From Ranitomeya imitator (taxonomy: Eukaryota), in contig NC_091282.1 of assembly GCF_032444005.1 (NCBI RefSeq), positions 665,198,001 to 665,262,000 of the forward strand: a stretch of 64,000 bases of DNA, in the 5' to 3' direction. This document shows positions 1 to 64,000 of the stretch, piece by piece. Position 1 is the stretch's first letter; each line of letters begins with the position of its first letter. Position numbers and translations under genes: made by a program. The notes under the pieces are model-generated. The model searched no databases, was not told the origin of the DNA, and saw only the letters and a list, made by a program, of their open reading frames with translations.

Positions 1-1440
1 CCTCCCTGCAATCCGGGCTCTTTGCGGTTACGTATGGATGGACAGATATCCACAAAATGACTCTTTTTTGCACAAAATTCCAGAAGGACCGATAAAAATG
101 AGTCATCCCCCCAAGTGCATGGGTTCCTCAGTAGGTTTAATTGACCCCTGACTCCCCCCAAAAATTGAGGCATCTCTTTATGTCTCTGATGTACACAGCG
201 ATCGACATGGCTAGCTATAGACATGGCCACCTCCAGGGAAACCGAGGTCTCATACAGAGAAAAGACATCCTTTACACACTCAAAAAGCCCCTGACTGAAC
301 TGACTACTGAGCCCGGGGTCATTCCACCTAGTAACTGTAGACCACCAGCAATACTCCTCCTTTGGCTGGTCTCCCTGCTGAAGCTGACATTGTGTAGACT
401 CAGCCAGAGAGACGCGGTCGGGGTCATCAGAAATAAGACCAACAGTGTGAAAAAATTGCTTGACCGTCTGAAGCGACTTAAAGTCAGACGGGAGATAAAA
501 TTGCGAGGCATGATGGTCACCTTGAAGAAGAGAGATTACAATCCCCACCCTTTGCTCCTCGGTACCTGAGGAATGAGGATGCAACCTAAAATAAAGTTTG
601 CAGGCCTCCTTGAATGCCACGAATGTATCCAGATCCCCAGAGAACCTATCCCGATCTTGGGCTTTTTCAGGGGATGCCCAGGAGCTGAGGCCCTAAGCAT
701 GGAGTTAGTTGGCACTGCAAAGCCACTGAGGACAAGTCCGCCACCTCTACACTGAGTTGTTGTAGCAGCTCTGCCATAATCGATCAAAACAGGTATGGCC
801 AGTGATAATGTCATGAAGTGTTTAGGGACGGTGGGCATCTACCTAATCCCTCGAACTAGGAGGCACCCTAGTCTATCCCTGTCTCCTGGATTACCCAGGA
901 GGTGGAGACGCCGGGGTCACATACCTTGCTGTTCTCCTATCTTAAATCTTATCTGTTCCCTCCTCACCCCAGGAGTTATGAGGTTGAAGTGTATAGGATT
1001 ACACTATCCAGACAGACAAGGGAAGACAGACAGAGGCATAAAATAATACAACAATCGTACAAATATACTCACGAAACAACAGAGTGGAACTCAGGAGAGG
1101 GATAGGTAGGAGAAACCAAATATGAGAAGATGAGGATAAGCATGCAAACTGTCTCCACACAGAAATCTCCTACAACTTTCCAACCGCCTAATCCAAACAC
1201 TGAATTTCTCCTTCAACGCCTAACCAGGAAGAACGATCACTGGCAATTCACAAATTCCAGTGGCAAATATATATACCAGAGGGGAGTGGCCAATACAGAA
1301 CAGCTTAGGCAATTCAGGATGGGAAGCTCCAGGAGATCAACTAAACTGATTAATGCATGCAATGATAGAGCAAGGAAAACCGGCACTGTTTAATAGGATG
1401 GCGAAGCAGTTCTAATCAGTACAGGATTTTGTGCGACCAG
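1..1440. pseudogene. Heavily degraded L1-like LINE ORF2 fragments
   Basis: Frameshifted traces of L1 motifs: ISLLN-like and DAEKAF-like RT segments on + near 1200-1410; KKP..I/SKG.GL-like and GT..H....FW..V-like C-terminal segments on - at about 40-680. Motifs appear only when frameshifts are allowed. Confidence 0.35.
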
Positions 1441-1541
1441 AGGCTGAAATCTTCTGGCCCCTCTCTGTCACGGTATCCCCATGACAATTACTGTGTGAGT
1501 ATGTGTGTATGTATGCCACCTATTGGATTTAGCAATCCTAA

Positions 1542-1994
1542 GGCTGCTTTCACACATCAGTCTTTTACCATCAGTCTCAATCTGGCGAATCCTGAAAAAA
1601 ACGGATCCGGCAAATGTTGTATTAGCAATGGATTGCGATGGGTGGCCTCATGTTTCATCCGTCGTTCGATGGATCTGTCAAAAATTGTTTATCCGGCATC
1701 TGGAGAAAACAGACATAGTAATTTTTTTTTGTCCGTCGAAAAAACGGACATTGCTAGAATGGAAGCCTATGTTGCCGGATCCGTCAAATGACGGAATCCG
1801 GAAACGGATTCCATTTTTTTTTTAACTGAGCATGCTCAGATTTTTTTAGGATCCAATTAGCTGGAACAGCTAGTTGGATCTGGCGAAATAATGGATCCGT
1901 CGCATCAGTTTTTCACAATCTGTGACAGATCCGTTTTTTTCCAACATTCGACGGATTGTGACTGATGGCAAAAAACGGATGTGTGAAAGCAGCC
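1542..1994. mobile_element. PIF/Harbinger-type MITE
   Basis: TIR GGCTGCTTTCACACATC / GATGTGTGAAAGCAGCC, with TAA on both sides (1539-1541, 1995-1997). Confidence 0.85.
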
Positions 1995-2068
1995 TAAAAG
2001 TCAATATCTACTCTTTATTGAGCCTTGGCACATGACTTCATATAAGAAGCCAAACCAGACACTCCATA

Positions 2069-2109
2069 TACAGACACATGCTCCTGGGTGTTTGCCCCTC
2101 ATCAGTGTA
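2069..2109 (-). ncRNA. Degenerate minimal type I hammerhead ribozyme motif
   Basis: - strand reads TACA CTGATGA GGGGCAAACACCCA GGAGC ATGT GTC TGTA. Helix I and the CUGAUGA core are intact; the GAAA box is mutated. Confidence 0.45.
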
Positions 2110-2377
2110 AATCAGGAGATCTTATTTGACTAGGTGAATGGCCTATACAGGCAAGGTATGGCCAAGACCCTTTGTTGTCAATGTCTGCCCCTGCATCACA
2201 GCCTACACCAGACATAGATGTCTAAACAACAGTATGTCAGTCACAAAAGCCCTCAACAGTATCTTACGAGGATGGGCTGAACACTGCAAGAAAAAATACC
2301 AGCTTTGCCACTAGTGTGTAGATTTACCTTGGCATAGATCAGGATTTTTCCAGCAGTCTAGTCTCCAGTCCACTTAC

Positions 2378-2460
2378 AGATCAAAAGTGGTTGTAATCAG
2401 CATTCTGCTTTCCCCTGATGGATTTGCTGCCCAATATTGGAGACTATGAATTTCTATGTA
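2378..2460 (-). CDS. Candidate host-gene exon (unassigned, weakly WD40-like)
   Basis: Perfect GTAAGTG donor and a plausible GTGCAG acceptor; open frame YIEIHSLQYWAANPSGESRMLITTTFD; phase-compatible with the 5382-5560 candidate. Confidence 0.2.
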
Positions 2461-3594
2461 CTGCACACGGTGATTTAGATAATAAAATGATCTCAGGAAA
2501 CACTGCTTTACCAATTCTCTAATGTATTTCTGCGTGTTCGCCCAAATTGACCCCAGATTTTGGAGCACCATACAAGCAGCTCTAACAGATCTACAGTACA
2601 TCAATACACAAATATTTTATAGGAAGAACACAAATGTTTTATTAATTATTTTTATGTTTCTATAATTAAAAGCAGAGCATTACAGAATAAATGTAATGTG
2701 ATTTATTTATAACTCAACATAAATGAGAATGATTTGACTCCAGCTGGAGAAAAACAGGCTTGGACTGAAACGCATCAGGCGTCTGGATTTGTGAACAAAT
2801 GATACTGTGTAGGGATCACATTTTCAAGATGTAAGATTACCTTTGGTGAACTTCAATAATATACTGATTCCTTTACAAGTGAAAGTGTTTGAAGACTAAA
2901 GAGAGAAAGTCCCATTCTGGGATCAAAACACGCTACATAACTTGTATAGAATTTCTCTACAAGTGCGAAAAAGTGGGTGCATGACTAAGTCATAATTTAC
3001 TTCCCAAAAATCAATTACAAAATAAATGTACACAAGTCACTGAGCTTAGCCTTCATTTTCGAAACTCCAGTGGAAAAATTAAAGCTGAGCTCAAATTGGG
3101 CAACAAGACCAATTTTACTGTTAAATAGCTTAAATAAATGAGATCCACTGCACCCTAACATAAATCCAAATCGATAATGTCTATATACGATGTGCTATAA
3201 TTCTAAATAAAAAAATAGAATTCAAAAGGAATTGTCTGTACATTTTGTATCTGTGCTGGTATATGAATGGTACAGTATGTACGTAATTTTTGTAGGTGTC
3301 TGCAAGAGGGACGTCCATCAGAGGTTTGCTTGTCATACACCAAAACCCTAATATGTTCCAACACGTTCCCTTAAGATCAAAGCAGAAAAGCATTGAAGAC
3401 AATAATGAGAGTTTCTAAACCCTTTTAACAATTGACTGTTTTGGGGACGCATACTTATTAACTGGCTATAACATGTTACTGCTTACAGGAAATATTATAA
3501 GGAGAAACGATTATTAGATAAATGAAAAGGAATATAAAAAAATTCTAAATATGTAAAACATTTTTTTATAATGTCTCTTGAAAGTGAGTGTCAA

Positions 3595-4665
3595 CCCCCA
3601 AATTGCATGTTAATTTAGCTGTGCTGTGCTATAGGGGACTTGCCTCACGTGCCTCCTCTCCCTTGGACACTGTCCACACGATTACCTGCGGCACCTCATT
3701 GTTATTAATGTGTAGTGTAATGTTTTTGTACTGTGATGTCTTGTATCTGCCATGTACTGTGTGTATGTTTAGGATAGATAAGAATGTTAGTTTAGGCACA
3801 GGCAGCAAGGGGTTATTCAGTGGGAAGGGGTCAGAGCAGAGCAGCACAGAGCAGGGAGATATAGTAAAAGGACTTCCTGTTTAGAATCAGTCTCCCGGAC
3901 AGTCTGCCCAAGGGCAGGACACATACAGTGGGACAGTTACAGGCCATGGGGTAAAGCTTCAGATGGCAGTAAGGGACCCCAGGCTGGAGAATAGTGCAGT
4001 CAGGCACCAGCTCAACAGGCTCATCCCCAGGAAGGACAAGGGTCTGACAGGGAGCTGGTGATGCTGAAGGTACTAGTCTTACAGTGCCTGCAAAATTACC
4101 TTTAATGCAGATTTGGATTTGGGGTGTTTGGTGCACACTTAGTGTAGACAAGGGCTCAGTGGAGTACACTTGGTGTAGCCAAGGGCTCAGTGGAGTACAC
4201 TTGGTGTAGCCAAGGGTTCAGTGGTGTACACTTGGTGCAGCCAATGGATCAGTTCATCATTACACCCCTTTAATGTGAATTTTGGGGACCCCCTCTTCTT
4301 CTTATTGACAGTACTAACCTGCCCAAAGTGAGTGCTGCCTGAACTTATTCCATATGTCCGCTCATGCTCACTGACACTGCCTGTGCCCAGCAGCGCCCAC
4401 ACATTGTCAATGAGGGGGCGTACATAGTGTGAGCAGGAGTGTTCTTCTCCATGGCTCCTCTGTGAATCGTTCACTACTTTGATATATCTGTAAGTATAGC
4501 GACGGAGCCAGGGGGGAGAACACGTGTGTGTGCAGGTGGGCTGAGGCAGTGACAGTGTGTACGCACAGACACACATGTCAACATAAAGTAGCAAGCGCTC
4601 TGAAAAAGTGAGCACTGTCAATCAAAAGAGGGGGAAGTCCCAAAAATGCAAATTAGGGGGCTTAA
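3595..4665. mobile_element. Decayed non-autonomous DNA-transposon-like segment
   Basis: Degenerate terminal inverted match (CCCCCAAATTGC vs GCAAATTAGGGGG-CTTAA) and an internal inverted pair at about 4273-4320 / 4608-4654. Confidence 0.3.
4150..4242. repeat. 31-bp tandem repeat, 3 copies
   Basis: AAGGGCTCAGTGGAGTACACTTGGTGTAGCC x3; the third copy carries substitutions. Confidence 0.9.
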
Positions 4666-5381
4666 AATCTAAGCCCTTGGCCATGCTGAAAAGTGCATTT
4701 GCCTTTCAATTAAAAGTATTTTTCTTATATTTCTCAGGCCCTTTACCACTACAGTGTACAGTGGTAAAATTGTTTTTTATATGGACTAAGTCCTCTATAT
4801 CACTGTGCAGCTAGTTTAATATGCATTTTGGGGGTGACTTTTAATTTTTAAAGTAAAGGGCACTGCTAACTCATTGGTAAAAAATCCTCTATGTGGTAAT
4901 TCCTATATTGCAGGTCCAGCTGTTTTTGAGCTTTGCAGGATACTAAGTTATTACAATTATTTTAAAATAAGGAGTTTTTGTATTACAGAATAAGATCTTT
5001 ATGATATAAGCAAATGGACGTTGTACCGTTTACCCACGGCCGTATCTCTGCAGGAGAGTTATTCGTACGTCCCTGACAAACTTATCAGACAAACGTATTC
5101 TCTGTCCATCCATAATGAAGTCACGCATAAGGCATAATCCCAATACAGCACTTTTTGTGGTAATTAATAGGTCTGGTTTGTATGGAAATACATTGGTCGT
5201 TGTTCTGTTGCAGTTTGCATATGAAGAAAGCTTTTTGAATAATACATAGCACCTCTGTCATAAGACTAGTAATTTTATCACCTGTATGTTACATGTCAGG
5301 AGCAGGAATATGGTGCGGGTTCAGGAACTGGTGCCAGGAGCTATGGAGGTAGATCTGATCGCTGTTCTTTTACCCACTTAC

Positions 5382-5560
5382 ATGTTGTTGTCTGCTGTCA
5401 TTTTCTGAAGTAATCCCAGTGTTAAGACTTTCAGGTGCCCATTTGGCCCCACAAGATGCCATTAGTTTGCCATGGTAGCCAAGAGCTGTCACTGCTATAT
5501 TGGTACTCCTTTGAAACTGGTCTTCACAGGAGACCATCATTTTCCCAATAAATAGCAATT
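5382..5560 (-). CDS. Candidate host-gene exon (unassigned, weakly WD40-like)
   Basis: TTATAG acceptor and perfect GTAAGTG donor; 179 bp open, including VTALGYHGKLMASCG; ends in phase 0. Confidence 0.22.
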
Positions 5561-6126
5561 CTATAACATTTCAGTATATAGGAGAAGTGATCACAGGTCC
5601 TCTTAGGAGAATAAAGAATTAAATAAAAGTTTAAAATATTTTTTAAAATATTTAAAAGTTTGAATGATCCACTTTCCCCTCTTCCAAATAAAAAAAAATG
5701 CCTCTCCCGTAAAATTCCAACCCATCAAAATATAGACTCAACTAAACTATACGTTAAAACGCCATAAAGAGAAAAAAAAATGAACTATCACAATTTCTGT
5801 TTTTGATCATTGTACGTCTCTCGAAAAATGCACTAAAAATAATGAAAATTGAATATGTACCCCAAATTGGTATCTATTAAAGTGTCAGCTTGCCATACAC
5901 AAAAAAAAGTCATAAAAGTCCAAAAAGTAAAATAGTTGACAATATACAAACATATTTTTTCTCTTTCCAGATTCTGCAATTTTAGTAGTGGTTACAAGGG
6001 GTTCTTGGGGAATTATTGGTGTGGATAAGGGCTTGGTTCACCATTTTACCCATTTCCAGTTGCTGAGTAATTCAGTGTGCAACAAGCAGCTGCTACAGAC
6101 AGAACAGGGTACCAGGAGGCACACAC

Positions 6127-6670
6127 TGTCACGGTGGTAATGCGCATACATTCCCACTGTTGTGCTACTCACTTTGTTTGCTGCTCTGCTTATTCTCATG
6201 CAGGGATTGGATTCCACAGCCAATCACCATCAGCAGGTGCTATATCAGGCAGCACCACCCTCCACGCCTTGACTGAGTTTAGGTTCCACTTTCTGTTAGC
6301 ATCTAGTTCCCGTTCAAGGTGTTTTGTTGTTTATACCTCCCGTTAGTGACCCGGCTTGCTTTCTCGTTTATCCTGATCTCCCTGCCCTTGACCTTGGATA
6401 TGAATTTTGAACCTGTGCTGCCTGCCCTGATTTCAGACCGTCTGACTACACGTCTGCCTTGCCCATCTGTACCCCGTAGACAAATCTCTGACCCTCCAGT
6501 TAGCTGCTGCAGTCCTAAGGGCTGCCCTGGAGTGGCACCTGATGTCTACCAGTGGCCCAGTCTATCCTCACCATCAGAGGCTCTAGTGAATACTCGGTAG
6601 ACACTTAATCATGCCCCTCCACAATAAGACCGTCCTGTGATGCAGTGGGTCCACACACACCAATGTAGCA
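6127..6670 (+). mobile_element. 5' LTR of a Gypsy (sushi-like) retrotransposon remnant
   Basis: Begins TGTCACGG, ends TGTAGCA, and is directly followed by gag-like sequence. Confidence 0.6.
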
Positions 6671-7400
6671 ATAAGCTCAGGCCATGAACCCCACTGACAA
6701 GACGGAATCTAGATACCCAAAGTCTTTTATGCAAGTCCTGAATGAGGAGGTATGTTTGTAACTGGAGTATGAAGACCTGCTGATACAGGCTATTTATGTG
6801 ATGGCAACTCAGGTGCAGGATTTGTCCACCTCTTTGTCCACCCTGTCCTTCACCTTCCTCAATATTGTCATCTCCATTGGAACCTGGCATTCCAGTGTCT
6901 GCTGGAGCTGCTAAGTTTCAGCTTCCACTCCCGTCCCGCTTTGATGGAGACCCCAAGGAAAGCTGCGGCCTCATAAATCAATGACCGATCCATTTCACTC
7001 TCCACACTCATCTTTTTCATTTAGACTAGACCAAGATTGCATTCATGGTCTCTCTGCAGTCTGGATGAGACCCTGGCTTGGGAAAACCCCATTTGGGAGC
7101 ATGGTAGTTCCGAGACTCGTGATGGTGGGAGATTCTTGAAGATTTTCCAGCGTTATTTGAGGAACTTGGCCACACCTTGTCTTCCACCTCGTCCCTGCTG
7201 ACTCTAAGTCAGGGCATTGATACCGTGGCTCAGTATACCTTACACTTCCTCAACCTGGAATGAAGAGGCCCTGGTGGCAACTTTCTAGCAGGGTTTGTCT
7301 GGTTGAATTAACAATCTAACATCCTCTCTGGATGCCCTTATACACCTCGCTACTAGGATTGATTTCTGTTTCTATGGCTAGCTCTGAAACAGGCTCAAGT
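6671..7400 (+). pseudogene. Degraded Ty3/Gypsy sushi/PEG10-like gag
   Basis: Translates with stops and frameshifts as LPLPSRFDGDPKESCGLINQ*, KIAFMVSL and WNEEALVATF*QGLSG, matching the retrotransposon-gag signature of this family. Confidence 0.75.
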
Positions 7401-8019
7401 GTCTCTTTTTGGGGAACCTCTCAAATCAGTTCCAACCTTTCAGTACCCCTTACTGTCTCGAGCTCCACCTCCTACTATAGAGCCATTGCAAATAGAGTGA
7501 CCAAGCTCTCGGTACAAGAGTTACAGCTAACTTATTGTGACAATGTGTGCCAATAGTGTATCACGTCCTCCTGGGAGATCTGGGGTTAGTAAATCATTAC
7601 ATATTGGGAATCACAAGTCTTCCATTTAGCCTGTGCGTTTTGTTTCCGTTTTTAAATAGATTTTATTTCCTTCAGTGCTGAAGAGGTTAACGATCCTTTC
7701 TATGCTGGTTCGGATCATGCAGCTCCATCTCACAGCTGCTCTTGACCTGCTCATTTCCTCTCTCTATAAAAATCTGGCTAGACCTTTTCATCCTTGCCAC
7801 CGAGCGCCTAGCCATGCCAAGGGTGCGCTGAAGCCCCGTCATTTTTACATGTCAAAAAAACTAATTTTACATAAAATAAAACAGGCAAAATCTGTATCAC
7901 AATTATTAATTGATTGATTTTTATAGGAATTAGTCCCCTATATGAATATATAAATGGTTTAATTTGAGTATTAGCGGTTGACTGACTCCCTTTAAGCGAT
8001 TTGTGCTGCTAGTCACTAC

Positions 8020-8587
8020 TCACGGACAAGCCTAGAGGTTGGATAATCAAAAAGTCCTCGGTCAGAAGCCAGGAGGGTATGTCAAAGACAGAGGGGTGAG
8101 ATGAAAGAATAGTTAGGTCACAGTCCAGTGCTCAAAAGCCAGGAGGGTACGTCTTAGACAGAGGGGTGAGTCAAAAAAATAGTCTGGTCATGGTCCAGGG
8201 GTCTGAATACCAGGAAGACAACAGATCAAGCAAACGGTCAAAGCAAATGGATGGTCAGAACGAAGTCCAAGGTCTGGCAGCAGTAGATCAAAGCACAGAG
8301 CAGCAAGGCAAACATACACCAGTGAGCAAGAAGTTAGAATTGGCACTTGTCGGGGGCAGAGAGCTGGCTAAATAGAACAAGAGACACATGGATGAAGCTC
8401 AGGCAACACCCAAACTCCGATTGGACAGCTAAACTATCAAGCAAGACAAAGCTCAGCAAGCCCCATCATCCGATTGGGCAGCTTAGCTGTCCATCAAATA
8501 TTGACAGCTCAGCATGCTCCTGCTCTTGATTCGATGGCGGACAGTTATTCACTGCATCCAGACACAGAGAAAGAAGGAATCGTTACA
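8020..8587. mobile_element. Probable solo LTR fragment
   Basis: Ends in ...CGTTACA; internal ~38-bp duplication (about 8063-8100 / 8132-8170); purine-rich, LTR-like composition. Left end not defined. Confidence 0.4.
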
Positions 8588-8949
8588 GGATTACTACATG
8601 ATTGCGCATATTTTGGACTGCTCAGAGTATGACAACATTTTTAAATATAGCTGGTATTATGTACGTAAGCAAATAATAGGAGAGGTACTGTATGTCTAAA
8701 TGGGGATTTGAAGGTCTGTAAATGTAAGAAGGAGAGATCAATTAAGTGGAAAAATAAGTGCTCCTCCTAAAATTCTGGGTCACCTAGCAGAGTTCTGTGC
8801 AGGACTGTTTAAATTTAAAAATTTTCTATTTTTCTAAATTGGCACTAAGTATTCCATGTTATGATTGAAAGGAGATTTTTTTTCAAATGATAAAGCATAT
8901 GGCAAGTAGAGACCAAGAAAAAGACGAGTGTAGGGATCATTGTAGTATC

Positions 8950-9072
8950 TGGCTGCATGTATTTCTATACAGCCGCGCGCTGAGGTCCGGAGTGCCAGTG
9001 GCAGTGCTGGGACATGATGCGAGAGACTTGCACGAGTTTCTCACATTGAACTCGCAAGTGTGACCCTGGCCT
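8950..9072. mobile_element. Half of a palindromic Harbinger-type MITE
   Basis: Matches the right half of the 35167-35361 element; ends GTGTGACCCTGGCC followed by TAA. Confidence 0.5.
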
Positions 9073-9089
9073 AAGAGATGTGTTGTGAC

Positions 9090-9402
9090 TAGTGATGAGC
9101 GAGTATACTCGTTGCTCGAGATTTCCCGAGCATACTCGGGTGTCCGCCAAGTATTTTTTAGTGCTTGGAGCTTTAGTTTTCATCGCCACAGCTGAATGAT
9201 TTACATCTGTTAGCCAGCATAAGTACATGTGGGGGTTGCCTGGTTGCTAGGGGAATCCCCACATGTAATCAAGCTGGCTAACAGATGTAAATCATTCAGC
9301 TGCGGCAAAGAAAAACTAAATCTCCGAGCACTAAAAAATACTTGGAGGACACCCGAGCATGGTTGAGAAATCTCGAGTACCAAGTACACTCGTTCATCAC
9401 TA
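9090..9402. mobile_element. hAT-type MITE (TAGTGATGAGCG family)
   Basis: Long inverted arms TAGTGATGAGCGAG... / ...CTCGTTCATCACTA; same family as 36210-36517. No TSD found here. Confidence 0.75.
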
Positions 9403-10340
9403 ATAATTAATATTCCTTTCATTTCTTGGCTTTGGGTACACTAGAAGCACCTGCAAAATATTCAGCGGCTGAAGAATCTCAATCATTTTCAAACCAAGGA
9501 ATCTCAATCATAAAAGAATGTTGGAACTTCAGCTGAAGGATAAAGATCCAAAGGTCAGAAGGTTGACTGAATATCATTTTGCAGCTGATCTGGAGGTCTG
9601 AAGTTTTAGATAGTAGCCTGCAGTCTCGGTTCGTTAATGCTAGAAGTGGTGAGAGAAGAGAAGGGACAGATCTTTGTGTGGTTTGGGGGTTTGGTTTCTG
9701 ACCTTAATAAAAGTGTCACTCATTGTATCAGAACTAGTTGGATAGAGCTAAATTTTAGGATATGAACACAGGGCTGTGATCAGAGACTACAATAGAATAA
9801 TGCTACATGTATCATGGACCATGATAAAAAAAGGATCAGATAGAAAATGTGTGATGTACATGTTAGTAATAGGAAAAGTCCCTTGTTTAAGGTGAAGGTG
9901 ATGCCATGGATCACAAAGAGTCCACATCTAAGTACAAATATAAGTTCACCAACAACCTAAGAAGTCACAAAGGCCTTTTCAAGTGCCTCTTTTCTTTTCA
10001 TTGATGTATGTGAACTTGCCTCAGAACAACTTATGTATAATCAAGGTGAGATAGGTTTAGCACCGAATGTATTATTGGTACTTATCCAAAAACAAAGAAC
10101 GCACATATATGACCGCACAGCTGATAAATCCAACTCACCGACCAAACAGTGCAACACCAAGCAGGAAAAAATGGGCTGAACGTATCCTCCACACCAAATG
10201 AATCAGGGGTGCCGCTTCCAGAAACATATGCAGAGTCCAAAGTAGAAAAATAAGAAAAAATAGGAGCGCACTTACCCTGGTGTGGTATGCATCACTTTAT
10301 TGAAACATAGAAAGTGGACAGCAGGGAGGGGCAGGATCGG

Positions 10341-10392
10341 CCATGGACAACGGCCGTTTCGTGCTTACTGGCACTTCAACGGGTCCTAATGG
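10341..10392 (-). ncRNA. Variant minimal type I hammerhead ribozyme (left-arm copy)
   Basis: Exact reverse complement of 21129-21180. Confidence 0.6.
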
Positions 10393-10562
10393 TGAATGAG
10401 CTGGAGGAGTATTATATGGACCGGATCTAGTCTCAAACTCCTCCCCTCCAATGCTCAAACAAATATAATGTGAAAATTAAAAACAACATATAATTAAAAA
10501 CAGTAGACGTAGAACACAATCTAGAAAACTGAATACACAATTGGAAACAGACAGACTAATAT

Positions 10563-12491
10563 TTACAAAAATACCGACATGTCGACTTTTTCATTAAAAC
10601 CAGATGGTCCTGCCGCGTTAGCGCGCAGAATCCACCTGGCTTCTCTACGCAACAACAGACGACACAGATCTCCTCCTCCCTCTGGCAGCGAGACACGCTC
10701 TAAACCTGCAAACCTCAAAGATTGAACATCTCCCGCATGGTGAGTCCGAACATGATCTATCAACCTCGGGGCACCCTTCCCTGTTTTTATAGAATTAAAA
10801 TGCTCTCTAATGCGAATAAACAAGGGGCGGATGGTTTTGCCGATGTAGAAACCTCGGCAGGGGCAAAAAAGAATATATACGACGTGAGAGGTTTTACAAG
10901 ATATAAAGTCTCGTACCGTATGTTGTATATGGCCCACCCTCACTTGATCTCCTGTATGGTGATATTTGCAAAAGTTGCAACTCCCGCATTTGTAATTACC
11001 TGTGGGTGCGCTATCAGTAAGCCAATTATTTCTATCAGTCCTGAAACGGTTCCGGACTATAATATCTCTGATGTTTTTACTCCGACGACTAGCAAAAAGG
11101 GGGCCTCTTTCTACCACTTCTTTAAGATCGCTGTCCTGACTCAGGATCTGCCAATTTTTACGTATGACCGATCTAATGTGATTGTCAAGCGGTCCGAATT
11201 TGAAACTAAAGACAAACTTTTTTTCCGGTTTTATCCCCAAGGACATAGAAACATTGGTAGCCTTTGCTTTTTCATAAGCGGCATCCAACACTGAAGGGGG
11301 ATATCCTCGTTTTTTAAAACGATTAATTAATTCCACTGACTGCCGCTCAAATCCTTCAGACTCATTATTGATTCTTTTAACCCTAAGAATTTGACCAAAA
11401 GGAAGGGACCGTTTCACATAGGAGGGATGGGCACTATTAAAGTGTAATAGTGAATTAGACGCAGATGGTTTTCGATATACCTCTGTGGACAGACCTCTTT
11501 CGCTAGTGTACAATTTGACATCTAAAAACACCAAATTGGTGCCTCCGAATTGCGAGGTGAACCGCATATTCATGGTGTTGGATGTCCCCAGGTGCTCAAC
11601 AAAATCGTTGAAAACATCCTGGGGTCCATCCCACACCATGAATATGTCATCGACATATCTAGCATAAAGCTTGATATGCCGAAGAAAAGGGTTACTTGAG
11701 GAATAAATGTAATCCTCTTCAAACCTGGCAAGAAAGAGGTTGGCCAGGGTACATGCGACGGGGGTACCCATCGCGGTACCCACCGCCTGCAAGTACCACT
11801 GGCCATCGAACTGAAAAGCATTATGCTCAAGAATGAATGAGAGTCCCTCACAAATAAAATCAACCGTGTCTTGTCCAGTAGGCGTATTTTGTAAAATACG
11901 TCTGATTGTCTCCACTCCCAATGTTTGTGGTATGCGGGTGTACAGGCTTTCGATATCTATCGATGTTAAAGAATAAGAATCATGCCATTCAAAATCCTTC
12001 AGAATTTGTAAAAAAGCTCCCGTGTCTTTTATGTAGGAGGGAACATCCGACAAAAGGGGGCGTAATAGCCAGTCAATGTATGAAGAAAGCGGCTCAGTCA
12101 GGGAGCCCACCCCTGACACAATAGGACGGCCTGGGGGGGCTACAACCGACTTATGTAATTTAGGTATATGATACCAATGGGGACGCTTTGGGAATTTAGG
12201 AAAAAGCTTCTCAGCTTGTTTAGATGAAAAGACCCTTTTTTCCACGAAATGTCTTAAAAAAGAATGTAATAGATTTTTAAATTTTATAGTGGGGTCCCCT
12301 TTAAGTTTTACATACGTTTCTTCATCAGACAATTGTCTTAAAGCTTCTGTTTTATAGTAATCTCTCGACAGCAACACAACGTTACCTCCCTTATCCGCAT
12401 TACGGACAATCACATCAGACCAGTTTCGTATTTCAATTAAAGCTTGTTTTTCTTTTGTCAAGAGATTATCTAAAGGTTGTTTGTATATTAA
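10563..12491 (-). CDS. Penelope-like RT plus GIY-YIG endonuclease, left arm (N-terminally interrupted by the piggyBac-like insertion)
   Basis: ADKGG, SIDIESLY, GTAMGTP and YARYVDDIF RT motifs; CGSCNFC linker; VVYILFCPC.GFYIGKT..L..RIREH GIY-YIG. Translation is identical to the right arm. Confidence 0.93.
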   Translation of the reverse strand, partial: LIYKQPLDNLLTKEKQALIEIRNWSDVIVRNADKGGNVVLLSRDYYKTEALRQLSDEETYVKLKGDPTIKFKNLLHSFLRHFVEKRVFSSKQAEKLFPKFPKRPHWYHIPKLHKSVVAPPGRPIVSGVGSLTEPLSSYIDWLLRPLLSDVPSYIKDTGAFLQILKDFEWHDSYSLTSIDIESLYTRIPQTLGVETIRRILQNTPTGQDTVDFICEGLSFILEHNAFQFDGQWYLQAVGTAMGTPVACTLANLFLARFEEDYIYSSSNPFLRHIKLYARYVDDIFMVWDGPQDVFNDFVEHLGTSNTMNMRFTSQFGGTNLVFLDVKLYTSERGLSTEVYRKPSASNSLLHFNSAHPSYVKRSLPFGQILRVKRINNESEGFERQSVELINRFKKRGYPPSVLDAAYEKAKATNVSMSLGIKPEKKFVFSFKFGPLDNHIRSVIRKNWQILSQDSDLKEVVERGPLFASRRSKNIRDIIVRNRFRTDRNNWLTDSAPTGNYKCGSCNFCKYHHTGDQVRVGHIQHTVRDFISCKTSHVVYILFCPCRGFYIGKTIRPLFIRIREHFNSIKTGKGAPRLIDHVRTHHAGDVQSLRFAGLERVSLPEGGGDLCRLLLRREARWILRANAAGPSGFNEKVDMSVFL

Positions 12492-12919
12492 CCCCTTCAA
12501 GACCCAGCCTATTTTGACCTTAAAGACCTTGCCGTTTTTTGCAATTCTGACCAGTGTCCCTTTATGAGGTAATAACTCAGGAACGCTTCAACGGATCCTA
12601 GCGGTTCTGAGATTGTTTTTTCGTGACATATTGGGCTTCATGTTAGTGGTAAATTTAGGTCAATAAATTCTGCATTTATTTGTGATAAACACGGAAATTT
12701 GGCGAAAATTTTGAAAATTTCGCAATTTTCACATTTTGAATTTTTATTCTGTTAAACCAGAGAGATATGTGACACAAAATAGTTAATAAATAACATTTCC
12801 CACATGTTTACTTTACATCAGCACAATTTTGGAAACAAAATTTTTTTTTGTTAGGAAGTTATAAGGGTTAAAATTCGACCAGCGATTTGTCATTTTTACA
12901 ACGAAATTTACAAAACCAT

Positions 12920-15900
12920 TTTTTTTAGGGACCACCTCACATTTGAAGTCAGTTTGAGGGGTCTATTTGGCTGAAAATACCCAAAAGTGACACCATTCTA
13001 AAAACTGCACCCCTCAAGGTACTCAAAACCACATTCAAGAAGTTTATTAACCCTTCAGGTGCTTCACAGCAGCAGAAGCAACATGGAAGGAAAAAATGAA
13101 CATTTAACTTTTTAGTCACAAAAATTATCTTTTAGCAACAATTTTTTTTATTTTCCCAATGGTAAAAGGAGAAACTGAACCACGAAAGTTGTTGTCCAAT
13201 TTGTCCTGAGTACGCTGATACCTCATATGTGGGGGTAAACCACTGTTTTGGCGCACGGCAGGGCTTGGAAGGGAAGGAGCGCCATTTGACTTTTTGAATC
13301 AAAAATTGGCTCCACTCTTTAGCGGACACCATGTCACGTTTGGAGAGCCCCCGTGTGCCTAAAAATTGGAGCTCCCCCACAAGTGACCCCATTTTGGAAA
13401 CTAGACGCCCCAAGGAACTTATCTAGATGCATAGTGAGCACTTTGAACCCCCAGGTGCTTCACAAATTAATCCGTAAAAATGAAAAAGTACTTTTTTTTC
13501 ACAAAAAAATTCTTTTAACCTCAATTTTTTCATTTTCACATGGGCAACAGGATAAAATGGATCCTAAAATGTGTTGGGCAATTTCTCCTGAGTACACCAA
13601 TACCTCACATGTGGAGGTAAACCACTGTTTGGGCACATGGTAAGGCTCGGAAGGGAAGGAGCACCATTTGACTTTTTGAATGAAAAATTATTTCCATCGT
13701 TAGCGGACACCATGTCGCGTTTGGATAGCTCCTGTGTGCCTAAACATTGGCGCTCCCCCACAAGTGACCCCATTTTGGAAACTAGACCCCCCAAGGAACT
13801 AATTTAGATGCCTAGTGAGCACTTTAAACCCTCAGGTGCTTCACAAATTGATCTGTAAAAATGAAAAAGTAATTTTTTTTCACAAAAAAATTCTTTTCGC
13901 CTCAATTTTTTCATTTTCACATGGGCAGTAGGATAAAATGGATCATAAAATTTGTTGGGCAATTTCTCCCGAGTACGCCGATACCTCATATGTGGGGGTA
14001 AACCACTGTTTGGGCACTCGGCAGGGCTCGGAAGAGAAGGCGCGTCATTTGACTTTTTGAATGGAAAATTAGCTCCAATTGTTAGCGGACACCATGTCGC
14101 GTTTGGAGAGCCCCTGTGTGCCTAAACATTGGAGCTCCCGCACAAGTGACCCCATTTTGGAAACTAGACCCCCCAGGGAACTTATCTAGATGCATATTGA
14201 GCACTTTAAACCCCCAGGTGCTTCACAGAAGTTTATAACGCAGAGCCATGAAAATAAAAAATAATTTTTCTTTCCTCAAAAATGATTTTTTAGCCTGGAA
14301 TTTCCTATTTTGCCAAGGATAATAGGAGAAATTGGACCCCAAATATTGTTGTCCAGTTTGTCCTGAGTACGCTGATACCCCATATGTGGGGGTAAACCAC
14401 TGTTTGGGCGCACGGCAGGGCTCGGAAGGGATGGCACGCCATTTGGCTTTTTAAATGGAAAATTAGCTCCAATCATTAGCGGACACCATGTCACGTTTGG
14501 AGAGCCCCTGTGTGCCTAAACATTGGAGATCCCCCAGAAATGACACCATTTTAGAAACTAGACCCCCAAAGGAACTAATCTAGATGTGTGGTGAGGACTT
14601 TGAACCCCCAAGTGCTTCACAGAAGTTTATAACGCAGAGCCATGAAAATAAAAATAAAAATTATTTTCTCAAAAATGATCTTTTAGCCTGCAATTTTTTA
14701 TTTTCCCAAGGGTAACAGGAGAAATTTGACCCCAAAAGTTGTTGTCCAGTTTCTCCTGAGTACGCTGATACCCCATATGTGGGGGTAAATCACTGTTTGG
14801 GCACATGCCGGGGCTCGGAAGTGAAGTAGTGACGTTTTGAAATGCAGACTTTGATGGAATGCTCTGTGGGCGTCACGTTGCGTTTGCAGAGCCCCTGATG
14901 TGGCTTAACAGTAGAAACCCCCCACAAGTGACCCCATTTTGGAAACTAGACCCCCAAAGGAACTTATCTAGATGTGTGGTGAGCACTTTGAACCCCCAAG
15001 TGCTTCATAGAAGTTTATAATGCAGAGCCGTGAAAATAATAAATACGTTTTCTTTCCTCAAAAATAATTATTTAGCCCAGAATTTTTTAATTTTCCCAAG
15101 GGTAACAGGAGAAATTTGACCCCAATATTTGTTGTCCAGTTTCTCCTGAGTACGGTGATACCCCATATGTGGGGGTAAACTACTGTTTGGGCACATGCCG
15201 GGGCTTGGAATTGAAGTAGTGACGTTTTGAAATGCAGACTTTGATGGAATGCTCTGCGGGCGTCACGTTGCGTTTGCAGAGCCCCTGATGTGCCTAAACA
15301 GTAGAAACCCCCCACAAGTGACCCCATTTTGGAAACTAGACCCTGAAAGGAACTTATCTAGATGTGTGGTGAGCACTTTGAACCCCCAAGTGCTTCATAG
15401 AAGTTTATAATGCAGAGCCGTGAAAATAATAAATACGTTTTCTTTCCTCAAAAATAATTATTTAGCCCAGAATTTTTTATTTTCCCAAGGGTTACAGGAG
15501 AAATTGGACCCCAAAAGTTGTTGTCCAGTTTCTCCTGAGTACGCTGATACCCCATATGTGGGGGTAAACCACTGTTTGGGCACACGTCGGGGTTCAGAAG
15601 GGAAGTAGTGACTTTTGAAATGCAGACTTTGATGGAATGGTCTGCGGGTGTCACGTTGCGTTTGCAGAGCCCCTGGTGTGCCTAAACAGTAGAAACCCCC
15701 CACAAGTGACCCCATTTTAGAAACTAGACCCCCCAAGGAACTTATCTAGATATGTGGTGAGCACTTTGAACCCCCAAGTGCTTCACAGACGTTTACAACG
15801 CAGAGCCGTGAAAATAAAAAATCATTTTTCTTTCCTCAAAAATTATGTTTTAGCAAGCATTTTTTTAGATTCACAAGGGTAACAGGAGAAATTGGACCCC

Positions 15901-16095
15901 AGTAATTGTTGCGCAGTTTGTCCTGAGTATGCTGGTACCCCATATGTGGGGGTAAACCACTGTTTGGGCACACGTCAGGGCTCAGAAGTGAGGGAGCACC
16001 ATTTGACTTTTTGAATACGAGATTGGCTGGACTCAATGGTGGCGCCATGTTGCGTTTGGAGACCCCTGATGTGCCTAAACAGTGGTAACCCCTCA
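12920..16095. repeat. ~390-bp tandem repeat, about 8 diverged units, inside the piggyBac-like element
   Basis: Anchor ATGTGGGGGTAAA recurs near 13227, 13608, 13990, 14383, 14777, 15166, 15556 and 15944. Confidence 0.88.
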
Positions 16096-16099
16096 ATTC

Positions 16100-16255
16100 T
16101 AACTCCAACACTAACCCCAACACACCCCTAACCCTAATCCCAACTGTAGCCATAATCCTAATCACAACCCTAACCCCAACACACCCCTAACCACAACACT
16201 AACCCCAACACACCCCTAACCCTAACCACAACCCTAATTCCAACCCTAACCCTAA
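16100..16255. repeat. Degenerate telomere-like (CCCTAA)n tract
   Basis: CCCTAA, CCCCAA and CACTAA variants in tandem. Confidence 0.75.
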
Positions 16256-16599
16256 GGCTATGTGCCCACGTTGCGGATTCGTGTGAGATATTTCCGCACC
16301 ATTTTTGAAAAATCTGCGGGTAAAAGGCACTGTGTTTTACCTGCGGATTTTCCGCGGATTTCCAGTGTTTTTTGTGCGGATTTCACCTGCGGATTCCTAT
16401 TGAGGAACAGGTGTAAAACGCTGCGGAATCCGCACAAAGAATTGACATGCTGCGGAAAATACAACGCAGCGTTCCCGCGCGGTATTTTCCGCACCATGGG
16501 CACAGCGGATTTGGTTTTTCATATGTTTACATGGTACTGTAAACCTGATGGAACACTGCTGCGGATCCGCAGCCAAATCAGCACCGTGTGCACATAGCC
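16256..16599. mobile_element. Harbinger-type MITE nested in the telomere-like tract
   Basis: GGCTATGTGCCCAC / GTGCACATAGCC termini; TAA TSD at 16253-16255 and 16600-16602. Confidence 0.8.
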
Positions 16600-16608
16600 T
16601 AATTCTAA

Positions 16609-16939
16609 AGGTATGTGCACACGCTGCGGAAAACGCTGCGGATCCGCAGCAGTTTCCCATGAGTATACAGTTCAATGTAAACCTATGGGAAACAAAAATC
16701 GCTGTACACATGCTGCGGAAAAACTGCACGGAAACGCAGCGGTTTACATTCCGCAGCATGTCACTTCTTTGTGCGGATTCCGCAGCGGTTTTACAACTGC
16801 TCCAATAGAAAATCGCAATTGTAAAACCGCAGTGAAATGCGCAGAAAAAAACGCGGTAAATCCGCCATAAATCCGCAGCGGTTTAGCACTGCGGATTTAT
16901 CAAATCCGCAGCGGAAAAATCCGCAGAGGACCAGAATAC
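16609..16939. mobile_element. Second Harbinger-type MITE, running into the gap
   Basis: TAA then AGGTATGTGCACAC; same TGCGGA/TCCGCA internal motifs as its neighbour. Confidence 0.65.
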
Positions 16940-17117
16940 NNNNNNNNNNNNNNNNNNNNNNNNNNNNNNNNNNNNNNNNNNNNNNNNNNNNNNNNNNNNN
17001 NNNNNNNNNNNNNNNNNNNNNNNNNNNNNNNNNNNNNNNNNNNNNNNNNNNNNNNNNNNNNNNNNNNNNNNNNNNNNNNNNNNNNNNNNNNNNNNNNNNN
17101 NNNNNNNNNNNNNNNNN
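16940..17117. other. Assembly gap (178 N)
   Basis: Run of N. Confidence 1.
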
Positions 17118-17394
17118 GGAAAAAAAAAAATTTCTTTATTTTTTTATTGTCCCTACCTATGGGGGTGACAAAGGGGGGGGGTCATTTATTATTTTTTTTA
17201 TTTTGATCACTGAGATAGATTATATCTCAGTGATCAAAATGCACTTTGGAACGAATCTGCCGGCCGGCAGATTCGGCGGGCGCACTGCGCATGCGCCCGC
17301 CATTTTGGAAGATGGCGGCGCCCGGGAGAAGACGGACGGGACCACGGCTGGATCGGTAAGTATGATAGGGTGGGGGGGGTTCCACGGGGGGGGG

Positions 17395-17610
17395 GATCGG
17401 AGCACGGGGGGGGAATCGGAGCGCGGGAGGGGTGGAACGGAGCACGGGGGGCGTGGAACGGAGCACGGGGGGGCTGGAATGGAGCACGGGGGGGTGGAAC
17501 GGAGCACGGGGGGGGTGGATCGGAGTGCAGGGGGGGTGATTGGAGCATGGGGGGGGGTGATTGGAGCACGGGGGGAGCGGACACGAGCACGGGGGGGAGC
17601 GGAGCACTGG
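17395..17610. repeat. G-rich short tandem repeat (GGAGCACGGGGGG... units)
   Basis: About 10 degenerate ~20-bp units, each with a G run. Confidence 0.8.
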
Positions 17611-18133
17611 ACGGAGGGGAGCCGGAGCAGTGTACCGGCCAGATCGGGGGGGTGGGGGGGCGATCGGAGGGGTGGGGTGGGGGCACACTAGTATTTCCAG
17701 CCATGGCCGATGATATTGCAGCATCGGCCATGGCTGGATTGTAATATTTCACCCGTTATAATGGGTGAAATATTACAAATCGCTCTGATTGGCAGTTTCA
17801 CTTTCAACAGCCAATCAGAGCGATCGTAGCCACGAGGGGGTGAAGCCACCCCCCCTGGGCTAAACTACCACTCCCCCTGTCCCTGCAGATCGGGTGAAAT
17901 GGGAGTTAACCCTTTCACCCGGTCTGCAGGGACGCGATCTTTCCATGACGCCGCATAGGCGTCATGGGTCGGATTGGCACCGACTTTCATGACGCCTACG
18001 TGGCGTCAAAGGTCGGGAAGGGGTTAAGGCTTCTACATCTCTCAACACCTGCATCTGAAAAATATCGACAATGTTCCCTGGGGATATAGGGGGCATATAG
18101 GTAGACTTATTCCCCCCAGTAAAAGGTTGAACA

Positions 18134-18622
18134 CGCGTCGAGGGAGTAGGGGAAATGGCAGAAGGCAACGCGAAAAAAAGACGACAAGTCTCCTGGAAAC
18201 CGATGAAATAACAGTGGTCAATCTCACTCCGCGGATATTGAACGATACACATATATCGGTCCTAACCAAGGGACTCAATTTTTGTCTTCCAGAACGGTTC
18301 GATATAGTAGACTTTAAGATCGATTTATTTAAGGCGATACGCAAAATCCATCTACATAAATCTTTTTCCACAGCCAAAAGTAATCCAGTCCCTCGGGAAA
18401 TTTTTCCAGGAGAGTTACCCTGTCAGGTGGGTCCCCTTGGCTTTTTTGTCACTGAGGACCCATTTGACGAGGTACGGGAAGAGACACGAGATCTTATTGA
18501 TTCTTTGTACACTGTTCCACGGTCAATAATAGAGGAGGATACGGTTGTTCAACCTTTTACTGGGGGGAATAAGTCTACCTATATGCCCCCTATATCCCCA
18601 GGGAACATTGTCGATATTTTTC
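18134..18622 (+). CDS. Penelope-like ORF N-terminal segment (5'-truncated)
   Basis: VVNLT..L...H.SVL.KGLNFC....D...F.IDLFK.IRKIHL.K.F is the typical PLE N-terminal block; same frame as the downstream RT-EN ORF. Confidence 0.85.
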
Positions 18623-18923
18623 GGACCCACCTGACAGGGTAACTCTCCTGGAAAAATTTCCCGAGGGACTGGATTACTTTTGGCTGTGGAAAAAGATTTA
18701 TGTAGATGGATTTTGCGTATCGCCTTAAATAAATCGATCTTAAAGTCTACTATATCGAACCGTTCTGGAAGACAAAAATTGAGTCCCTTGGTTAGGACCG
18801 ATATATGTGTATCGTTCAATATCCGCGGAGTGAGATTGACCACTGTTATTTCATCGGTTTCCAGGAGACTTGTCGTCTTTTTTTCGCGTTGCCTTCTGCC
18901 ATTTCCCCTACTCCCTCGACGCG

Positions 18924-20958
18924 TGTTCAACCTTTTACTGGGGGGAATAAGTCTACCTATATGCCCCCTATATCCCCAGGGAACATTGTCGATATTTTTC
19001 AGATGCAGGTGTTGAGAGATGTAGAAGCCTTAATATACAAACAACCTTTAGATAATCTCTTGACAAAAGAAAAACAAGCTTTAATTGAAATACGAAACTG
19101 GTCTGATGTGATTGTCCGTAATGCGGATAAGGGAGGTAACGTTGTGTTGCTGTCGAGAGATTACTATAAAACAGAAGCTTTAAGACAATTGTCTGATGAA
19201 GAAACGTATGTAAAACTTAAAGGGGACCCCACTATAAAATTTAAAAATCTATTACATTCTTTTTTAAGACATTTCGTGGAAAAAAGGGTCTTTTCATCTA
19301 AACAAGCTGAGAAGCTTTTTCCTAAATTCCCAAAGCGTCCCCATTGGTATCATATACCTAAATTACATAAGTCGGTTGTAGCCCCCCCAGGCCGTCCTAT
19401 TGTGTCAGGGGTGGGCTCCCTGACTGAGCCGCTTTCTTCATACATTGACTGGCTATTACGCCCCCTTTTGTCGGATGTTCCCTCCTACATAAAAGACACG
19501 GGAGCTTTTTTACAAATTCTGAAGGATTTTGAATGGCATGATTCTTATTCTTTAACATCGATAGATATCGAAAGCCTGTACACCCGCATACCACAAACAT
19601 TGGGAGTGGAGACAATCAGACGTATTTTACAAAATACGCCTACTGGACAAGACACGGTTGATTTTATTTGTGAGGGACTCTCATTCATTCTTGAGCATAA
19701 TGCTTTTCAGTTCGATGGCCAGTGGTACTTGCAGGCGGTGGGTACCGCGATGGGTACCCCCGTCGCATGTACCCTGGCCAACCTCTTTCTTGCCAGGTTT
19801 GAAGAGGATTACATTTATTCCTCAAGTAACCCTTTTCTTCGGCATATCAAGCTTTATGCTAGATATGTCGATGACATATTCATGGTGTGGGATGGACCCC
19901 AGGATGTTTTCAACGATTTTGTTGAGCACCTGGGGACATCCAACACCATGAATATGCGGTTCACCTCGCAATTCGGAGGCACCAATTTGGTGTTTTTAGA
20001 TGTCAAATTGTACACTAGCGAAAGAGGTCTGTCCACAGAGGTATATCGAAAACCATCTGCGTCTAATTCACTATTACACTTTAATAGTGCCCATCCCTCC
20101 TATGTGAAACGGTCCCTTCCTTTTGGTCAAATTCTTAGGGTTAAAAGAATCAATAATGAGTCTGAAGGATTTGAGCGGCAGTCAGTGGAATTAATTAATC
20201 GTTTTAAAAAACGAGGATATCCCCCTTCAGTGTTGGATGCCGCTTATGAAAAAGCAAAGGCTACCAATGTTTCTATGTCCTTGGGGATAAAACCGGAAAA
20301 AAAGTTTGTCTTTAGTTTCAAATTCGGACCGCTTGACAATCACATTAGATCGGTCATACGTAAAAATTGGCAGATCCTGAGTCAGGACAGCGATCTTAAA
20401 GAAGTGGTAGAAAGAGGCCCCCTTTTTGCTAGTCGTCGGAGTAAAAACATCAGAGATATTATAGTCCGGAACCGTTTCAGGACTGATAGAAATAATTGGC
20501 TTACTGATAGCGCACCCACAGGTAATTACAAATGCGGGAGTTGCAACTTTTGCAAATATCACCATACAGGAGATCAAGTGAGGGTGGGCCATATACAACA
20601 TACGGTACGAGACTTTATATCTTGTAAAACCTCTCACGTCGTATATATTCTTTTTTGCCCCTGCCGAGGTTTCTACATCGGCAAAACCATCCGCCCCTTG
20701 TTTATTCGCATTAGAGAGCATTTTAATTCTATAAAAACAGGGAAGGGTGCCCCGAGGTTGATAGATCATGTTCGGACTCACCATGCGGGAGATGTTCAAT
20801 CTTTGAGGTTTGCAGGTTTAGAGCGTGTCTCGCTGCCAGAGGGAGGAGGAGATCTGTGTCGTCTGTTGTTGCGTAGAGAAGCCAGGTGGATTCTGCGCGC
20901 TAACGCGGCAGGACCATCTGGTTTTAATGAAAAAGTCGACATGTCGGTATTTTTGTAA
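18924..20958 (+). CDS. Penelope-like RT plus GIY-YIG endonuclease, right arm
   Basis: Uninterrupted frame with all the motifs listed for the left arm. The ORF-track start at 18805 lies in inverted sequence and is not the true start. Confidence 0.94.
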
Positions 20959-21128
20959 ATATTAGTCTGTCTGTTTCCAATTGTGTATTCAGTTTTCTAG
21001 ATTGTGTTCTACGTCTACTGTTTTTAATTATATGTTGTTTTTAATTTTCACATTATATTTGTTTGAGCATTGGAGGGGAGGAGTTTGAGACTAGATCCGG
21101 TCCATATAATACTCCTCCAGCTCATTCA

Positions 21129-21180
21129 CCATTAGGACCCGTTGAAGTGCCAGTAAGCACGAAACGGCCGTTGTCCATGG
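21129..21180 (+). ncRNA. Variant minimal type I hammerhead ribozyme in the PLE 3' UTR
   Basis: Helix I CCAT(TA)GGAC/GTCCATGG; core CCGTTGA-A; helix II GTGC-CAGTAA-GCAC; GAAA; helix III AC-GGCC-GT (palindromic); putative GUU cleavage triplet. Confidence 0.6.
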
Positions 21181-24100
21181 CCGATCCTGCCCCTCCCTGC
21201 TGTCCACTTTCTATGTTTCAATAAAGTGATGCATACCACACCAGGGTAAGTGCGCTCCTATTTTTTCTTATTTTTCTATTATTGGTACTTATCCTTTCCG
21301 CAAAGGTCATGCATGGTGTTGCCTTTTCTTTGCCAATGAGCATGAAGAACCACCAACCCAATGACAGGGAGCATGTCAAGGGTAGGAACCATGACTAAGG
21401 CAGGATATGTAAGGTCAGGAAAGAGCAAGATGCAACAGGGTTATCAACTAGTCCAAAACATACCGTTCTACAGTCAAATTGGTTCAGAGACGAAAACAGT
21501 TGAAATAAACTAATTTTGTGGTGCTGAAAACTAATCTGATCTATATATTCGCTGATTTGTTCTAATCTTCAAGATCCGGAGGAGGTTGTAATTAGTTATG
21601 ACACCTTTCATGCGGGCTTATAAATTGCATATTTATTATTTCAGCATCATTATTGCATTGTCAGAAGCTCGTCTATTGCATCATCTATTTAGTCTATTGA
21701 GCCTTCAGTATTCTATCATCTTAGGGGGGACCAATCAAAAAACGCCAACTTGGCTCTGATGGCGTAATCCTAATTACAGCTATATCACCTACTTTAATAA
21801 ATGATCTCTGTGTAAGGTATACAGTTTTAGGATTAGTACTTAGTACTAGACTTAGTACAGGGATGGATAATTAATTATTTTTTCTTCCAAGGGCAATTTG
21901 GATTTTTATACAATCCTTTGGGAGCCATACAAATTGTGCACTAACTCTGCCCACGAACTGTGTCCTGCCACTGGTGTCAGGACATAATCTTTCATTGTAT
22001 GTGACTCAGTAGTGAATACTGCATGCGCAGAGCAAGAAAAAATGTATGGGCCGAGAGCCATCAAAGTACATCTGCTCGCCCAAGCACTGCAATCTGCCCA
22101 ATGGCCACTTAAATGGTCATTGAGGGTCTATGCAGGAGTACAAGAGACAAGCAAAAAGGAGTCGTCACTGAATGAGGACTTCATTTTGTAGTGCAATTTC
22201 TGTAACTGTTTTCAATTCGCAATAGTGTTTAGACAGGTTTTACTTATTGGTGCTATGTTTCCTCTAAATATTAGAAAATTGGCATAGCAAAATATTCTGC
22301 TTCTTTATATTTGCAAAAATAATAGTGAAACTTTTATGCATTAATTATATGTAACAGTAAATGGAAAACTCTTTGATATCATAGAAACAAGAGCCAACTC
22401 AAATTATTCATTGTCAGATTTGAATTCAGGAGGTAGAAATCCTTAATAAATGGCTCATTTCATAACTGAACCTGACAACTTTTAAAAATATGTAATCCAG
22501 TGAAATCAGAAAAATATTAAACGGCCTTAAAAGTGCCAAAACTACAGTGAAAAAATAAAGGGCAAGACATTTCTTTTTGTATCTCAAAGATAAATGGATC
22601 GTCCTCCCACAATGGTACCCCAAGATTGGTAGGCTGGGCTTTGACGATGGAAGCCCATCTTTCTTGTGAACTAGTCCTGGATTATTAGAATCTAAAATAT
22701 TTTGAATTAGATTGACACTGATGGCTTACATCCGGATGTGGATTGTCCTATAGGTACATCCTTTGGCTTTAAGACCAGGACAAGGTCTACTGGTAACCAT
22801 GGTGGGTTTTTAAGATTGATCTCTTGATCACCGCAGATCAGTAAGCACCAAACTAATCATATCCTGACACAGCATTATTATCCATGCTGGTACAACAGCC
22901 AACTGGTTCCACAAACATATTTTTAAAGTGCTTTTTTTTTACTTCAATGTATGTATTTGGGTCTAAAAACCATTTCTACTATTGAGCTTCATTAAAAGTT
23001 TTGCACAGTTTGGCTTATTGTCCCCCTCCAAATTCAACTTTGAGGTGGTCTGTAGTCATAAGTCAGCTCAGAAAAAGACTAATAAAAGAGTTACGAACTT
23101 CCTGTCAGACTGACATAGTGCTGACTGACGGTTTTTCGTTAACTCATTCTGCAGCCAGCAATAGACAGTGCAACTCAGAAGCTATACGAGATGGAAGGTG
23201 CAAAATTTTTTAATAAACCCCAAGTGAAAAAAATATATTTTTAGCCCCAATTACATATAGTTAAGTAAAAAAAAATATATCAAAATGATCCGCTGGTGAA
23301 ATTAGTAACGGGGCAAATCCAGAACCAGTAGTGCCTGTAGCAGACAAATGGGTACAGATAACACCCTGTAAAGTGTGAGCTCATGATGTGCTCCCTTATT
23401 AAACTTTATTGGATAATCTTAAAGAATGCTGTAGAACATTAAAAGCGGAATTCGTATATTTGTTGCTAGGCAGCAATGTAAAATATTTTTAACCTCAGAG
23501 AAATTAGAACCATTTTTCTTGGCCCAACATTCTTTCACACAGGCCACATAACACACAGCAGCATTACATCCAGAATAGTTCCAGGAAACGTTGGACATGT
23601 CACAATTTTTCTACTGTAAAAAAGTTACCCATAAATTATTATTATTCTTTTTTAAGTTTGCTACCAGTCTGCTTCAGCTGTGGCCTGAGTAATCAGCATG
23701 CGATAATATACATGAATAATATCGAAGAAATTAGGACGTCACCGTTTCCTAAAAGTAAGAGTCCTGTATTCCATGTTTTCCGGGACACTTTGCGGTGTGC
23801 GGGAGAGGAGTGAACGACACAACGCTTCTATGGGTCAAGGACAATAGATAGGGTTGCTCTTTTTCCTGAATATTTATCAAGAAAATCATAAGGGGTGTAA
23901 ATATTATTATTTTATTTTAAGAGATTCCAAAATGAATTACATTTATTAACAGTTTCATGCGTTAAACCAAACAGTACTATAAAAGAGTTGAAAGGTCCAA
24001 ATATCACTAAACACCAATGACCCCCATGGGACTGACTCATTCATCGATAGCGGGGTTCTGGCCTCTATATGCAGCCTCTGCAATTAAGATAAAAGGTTAA

Positions 24101-24611
24101 AGCTCAAGGTATCTCAGTAGCTAAATTTTCAGCCTAATGAATCGTTACTGTAGGCAGCGAGAATGTATTATGTCCATCTGAAGGGTTTACATAATTGTTG
24201 CATTAGCACAGAAAGCACTGCTGGAGGAAGCAATTACAATCCCATAGATCACATAGCAGACGATTACATTATTGCGTGGTATGTGTCTCCGTCTCTGGTT
24301 ACTTATGTGACACATACTGAATTGATAGGATCATGCTGGGAATTCAATGCAATTTTTATAAATGTCGCTGAACATGTTGCAATAATCATCCTCTCTGCAA
24401 TATTGCTCATTATTACTAGTATTACAGGTAATCATCCGTCTACCTGTTTTATTTCTATATGGCTCTATGATGTAACTTAAATGTCGTCAGAAGCCAATTG
24501 ATGAATTACTATAAACAAGCATCCAAGCAAAAAGCATCTGTACATCCACAAATAAAAAAAGCCACTTTATTACTTAAAAAACACAAAAAACACAATCACA
24601 CACTATATATA

Positions 24612-26213
24612 CAGTGGGGCAAAAAAGTATTTAGTCAGTCAGCAATAGTGCAAGTTCCACCACTTAAAAGATGAGAGGCGTCTGTAATTTACATCATAGG
24701 TAGACCTCAACTATGGGAGACAAACTGAGAAAAAAAAATCCAGAAAATCACATTGTCTGTTTTTTTAACATTTTATTTGCATATTATGGTGGAAAATAAG
24801 TATTTGGTCAGAAACAAAATTTCATCTCAATACTTTGTAATATATCCTTTGTTGGCAATGACAGAGGTCAAACGTTTTCTGTAAGTCTTCACAAGGTTGC
24901 CACACACTGTTGTTGGTATGTTGGCCCATTCCTAAATGCAGATCTCCTCTAGAGCAGTGATGTTTTTGGCTTTTCGCTTGGCAACACGGACTTTCAACTC
25001 CCTCCAAAGGTTTTCTATAGGGTTGAGATCTGGAGACTGGCTAGGCCACTCCAGGACCTTGAAATGCTTCTTACGAAGCCACTCCTTCGTTGCCCTGGCG
25101 GTGTGCTTTGGATCATTGTCATGTTGAAAGACCCAGCCACGTTTCATCTTCAATGCCCTTGCTGATGGAAGGAGGTTTGCACTCAAAATCTCACGATACA
25201 TGGCCCCATTCATTCTTTCATGTACCCGGATCAGTCGTCCTGGCCCCTTTGCAGAGAAACACCCTCAAAGCATGATGTTTCCACCACCATGCTTTACAGT
25301 AGGTATGGTGTTTGATGGATGCAACTCAGTATTCTTTTTCCTCCAAACACGACAAGTTGTGTTTCTACCAAACAGTTCCAGTTTGGTTTCATCAGACCAT
25401 AGGACATTCTCCCAAAACTCCTCTGGATCATCCAAATGCTCTCTAGCAAACTTCAGACGGGCCCGGACATGTACTGGCTTAAGCAGTGGGACACGTCTGG
25501 CACTGCAGGATCTGAGTCCATGGTGGCATAGTGTGTTACTTATGGTAGGCCTTGTTACATTGGTCCCAGCTCTCTGCAGTTCATTCACTAGGTCCCCCCA
25601 CGTGGTTCTGGGATTTTTGCTCACCGTTCTTGTGATCATTCTGACCCCACGGGGTGGGGTTTTGCGTGGAGCCCCAGATCGAGGGAGATTATCAGTGGTC
25701 TCGTATGTCTTCCATTTTCTAATTATTGCTCCCACTGTTGATTTCTTCACTCCAAGCTGGTTGGCTATTGCAGATTTAGTCTTCCCAGCCTGGTGCAGGG
25801 CTACAATTTTGTTTCTGGTGTCCTTTGACAGCTCTTTGGTCTTCACCATAGTGGAGTTTGGAGTCAGACTGTTTGAGGGTGTGCACAGGTGTCTTTTTAT
25901 ACTGATAACAAGTGTAAACAGGTGCCATTACTACAGGTAATGAGTGGAGGAAAGAGGAGACTCTTAAAGAAGAAGTTACAGGTCTGTGAGAGCCAGAAAT
26001 CTTGATTGTTTGTTTCTGACCAAATACTTATTTTCCACCATAATATGCAAATAAAATGTTAAAAAAACAGACAATGTGATTTTCTGGATTTTTTTTTCTC
26101 AGTTTGTCTCCCATAGTTGAGGTCTACCTATGATGTAAATTACAGACGCCTCTCATCTTTTTAAGTGGTGGAACTTGCACTATTGCTGACTGACTAAATA
26201 CTTTTTTGCCCCA

Positions 26214-26216
<3 letters not shown>
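24612..26216 (-). mobile_element. Tc1 DD34E transposon (family B, long TIRs), inactivated
   Basis: TA-CAGTGGGGCAAAAAAGTATTTAGTC ends with TA TSD. Transposase is split by nonsense codons (TGA at 25265, TAG at 24932); near-identical to 46904-48512. Confidence 0.93.

Positions 26217-26258
<42 letters not shown>
26217..26258. repeat. (TA)n microsatellite
   Basis: TA run directly at the Tc1 end. Confidence 0.9.
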
Positions 26259-26284
26259 CACTATATACAGTATGTGTGTATGTA

Positions 26285-27819
26285 CAGTACTGGGAAAAGG
26301 TTTAGATACAGCCATTCATGCAATGATTTTCCTTGATCTTATTGGAATGTGCTCATTGCAATTTCAGACTGAAGGTAGCAAAACCTAAAAGGTATGCAAC
26401 TGAATAAATAAAGAAACACATGTGAAACGAACCAGGATATGTGTTAAACCTTAGATTTCCTAAAGTAACCCCCCCTTTTATGCTTTACACAACATTGTAT
26501 TCTCTCGAGCAGTTTCGTCACCATTGATGGCTTCCACTGAGAAGGTATGTCTTGTCTAGAGTTGATTTGTGGAATCACTGGCCATCAGAAGTGTTTGCAA
26601 CCATCAGGTTTGTTTTGCAGAGATAGTGATGGTACAGAGTTCCAGGTCTAAGCCCTATTCCACATCTGTTTTAAGCTAGCATATGGCAAGAACCACTCAA
26701 CTAAGTAAAGAGAAGTGACAGTCCATTATTAGTTTTAGACATGAAGGTCTGTCAATCTGGAAATTTGCTAGAACCTTGAAGGTATCCTCAACTGTAGTCA
26801 TGAAAAACATCAATTGTTGTGATGAAACTTGTTCTCATGAGGACCGCCCCCAGAAAGTAAGACAATGAATTTCCTCTCCTGTGGAGGATAAGTTCATCAG
26901 CGTTACCAGTATCAGAAACTTCAAATTGACAGCACCTCAGATAAAAGCCTTCATAAATAATGCACAGACATCAAGTAACAAACATATCTCAACATTAACC
27001 GTTCAGAGGAGTCATCGAGAATCAGGCCTTTATTGTCGAATTTCTGCAAAGCCACGACTGAGGACCGCAAACGAGAAGTGACTTTTTTTGGCCAAACAAC
27101 ACGTTAAATGAGTGTAAATCTGTACTGAGGTAATATTTGTGAGACGCAGAAACAGTCAGCAGATGGTTTCTACAAGTGGTGCCCGCCATGAAGCATGGAG
27201 AGGGAGGTGTAATCGCGTGCAGGCACTTGGCTAATGACACTTTTGGTGATTTATTCCATATTTAGGTCCCATTTACCCAACATGGCTACCACATCATTGT
27301 TCAATGACATGCCATCACATATGGTTTGGACTTTGTGGGCCCATCATTTGAATTGCAATGGGCCAATGACTTAGAAGAGAACAAAACCATGTAAGGGCAA
27401 TGTGACCAAGAAGGAGATGGATGGTGGGTGCTTCAAATTTCATGACCTTCAAAATACGCACCCACCTCAACCCTATTGAAGTTTGGGATATATAGGATAC
27501 AGAGTGAAGAGAAAGCAGCCAACAAGTGCTCAGCACCTCTGGGGACTCCTTCAAGACTGTTGGAAGCTAGTCCACGTGACCACCTGATAAAGATGTTTGA
27601 GAGAATGACAAAGGGGCTGTAAATTTGTCATCTGCGTAAATAAAGGGTATGAATCAAAGGCTTCTGTTTTGTTTCAGACGTGTTTCTTTACTCCTTGTTT
27701 CCATATGTGTTCCTTTGTGGTTTTGCTGCCTAAAGTCTGAATTTATAATATACACCTTCCAATGAGAACAAGGAAAATCAATGCATAAATAGGAGTGTCC
27801 AAACTTTTGACTGGTATTG
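26285..27819 (+). mobile_element. Old degraded Tc1 transposon
   Basis: Diverged TIRs (CAGTACTGGGAAAAGGTTTAGATAC vs GTGTCCAAACTTTTGACTGGTATTG), TA flanks, MARTTQLSKEK* start, KHGEG and P..NPIE remnants. Confidence 0.75.
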
Positions 27820-29257
27820 TATATACAGTAAATGTGTATGTATAACATGTCTATAGACACAAATATGAGTACAAACCATATATAAATATAAAAAAAATGC
27901 ACAAAACAAGGTACCAACCTACAATCTTGTTGGAAAGAAAAGTACAAGATAGTAATGAGATAAAGTGTATAGATAACCTAATTGATTTATAAAATACATA
28001 GGAAGTGTACCAAAATAAAATAATAAGATGAAATAAAATTAAATAAAAATAAATATTAAGATTAAATAGATAGAAAAAAACAGTCCTGTATTTCCCATGG
28101 ATATTGCTGTTGATTGGCCGATTGACATGTTTTTATGCCCACCATGTACATTTTCGTACCTAGAGGCTTTGTCTCCACAAGCAGTGAAGTTGTAAAAGAG
28201 GTTCTGAAATATGAAAGCGGATACATTATAATCACATCTATAAAAATCCTATAAAATTCACATAGCAGTAATTTTAAGGCTATAAGAAGGTGACTGGTGC
28301 CAGATGGATTGTGAATGTGCTCCACATATTGTGGATTTTAGAAGTGACATTTTGTATATATATACTGGCTGGTGGCCAAGTTCCTCAACATTGGAGGAAT
28401 TGTATATATAAGGAAATTTTCTGCTTAATGCTTTTGTAAATTATGTTTCCATAACTATAGACTTGCTAAGCCTGGTCATGTAATTCTTCTCTGTCTGGAG
28501 CTGTTGCATAGATATGTTCCCCAGTTGTACCACGAGTTATATTTTTTCACCAATAATAACATGTATATTTTTCTCCTCATTTTTACTGACAAAACGTTTG
28601 TGTTTGCTGTAGAAAAATCTGCTGCAAATACTCAGCGTGTGCACATACTCTTACTGTTGAGCAAAAATACTGTAGAGGACCTTAAGACCAGTGGCCACCT
28701 CCGTATAGAGCCCTATGGATCTCCTCCTACTAACGGGCATTCCTGGTGCCTCTTCTGGAAGCTCAGTATGACAGCATGACACCTAATAATTAGAAAAGGC
28801 ATCGGGATGCTGGCAGGTTGAGGAGGCATTCAGGTAGTCATCTGGTTTGTAGCCGCTTGACCAGGACACTGCGAATGCTTTTGCTCAACTCTAACCACCT
28901 TGATTCTTTTTGGGTGCTTCATGGAGGATCGATAATTTCATAATTTTCTCTATTGGGCAGTACAATTTACAATGTAAGGCCGGAGTCACACTAGCGTTGA
29001 ATACAGACGAGTGCTATGTGAGAAAACATTGCATAGCACTTGGACCAATGTTAAGCTATGGGCTATCGTCTGAGTCTCGCCAATGCAAGTCTGTGGGTGC
29101 GAGAAAAAAATCGGACACCACATGGACCATCAGTGTGACTTGCGACAAAATACGCACACATTTGACTCATTTCAGCCCAATGAACCATTAAATTCACTGG
29201 AGAAAAGCAGTGAAAAATGTAAAGCCATATGGAATCTATACGGATGTCATACAGATA

Positions 29258-30909
29258 CAGTTAGGGCCAGAAATATTTGGATAGTGACACAAGTTTTGTT
29301 ATTTTAGCTGTTTACAAAAACATGTTCAGAAATACAATTATATATATAATATGGGCTGAAAGTGCACACTCCCAGCTGCAATATGATAGTTTCCACATCC
29401 AAATCGGAGAAAGGGTTTAGGAATCATAGCTCTGTAATGCATAGCGTCCTCTTTTTCAAGGGACCAAAAGTAATTGGACAATGGACTCTAAGGGCTGCAA
29501 TTAACTCTGAAGGCGTCTCCCTCGTTAACCTGTAATCAATGAAGTAGTTAAAAGGTCAGGGGTGGATTCCAGGTGTGTGGTTTTGCATTTGGAAGCTGTT
29601 GCTGTGAGCAGACAACATGCGGTCAAAGGAACTCTCAATTGAGGTGAAGCAGAACATCCTGAGGCTGAAAAAAAAGAAAAAATCCATCAGAGAGATAGCA
29701 GACATGCTTGGAGTAGCAAAATCAACAGTTGGGTACATTCTGAGAAAAAAGGAATTGACTGGTGAGCTTGGGAACTCAAAAAGGCCTGGGCGTCCACGGA
29801 TGACAACAGTGGTGGATGATCGCCGCATACTTAATTTGGTGAAGAAGAACCCGTTCACAACATCAACTGAAGTCCAGAACACTCTCAGTGAAGTAGGTGT
29901 ATCTGTCTCTAAGTCAACAGTAAAGAGAAGACTCCATGACAGTAAATACAAAGGGTTCACATCTAGATGCAAACCATTCATCAATACCAAAAATAGACAG
30001 GCCAGAGTTAAATTTGCAGAAAAACACCTCAAGAAGCCAGCTCAGTTCTGGAAAAGTATTCTATGGACAGATGAGACAAAGATCTACCTGTACCAGAATG
30101 ATGGGAAGAAAAAAGTTTGGAGAAGAAAGGGAACGGCACATGATCCAAGGCACACCACATCCTCTGTAAAACATGGTGGAGGCAACGTGATGGCATGGGC
30201 ATGCATGGCTTTCAATGGCACTGGGTCACTTGTGTTTATTGATGACATAAGAGCAGACAAGAGTAGCCGGATGAATTCTGAAGTGTACCGGGATATACTT
30301 TCAGCCCAGATTCAGCCAAATGCTGCAAAGTTGATTGGACGGCGCTTCATAGTACAGATGGACAATGACCCCAAGCATACATCCAAAGCTACCCAGGAGT
30401 TCATGAGTGCCAAAAAGTGGAACATTCTGCAATGGCCAAGTCAATCTCCAGATCTAAACCCAATTGAGCATGCATTTCACTTGCTCAAATCCAGACTTAA
30501 GACGGAAAGACCCACAAACAAGCAAGACCTGAAGGCTGCGGCTGTAAAGGCCTGGCAAAGCATTAAGAAGGAGGAAACCCAGCGTTTTGTGATGTCCATG
30601 GGTTCCAGACTTAAGGCAGTGATTGCCTCCAAAGGATTTGCAACAAAATATTGAAAATAAAAATATTTTGTTTGGGTTATGTTTATTTGTCCAATTACTT
30701 TTGACCTCCTAAAATGTGGAGTGTTTGTAAAGAAATGTGTACAATTCCTACATTTTCTATCAGATATTTGTGTTCAACCCTTCAAATTAAACAGTACAAT
30801 CTGCACTTGAATTCTGTTGTAGAGGTTTCATTTCAGATCCAATGTGGTGGCATGCAGAGCCCAACTCGCGAAAATTGTGTAACTGTCCAAATATTTCTGG
30901 CCCTAACTG
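29258..30909 (+). mobile_element. Full-length Tc1 transposon (family A)
   Basis: TIR CAGTTAGGGCCAGAAATATTTGGA, TA TSD, 1652 bp. Confidence 0.95.
29617..30654 (+). CDS. Intact Tc1 DD34E transposase (345 aa)
   Basis: Paired-like HTH, GRPR, WTDETK, MDND-34aa-[13 protein letters not shown]. Confidence 0.95.
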   Translation: MRSKELSIEVKQNILRLKKKKKSIREIADMLGVAKSTVGYILRKKELTGELGNSKRPGRPRMTTVVDDRRILNLVKKNPFTTSTEVQNTLSEVGVSVSKSTVKRRLHDSKYKGFTSRCKPFINTKNRQARVKFAEKHLKKPAQFWKSILWTDETKIYLYQNDGKKKVWRRKGTAHDPRHTTSSVKHGGGNVMAWACMAFNGTGSLVFIDDIRADKSSRMNSEVYRDILSAQIQPNAAKLIGRRFIVQMDNDPKHTSKATQEFMSAKKWNILQWPSQSPDLNPIEHAFHLLKSRLKTERPTNKQDLKAAAVKAWQSIKKEETQRFVMSMGSRLKAVIASKGFATKY

Positions 30910-31639
30910 TACATAGGTGCGAGGAAATCGCATCATCGCATTTCTAACGCATTACACACGGATGACAACGCGGAGAACATTTGTGCGACTCTCGGCTGGG
31001 AGATTCGGACCGATTTTTCATATGTTAAGTGTGACGTCGGCCTAAGTAAGAGGCTTTTTCGTCCGTGCTCTAATTAGGCAGTGACCCAAAAAAGTTCAAC
31101 ATAAACGTCTTTATTTTCAAACTCACATACAGAACTGTAATCCTCTGGTTCGCGGACGGAATGTTCGTATCAGTCTGTTGCCGTGGATGTCTGCACCACT
31201 GTATCAATTGGTGCGTCAGTGGTTTTGCTTTCTCTGGCTCTGACCCATGTTCAGCTTCACATAGACCTGTCCTGCTCCGCTACTTGCAAACCAAAAACTG
31301 AAAGTTTAAATGGAAATTGTGGACATGGGCCACTCCCACGATCTGGAGTGGAGGAAGAAATCCATCCCACTACCAATCCTACAGATCTCTAAAAAAATAG
31401 AAGCCCATGTGATGTTTTTTAAATGTGACTTGGTCAAATTGTTTGACCAAATCCACACTCGCCTTTATTTTGCATTGTAACCACATCTGTGGCTGTAATC
31501 ACAAGGTTCTCCAGCGGGTTCAGTATATTTCTATGTACATCCTGGAGGCTACATAACAAACCTCATATAGGATTCCCCTCACTGCCTCATAACAGCTAAA
31601 CAAATATGTGTCCAGTGATTAGGAGACACTTATTTAAAT

Positions 31640-31830
31640 AAGTATTGCAGGTTCTTCTCCTGCACATATTTCAAGTTTGTCCCTTTTTTGCACTGATGAT
31701 TGGTAAACACCTCGAAACATGTGTCTGCAAATGGCTTTTTATCCTAAGTCAAGTGACAAGGCCCTTTGAAGAGTTGATAGTGACTTTTAGGATTGCTACT
31801 GCCAATAGGTGGTGCTAGGGATTCTCTCTG
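31640..31830 (+). mobile_element. Short hammerhead-bearing repeat, copy 2
   Basis: Hammerhead motif followed by the GTGACTTTTAGGATTGCTACT.CCAATAGGTGG tail. Boundaries are approximate. Confidence 0.55.
31687..31731 (+). ncRNA. Minimal type I hammerhead ribozyme motif (canonical core)
   Basis: TTTGCA CTGATGA tt-GGT-AAAC-ACC-tc GAAAC ATGT GTC TGCAAA: 6-bp helix I, canonical core, GUC triplet; the base of helix II is mismatched. Confidence 0.65.
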
Positions 31831-32310
31831 TAGAGGCTATTTGATTATTTTCCAGGGCATCATTGTATGGCTTATAATTCGCCATATGCCAATTGGGCAC
31901 TCTCCACAAGGAAAAACTTTACCCCTTAGACTTAAGGTGAAGAAGAACCTATAGTTCCACAAAATTATGTCTCTACCTCAAATGCTCTGGAATATGATGG
32001 TTGTATTTAAATAAGCAAAATATATTGAAAAAAAAACCCTCGGGGTATTAAACTCTCAGTGTTAGACCAAGACACGAGCTGCCAAACAGGGCCAAAAATG
32101 CTACTGTAATAAACCCATGTGAAACTGGCACTATTTCTAGGTTTCCAGATTCCTGTTGAATGAGAGGTCTTCATAGGAGGGACACTTAATGATCAGATTA
32201 TTTTTAAAGTGTACCTGTTATTTGGATGCAAATGTAACATAATTGAGGAATCCTATGCAGCACATGATACCTGTTCTATTCTTTCACTGTTTGATCCTCC
32301 AAGCACGGGC

Positions 32311-32545
32311 AGCCTTGCAGCGCTGGAGTCCTGGGTTCAAGCCCCACGAAGGACAACATCTGCAAAGAGTTTGTATGTTCTCTCCGTGTTTGCGTGGGTT
32401 TCCTCCGGGTTCTCTGGTTTCCTCCCACATTCCAAAGACATTCTGATAAGAATTTAGATTGTGAGCCCCAACGGGGACAGCGATGATAATGTGTGCAACC
32501 TGCGGAATATGTTAGCGCTATATAAAAATAAAGATTATTATTAAG
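32311..32545 (+). mobile_element. 5'-truncated tRNA-derived V-SINE
   Basis: B-box GGTTCAAGCC, V-domain GAGTTTGTATGTTCTC...GGTTTCCTCCCAC, (TTA)n tail. Confidence 0.85.
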
Positions 32546-32779
32546 ATTATTAGCACACATAGAGATTATAGGGCCCTAAAGCAAAAGTTCTAGTTAGGCC
32601 CTCCAAAAAAGAGTACCAGTGTGTATATGTATGTGTCTATAGTGGGTATATACATGTATATATATTTGGTGGGGTTATTCATTCTAACTTTTATAAACCA
32701 GGGGAAGGACAGGAACGTATTATGGCCCATACACGGGAATTATGTAACCAATGGAAATCCCTTAGTGTTTCCTTCAGAA

Positions 32780-33490
32780 ATATCCCTGTAATGACCTTTA
32801 CAGAATATGATGCTTCAAAAATGCCCCCACATATACACACTCTGAGCATTGTATCCCCAAAGTGCACCCCTATAGTATGATGTCCCCAAGGTCTACTCAA
32901 CACACACACACACGTCATGGCCCCTACACAGTATGATGGCCCATCAGTATGATGCCCCACAGTTACCCTAGTCATTTTTGGGGGCCCAATAGTCCCCTAC
33001 TCAGTATGAGGGCCCCCACAGCACCCTACTCAGATTGAGGGTCCCTCACAGATTCCAAGTCAATATGGGACACTCACAGTCCACCACAGTCACTCAGTCA
33101 GTAAAATATCCCCACCTGCTCACTCTCCACATTGTATTATGGCCACCGCCAGAAATCCACTTCAGTATAATGCCTCCACCGCCCCTAACTCGGTGTTAAA
33201 GCCCTCATCAGCCCCCACGCAGTATTATGACCTATATCAGCCCCCCACTCAGTATTATGATCCCCACCAAACTCTCAGTCAGCATTATGGCCTCCATCAG
33301 CCATCCACTCAGTATTATTGCCCCCAACAGTTCCTTACTCAGTATAATTGCCCCCATTTATTATGATTTGCCTCCACCAGGCCCCATTTAGCATGATTGA
33401 CATTTACCAGTCCCTCATCCAGTATAATTTGCCACCAACAGCCACCTATTCAGTAAAATTGATCCTCACCAGCCCCCATTTAGAATGATG
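32780..33490. repeat. Degenerate ~30-bp minisatellite (CCCCACTCAGTATTATG-type)
   Basis: Recurrent CAGTAT(A/T)ATG..CCCCC motif; related to 62615-63310. Confidence 0.7.
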
Positions 33491-33879
33491 GCCTCAACAA
33501 TTACTGGCATTAAAAAACAAAGCAAAACACTACTCACCTCGCCCCATTCCCCCGCACATAGTTCCGGTCTGCAGTGTAAGTATTGAGGCTTCAGCACTGG
33601 AGGCATGATGTAATAACGTTGTCACGCCTGCAGTGCATGGAGTCTCAGACTCACCGGTGCACGCTGAATCTCTTAATCTGTACTGCGGATCACCATTCTG
33701 TTTAATGATTTCTACATCCTGAGATACTGCTGAAATTGTGATTATGTGGGAGGAGAGGGGCAGCGCCAAGCAATGCTGGCTATGGGTGGTACGCTCCTGC
33801 CTCCAAATTGTTCTTATACCTCCCCCAGCTGTTCTATACATTGAGGCTTTTACTGTACTAGTTATGAAGTTTAAGTCTG

Positions 33880-34085
33880 ATATATCAGAGCTGGAACAAC
33901 GGCAACTGATGTAGCAGAGATGGAACAGTTTGACTGATGTAACAGAGCTGGAACAGTGTGAAGTTATATAGCAGTGTTGACTGATGTAGACACAGCTGGA
34001 ACAGCATTGATCAATGTAGCAGAGCTGGAATGGCATTCAGTGATGTAGCAGACAAGTCTGAGTGTCAGAGCTGGATCAGTAGCAT
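33880..34085. repeat. Degenerate ~28-bp minisatellite
   Basis: Recurrent CTGATGTAGCAGAGCTGGAACAG. Confidence 0.7.
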
Positions 34086-35166
34086 TAGTGGACACCCCAG
34101 AACCAAATAGTCCCTGATCTGACAGGTTGAGATCACAGGAGCCTGTAGAATTGCTGCACAGGAACAGAGAGATTCTGCTGAAGGGGAAAGAGGATCCAGC
34201 ACATGGCACAGGAGCCAAGAGGGGTAACAGGAGGACTCCCAATTGTTGCCATATTTGCACTATAATTTTCAACTTTCCTAACTAGTTTTGAAAATTACCA
34301 AGTAAGTGGGCATGATTTACTGGGGATGGGTGTCGTTGCTGTCTTTCTGACATACAAAGTTTAATAAGATGTCTATCTATACATGTAATCTTGTACACAT
34401 GAAACATAGAGCAAAAACCAGTGGGAAATATAAGTTGCAGGGGCTGTTTGTGAGGGAGCACATCTGTAACACAGCTTTCCCACTGCATTAATGCAAAAGT
34501 GGAAGAATGAATAGGAAAATTACTCTGCTGATCTGGTATATAAAAACAAGGAGGGAAAAGGAATAAAGGTGAGGAGGAAAGACGTTCGAGACAAGTCTGG
34601 GGGGAGCAGAGTACATTAGTGTTGCACTGCTTATCTGCTATGGAAAGTGAGGAATACATTGGACATAACAAGTGAATGATGAAACAATCGTAGGCATGAT
34701 GAAAGTCCAGCAGTTCTCCACCTGTGCGCAGCACTGAGGCTCCTGTAACACTGTGTGAGACTAGTTTCACACAACTGTATTTCTGGAAAAGACGGACAGC
34801 ATTTAGACCAATGTTATTAAATGGGGCAGTGCAAATGAGCGTTTTTCTTCACGGACTGAATCTGTGTGTGAAAAAGTCGCGGCATGCACTAGTTTCTATC
34901 ACATGTCGGATAAGACTCGTCTAATCAAGGCTATGTGTTCACAACCCCCTTCCCGCCTCCCCCCCCAGATAATCCGTATAGAATCTATTTTTTTTAGATA
35001 CATTGAGATTCTGTCACACAGAAAACTGTAAATGACCTTGTACATTATTAATAGCTGCTGTGATACAAAAACGGATTGCACATGGATGACAAGTGAGGAA
35101 AAAAGTATCCTGGATGAAACTTTGATGATTTTTTTATACACTTGTCTGACCGTAGCGTTAGAAGTA

Positions 35167-35361
35167 GGCCAGTGTCACACTTGCAAGTGCAATGCAAGAA
35201 ACTTGTGCATCAATACCCGGCACTGCCGCCAGCACTCAGGACCGGAGTGTTCAGCTGCATGTATTTCTATGCAGCTGAACACTCCGGACCTGAGTGCTGG
35301 CGGCAGATGCGAAAGACTTGAGCGAGTTTCTCACATAGTACTCACAAGTGTGACACCAGGA
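35167..35361. mobile_element. Palindromic Harbinger-type MITE
   Basis: GGCCAGTGTCACACTTG / CAAGTGTGACACC termini; central perfect stem GGAGTGTTCAGCTGCAT/ATGCAGCTGAACACTCC. Confidence 0.7.
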
Positions 35362-36209
35362 TTAAGATAAGGCTTAGGAGACCATAATCCCACTTGCTAT
35401 ATTCTCCTGCCTGTCTGTAACTATGGACAGATTTGTCTCGACAACAGGCAGTGGACAGCAAGTTGCTCAGAAATAAGACAACTAGTGGCCGTGGCTTTAG
35501 AGTCATTTTTCACAACATTTTTGGTAATTAATGTTTGTTTCACTTTTGATAGTGTCTACATTGGTGACCTAACAAGAAAAAGTTTGTTGAAACGACAACC
35601 ATTTAAGGGACCTAGATTGTCCAAAGTCATCAATCCCTGTCACGGTTTTATACTGGAATCTTATTTATCAGTATAATTTTATTAAATCATTCAATGTAAT
35701 AAGGTCTCCTATTATTATAGGAGCATTTTCAGTCTTTTTCTACCACTTATGAACATATAAGTATTACAGGTCTTCCTACAATTGTTAGTGCCACCTTCCT
35801 TGCAGACTGCACAGTTCTCCTCTTCTGAAAATGTCACTTGATGGAGAAGCATTTCACCAGACCTGTCCACTTCAAAAAACAGCTTTCCAGCTTCATTTGA
35901 GGGTTTTCTCTGAATCTGACGAGGTTGATCTCCTCCCTCGAACTAAAGCTCTGTCCAATAATACTTACAAGGATAGACATACCGCATGTGAAGTCGGTGC
36001 GGCTGCACTGGGGTCCAGAGGTGGAGGGGGCCCCTGCAGGGTGGCTAATAATGATGGCAATCTGGCCTGTTTACCTGGCCCTGAGGCTCTGGGGGGCCCC
36101 TCACCAGATTGCCCTCATGTGCGTCCCTTAATATATAGTGTACTTACTTATAATGTATAACACAGTCCCTTAGTATATAGTGTACTCACATTATGTACTG
36201 TATCCTTAG

Positions 36210-36517
36210 TAGTGATGAGCGAGTGTACTCGTTGCTTGGGTTTTCCCGAGCACGCTCGGGTGACCTCTGAGTATTTATGACTGGAGATTTAGTTTTCATT
36301 GCGGCAGCTGAATGATTTACAGCTAGTAGCCTGCCTAAGTATATGTAGGCGTTGCCTGTTTGCTAGGGAATCCCCACATGTAATCAAGCAGACTAGTAGA
36401 TGTAAATCATTCAGCTGCCAGGATGAAAACCAAATCTCCGAGCAGTCATAAATACTCGGAGGTCACCCGAGCGTGCTCGGAGAAAACCCGAGCAACGAGT
36501 ACACTCGCTCATCACTA
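36210..36517. mobile_element. hAT-type MITE
   Basis: TIR TAGTGATGAGCGAGTGTACTCGTTGC; perfect 8-bp TSD ATCCTTAG (36202-36209, 36518-36525). Confidence 0.92.
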
Positions 36518-36813
36518 ATCCTTAGCTACATAGTTTCCTTTTGTATGTATAACAGTGTCCCTTATTACGTATTCTCCGCTTTAGATATATATGATGCCGT
36601 GCCTTATGATATAGCTTCCTCTGCTGTTATGTACAGTGCTGTCTCTTACATAGTGTATTCTTATTATTTTTGTTATTCACAGCGCCCTGTTTTATTACAT
36701 AGTCCACTCTCTTGTTAAATATAAAATGACTGCTGATGGGGGAGCCAGAGACCAGACTACCAGTCCATCAGCTCCTCTATTAGAAAAGAAGCTTTATAAG
36801 GGACGGCAATATA

Positions 36814-38393
36814 CACTGTTCAAAAAAATAAAGGGAACACTTAAACAACAGAATATAACTCCAAGTAAATCAAACTTCTGTGAAATCAAACTGTCCACTT
36901 AGGAAGCAACACTGTTTGACAATCAATTTCACATGCTGTTGTGCAAATGGAATAGACAACAGATGGAAATTATTGCCAAAAATCAAGACACACTCAATAA
37001 AGGAGTGGTTCTGCAGGTGGCAACCACAGACCACATCTCAGTACCAATGCTTTCTGGCTGATGTTTTGGTCACTTTTGAATGTTGGTTGTGCTTTCACAC
37101 TCGTGGTAGCATGAGATGGACTCTACAACCCACACAATTGGCTCAGGTAGTGCAGCTCATCCAGGATGGCACATCAATGTGAGCTGTGGCAAGAAGGTTT
37201 GCTGTGTCTGTCAGCGTAGTGTCCAGAGGCTGGAGGCGCTACCAGGAGACAGACCAGTACACAAGGAGATGTGGATAGGGCCATAGGAGGGCAACAACCC
37301 ACAAGCAGGACCGCTACCTCAGCCTTTGTGCAAGGAGGAACAAGAGGAGCACTGCCAGAGCCCTACAAAATGACCTCCAGCAGGCCACAAATGTGCATGT
37401 GTCTGCATAAACGGTTAGAAACTGACTCCATGAGGATGGTCTGAGTGCCCGATGTCCACAGATGGGGGTTGTGTTCACAGCCCAATACTGTGCAGGACGA
37501 TTGCAATTTGCCACAGAGCAACAGGATTGGAAAATTCGCCACTGGCTCCCTGTGCTCTTCACAGATGAAAGCAGGTTCACACTGAGAACATGTGGCAGAC
37601 GTGACAGAGTCTGGAGACGCCGTGGAGAGCTATCTGCTGCTTGCAACATCCTTCAACATGACCTGTTTGGCAGTGGGTCAGTAATGGTGTGGGGTGGCAT
37701 TTCTTTGGAGGGCCTCACAGCCCTCCATGTGCTCACCAGAGGTAGCCTGACTGCTATTAGGTACCGAGATGAGTTCCTCAGAGCCCTTGTGAGACTATAT
37801 GCTGGTGCTGTTAGCCCTGGGTTTCTTCTAATGCAGGACAATGCCAGACCTCATGTGGCTGGAGTGTGTCAGCAGTTCCTGCAAGATGAAGGCATTGAAG
37901 CTATGGACTGGCCCGCCCGTTCCCCAGACCTGAATCCGATTGAACACATCTGGGAAATCATGTCTCGCACCATCCACCAACGTCACGTTGCACCACAGAC
38001 TGTCCAGGAGTTGGTGAATGCTTTAGTCCAGGTCTGGAAGGAGATCCCTCAGGATACCATCTGCCGCCTCATCAGGAGCATGCCCAGGCATTGTAGGGAG
38101 GTCATACAGGCACATGGAGGCAACACACATAACTGAACATCATTTCCTTGTCTTGAGGCATTTCCACTGAAGTTGGATCAGCCTGTAATTTGATTTTCCA
38201 CTTTGATTTTGAGCATCATTCCAAATCCAGACCTCTATGGGATATTCATTTTGATTTACATTGATCATTTTTATGTTTTATTGTTCTCAACACATTCCAC
38301 TATGTAATGAATAAAGATTTGCAATTGAAAGATTTAATTCAGTGATATTTAGGATGTGGGACTTTAGTGTTCCCTTTATTTTTTTGAGCAGTG
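36814..38393 (+). mobile_element. Tc1 transposon (third family), disrupted
   Basis: TIR CACTG(T/C)TCAAAAAAATAAAGGGAACACT, TA TSD; catalytic half is open (37462-38136: FTDESRF, QDNA-34aa-E); N-terminal half has stops. Confidence 0.9.
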
Positions 38394-40710
38394 TACATAA
38401 TAAAGAAGACAATGTAATATATATACATGTATATATGTACATGTATACATATATATACAGTACACATTTCTTGCACAGGGGCCCCAAGCAGTCAGTGTCC
38501 ACTCCTGAATACTTACATATTAGTACCACAAAATCATGTCCTCAACACATCTGTTAAAATAAAGTTAGGTTGGACAACTCCTATAAGGAGGTAAAATTAA
38601 TGGCAATTCCATTCTATTGGAAGCAATGGGGCTTTGTGCAATGCAAGGACACATGACAGTTTTCAAGAGCAAGGTTTTTTTTTACTTTAAGGACTTCCCT
38701 ACTATGGTTGATAGAAGGGGTCCTGAAGAGGGGCTTCCATCTAATCTGTCCATATGCTACCAGACTTACAGTATATCTGAATCAAAAGTCCTCTTGAACT
38801 AAATCATCTCCCCGGTGTTCTGTTATTGTCATTTACTCTGGAATAAAAACTGAATTTCCAATATTCTAACGTCCCGTGGGCATCTGAGTCTCTGAGGCAC
38901 ATCTTGAAGGAGAAGGCAGCTGCTGGAAATAGCATCAGTGTCCGGCCATTCTCCTTTATTCCAGTACTGTCCTTACCCATGAACTCATCTCTCTTCTCCA
39001 CGTATGTAGTGCGAGTTATATTTTGGCGATGAGACATTTTGATATCTGGTGCATTTCTGCAGGTTAGAATTTACTTCACTTGTGTACATTATTATCCTTT
39101 TTGGAAACATAAATCAAGTCTATTGGCTATGACACGTATTAAACTTGTAAAATGTTTTTTCAAAGTTTAAAACCAGAGAATTCTGTATGAGTTCATGAAG
39201 AAGGATGAGCCTCGAATTGTGTGCATGCCAGATCGCTCAAGAATTGGCATATGTATAGCAGGCATTGGCAAATTCTCCAGACATACAGCTCCTGCGAGCA
39301 CTGCAGTGTAAAAGCACCCTGAGATCTGTCCGTCTGGACTTAAAGGGGATGTCCAGTGGAAATAAGTTATCACCTACCTAGAGGGTAGGAAAAAACGTAT
39401 TGATTGGTGGGGATCTAACCACTTGACCCTGCACATTTTACTCCCATTAGAAGGGAGCGCCAGTGCTCGACCTTAGTAGAGAAAAGGAGCATAAACAATC
39501 CAGGGCTAACAAGCACATCACAAAAGTAAGAAGATTAATAATAATTAGAATACATTTTATTACCGGTATATAAAAAGTTCCCTCAACTTTCCAAACATGG
39601 AAAAATATGTATATAGAAAAAATAATGTGGATACAAACAAATTGAACATGAAAAACATTAAAAAAAATGTTAGCTGGTCATTAGCGCATACGAAAATAAA
39701 AACAATAGCAAAAATATAATATTTAACAAGTAGTAAATAGCTGCATACAAAGATTTACCAATTTAGCTTATCTCGGATCGAGTTATCTCGGGGAAAACAA
39801 TGCGATCAGCAGTCCAAAATCGGACATACCGTATCTGACAGCCATCAGTCCTGACCATCACTTGGCCCATACACTTTAGACCTTCGATATCGGCGGTTTC
39901 AGACCGTATAAGTCTAAAGTGTATGGCCAGCATAATAGAGAGTCAATAACCAAATGTAAAGCAAGCAGATAAGGCAGACTGGGTCTAAATAAAAGTAACC
40001 TTCAGGAATCCTGAAAATAACACTAAAGTGCCATTACTGGTGCCATGCTAACATAATGTAAGCACTGGTGATTGCAAACACAGTCTGTGACTATGACGGG
40101 CGGAAACGACTTTGAAATGAAACTGTTCAGCAGGCGCTGCAATAGTGATGGTGGGATTCTTAAAATGAGCTATGCAACAATCCCAGGAAAATATGTCTCT
40201 AAACAGGAATAACAGGAACTCCTTATCTCAGGGCTATACACAGTCTCTGATATTAATCTGTTGCGTCACACTCGATAAACCTGCACTGTCAGTGGAACAG
40301 CACATTCTGCCCTAACTGAAAGGCTGGAGCTATCTCCTTTGAATCAACCATACACAAGAGCGCTCAACTCATGTGTTCTCCATGGTGAGAGAGGGATAGG
40401 CCACTGCTAAGAGCTTATCTCCCAAACAGCATTGAGATTCCAACTGCCCGATCCTTCACCTGTTACCATCTGGTGGGGTAGAGTCGAGAGGCACACATAC
40501 ACTTCAGATGACAATGCCAATCCTATCAAAATCAGTGCATTTGGACAGTTTTCATGTGATGTGTATGGAGGCCTTTAATTATGTAATTGGTCCACGAAGT
40601 GTCAACTGGATAAGTTCATTTTTTTCTGCCCCATTTGACTTTGGTGCACCCAGGTCTCAACTCTCAGAGAAATGTTACAAGACTCAATCCATCATGTAGT
40701 CTTGTAGAAT

Positions 40711-41705
40711 TGTCACGGATCCCTTCTCTATGGTGTGACTTATTCGTCACGTGCCTGCTCTTACACGTGACTTGGGGTTGTGTGTTATGATCTGGTGGCA
40801 TAGGAGCAGCATGAGACGGACTCTGGAGAAGGTGGTCCCTGTACTGACCGCAAACCCTGAACCTAGCAGCGCAACTAGAAGTAGCCGTGGGGGGTACCTA
40901 ACACTACCTAGACCCCTCGGCACAGCCTAAGATCTAACTTCCCCTAAAGACAGAAACAGGAAACCTATCTTGCCTCAGAGAAAATCCCCAAAGGATAGAT
41001 AGCCCCCCACAAATATTGACTGTGAGAGGAGAGGGAAATAACATACGCAGATATGAAATCAGATTTTAGCATAGGAGGCCATACTAGCCTCCTAGAAAGA
41101 ATAGAACAGAGTACTATGCGGTCAGTATAAAAACACTAGAAAATATCCACCACAGAAAACGAATCACCACATCTGACTATAGACATGGGGGGTATATCTG
41201 CATCTCCAGAGAAATAGCTACGCTGCAAAAAATCCTTCACAGACTAAGCTGGACAAGACAAAAACATGAAAATGCACAGAACTATAAGGTCCACAGCAGG
41301 TGGACAGCAAAAACAAAGCCAGGACTTATCTTTGTAGAAAAGCACAGCAAACTGGAGAGACCAGCAGGGAAGTGAATCCTTCAAAAACAATGGACAACTG
41401 GCACTGACTAAAGGATCCTGCAAAGCTATATACCCCAGTCAGTTTTGCAATTAGTAGATACACCTGTCCACTCCTGCAGTCCAGGCACAACTGCATTACC
41501 TCTACAACCACCGGAGGGAGCCCAAAAGCTGAATTCACAACAGTTGTGCCTGCAAGGGTTAATCTATCTCCCCACTCTCAGTCCAGCATTCAACCTCTGT
41601 CCTATGCTGTAATGGGAGCATAAATCACACACCGACCCAGGGCACACACCCGCTCATACGCGCTGCCACCACTCATCGAATGGGCGATGAGTCCCGGAAC
41701 TAACA
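40711..41705. mobile_element. Short solo-LTR-like element hosting a nested solo LTR
   Basis: TGTCACGG ... AACTAACA; flanks AGAAT/ATAAT (4/5 match). Confidence 0.45.
40783..41542 (-). mobile_element. Solo LTR
   Basis: TGTTATGATC ... GAATTCACAACA, with GTTGTG duplicated on both sides. Orientation is inferred. Confidence 0.85.
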
Positions 41706-42017
41706 ATAATACTAATAAAAATTTGTCTCTCACTCATAATAGGCAGGTAACTGGTTCATGCAGCTTTACATGAACACCTGAGCCTTACACTATTGCTGGT
41801 CTGACTAACTAAAGCAATTGTTACCATCCACCTCTCGTGTCTCCCCCTTTTCCTCATAGTTTGTAAGCTTGCGAGCACGGCCCTCATTCCTCTTGGTATC
41901 TATTTTGAACTGTGATTTCTGTTATGCTGTAATGTCTATTGTCTGTACAAGTCCCCTCTATAATTTGTAAAGCACTGCGGAATATGTTGGCGCTATATAA
42001 ATAAAATTATTATTATA
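41706..42017 (+). mobile_element. L2 LINE 3' end fragment
   Basis: TTGTAAGCTTGCGAGCA.GGCCCTC motif and a GCGGAATATGTTGGCGCTATATAAATAAA(TTA)n tail. Left boundary is approximate. Confidence 0.75.
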
Positions 42018-42159
42018 GTCTAAGGGGTCAAATGTTGGAGAGTGACATGCCAGGGTAAGGAGACCTATAAGTCATGCAATGCTCCTCTGTGAAATTAAAT
42101 ATGTATATTGCCTGTGAAATTAAATATGTATATTGCCCTTTCAAAGAGGAAGAGGACTT

Positions 42160-42345
42160 AAACTCTAGCACCACCTATTGGAAGTAAAAATTGGAAGTCC
42201 ATATTGAGCTTTTTAAAAGTCCCTTGCCTCATGACATTGAATAAATGCCAAATCAGAATCTCTATTTGCAGATACGAGTTTCGTGGATGTTTGCCCCTCC
42301 TTAGTGCAAAGCATGGGGCCCTAGTCAAAGGCCTCTTATACAACC
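42160..42345 (-). mobile_element. Short hammerhead-bearing repeat, copy 3 (degenerate motif at 42265-42310)
   Basis: - strand reads TTTGCA CTAAGGA GGGGCAAACATCCAC GAAAC TCGT ATC TGCAAA, then the CCAATAGGTGGTGCTAGAG tail. Confidence 0.6.
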
Positions 42346-42349
42346 AAAT

Positions 42350-43215
42350 CAGATCTCTTGCTTTGCACTGAGGAGAGGCAGACTGTTATGATCCGGTGAC
42401 CTTGGAGCCGCATGGAACTTTCTCTGGAGTTGGTGGCAACTATACTGACCGCAAATCCTGAACTTATCATTGCAACTAGAAGTAGCCGTGGGGTGTGCCT
42501 AACAAATCCTAGACACCTCGACACAGCCGGAGGTCTAAATACCCAGAGCAGAACCCCAAAGGATAGGCAGCCCCCCACAAATATTGACTGTGAGTAGTAG
42601 AGGAAAAGACACACGCAGGCAGGAAACAGGATTTGGCAAAATATCCACAGCAGAAAATACAAAAACTCCACCATCTAACTAAAGATGTGGAGCGTATATC
42701 TGCAACTCCAGAGAATCCAGCAAGACAGAGAAAAACACTGACTCAATCTAAGCTGGACAAGAGAAAACAAATAAATAGCACAGAATTATTAAGCACACAG
42801 CATGTGTGCCACAGAAACAAAAAACAGGCACTTATCTTTGCTGAAATGGCAGCAAGGCTGGAGCAACCAGACAGAGATCCAAAACCTCCCAGAACCATGG
42901 ACAACTGGCAAGGACTAATGAATCCTGCACACCTAAATATCCCAGTCAGAACTGCAATCAGCAGATACACCTGGCCAGGACTGCGACTCAGGGACAACTG
43001 CATTCCCACCTTCAACCACTGTAGGGAACCCAAAAGCAGAATTCACAACAGCAGACATCCTAAAACACATCTCTGCAAATAGAGATTCTGTTTTAGCTTT
43101 TATTATCAGTCATATAACAAGGCTTGTTATTGACTAGATAATGACTTTTAGGATTGCTGCTTCCAATAGGTGGAACTAGAGTTCAAGTCCTCTTCCTGTC
43201 TGATGAGGCAATTTG
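42350..43215 (+). mobile_element. Short hammerhead-bearing repeat, copy 4 (split by a solo LTR)
   Basis: TTTGCA CTGAGGA GAGGCAGAC [LTR] ATCCT AAAAC ACAT CTC TGCAAA, then the same tail at about 43140-43190. Confidence 0.6.
42384..43050 (-). mobile_element. Solo LTR (same family as 40783-41542)
   Basis: TGTTATGATCC ... GAATTCACAACA; perfect 6-bp TSD GCAGAC. Confidence 0.9.
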
Positions 43216-43647
43216 CATAGCGATGTTGTAGAAATGGCAATGAATTTTTTCTGGAATGCATCCTTTGTAGCACTAAATGTGGATAGGGAGACAATTTGTC
43301 TTCTTGCTGACTCTTCTCTCACTCAGCCATTAACTCTTCTTCCCTGCAATCTGCAAATGATTCCAGCTCATTCTCTGGTGCACCAACTGCACACAGGACC
43401 AGAGTGCCAGCTACTCACTGGAGGACCATACTGAGCTCTGCCTGCTTCCAGTTCTTTCTCCAAAGCTTCCCCCAAAACATTGCTCAAGTATGTCCTTCTC
43501 AACTATACAATTTCTATGTGCTACACCTTCAGTTGCCGTCTTGTATGTTGCATAATTTCCCACTGTTGCTGGTAGTTTACCAAAGTTGGGCTTTTGTGAC
43601 TGATAAACTAGAAAGAAATCTTCATCAATGGTAATCCTGTTTTCTGA

Positions 43648-44090
43648 TGCTAGGTTCACATTAGCGTTTATGTGTGCAGTGTATCATCTGCATGCGCAAA
43701 CGCATGCCAAAACGCATACAAAAGCATGCTTACCCCTGCTCATCATCTTGCAAATGACGCAAACAAAACGCTGCATGTGCATTTTTTATGTGCATGGTGG
43801 AGGTGGTGACATCATTTTCTGGACATGCGCAGTCTAAAATATGCATGCGTATCGAACACATGCGTATGCATGTTCTTGCGTACCAATGCGTTCCCATAGA
43901 CAGTAATGCGTTTTTTTACACAATCATCTGCATTCGGATGATTGTGTAATATTTGTCGCCTCAAAAAATGCAACATGCTGCGTTCGACGGACACGGCCGC
44001 ACACCGCGAAATGACGCATACGGACGCATGACGCATGTGGATGTATGCGGATCATACCCTGCACACAGAAACGCTAATGTGAACCCGGCC
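43648..44090. mobile_element. Harbinger-type MITE
   Basis: GGTTCACATTAGCG / CGCTAATGTGAACC termini; flanks TGA/TTA. Confidence 0.75.
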
Positions 44091-44339
44091 TTACATATTA
44101 TTTTAGTGTAAGAGACCCTTCTTCCTATCCTAGTTCTATTTTTTGGGGGACTGCTGTCTCTTCAAGTTTTCAGATAAGCCGATGGGTCCTCTATTGGCCA
44201 ACTTGTAAATGTACAAGCCTTCAACTTGTTTTGGTGAACAGTTTGAATAGCCCCTCGAACTTCCTAAGGTTTTTGCATGAATACAAGTAGACGTACTGGC
44301 TTGTTGATCTACTTCATAGACAGCCGATTCTCCATTTCC

Positions 44340-46000
44340 ATTGTCATTTTACACCTCTCTCACAGATCTGTTGAACGCATTGGCGCAGATTCTCAATTGC
44401 AATAGCTGCACTTTTGATATTTGATCTTTCGAATTGCCTTGACAGAAGGGCGCTGAGATGTTGAGCCAAGTTTAGCACTTTTCTCTTGTATGCCGCCACC
44501 CTTGTCAGCATTGTCCATTCTTCATCTGCTCTGATAGTTGGCATTCTTATGCGGGGATGGCAATTTCCATTTCTTCTGGACATCAGCAGGAAGGATAAGT
44601 AACACATGACAGTGGATTGTGTTATACTCACATACTAGTCCATATACATAATCTGATCACCTTATTTTGTTTCCCGGTGCTTATCTGCAGTAGTTTTTGG
44701 TTCAGATGCCTCACAACTGCCTTGTGGATGGTAATATGTCTGGTAGAGCCAACACAACTCTTCATTCAATCTTCATTGTCTCTTCTTTCGAAGCAGACCA
44801 TATGAGGAACACCAATATGGAAAAATAAAATTCTTTCACCCAGCTTAGCCTGGAGACTGTACTCTTTGATCCCATGTTAGTACTGTCACTGCATACGTGG
44901 CAAAATGGTCAATGATGACTACATTTTGCCGTGCAGAGATTCTTCCACTGTGATGTCCATCAGCACATATTCTACAACTTTATCTCAATCTTGACAAATT
45001 CTTACATTTCCTACAAACAGAATATAGCTGGCCCGAAGTGTCCTTTATTCTTATGCATGCAAATCTGATCTTTTTTCGCTTATTAGTAGAAACTGGCTAT
45101 GTGTTTTATAGAATGGAGTGCAATTTAGAGGACATTGAGTGCTTCTAATCAACTCACCTAATGCACTTTTTAACACTTTTGTTTAGACTGATGTTGCCGA
45201 TCCTGGGCGATTAGTTGTTGCAGCTGGGCAAAAGTGGATCTTCAGTCCTATAATTGTCGTAGGCCAAGGTTCAGTTGTAAGATCGCTTCTTTTATTTGTT
45301 TTGATTAGAAGTTTTCAGGCTCAGACCAAGTTCGCATGTACTAAAAATATAATATCAATAACATAGAACCTCATCGAAATTCCGTAACACCTGAAAGACA
45401 CAAGTCTATCTCGTGTGAGACCGCTGCCATATCCTTGACTTGAAATTGTATATAGTTGTGAGACTGTTACTTGTTTTCCTTGGAGGCCGCAGGGCCAATG
45501 AGAAAATGAAGTGTATTCTAATTGAGAATGTGGAACCACAAACTTGAGTGCCATGTAAATACATTTAGGTTTTAGGAAATGACAAGTTTATTGTGCAAGA
45601 ACTCTTCAGAAAAGTTATGATTGCTGCAAATGTTTACCCTGTGTCTGCCTGCCCTAGTGGCTGTGTCATCCTGCTTCCTGCGCTGCAGATCCACAAAACA
45701 TTAACTCCTTTGTGACATATGATTATGGTGCTGGCATTATGTACTTAGTGGGCAGCTATCTCGACCAACTCTCCCATACTGGAGCGCTTGTTCGGGTGAG
45801 CTCTCCCGTGTTCTCGATGAGAGAGCCACCACTAGACATGTCTGACGGCTTCTTATCTCCGGTAGAAAAAAAAGAATCGACAGTCCGAACTTCGATATCC
45901 TTAACTCCCTCAATGGACCCAATGGTCCAGACCCCTTAAACATTAGAGTGTCGATATCGGCAAGTTCGGCCAACATTACTCTATAGTATAAGAGAGGCTT
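44340..46000 (-). pseudogene. Possible old Penelope-like remnants
   Basis: Isolated NADKGGGI (44489-44512), HSQFLLI (about 45090) and IDTLMFKG (about 45950) motifs; their order does not fit one colinear copy. Confidence 0.25.
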
Positions 46001-46903
46001 TAGAATAACCCTTCATTACTCACCGATCCAGCACTATTGCTCCTTTACAAGCAGCCAACATAGCATCAGTAGTTGCATCCTATCTGCCAGATATTTCTTA
46101 TAAAAATTAGGAAATTCTGGTGCTCTGCAGACTTAGTAATTTTACGCTTCTATCGGCTCTTCTGAAATGTGGATAGGAAAGTGACCGTGGTGAGCCTGAT
46201 GCCAAATTTAGGAATTACGGACAAAAAGGTTCCATTTCCACTCAATGGTAGAGAATGTCATAAAGTGCAGAAAGTTCTTCCGTAATCCTGTGTCACGCAC
46301 CATATTAGTTGTTTTATTTCTCTTTTCTATGTCTCCTTTAGTTTGTTCCCTGTTTCCAACCCTTCTTAATAACTCTTTCATCTTAGATCTTGAAAATTGT
46401 GAACTGATTCACACATGGCTACTCAATACTATTTAGTTTTAAAAATTGAGTTAGAGTAATAGTTGCCAGAGGCGTAACGTGCTTGCAGAGGGTGCGACCG
46501 GGCCCATTCTGGAGTGGAGCCCGCCAATGCCAGAGCCTTCTTGAGTTGGATTTGCTTCCAAGGACGTAGATTCAGCTGAAGTGTATTGCAGCGCAGAGAC
46601 AGTATGGCTCCCAGTGCTGCCATACACGCCGCTGGCCAATCAGAGGCCGGCAGTTGACATAGGCATACTTGTCATTGGTGTCACATGGCAGTGACGTCAT
46701 GTGTCGCCATAACAGGCATGCCAATGTCAGCGGCCGGCCTCTGCACTTGCTACAGAAGAGGACGCCGCACCTCGAGAGAGCGGAGGAAGGTGAATAGACT
46801 GTTATTTTTGTTCGTTTGGTTTTTTTTATACGAGGCGGAATGGGGAACACATATACCAGAAAGGGATCCAGGATGGGTGACATATACCAGAATGGGAGAT
46901 ATA

Positions 46904-48512
46904 CAGTGGGGCAAAAAAGTATTTAGTCAGTCAGCAATAGTGCAAGTTCCACCACTTAAAAAGATGAGAGGCGTCTGTAATTTACATCATAGGTAGACCT
47001 CAACTATAGGAGACAAACTGAGAAAAAAAAATCCAGAAAATCACATAGTCTGTTTTTTTTTAACAATTTATTTGCATATTATGGTGGAAAATAAGTATTT
47101 GGTCAGAAACAAACAATCAAGATTTCTGGCTCTCACAGACCTGTAACTTCTTCTTTAAGAGTCTCCTCTTTCCTCCACTCATTACCTGTAGTAATGGCAC
47201 CTGTTTAAACTTGTTATCAGTATAAAAAGACACCTGTGCACACCCTCAAACAGTGTGACTCCAAACTCCACTATGGTGAAGACCAAAGAGCTGTCAAAGG
47301 ACACCAGAGACAAAATTGTAGCCCTGCACCAGGCTGGGAAGACTGAATCTGCAATAGCCAACCAGCTTGGAGTGAAGAAATCAACAGTGGGAACAATAAT
47401 TAGAAAATGGAAGACATACAAGACCACTGATAATCTCCCTCGATCTGGGGCTCCACGCAAAATCCCACCCCGTGGGGTCAGAATGATCACAAGAACGGTG
47501 AGCAAAAATCCCAGAACCACGTGGGGGGACCTAGTGAATGAACTGCAGAGAGCTGGGACCAATGTAACAAGGCCTACCATAAGTAACACACTACGCCACC
47601 ATGGTCTCAGATCCTGCAGTGCCAGACGTGTCCCACTGCTTAAGCCAGTACATGTCCCGGCACGTCTGAAGTTTGCTAGAGAGCATTTGGATGATCCAGA
47701 GGAGTTTTGGGAGAATGTCCTATGGTCTGATGAAACCAAACTGGAACTGTTTGGTAGAAACACAACTTGTCGTGTTTGGAGGAAAAAGAATACTGAGTTG
47801 CATCCATCAAACACCATACCTACTGTAAACCATGGTGGTGGAAACATCATGCTTTGGGGCTGTTTCTCTGCAAAGGGGCCAGGACGACTGATCCGGGTAC
47901 ATGAAAGAATGAATGGGGCCATGTATCGTGAGATTTTGAGTGCAAACCTCCTTCCATCAGCAAGGGCATTGAAGATGAAACGTGGCTGGGTCTTTCAACA
48001 TGACAATGATCCAAAGCACACCGCCAGGGCAACGAAGGAGTGGCTTCATAAGAAGCATTTCAAGGTCCTGGAGTGGCCTAGCCAGTCTCCAGATCTCAAC
48101 CCTATAGAAAACCTTTGGAGGGAGTTGAAAGTCCGTGTTGCCAAGCGAAAAGCCAAAAACATCACTGCTCTAGAGGAGATCTGCATGGAGGAATGGGCCA
48201 ACATACTAACAACAGTGTGTGGCAACCTTGTGAAGACTTACAGAAAACGTTTGACCTCTGTCATTGCCAACAAAGGATATATTACAAAGTATTGAGATGA
48301 AATTTTGTTTCTGACCAAATACTTATTTTCCACCATAATATGCAAATAAATTGTTAAAAAAACAGACAATGTGATTTTCTGGATTTTTTTTTCTCAGTTT
48401 GTCTCCCATAGTTGAGGTCTACCTATGATGTAAATTACAGACGCCTCTCATCTTTTTAAGTGGTGGAACTTGCACTATAGCTGACTGACTAAATACTTTT
48501 TTTGCCCCACTG
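46904..48512 (+). mobile_element. Full-length Tc1 transposon (family B) inserted in the minisatellite
   Basis: Long TIRs CAGTGGGGCAAAAAAGTATTTAGTCAG, TA TSD. Confidence 0.95.
47273..48295 (+). CDS. Intact Tc1 DD34E transposase (340 aa from ATG)
   Basis: [10 protein letters not shown] start, WSDETK, HDND-34aa-[13 protein letters not shown]. Confidence 0.95.
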
Positions 48513-50340
48513 TATACTAAGAAGGGGGACATATATACCAGGATGGGAGATATATACTAAGAAGGGGGACATATATACCAGGATGGGAGACATATATACC
48601 AGGAAGGGGGAGATATATATCAGGAAGGGGGACATATATATCAGGATGGGAGACATACTGTATATACCAGGAAGGGGGACATATATACCAGGATGGGAGA
48701 CATACTGTATATACCAGGAAGGGGGACATATATACCAGGATGGGAGACATACTGTATATACCAGGAAGGGGACATATATACCAGGAAGGGGGACATATAT
48801 ACCAGGATGGGAGACATACATACTAAGAAGGGGGACATATATACCAGGATGAGAGATATATACTAAGAAGGGGGACATATATACCAGGATGGGAGACATA
48901 TATACCAGGATGGGAGACATATATAGTAAGAAGGGGGACATATATACCAGGATGGGAGACATATACCAGGATGGGAGACATATATACTAAGAAGGGGGAC
49001 ATATATACCTGGATGGGAGACATATACCAGGATGGGAGACATACTGTATATTCTAAGAAGGGGGACATATATACCAGGATGGGAGATATATACTAAGAAG
49101 GGGGACATATATACCAGGATGGGAGACATATATACCAGGATAGGAGACATATATACTAAGAAGGGGGACATATATACCAGGATGGGAGATATATACTAAG
49201 AAGGGGGACATATATACCAGGATGGGAGACATATATACCAGGAAGGGGGACATATATATCAGGAAGGGGGACATATATATCAGGATGGGAGACATACTGT
49301 ATATACCAGGAAGGGGGACATATATACCAGGATGGGAGACATACTGTATATACCAGGAAGGGGACATATATACCAGGAAGGGGGACATATATACCAGGAT
49401 GGGAGACATATATACTAAGAAGGGGGACATATATACCAGGATGAGAGATATATACTAAGAAGGGGGACATATATACCAGGATGGGAGACATATATACCAG
49501 GATGGGAGACATATATAGTAAGAAGGGGGACATATATACCAGGATGGGAGACATATACCAGGATGGGAGACATATATACTAAGGAGGGGGACATATATAC
49601 CAGGATGGGAGACATATACCAGGATGGGAGACATACTGTATATTCTAAGAAGGGGGACATATATACCAGGATGGGAGATATATACTAAGAAGGGGGACAT
49701 ATATACCAGGATGGGAGACATATATACCAGGATAGGAGACATATATACTAAGAAGGGGGACATATATACCAGGATGGGAGATATATACTAAGAAGGGGGA
49801 CATATATACCAGGATGGGAGACATATATACCAAAAAGGGGGACATATATATCAGGAAGGGGGACATATATATCAGGATGGGAGACATACTGTATATACCA
49901 GGAAGGGGGACGTATATACCAGGATGGGAGACATACTGTATATACCAGGAAGGGGGACATATATACCAGGATGGGAGACATACTGTATATACCAGGAAGG
50001 GGACATATATACCAGGAAGGGGGACATATATACCAGGATGGGAGACATATATACTAAGAAGGGGGACATATATACCAGGATGAGAGATATATACTAAGAA
50101 GGGGGACATATATACCAGGATGGGAGACATATATACCAGGATGGGAGACATATATAGTAAGAAGGGAGACATATATACCAGGATGGGAGACATATACCAG
50201 GATGGGAGACATATATACTAAGAAGGGGGACATATATACCAGGATGGGAGACATATACCAGGATGGGAGACATACTGTATATTCTAAGAAGGGGGACATA
50301 TATACCAGGATGGGAGATATATACTAAGAAGGGGGACATA

Positions 50341-51095
50341 CCGTATTTTTTGGACTACAAGATGCACTATTTCCCCCCCAAAAAAGGGGGGAAAATGGGG
50401 GGTGCGTCTAATAGTCGCAATGCAGGCTTACCGTGGCGGCAGAGGTGCGGCGGCAGAGGTGCGGCGGCAGAGGTGCGGCAGCAGAGGAGGCGCAGTAAGC
50501 GGGTCCCTTTCTCCTGTGAGGTGATGCAGCAGCCCGGTAAGCAGCAGAGCCGGGTGAATCCTGTTGTTATCGGTGATGGCGGCCATTTTCCTGAGGCCGC
50601 GCGTGCGCAGATGGAGCGCTCTGCTTCCCTTCAGGAAAATGGCAGCCGCGATCTCCATCTGCGCACGCGCGGCCTCCCGTGGCCATTTTCCTGAAGCCCT
50701 GGGAAGCAGAGCGCTTCATCTGCACACGCGCGGCCTCAGGAAGATGGCCGCCCCCACCGATAACAACAGGATTCACCCGGCTCTGCTGCTTACAGGGCTG
50801 CTGCATCATCTCACCGGAGAAAGGGACCCCTCTCACGCCATACCTCTCACTGCGCCTCCTCATCCCAGCACTTCCTCATCCCAGCACGTCCTCATCCCAG
50901 CACCTCCTCACGTCTGCTGACACCATGCCTCCTGTGACCCTGCTCTGCCACCGCCAGCCCTCAGGTAAGATACTGTAAATTCGGACAATAAGACGGACCC
51001 CCATCTTATAAAAAAAATCTTTTTTTCTGCAATTTTCACCCCAAATTTGGGGTGCGCCTTATGGTCCAGTGCGTCTTATAGTCCAAAAAATATAG
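50341..51095. mobile_element. Non-autonomous TcMar element with CCGTA-type (Tc2/pogo-like) ends
   Basis: CCGTATTTTTTGGACTACAAGATGC / GCGTCTTATAGTCCAAAAAATATAG; TA TSD within the minisatellite. Confidence 0.82.
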
Positions 51096-54000
51096 TATAT
51101 ACCAGGATGGGAGACATATATACCAGGAAGGGGGACATACTGTATATACCAGGATGGCAGACATACTGTATATACCAGGAAGGGAGACATATATACCAGG
51201 ATGGGAGACATACTGTATATACCAGGAAGGGGGACATATATACCAGGAAGGGGGATATATACCAGGATGGGAGACATATATACTAAGAAGGGGGACATAT
51301 ATACCAGGATGGGAGACATATACCAGGATGGGAGACATATATACTAAGAAGGGGGACATATATACCAGGATGGGAGACATATACCAGGATGGGAGACATA
51401 CTGTATATACCAGGAAGGGGGACATATATACCAGGATGGGAGACATATATACTAAGAAGGGGGACATATATACCAGGATGGGAGACATATACCAGGATGG
51501 GAGACATATACCAGGATGGGAGACATATATACTAAGAAGGGGGACATATATACCAGGATGGGATATATATACTAAGAAGGGGGACATATATACCAGGATG
51601 GGAGACATATATACCAGGAAGGGGGACATATATACCAGGATGGGAGACATACTGTATATACCAAGAAGGGAGACATATATACCAGGATGGGAGACATACT
51701 GTATATACCAGGAAGGGGGACATATATACCAGGAAGGGGGACATATATACCAGCAAGGGGGACATATATACCAGGAAGGGGGACATATATACCAGGATGG
51801 GAGACATACTGTATTTACCAGGAAGGGAGATATATACCATGATGGGAGACATACTGTATATACCAGGAAGGGGGACATATATACCAGGATGGGAGACATA
51901 TATACCAGGAAGGGGGACATATATACCAGGAAGGGGGACATATATACCAGGATGGGAGACATATATACCAGGATGTGAGACATACTGTATATACCAGGAA
52001 GGTTGACATATATACCAGGATGGGAGACATACTGTATATACCAGGAAAGGGGACATATATACCAGGAAGGGGACATGTATACCAGGATGGGAGACATATA
52101 TAATAAGAAGGGGGACATATATACCAGGATGGGAGATATATACTAAGAAGGGGGCACATATACCAGGATGGGAGACATATATACCAGGAAGGGGGACATA
52201 TATACCAGGAAGGGGGACATATATACCAGGATGGGAGACATATACAAGGATGTGAATCATATATACTAAGAAGGGGGACATATATACCAGGATAGGAGAT
52301 ATATACTAAGAAGGGGGACATATATACCAGGATGGGAGACATATATACCAGGAAGGGGGACATATATACCAGGAAGGGGGACATATATACCAGGATGGGA
52401 GACATACTGTATATACCAGGAAGGGAGACATATATACCAGGATGGGAGACATACTGTATATACCAGGAAGGGGGACATATATACCAGGATGGGAGACATA
52501 CATACTAAGAAGGGGGACATTTATACCAGGATGGGAGATATATACTAAGAAGGGGGACATATATACCAGGATGGGAGACATATATTCCAGAAAGGGGACA
52601 TATATACCAGGAAGGGGGACATATATACCAGGATGGAAGACATATATACCAGGAAGGGGGACATGTATACCAGGATGGGAGACATATACCAGGATGGGAA
52701 TCATATATACTAAGAAGGGGGACATATATACCAGGATGGGAGATATATACTAAGAAGGGGAACATATATACCAGGATGGGAGACATAGATACCAGGAAGG
52801 GGGACATATATACCAGGAAGGGGGACATATATACCAGGATGGGAGACATACTGTATATACCAGGAAGGGAGATATATACCATGATGGGAGACATATTGTA
52901 TATACCAGGAAGGGAGACATATATACCAGGATGGGAGACATACTGTATATACTAGGAAGGGGGACATATATACCAGGAAGGGGGACATATATACCAGGAT
53001 GGGAGACATACATACTAAGAAGGGGGACATTTATACCAGGATGGGAGATATATACTAAGAAGGGGGACATATATACCAGGATGGGAGACATATATTCCAG
53101 AAAGGGGACATATATACCAGGAAGGGGGACATATATACCAGGATGGAAGACATATATACCAGGAAGGGGGACATGTATACCAGGATGGGAGACATATACC
53201 AGGATGGGAATCATATATACTAAGAAGGGGGACATATATACCAGGATGGGAGATATATACTAAGAAGGGGAACATATATACCAGGATGGGAGACATAGAT
53301 ACCAGGAAGGGGGACATATATACCAGGAAGGGGGACATATATACCAGGATGGGAGACATACTGTATATACCAGGAAGGGAGATATATACCATGATGGGAG
53401 ACATACTGTATATACCAGGAAGGGGGACATATATACCAGGATGGGAGACATATATACCAGGAAGGGGGACATATATACCAGGAAGGGGGACATATATACC
53501 AGGATGGGAGACATATATACCAGGATGTGAGACATACTGTATATACCAGGAAGGTTGACATATATACCAGGATGGGAGACATACTGTATATACCAGGAAG
53601 GGGGACATATATACCAGGAAGGGGACATATAGACCAGGATGGGAGACATATATAATAAGAAGGGGGACATATATACCAGGATGGGCGATATATACTAAGA
53701 AGGGGGCATATATACCAGGATGGGAGACATATATACCAGGAAGGGGGGACATATATACCAGGAAGGGGGACATATATACCAGGATGGGAGACATATACCA
53801 GGATGGGAATCATATATACTAAGAAGGGGGACATATATGCCAGGATAGGAGATATATACTAAGAAGGGGGACATATATACCAGGATGGGAGACATATATA
53901 CCAGGAAGGGGGACGTATATACCAGGATGGGAGACATACTGTATATACCAGGATGGGAGACATATACCAGGATGGGAATCATATATACTAAGAAGGGGGA

Positions 54001-56165
54001 CATATATACCAGGATGGGAGATATATACTAAGAAGGGGGACATATATACCAGGATGGGAGACATATATACCAGGAAGGGGGACATATATACCAGGATGGG
54101 AGACATACTGTATATACCAAGAAGGGAGACATATATACCAGGATGGGAGACATACTGTATATACCAGGAAGGGGGACATATATACCAGGAAGGGGGACAT
54201 ATATACCAGCAAGGGGGACATATATACCAGGAAGGGGGACATATATACCAGGATGGGAGACATACTGTATTTACCAGGAAGGGAGATATATACCATGATG
54301 GGAGACATACTGCATATACCAGGAAGGGGGACATATATACCAGGATGGGAGACATATATACCAGGAAGGGGGACATATATACCAGGAAGGGGGACATATA
54401 TACCAGGATGGGAGACATATATACCAGGATGTGAGACATACTGTATATACCAGGAAGGTTGACATATATACCAGGATGGGAGACATACTGTATATACCAG
54501 GAAGGGGGACATATATACCAGGAAGGGGACATATATACCAGGATGGGAGACATATATAATAAGAAGGGGGACATATATACCAGGATGGGAGATATATACT
54601 AAGAAGGGGGCACATATACCAGGATGGGAGACATATATACCAGGAAGGGGGACATATATACCAGGAAGGGGGACATATATACCAGGATGGGAGACATATA
54701 CAAGGATGTGAATCATATATACTAAGAAGGGGGACATATATACCAGGATAGGAGATATATACTAAGAAGGGGGACATATATACCAGGATGGGAGACATAT
54801 ATACCAGGAAGGGGGACATATATACCAGGAAGGGGGACATATATACCAGGATGGGAGACATACTGTATATACCAGGAAGGGAGACATATATACCAGGATA
54901 GGAGACATACTGTATATACCAGGAAGGGGGACATATATACCAGGAAGGGGGACATATATACCAGGATGGGAGACATACATACTAAGAAGGGGGACATTTA
55001 TACCAGGATGGGAGATATATACTAAGAAGGGGGACATATATACCAGGATGGGAGACATATATTCCAGAAAGGGGACATATATACCAGGAAGGGGGACATA
55101 TATACCAGGATGGAAGACATATATACCAGGAAGGGGGACATGTATACCAGGATGGGAGACATATACCAGGATGGGAATCATATATACTAAGAAGGGGGAC
55201 ATATATACCAGGATGGGAGACATAGATACCAGGAAGGGGGACATATATACCAGGAAGGGGGACATATATACCAGGATGGGAGACATACTGTATATACCAG
55301 GAAGGGAGATATATACCATGATGGGAGACATACTGTATATACCAGGAAGGGGGACATATATACCAGGATGGGAGACATATATACCAGGAAGGGGGACATA
55401 TATACCAGGAAGGGGGACATATATACCAGGATGGGAGACATATATACCAGGATGTGAGACATACTGTATATACCAGGAAGGTTGACATATATACCAGGAT
55501 GGGAGACATACTGTATATACCAGGAAGGGGGACATATATACCAGGAAGGGGACATATAGACCAGGATGGGAGACATATATAATAAGAAGGGGGACATATA
55601 TACCAGGATGGGCGATATATACTAAGAAGGGGGCATATATACCAGGATGGGAGACATATATACCAGGAAGGGGGACATATATACCAGGAAGGGGGACATA
55701 TATACCAGGATGGGAGACATATACCAGGATGGGAATCATATATACTAAGAAGGGGGACATATATACCAGGATAGGAGATATATACTAAGAAGGGGGACAT
55801 ATATACCAGGATGGGAGACATATATACCAGGAAGGGGGACGTATATACCAGGATGGGAGACATACTGTATATACCAGGAAGGGAGACATATATACCAGGA
55901 TGGGAGACATACTGTATATACCAGGAAGGGGGACATATATACCAGGAAGGGGGACATATATACCAGGAAGGGGGACATATATACCAGGATGGGAGACATA
56001 CATACTAAGAAGGGGGACATTTATACCAGGATGGGAGATATATACTAAGAAGGGGGACATATATACCAGGATGGGAGACATATATACCAGAAAGGGGACA
56101 TATATACCAGGAAGGGGGACATATATACCAGGATGGGAATCATATATACTAAGAAGGGGGACATA

Positions 56166-57817
56166 CAGTTAGGGCCAGAAATATTTGGACAATGACACAA
56201 TTTTCGCGAGTTGGGCTCTGCATGCCACCACATTGGATTTGAAATGAAACCTCTACAACAAAATTCAAGTGCAGATTGTAACGTTTAATTTGAAGGGTTG
56301 AACAAAAATATCTGATAGAAAATGTAGGAATTGTACACATTTCTTTACAAACACTCCACATTTTAGGAGGTCAAAAGTAATTGGACAAATAAACATAACC
56401 CAAACAAAATATTTTTATTTTCAATATTTTGTTGCAAATCCTTTGGAAGCAATCACTGCCTTAAGTCTGGAACCCATGGACATCACCAAACGCTGGGTTT
56501 CCTCCTTCTTAATGCTTTGCCAGGCCTTTACAGCCGCAGCCTTCAGGTCTTGCTTGTTTGTGGGTCTTTCCGTCTTAAGTCTGGATTTGAGCAAGTGAAA
56601 TGCATGCTCAATTGGGTTTAGATCTGGAGATTGACTTGGCCATTGCAGAATGTTCCACTTTTTGGCACTCATGAACTCCTGGGTAGCTTTGGCTGTATGC
56701 TTGGGGTCATTGTCCATCTGTACTATGAAGCGCCGTCCAATCAACTTTGCAGCATTTGGCTGAATCTGGGCTGAAAGTATATCCCGGTACACTTCAGAAT
56801 TCATCCGGCTACTCTTGTCTGCTCTTATGTCATCAATAAACACAAGTGACCCAGTGCCATTGAAAGCCATGCATGCCCATGCCATCACGTTGCCTCCACC
56901 ATGTTTTACAGAGGATGTGGTGTGCCTTGGATCATGTGCCGTTCCCTTTCTTCTCCAAACTTTTTTCTTCCCATCATTCTGGTACAGGTTGATCTTTGTC
57001 TCATCTGTCCATAGAATACTTTTCCAGAACTGAGCTGGCTTCTTGAGGTGTTTTTCTGCAAATTTAACTCTGGCCTGTCTATTTTTGGTATTGATGAATG
57101 GTTTGCATCTAGATGTGAACCCTTTGTATTTACTGTCATGGAGTCTTCTCTTTACTGTTGACTTAGAGACAGATACACCTACTTCACTGAGAGTGTTCTG
57201 GACTTCAGTTGATGTTGTGAACGGGTTCTTCTTCACCAAATTAAGTATGCGGCGATCATCCACCACTGTTGTCATCCGTGGACGCCCAGGCCTTTTTGAG
57301 TTCCCAAGCTCACCAGTCAATTCCTTTTTTCTCAGAATGTACCCAACTGTTGATTTTGCTACTCCAAGCATGTCTGCTATCTCTCTGATGGATTTTTTCT
57401 TTTTTTTCAGCCTCAGGATGTTCTGCTTCACCTCAATTGAGAGTTCCTTTGACCGCATGTTGTCTGCTCACAGCAACAGCTTCCAAATGCAAAACCACAC
57501 ACCTGGAATCCACCCCTGACCTTTTAACTACTTCATTGATTACAGGTTAACGAGGGAGACGCCTTCAGAGTTAATTGCAGCCCTTAGAGTCCATTGTCCA
57601 ATTACTTTTGGTCCCTTGAAAAAGAGGACGCTATGCATTACAGAGCTATGATTCCTAAACCCTTTCTCCGATTTGGATGTGGAAACTATCATATTGCAGC
57701 TGGGAGTGTGCACTTTCAGCCCATATTATATATATAATTGTATTTCTGAACATGTTTTTGTAAACAACTAAAATAACAAAACTTGTGTCACTGTCCAAAT
57801 ATTTCTGGCCCTAACTG
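56166..57817 (-). mobile_element. Full-length Tc1 transposon (family A) inserted in the minisatellite
   Basis: Same TIRs and 1652-bp length as 29258-30909; TA TSD. Confidence 0.95.
56421..57458 (-). CDS. Intact Tc1 DD34E transposase (345 aa)
   Basis: Differs from the 29617-30654 protein at three residues that I could see (Y/N, S/A, F/L). Confidence 0.95.
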   Translation of the reverse strand: MRSKELSIEVKQNILRLKKKKKSIREIADMLGVAKSTVGYILRKKELTGELGNSKRPGRPRMTTVVDDRRILNLVKKNPFTTSTEVQNTLSEVGVSVSKSTVKRRLHDSKYKGFTSRCKPFINTKNRQARVKFAEKHLKKPAQFWKSILWTDETKINLYQNDGKKKVWRRKGTAHDPRHTTSSVKHGGGNVMAWACMAFNGTGSLVFIDDIRADKSSRMNSEVYRDILSAQIQPNAAKLIGRRFIVQMDNDPKHTAKATQEFMSAKKWNILQWPSQSPDLNPIEHAFHLLKSRLKTERPTNKQDLKAAAVKAWQSIKKEETQRLVMSMGSRLKAVIASKGFATKY

Positions 57818-58591
57818 TATATACCAGGATGGGAGATATATACTAAGAAGGGGGACATATATACCAGGATGGGAGACATATATACCAGGAAGGGGGACAT
57901 ATATACTAGGATGGGAGACATACTGTATATACCAGGAAGGGAGATATATATACCATGATGGGAGACATACTGTATATACCAGGAAGGGGGACATATATAC
58001 CAGAATGGGAGACATATATACCAGGAAGGGGGACATATATACCAGGAAGGGGGACATATATACCAGGATGGGAGACATACTGTATATACCAGGAAGGGAG
58101 ATATATATACCAGGATGGGAGACATACTGTATATACCAGGAAGGGGGACATATATACCAGGAAGGGGGACATATATACCAGGAAGGGGGACATATATACC
58201 AGGATGGGAGACATACATACTAAGAAGGGGAACATTTATACCAGGATGGGAGATATATACTAAGAAGGGGGACATATATACCAGGATGGGAGACATATAT
58301 ACCAGAAAGGGGGACATATATACCAGGAAGGGGGACATATATACCAGGATGGGAGACATATATACCAGGAATGGGGACATATATACAAGAAAGGGGGACA
58401 TATATACCAGGATGGGAAACATACTGTATATTTCCAGGAAGGGGGACATATATACCAGGATGGGAGACATATATACCAGGAATGGGGACATATATACAAG
58501 AAAGGGGGACATATATACCAGGATGGGAAACATACTGTATATTTCCAGGAAGGGGGACATATATACCAGGATGGTATACCAGGATGGGAGA

Positions 58592-59620
58592 CAGAGGGCG
58601 CTGTCATTCCGGACTCACCTGCATAGGAGCAATCCAAGCTCCCATCACCATAAAGCCCTGATACATGTAGGTGAAACAGAAAAACCAGAACCCTCGGAAC
58701 AACCCAGCCAAACCCAACCGGACCAGAACACCAATCACAACAACCTGACAAAAGCCGGAATTAGGAAGATGGCAGACGAAGGCCAGGAGAGGTATGTCAG
58801 TGACTGGAAGAATGATATCATCAGCTCACAGAAACTGACCATGTACCGGAGCCTACAGAGAGACTACAGACTGGCCCCATATCTGGAGAAACTCCCGGAC
58901 CCCAGAGATCGCAAGATCCTGAGCCGATATAGACTCAGTGCCCACAGTCTGGCCATCGAATGTGGCCGACACAGGCAGAGCTACAAGCCCAGGGAGGAAA
59001 GACTGTGCCAACACTGTGACCAGGAGGCCATAGAGGACGAAACCCACTTCCTGCTACACTGCTCCAAATACTCAGCAGTGAGGGACACTCACTTCAGGAG
59101 ACTCTCACATCTCTTCCCAGACTTCATCACCATGAAGGAGGAAGAGAAAACATATATCCTGCTGGGAGTAGAAGAGAGAGCAGTGGAGATAGCAGCGCGG
59201 TATGTGAGCGAATGTCATAGACTGCGAGAAAGAGAACTATGATGCCATGGACTATAGCCCCCACAATGGATCTGCCCCATCCACCTCCCCTATGCCATGG
59301 ACTATAGCCCCCACAATGGATCTGCCCCCATCCACCTCCCCTATTCCATGGACTATAGCCCCCACCCTGGATCTGCCCCATTCACCTGCCCTATGCCATG
59401 GACTATAACCCCCACAATGGATCTGCCCCATCCACCTCCCCTATGCCATGGACTATAGCCCCCACCCTGGATCTGCCCCCATCCACCTCCCCTATGCCAT
59501 GGACTATAGCCCCCACAATGGATCTGCCCCCATCCACCTTCCCTACAGCTCCTACCCTACATCCCCACAGTCCCTATCCCTATTGCCTTTATACACTTGC
59601 TTTGGCAAAAAAAATAAATA
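58592..59620 (+). mobile_element. 5'-truncated LINE of the L2 group (Crack-like): ORF2 C-terminus and 3' UTR
   Basis: RYRLSAHSLAIECGR..PREERLCQHC....EDETHFLLHCSKY CCHC motif, stop at 59242, TTGCTTTGGC and an A-rich end. Confidence 0.82.
59242..59545 (+). repeat. ~50-bp tandem repeat (about 6 copies) in the LINE 3' UTR
   Basis: ATGCCATGGACTATAGCCCCCACAATGGATCTGCCCCATCCACCTCCCCT units. Confidence 0.9.
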
Positions 59621-59701
59621 CTTAGAAGGTGGACATATATACCAGGAAGGGGCCCAAGATTCCAAAAAGGGGGATATATATACCAGGATGGGAGACATAT
59701 A

Positions 59702-61250
59702 CAATGGGGAATCAAATGTAAGTATTTGATACACTGCTGATTTTGCAAGTTTTGACACCTAGAAAGAATGGAGAGGTCTGCAATTTCTATCGTAGGTACA
59801 TTTCACCTGTGAGAAACAGAATCTAAAAATAAGAATCAGAAAACCACATTATATCATTTTTAAATACTTATATTGCATTTTATTGCATGAAATAAGTATT
59901 TGATCACCTACCAACCAGCAAGAATTCTGTCTCTCACAGACCTGTTTGTTTTTATTTCAGAAGCCTCCTACTCTGCACTCATTACCTGTATTAATTGCAC
60001 CTGTTTGAACTTGTTACTTGTAGAAAAAGACACCTGTCCACACACTCAATCACACTCCAACCTCTCCACCATGCCCAACACCAAAGCGCTGCCTAAAGAC
60101 ACTAAGGACAAAATTGTAGACCATAGGCAAGCAGCTTGGTGAGAAGGCAACAACAATTATTAGAAAATGAAAGAAACACAAGATGACTGTCAATCTTCCT
60201 TGGTTTGGGGCTCCATACAAGATCTCGCCTTGTGGGGTAAGGATGATTCTGAGAAAGGTCAGGAATCAGTCCAGAACTACATGAGAGGATCTGGTCAATG
60301 ACCTGAAGAAAGCTGGGACCACATTCTCAAACATTACTGTTAGTAACACACTACGCCGACATAGTTACAATCCTGCAAGGCACACAAGGCCCCCCTGCTC
60401 ACGCCAGCATATGTCCAGGCCTGTTTAAAGTTCATAAGTGACCATCTGGATGATCCAAAGGGGGCATGAGAGAAGGTCATGTGGTCAAATGAGACCAAAA
60501 TAGAACTTTTTGGTATTAACTCCAATCGCCGTGTTTGGAGGAAGAAGAAGGAGGAGTACAAACCCAGGAACACCGTCAGTACCGTGAAGCATGGTGGGGA
60601 AACATCATATTTTGGGGGTGCTTTTCAGCAAGGGGGACAGGACGACTGCACCATATTGAAGGGATGGATGGGGTCATGTATCAGGAGATTTGGCCAACAA
60701 TCTCCTTCCTTCAGTAAGAGCAGTGAAGATGGGCTATGACTGGGTCTTCCAGCATGACAATGACCTGAAACCCACAGCCAGGGCAACTAAGGAGTGGCTC
60801 CGTAAGAAGCATTTCATGGTCCCGGAGTGACCTAGCCAGTCTCCAGATCTGAACCCAAAAGAGTGGGAGCTGAAACTCAATGTTGCTTAGCGACAGCCCA
60901 GAAACCTGAAAGATCAGAAGATTTGTATGGAGGAGTGGGCCAAAATCCCTGATCCAGTGTGTGCAAACTTGGTCAAGAACTACAGGAAATGTCTGACCTC
61001 TGTAATTGCAAATAAAGATTTCTGTACCAAATATTAAGTTCTGTTCTATTGTATCAAATATTTATTTCATGCAATAAAATGCAAATTAATTATGTAATAA
61101 TCATACAATGTGATTTAGTTTTTTTTATTTTTAGATTCTGTCTCTCACAGGTGAGGTGCACCTACGATTAAAATTACAGACCTCTCCATTCTTTGTAGGT
61201 GGGAAAAATTGCAAAATCAGCAGTGTATCAAATACTTATTGACCCCATTG
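59702..61250 (+). mobile_element. Degraded Tc1 transposon (relative of family B)
   Basis: TIR CAATGGGG...AAGTATTTGATACACTGCTGATTTTGC, TA TSD; MPNTKALPKD start, WSNETK and QHDND remnants with stops. Confidence 0.88.
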
Positions 61251-62614
61251 TACATACCTGGAAGGGGCCCAGGATGCGAGACATTACTACATAATGAATG
61301 GGGTGGGGGTGAACACGTATGTTTTGATTTAGAATGCTACAAGGACCCATACATCAGAGCAACATGCACCATTGGACTCTAGCTACACCACTGATTGTTG
61401 CACATGGTGCCTGAGGGCAACAGCATTATAAATGGCACATGATGGATGACCTATTGCTGATTTTGCAGGAGCTTCAAGCGGGATTCTCATAGTCAGTAAA
61501 ATGATGGTCTACGAATGCAGCACATTATAAAAATGATTGTTCGCTTGCAACCTAATGAAATGTGTAGACATACCGCATCTGTTTTGCATCCTGTACAACA
61601 TAGTCATTAAGTATTTGCTTATAAAGCTATTCAAGCCTTGCCAACAGGAATTCCATGGTGTAGCCACGTTGCAGATCAGAAGATATTGGTAAACAACTGA
61701 CCTAAATACATACTCATGAGAAGCAATACCCTTAAGCTGTGGTCTCTGACGTGTGGTCCTCCAGCTGTTGCAAATCTACAATTTCCATTGAGCCAGGAAA
61801 ATCTGCCACAGGTCAGAGACCACTGCCATTAACGGTCTAGACAGTTCTAAGTCAAATTGTGCCTTACAAGGGTTGTCCAGAACAATCCACTTCAAGGTGT
61901 TTTTAATTGCCGATCTGGATCCGATCCCAATCTTGTCATTCTTCACATGACCACTCCCTTAAGTAAATCTTATGCTTGGTGAGACATCCAAAGTGTTGCC
62001 TTCTCTTTGGGCTTTGTACTAGAGGTGACAAACCAGCTGATGGAAGAGGCAGATCTTCATGGGAAGTGTAGTCCATGGCACAGGAGGAAATAAACAGTTG
62101 CACGGCAGTGACAGCAAGAGGCTTAGTAAGAAGGCTGCAGAAAGGAAAGCAAAACACTTTGGAGGGATTTATGGCTGAACATGTACCATACATAGGTGAT
62201 GTAGTCTGTACTATATACAGCCAGCATCTGCCTTAAACAGCAGCAATTAGAGATAGCTCCAGTCACTGCTCTTTAAAGAGTACCTACATTTTAACATTTG
62301 TTTTAGAATTTTGTCCAGCATAGAAAGCTATGAAAGTGCAAGTCACTTGATTATGGAATTTATCTTATTTATGGAAAAAATTGCATGTGCATGGAAGTGG
62401 TTTCCAAACCCTGGCCTTTCCCCAGTCTATGTCCCTGCCTTTAGTTGCATTCATATCAGAATATGCTGGTTTGGAGTACAGATAATGGCAGTGAGGGATC
62501 AGCCCCTGTGTCTCATGAGCTCTGGGGGTACTCTGCTGCAGGAGATTACTCTGATAAGCACAACACTCAGAGGTTCTGACCCGTCAATGCCATTATCTGC
62601 AGCTCTGCAAGCAG

Positions 62615-63310
62615 TCTAATGCCCCCAACATAGCCCTTCACATATTATAATGGCCCCCCACATAGCCCTACACGCAGTATAATGGCCCCCCACATATTTC
62701 TCCACAAAGTTTAATGGCCCCCCCACATAGCCCGCCACACAGTATAATGGCCCCCACATATTCCTCCACACAGTAAAATGGCACCCCACATAGCCTTCCA
62801 AGCAGTATAATGGCCCCCACATAGGACTGCACACGGTATACTAGCCCATGCATAGCCTTCCAAACAGTATAATGGCCGCTATGTAGCCCTCCAAATAGTA
62901 TAATTGTTGGTCACATACCCCTCCAGAGTATAATGGCCCCCACACAGTCATCCAAACAGTATAATGTCCCCCCAAAACAGCCCTCCAAACAGTATTCTGT
63001 CCTCCACACACAGCCCTCCAAGCAGTTTAACGTCCCCCACACGCAGCTCTCTAAACAATAGTGTACCCCACACACAGCACTCCAAACAGTATAATGTCCC
63101 ACACACACAGCCCTTCAAACAGGATAACATCCCCCACAGACAGCCATCCAAACAGTATAATATCCCCCACACACTGTCCTCCAAACAGTATAATGTCCCT
63201 CACACAAAGCCCTCCAAACACTATATTGTCCCCCATAGACAGCCCTCCAAAAGTATAATGCCCCCACACACAGCCCTCCAAACAGTATAATGGCTCTTAG
63301 ACAGCATAAT
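62615..63310. repeat. Degenerate ~30-bp minisatellite in a hAT-like remnant
   Basis: CAGTATAATGGCCCCCACATAGCCCTCCAAA-type units, then the same A-rich TACTCACCTC block as at 33.5 kb; possible TIR GGTATGCCACT near 63681. Confidence 0.75.
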
Positions 63311-63726
63311 CACCCCAATGAGTACAATATACTCATTGATTAAAAAAAATTACTAAATAAAAAAGAATACTACTCACCTCTCCACATTCCACCACTGCTC
63401 TGGTCTCTGCAATGTGTGGTCTGAAGCTCTGCACAGTGGGCATAATGGAGTGATGCCCACTGTGTTCACACGTCAGAGCTTAGATGCACAGTTAGAATGA
63501 TGGCATAGGGAACTGACGTCTCCCTGTTTCATCATTAGTTTCAATTATATCTGCATACAAAATGCAGACACAGTTGAAAATGCGATGTTGGTGGGGGGCC
63601 TGGTGCCAGGACCAGGTCCCTCTGCTGACTGGCGGGCACCGTAGAGTTCGCATGGTCTCCTTCTATTAGCGGTATGCCACTTTCTCAGCCACTACATAAT
63701 TCTGTACTCAGATTTCGTAGCAAGAT

Positions 63727-63981
63727 GGCAGCACGGTGGTTCAGTGGTTAGCACTGCAGCCTTGAAGCGCTTGAGTCCTGGTTTCAAATCCCACCAAGGA
63801 CAACATCTGTAAGGAGTTTGTATGTTCTCCCCCGGGTACTCCGGTTTCCTCCCACATTCCATAGACATACTGATAGGAAATGTAGATTGTGAGCCCCATC
63901 GGGGACAGCGATTAATGTGTGCAAACTGTAAAGTTTTGAGGAATATGTTAGTGCTATATAAAAATAAAGATTATTATTATT
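63727..63981 (+). mobile_element. Near full-length tRNA-derived V-SINE
   Basis: A-box TGGTTCAGTGG, B-box GTTTCAAATC, V-domain with a small deletion, (TTA)n tail. Confidence 0.88.
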
Positions 63982-64000
63982 AAAACCTGCTGACAGATTC

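What the first reader, a model, noticed from the sequence alone, without database searches (positions are those of the whole stretch)
10070..21294. Penelope-like element present as one head-to-head dimer with two RT-endonuclease frames and a single flanking duplication
Seen: the 2656-bp arms are reverse complements, their translations (including four antisense ORFs) are identical, and one 16-18 bp direct repeat brackets the whole 11.2-kb unit. The left arm has about 155 bp more 3' sequence. Known: PLEs often carry short inverted pLTR copies. Inference: both arms here keep nearly the whole RT plus GIY-YIG, and they entered in one very recent event, by priming from both target ends or by cDNA fold-back. 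Read-through would give kb-long dsRNA, so the locus could silence its own family.
Basis: partly seen in the sequence, partly recalled or inferred. Interest (0 to 1): 0.85.

Follow-up and report, generated by a model that had tools for sequence, protein, structure and literature searches.

The report
Young head-to-head Penelope retrotransposon dimer
This is a very recent insertion of a frog Penelope-like retrotransposon laid down as two mirror-image copies inside one target duplication, later split by a second transposon; the layout is real but is the usual one for this class of element.

Summary
Two 2656-bp arms are exact reverse complements and an 18-bp direct repeat brackets the unit. The left copy has 155 bp more 3' sequence.

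A 5.5-kb TTAA-flanked, piggyBac-like non-autonomous element splits it into 10243-12491 and 18024-18434. This element carries a satellite, a telomere-like array and the assembly gap. The gap therefore touches no Penelope frame. The exact rebuilding of the arm across it supports the scaffold join.

Each arm holds an uninterrupted RT plus GIY-YIG frame. The innermost 296 bp of each arm is the N-terminal coding piece in antisense. That piece stands forward only once, at the centre.

The best reading is one target-primed insertion using both ends of a staggered cut, with two reverse-transcription start sites 155 nt apart and strand switches at the centre. Head-to-head copies inside one duplication with a one-sided tail are the described Penelope layout. 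Extension of both target strands has been shown in vitro. This scan has noted many such dimers in this genome.

Reads neither confirmed nor refuted the centre. The silencing idea is untested.

Verdict: real, young, a new member of a known kind.

The parts
10070..10087 (.). Left copy of the 16-18-bp target-site duplication
   Evidence: Exact 18-mer found only here and at 21277-21294. The flanks beyond it are unrelated.
10088..10242 (-). 155-bp extra 3' tail (T) of the left copy
   Evidence: No partner in the right arm or elsewhere in the window. A cDNA contig of another ~99% copy runs from the arm straight into this sequence, with 30 of 30 loose letters matching. It is therefore normal family 3' sequence.
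10243..12491 (-). Outer part of the left arm: RT, GIY-YIG and 3' UTR
   Evidence: 100% reverse complement of 19030-21278. ORF 10563-12500(-).
12492..18023 (.). Later insertion: a non-autonomous TTAA-targeting (piggyBac-like) element. It carries a 388-bp satellite (13144-15988), a telomere-like array (16099-16255), the N gap (16940-17117) and a G-rich 21-bp minisatellite (17383-17629).
   Evidence: TTAA at 12488-12491 and 18024-18027, against a single TTAA at 19030-19033 in the right arm. The 13-nt ends match 11/13 in inverted orientation and the pattern occurs only at these two places. In four runs, contigs of many copies stop matching exactly behind 18027. Tandem arrays. No transposase-sized ORF.
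18024..18434 (-). Inner part of the left arm. It begins with the second TTAA copy.
   Evidence: 100% reverse complement of 18623-19033.
18134..18622 (+). The only forward copy of the N-terminal coding region (blocks N, S and Y'). It is open from 18127 and stops at 18640-18642.
   Evidence: Aligns to residues 5-145 of the 806-aa frog homologue P0001, E 7e-27. It overlaps the left arm's inner end.
18435..18622 (+). 188-bp unique centre of the palindrome (S plus Y')
   Evidence: Lies between the two arms. It holds a third copy of the 77-80-nt Y block.
18623..21278 (+). Right arm: inverted N piece (18623-18918), Y (18919-19003), RT, GIY-YIG and 3' UTR. It ends 155 nt short of the family 3' end.
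   Evidence: Homology to P0001 121-806 starts at residue 42 of ORF 18805-20958.
21277..21294 (.). Right copy of the target-site duplication

Best explanation
A Penelope-like retrotransposon of a frog (RT plus C-terminal GIY-YIG endonuclease) entered an AT-rich site in a single target-primed event.

1. The endonuclease made a staggered cut that left 16-18-nt 3' overhangs.
2. Both 3' ends served as primers for reverse transcription of element RNA. One started at the family's 3' end and the other 155 nt further in. Both copies therefore have their 3' ends outward, against the duplicated target, and their 5' ends facing each other.
3. The two growing cDNAs have the same sense and cannot simply anneal. 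They were joined by strand switches, which left the N-terminal coding piece forward once at the centre and inverted in each arm. The junctions are at 18133/18134, its mirror 18918/18919, and 18622/18623.
4. Soon afterwards a very abundant TTAA-targeting non-autonomous DNA transposon landed in the left arm.

Shown: the anatomy, the identity of the element, the target duplication, the nested insertion and the family 3' end.

Inferred: the use of both target ends, and the order and nature of the switches.
For: Arms and insert:
- The arms match at 2656/2656 positions once the insert is removed.
- The TTAA duplication, the single TTAA in the right arm (an internal empty site) and the matching termini show one later insertion. 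They also tie the two sides of the gap together.
- Copies of the insert family end exactly at 18027 in four runs.

Target duplication and orientation:
- A unique 18-mer sits exactly at both outer ends, with unrelated flanks.
- Both copies have their 3' ends outward.

Element identity and order of blocks:
- Homology to full-length frog PLE proteins gives the normal order N-S-Y-Z.
- GIY-YIG is identified by alignment.

Family 3' end:
- A cDNA contig from another sample, 19 differences in about 2 kb, continues from the arm into the 155-bp tail. The right arm therefore starts internally.

Literature:
- A purified PLE protein cleaves and extends both target strands and starts RT at internal sites. 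The 'tail' is the stretch between two start sites (PMC11167929).
- Inverted 5'-truncated copies within one TSD are typical of PLEs (PMC8557442, PMC3846280).
Against: - No read or contig shown bridges the centre, the 21278 junction or the whole unit. The contigs available are short, and the one read-laying run is spent.
- The mirrored junction at 18133/18134 and 18918/18919 cannot arise independently in two cDNAs copied from normal RNA. It needs an extra switch with a homology-guided return through the Y block, or an already rearranged template RNA.
- The 155-bp difference is far longer than the 30-40-bp tail described for other PLEs.
- 100% arm identity could be partly an assembly or polishing effect.
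Confidence: 0.65

Rival explanations
1. Single priming plus self-priming. Only the left target end primed reverse transcription. The 3' end of that cDNA folded back on itself at 18434/18435 and copied its own strand outward, making the second arm. It left the template 155 nt before its end and was joined to the right target end through the shared TA.
For: - It explains at once why the odd junction 18133/18134 is mirrored exactly at 18918/18919, and why the arms are 100% identical.
- The copied arm is the shorter one, as this model requires.
- Self-priming has been proposed for head-to-head PLE structures (PMC3846280).
Against: - The primary strand already holds a sense-oriented N-S-Y block after antisense sequence. 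Fold-back alone does not explain that without a second cDNA or a rearranged template.
- There is no microhomology at 18622/18623.
- In vitro the enzyme does extend both strands.
Confidence: 0.22
2. Two generations. The template RNA came from a source copy whose 5' part was already inverted by a twin-priming-type event, giving the order antisense Y-S-N followed by Y-Z-T. Only the junction at 18622/18623 was made in this insertion.
For: - It needs one new junction per event.
- The 77-nt Y duplication at an inversion point is the signature known from L1 twin priming (own knowledge; PMC2837659 is listed but was not read).
- The inverted N piece supplies an ATG in frame with RT.
Against: - Words across 18918/18919 were found only in the run from the sample that probably gave the assembly, 1 of 2 sampled words. 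They were absent from other samples, other species and the cDNA runs.
- The cDNA contigs do not cover this region.
- This is a sub-model of the main explanation, not an alternative to a single insertion.
Confidence: 0.2
3. Post-insertion DNA event or assembly artefact. Either a single copy was later turned into a palindrome by break repair or a replication fold-back, or the palindrome comes from chimeric fold-back reads or a wrong scaffold join.
For: - Perfect palindromes are a known long-read artefact.
- The palindrome centre lies only 1.4 kb from a contig end, at the gap.
- No bridging read could be shown.
Against: - An artefact would mirror everything up to the contig end. Here one arm carries a TTAA-duplicated insertion that the other lacks, and the flanks differ.
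- The arms stop exactly at a direct 18-bp repeat.
- Each contig on its own shows part of the structure, and the two parts fit to the base.
- A later DNA-level duplication would have to end precisely at the second TSD copy.
Confidence: 0.07

Closest known systems
Canonical EN+ Penelope-like elements of vertebrates (Penelope/Poseidon and Neptune type; e.g. PAc of Anolis carolinensis, PMC11167929)
   Same: Single ORF with an N-terminal region, an RT and a cysteine/histidine linker followed by a C-terminal GIY-YIG. AT-rich target. Variable TSD. An inverted copy at the 5' end. Extra 3' sequence on one side only. Both target strands usable as primers in vitro.
   Different: - No pseudo-LTR or partial tandem at this locus.
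- No Rfam hammerhead.
- Both arms are kb-long and coding, where a short inverted pLTR is more usual.
- The one-sided extra sequence is 155 bp, not 30-40 bp.
- The clade within PLEs was not determined.
Adineta vaga Pen2a/Pen3 inverted-repeat insertions (PMC3846280)
   Same: Head-to-head inverted structures flanked by one 8-10-bp TSD, interpreted as products of one event with self-priming. Parts of the element occur in permuted and inverted order.
   Different: Those have short inverted pLTRs with palindromes at the junction. Here the arms are 2.6 kb, the centre is a 188-bp unique loop and the TSD is 16-18 bp.
L1 twin-priming inversions
   Same: Both ends of the staggered target cut prime reverse transcription. 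The product sits inside one TSD. There is a small duplication at the inversion point.
   Different: Twin priming uses one RNA and yields an inverted 5' part without duplicating the body. Here nearly the whole element is present twice.
TTAA-targeting non-autonomous DNA transposons of frogs that carry tandem repeats (piggyBac-like elements; compare the Kolobok T2-MITE Xmix with its Xstir repeats, PMC6004289)
   Same: TTAA duplication, short terminal inverted repeats, very high copy number and an internal satellite riding on the element.
   Different: The termini read CCCC...GGGG. This fits piggyBac-type ends (own knowledge) and not the AGGRR ends given for Kolobok/T2. There is no transposase in this copy.

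Membership tests
Penelope-like element (EN+) | PLE-type reverse transcriptase | tested here: met
   RVT_1 hit at E 1e-4, below Pfam's cut-off. 48% identity over 688 residues to a full-length frog protein, and 567 relatives at E<=1e-10 that carry RT families. A YVDD motif is present.
Penelope-like element (EN+) | C-terminal GIY-YIG endonuclease preceded by a Cys/His motif | tested here: met
   No direct Pfam hit. The last 167 residues align (39% identity, E 6e-34) to residues 603-761 of P0008, which include the stretch of P0008 that Pfam scores as GIY-YIG, 655-745. The CxxCxxC..HH motif and the YI..YIGKT motif are seen.
Penelope-like element (EN+) | Pseudo-LTR / partial tandem | tested here: not met
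   No direct repeat between the 3' UTR plus tail and the 5' region. The best local score is no better than shuffles. Both copies lack an upstream pLTR at this locus.
Penelope-like element (EN+) | Hammerhead ribozyme in the pLTR | tested here: inconclusive
No hammerhead family at E<=1 in 9500-22000. It was not tested further.
Penelope-like element (EN+) | Inverted 5'-truncated copy, one TSD round the whole unit, one-sided extension | tested here: met
   The layout is as described in PMC8557442 and PMC3846280.
piggyBac-like non-autonomous transposon (the insert) | TTAA target duplication | tested here: met
   TTAA on both sides of the insert and a single TTAA at the same place in the other arm.
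piggyBac-like non-autonomous transposon (the insert) | Short terminal inverted repeats starting CCC / ending GGG | tested here: met
   The 13-nt ends match 11/13. The pattern is found only at these two sites in the window.
piggyBac-like non-autonomous transposon (the insert) | Transposase (for an autonomous member) | tested here: not met
   No long ORF apart from repeat-derived ORFs and ORFs that span the gap. The insert is therefore non-autonomous. Part of it is hidden by the gap.

The most novel reading that the evidence does not exclude
Read-through transcription across the 2.6-kb perfect inverted arms makes a long hairpin RNA. The locus would then act as a natural silencer (small-RNA source) of its own, still transcribed, Penelope family. 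That would be a vertebrate counterpart of inverted-repeat 'killer' loci.
Probability: 0.1. Interest if true: 0.65.

Novelty: new member of a known kind. Interest (0 to 1): 0.3.

Why it matters
How Penelope-like elements build their tandem and inverted structures is still open (PMC8557442), and the first in vitro data date from 2024. This locus is a pristine natural product:
- zero substitutions between the arms;
- both target junctions intact;
- two different cDNA start points;
- a readable central joint.

On its own it is one more example of a known layout. This scan notes many such young dimers in the same frog genome. Taken together they would allow a direct count of start sites and joint types, which could separate two-ended priming from self-priming. 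The locus also shows that an abundant satellite-carrying TTAA element has been active very recently. In addition, the nested insertion independently validates a scaffold join across an assembly gap.

Tried and rejected
- Rfam scan for hammerheads: nothing, only chance microRNA-like hairpins in the insert.
- Direct Pfam hit for GIY-YIG or for the N-terminal region: none. Settled by alignment to a homologue instead.
- Other copies of the Penelope element, the tail or the insert ends in the window: none.
- Paralogous copy of the uninterrupted target site in the window: none.
- Pseudo-LTR search: negative.
- Read laying on 17700-22000: only short Logan contigs. No listed piece bridges the centre or the right junction, and no joint is reported inside the Penelope part. 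It neither supports nor refutes the palindrome.
- Run search with 60 nt across 18918/18919: only 2 sampled words, too weak to decide whether the junction exists elsewhere.
- Look-up of earlier notes by sequence: blank.
- Two independent insertions: rejected, because the arms are identical, the 18-mer is shared, and the 3' ends of the two copies face outward against the two copies of it.
- Kolobok identity for the insert: set aside, because its ends do not start with the AGGRR/AG motif.
Full report
**The gap first**

The window has a single N run, 16940-17117, 178 letters of estimated length. It does not lie in either Penelope arm or in any Penelope frame. It lies inside a 5.5-kb block (12492-18023) that separates two pieces of the left arm. 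The letters on its two sides are unrelated repeats. On the left is a palindrome-rich stretch. On the right is an A/T run followed by a G-rich 21-bp minisatellite. The only ORF across it (16837-17691) is an effect of N being read as X.

Continuity across the gap cannot be read directly, but three facts tie the two contigs together:
- The block is bounded by TTAA on both sides (12488-12491 and 18024-18027).
- Its two ends carry a 13-nt inverted repeat (11/13) that occurs nowhere else in the window.
- When the block and one TTAA are removed in a script, the left arm becomes the exact reverse complement of the right arm, 2656 of 2656 positions.

All lengths that include the gap (11.2 kb, 5.5 kb) are estimates.

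**The observation**

The repeat finder gives two perfect inverted pairs: 10243-12491 with 19030-21278 (2249 nt), and 18024-18434 with 18623-19033 (411 nt). They overlap by the TTAA.

The 18-mer at 10070-10087 recurs at 21277-21294 in direct orientation. It occurs nowhere else even with two mismatches, and none is expected by chance. The sequences beyond it on either side are unrelated. Its first two letters (TA) are also the last two of the arm, so the duplication is 16-18 bp.

The 155 bp at 10088-10242 have no partner.

**What the element is**

The 717-aa frame of the right arm has:
- a weak RVT_1 hit;
- a YVDD motif;
- a Cys/His cluster followed by a YI..YIGKT motif;
- 567 relatives at E<=1e-10, the best from frogs.

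It is 48% identical over 688 residues to an 806-aa protein of Dendropsophus. Its last 167 residues align to residues 603-761 of P0008, which include the stretch of P0008 that Pfam scores as GIY-YIG. It is therefore an endonuclease-bearing Penelope-like element of an anuran.

There is no Rfam hammerhead and no pseudo-LTR-type direct repeat at this locus.

**The centre is rearranged**

A second plus-strand frame (18127-18642) aligns to residues 5-145 of the same homologue. The 717-aa frame aligns only from its residue 42, to residues 121-806. The normal order of blocks is therefore:
- N: 18134-18434
- S: 18435-18540
- Y: a 77-80-nt block
- Z: 19004-21278
- T: the tail

On the plus strand the locus reads: antisense T, antisense Z, antisense Y, then N, S, Y forward, then antisense N, then Y and Z forward.

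Three consequences follow:
- The first 41 codons of the 717-aa frame are antisense of N and are not Penelope coding.
- The N-terminal ~120 residues are encoded once only, at the centre. That frame runs into a stop at 18640-18642.
- The one ATG near its start (18155) is in another frame.

There are only two kinds of non-collinear joints: 18133/18134 with its exact mirror 18918/18919, and 18622/18623. Neither shows clear microhomology.

**The insert**

The right arm has a single TTAA at 19030-19033 and serves as the empty site. The insert has no transposase-sized ORF. It carries a 388-bp satellite (7.3 copies), a telomere-like array and a G-rich minisatellite.

Laying public contigs on 17700-22000 shows very large word depth on its right end. 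In four runs, contigs of many copies stop resembling each other exactly behind 18027, which is the element end plus TTAA.

The ends read CCCC...GGGG. That fits piggyBac-type termini (own knowledge), not the AGGRR ends of the Kolobok T2 elements of Xenopus. Other notes of this scan describe a TTAA family with a ~390-bp satellite and telomere-like DNA elsewhere in this genome (s1-271819, s1-288300). These are unchecked leads that fit.

**What the reads add**

Runs X11 and X12 are cDNA, since a SMART oligo and Illumina adapters appear as loose ends. A 2091-nt contig (depth 213) lies on 19304-21285 with 19 differences and then continues for 85 nt. Its first 30 loose letters are identical to the tail T read in sense.

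This gives three conclusions:
- The family is transcribed.
- The assembled transcript comes from another copy.
- Z-T is the normal 3' sequence, so the right arm begins 155 nt inside it.

Diverged copies (95-97%) of N and S exist in the DNA run X1, and a second species label holds ~99% pieces.

No listed contig bridges the centre or the right junction, and no joints are reported inside the Penelope part. The reads therefore neither confirm nor refute the palindrome. A 60-nt query across 18918/18919 had only two sampled words. One was held by X1, probably the assembly's own sample, and none by any other run.

**Why it is not an artefact**

A fold-back read would mirror everything up to the contig end. 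Here:
- one arm carries a TTAA-duplicated insertion that the other lacks;
- the outer flanks differ;
- the arms stop exactly at a direct 18-bp repeat.

Each contig shows part of the structure and the parts fit to the base. I put the artefact and post-insertion readings at about 7% together.

**Mechanism**

Both copies have their 3' ends outward, each against one copy of the duplicated target. This is what results if both 3' overhangs of a staggered cut prime reverse transcription.

Purified PAc protein cleaves and extends both target strands. It starts reverse transcription at internal sites, and the 'tail' of genomic copies is the stretch between two start sites (PMC11167929). The 155-nt asymmetry fits that logic, though it is longer.

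Two cDNAs of the same sense cannot anneal. They must be joined by a jump of one 3' end onto the other.
- A jump from the start of Y onto the 3' end of a full-length cDNA gives the joint 18133/18134.
- A further switch at 18622/18623 onto the strand's own N, with return through the 77-nt Y homology, gives the inverted N and the mirrored joint.

The alternatives are self-priming of a single cDNA (PMC3846280) or an RNA from an already 5'-inverted source copy. The sequence alone does not separate them. A census of the family would.

**Comparison and novelty**

The following are the published description of PLE insertions (PMC8557442, PMC3846280):
- an inverted 5'-truncated copy next to the 5' end;
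- head-to-head as the commonest form;
- a single TSD round the unit;
- an extension at one end only.

This scan lists 37 notes on inverted Penelope structures in this same genome. One follow-up reached the same verdict on a 9.5-kb dimer (s1-279619).

The locus is a clean, very young, long-armed example with a nested insertion. It is not a new kind of thing. The silencing idea remains possible but untested: the two cDNA libraries have no coverage at 18132-19283.

Noticed in passing
window 19304: In two cDNA runs from different samples, the contigs of a ~99% copy of the element both start at 19304, directly after a SMART template-switch oligo. There is no genomic GGG upstream. This suggests a discrete RNA 5' end inside the ORF.
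   Followed up: partly
window 17696-18008: The right end of the TTAA insert is a chain of about six short perfect or near-perfect hairpins. Its word depth is orders of magnitude above the flank in DNA runs and is also high in cDNA runs.
   Followed up: partly
   Followed up: partly
window 18155: The only ATG near the 5' end of the forward N-terminal region is in a different frame from the long N-terminal ORF. The two frames overlap around a run of A.
   Followed up: no
window 9090-9402: Nested inverted repeats (91-nt and 64-nt arms, 87-88% complementary) lie just left of the insertion site. They may be a small foldback or MITE-like element.
   Followed up: no
window 19212-21276 (run X3): A run labelled as a different species holds pieces of this Penelope family at about 99% identity. 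The species may be very close relatives, or the family may have been active or transferred recently in both.
   Followed up: no
window 16099-16255 and 17383-17629: Inside the insert there is a degenerate CCCTAA-like array and a G-rich 21-bp minisatellite on either side of the assembly gap.
   Followed up: partly
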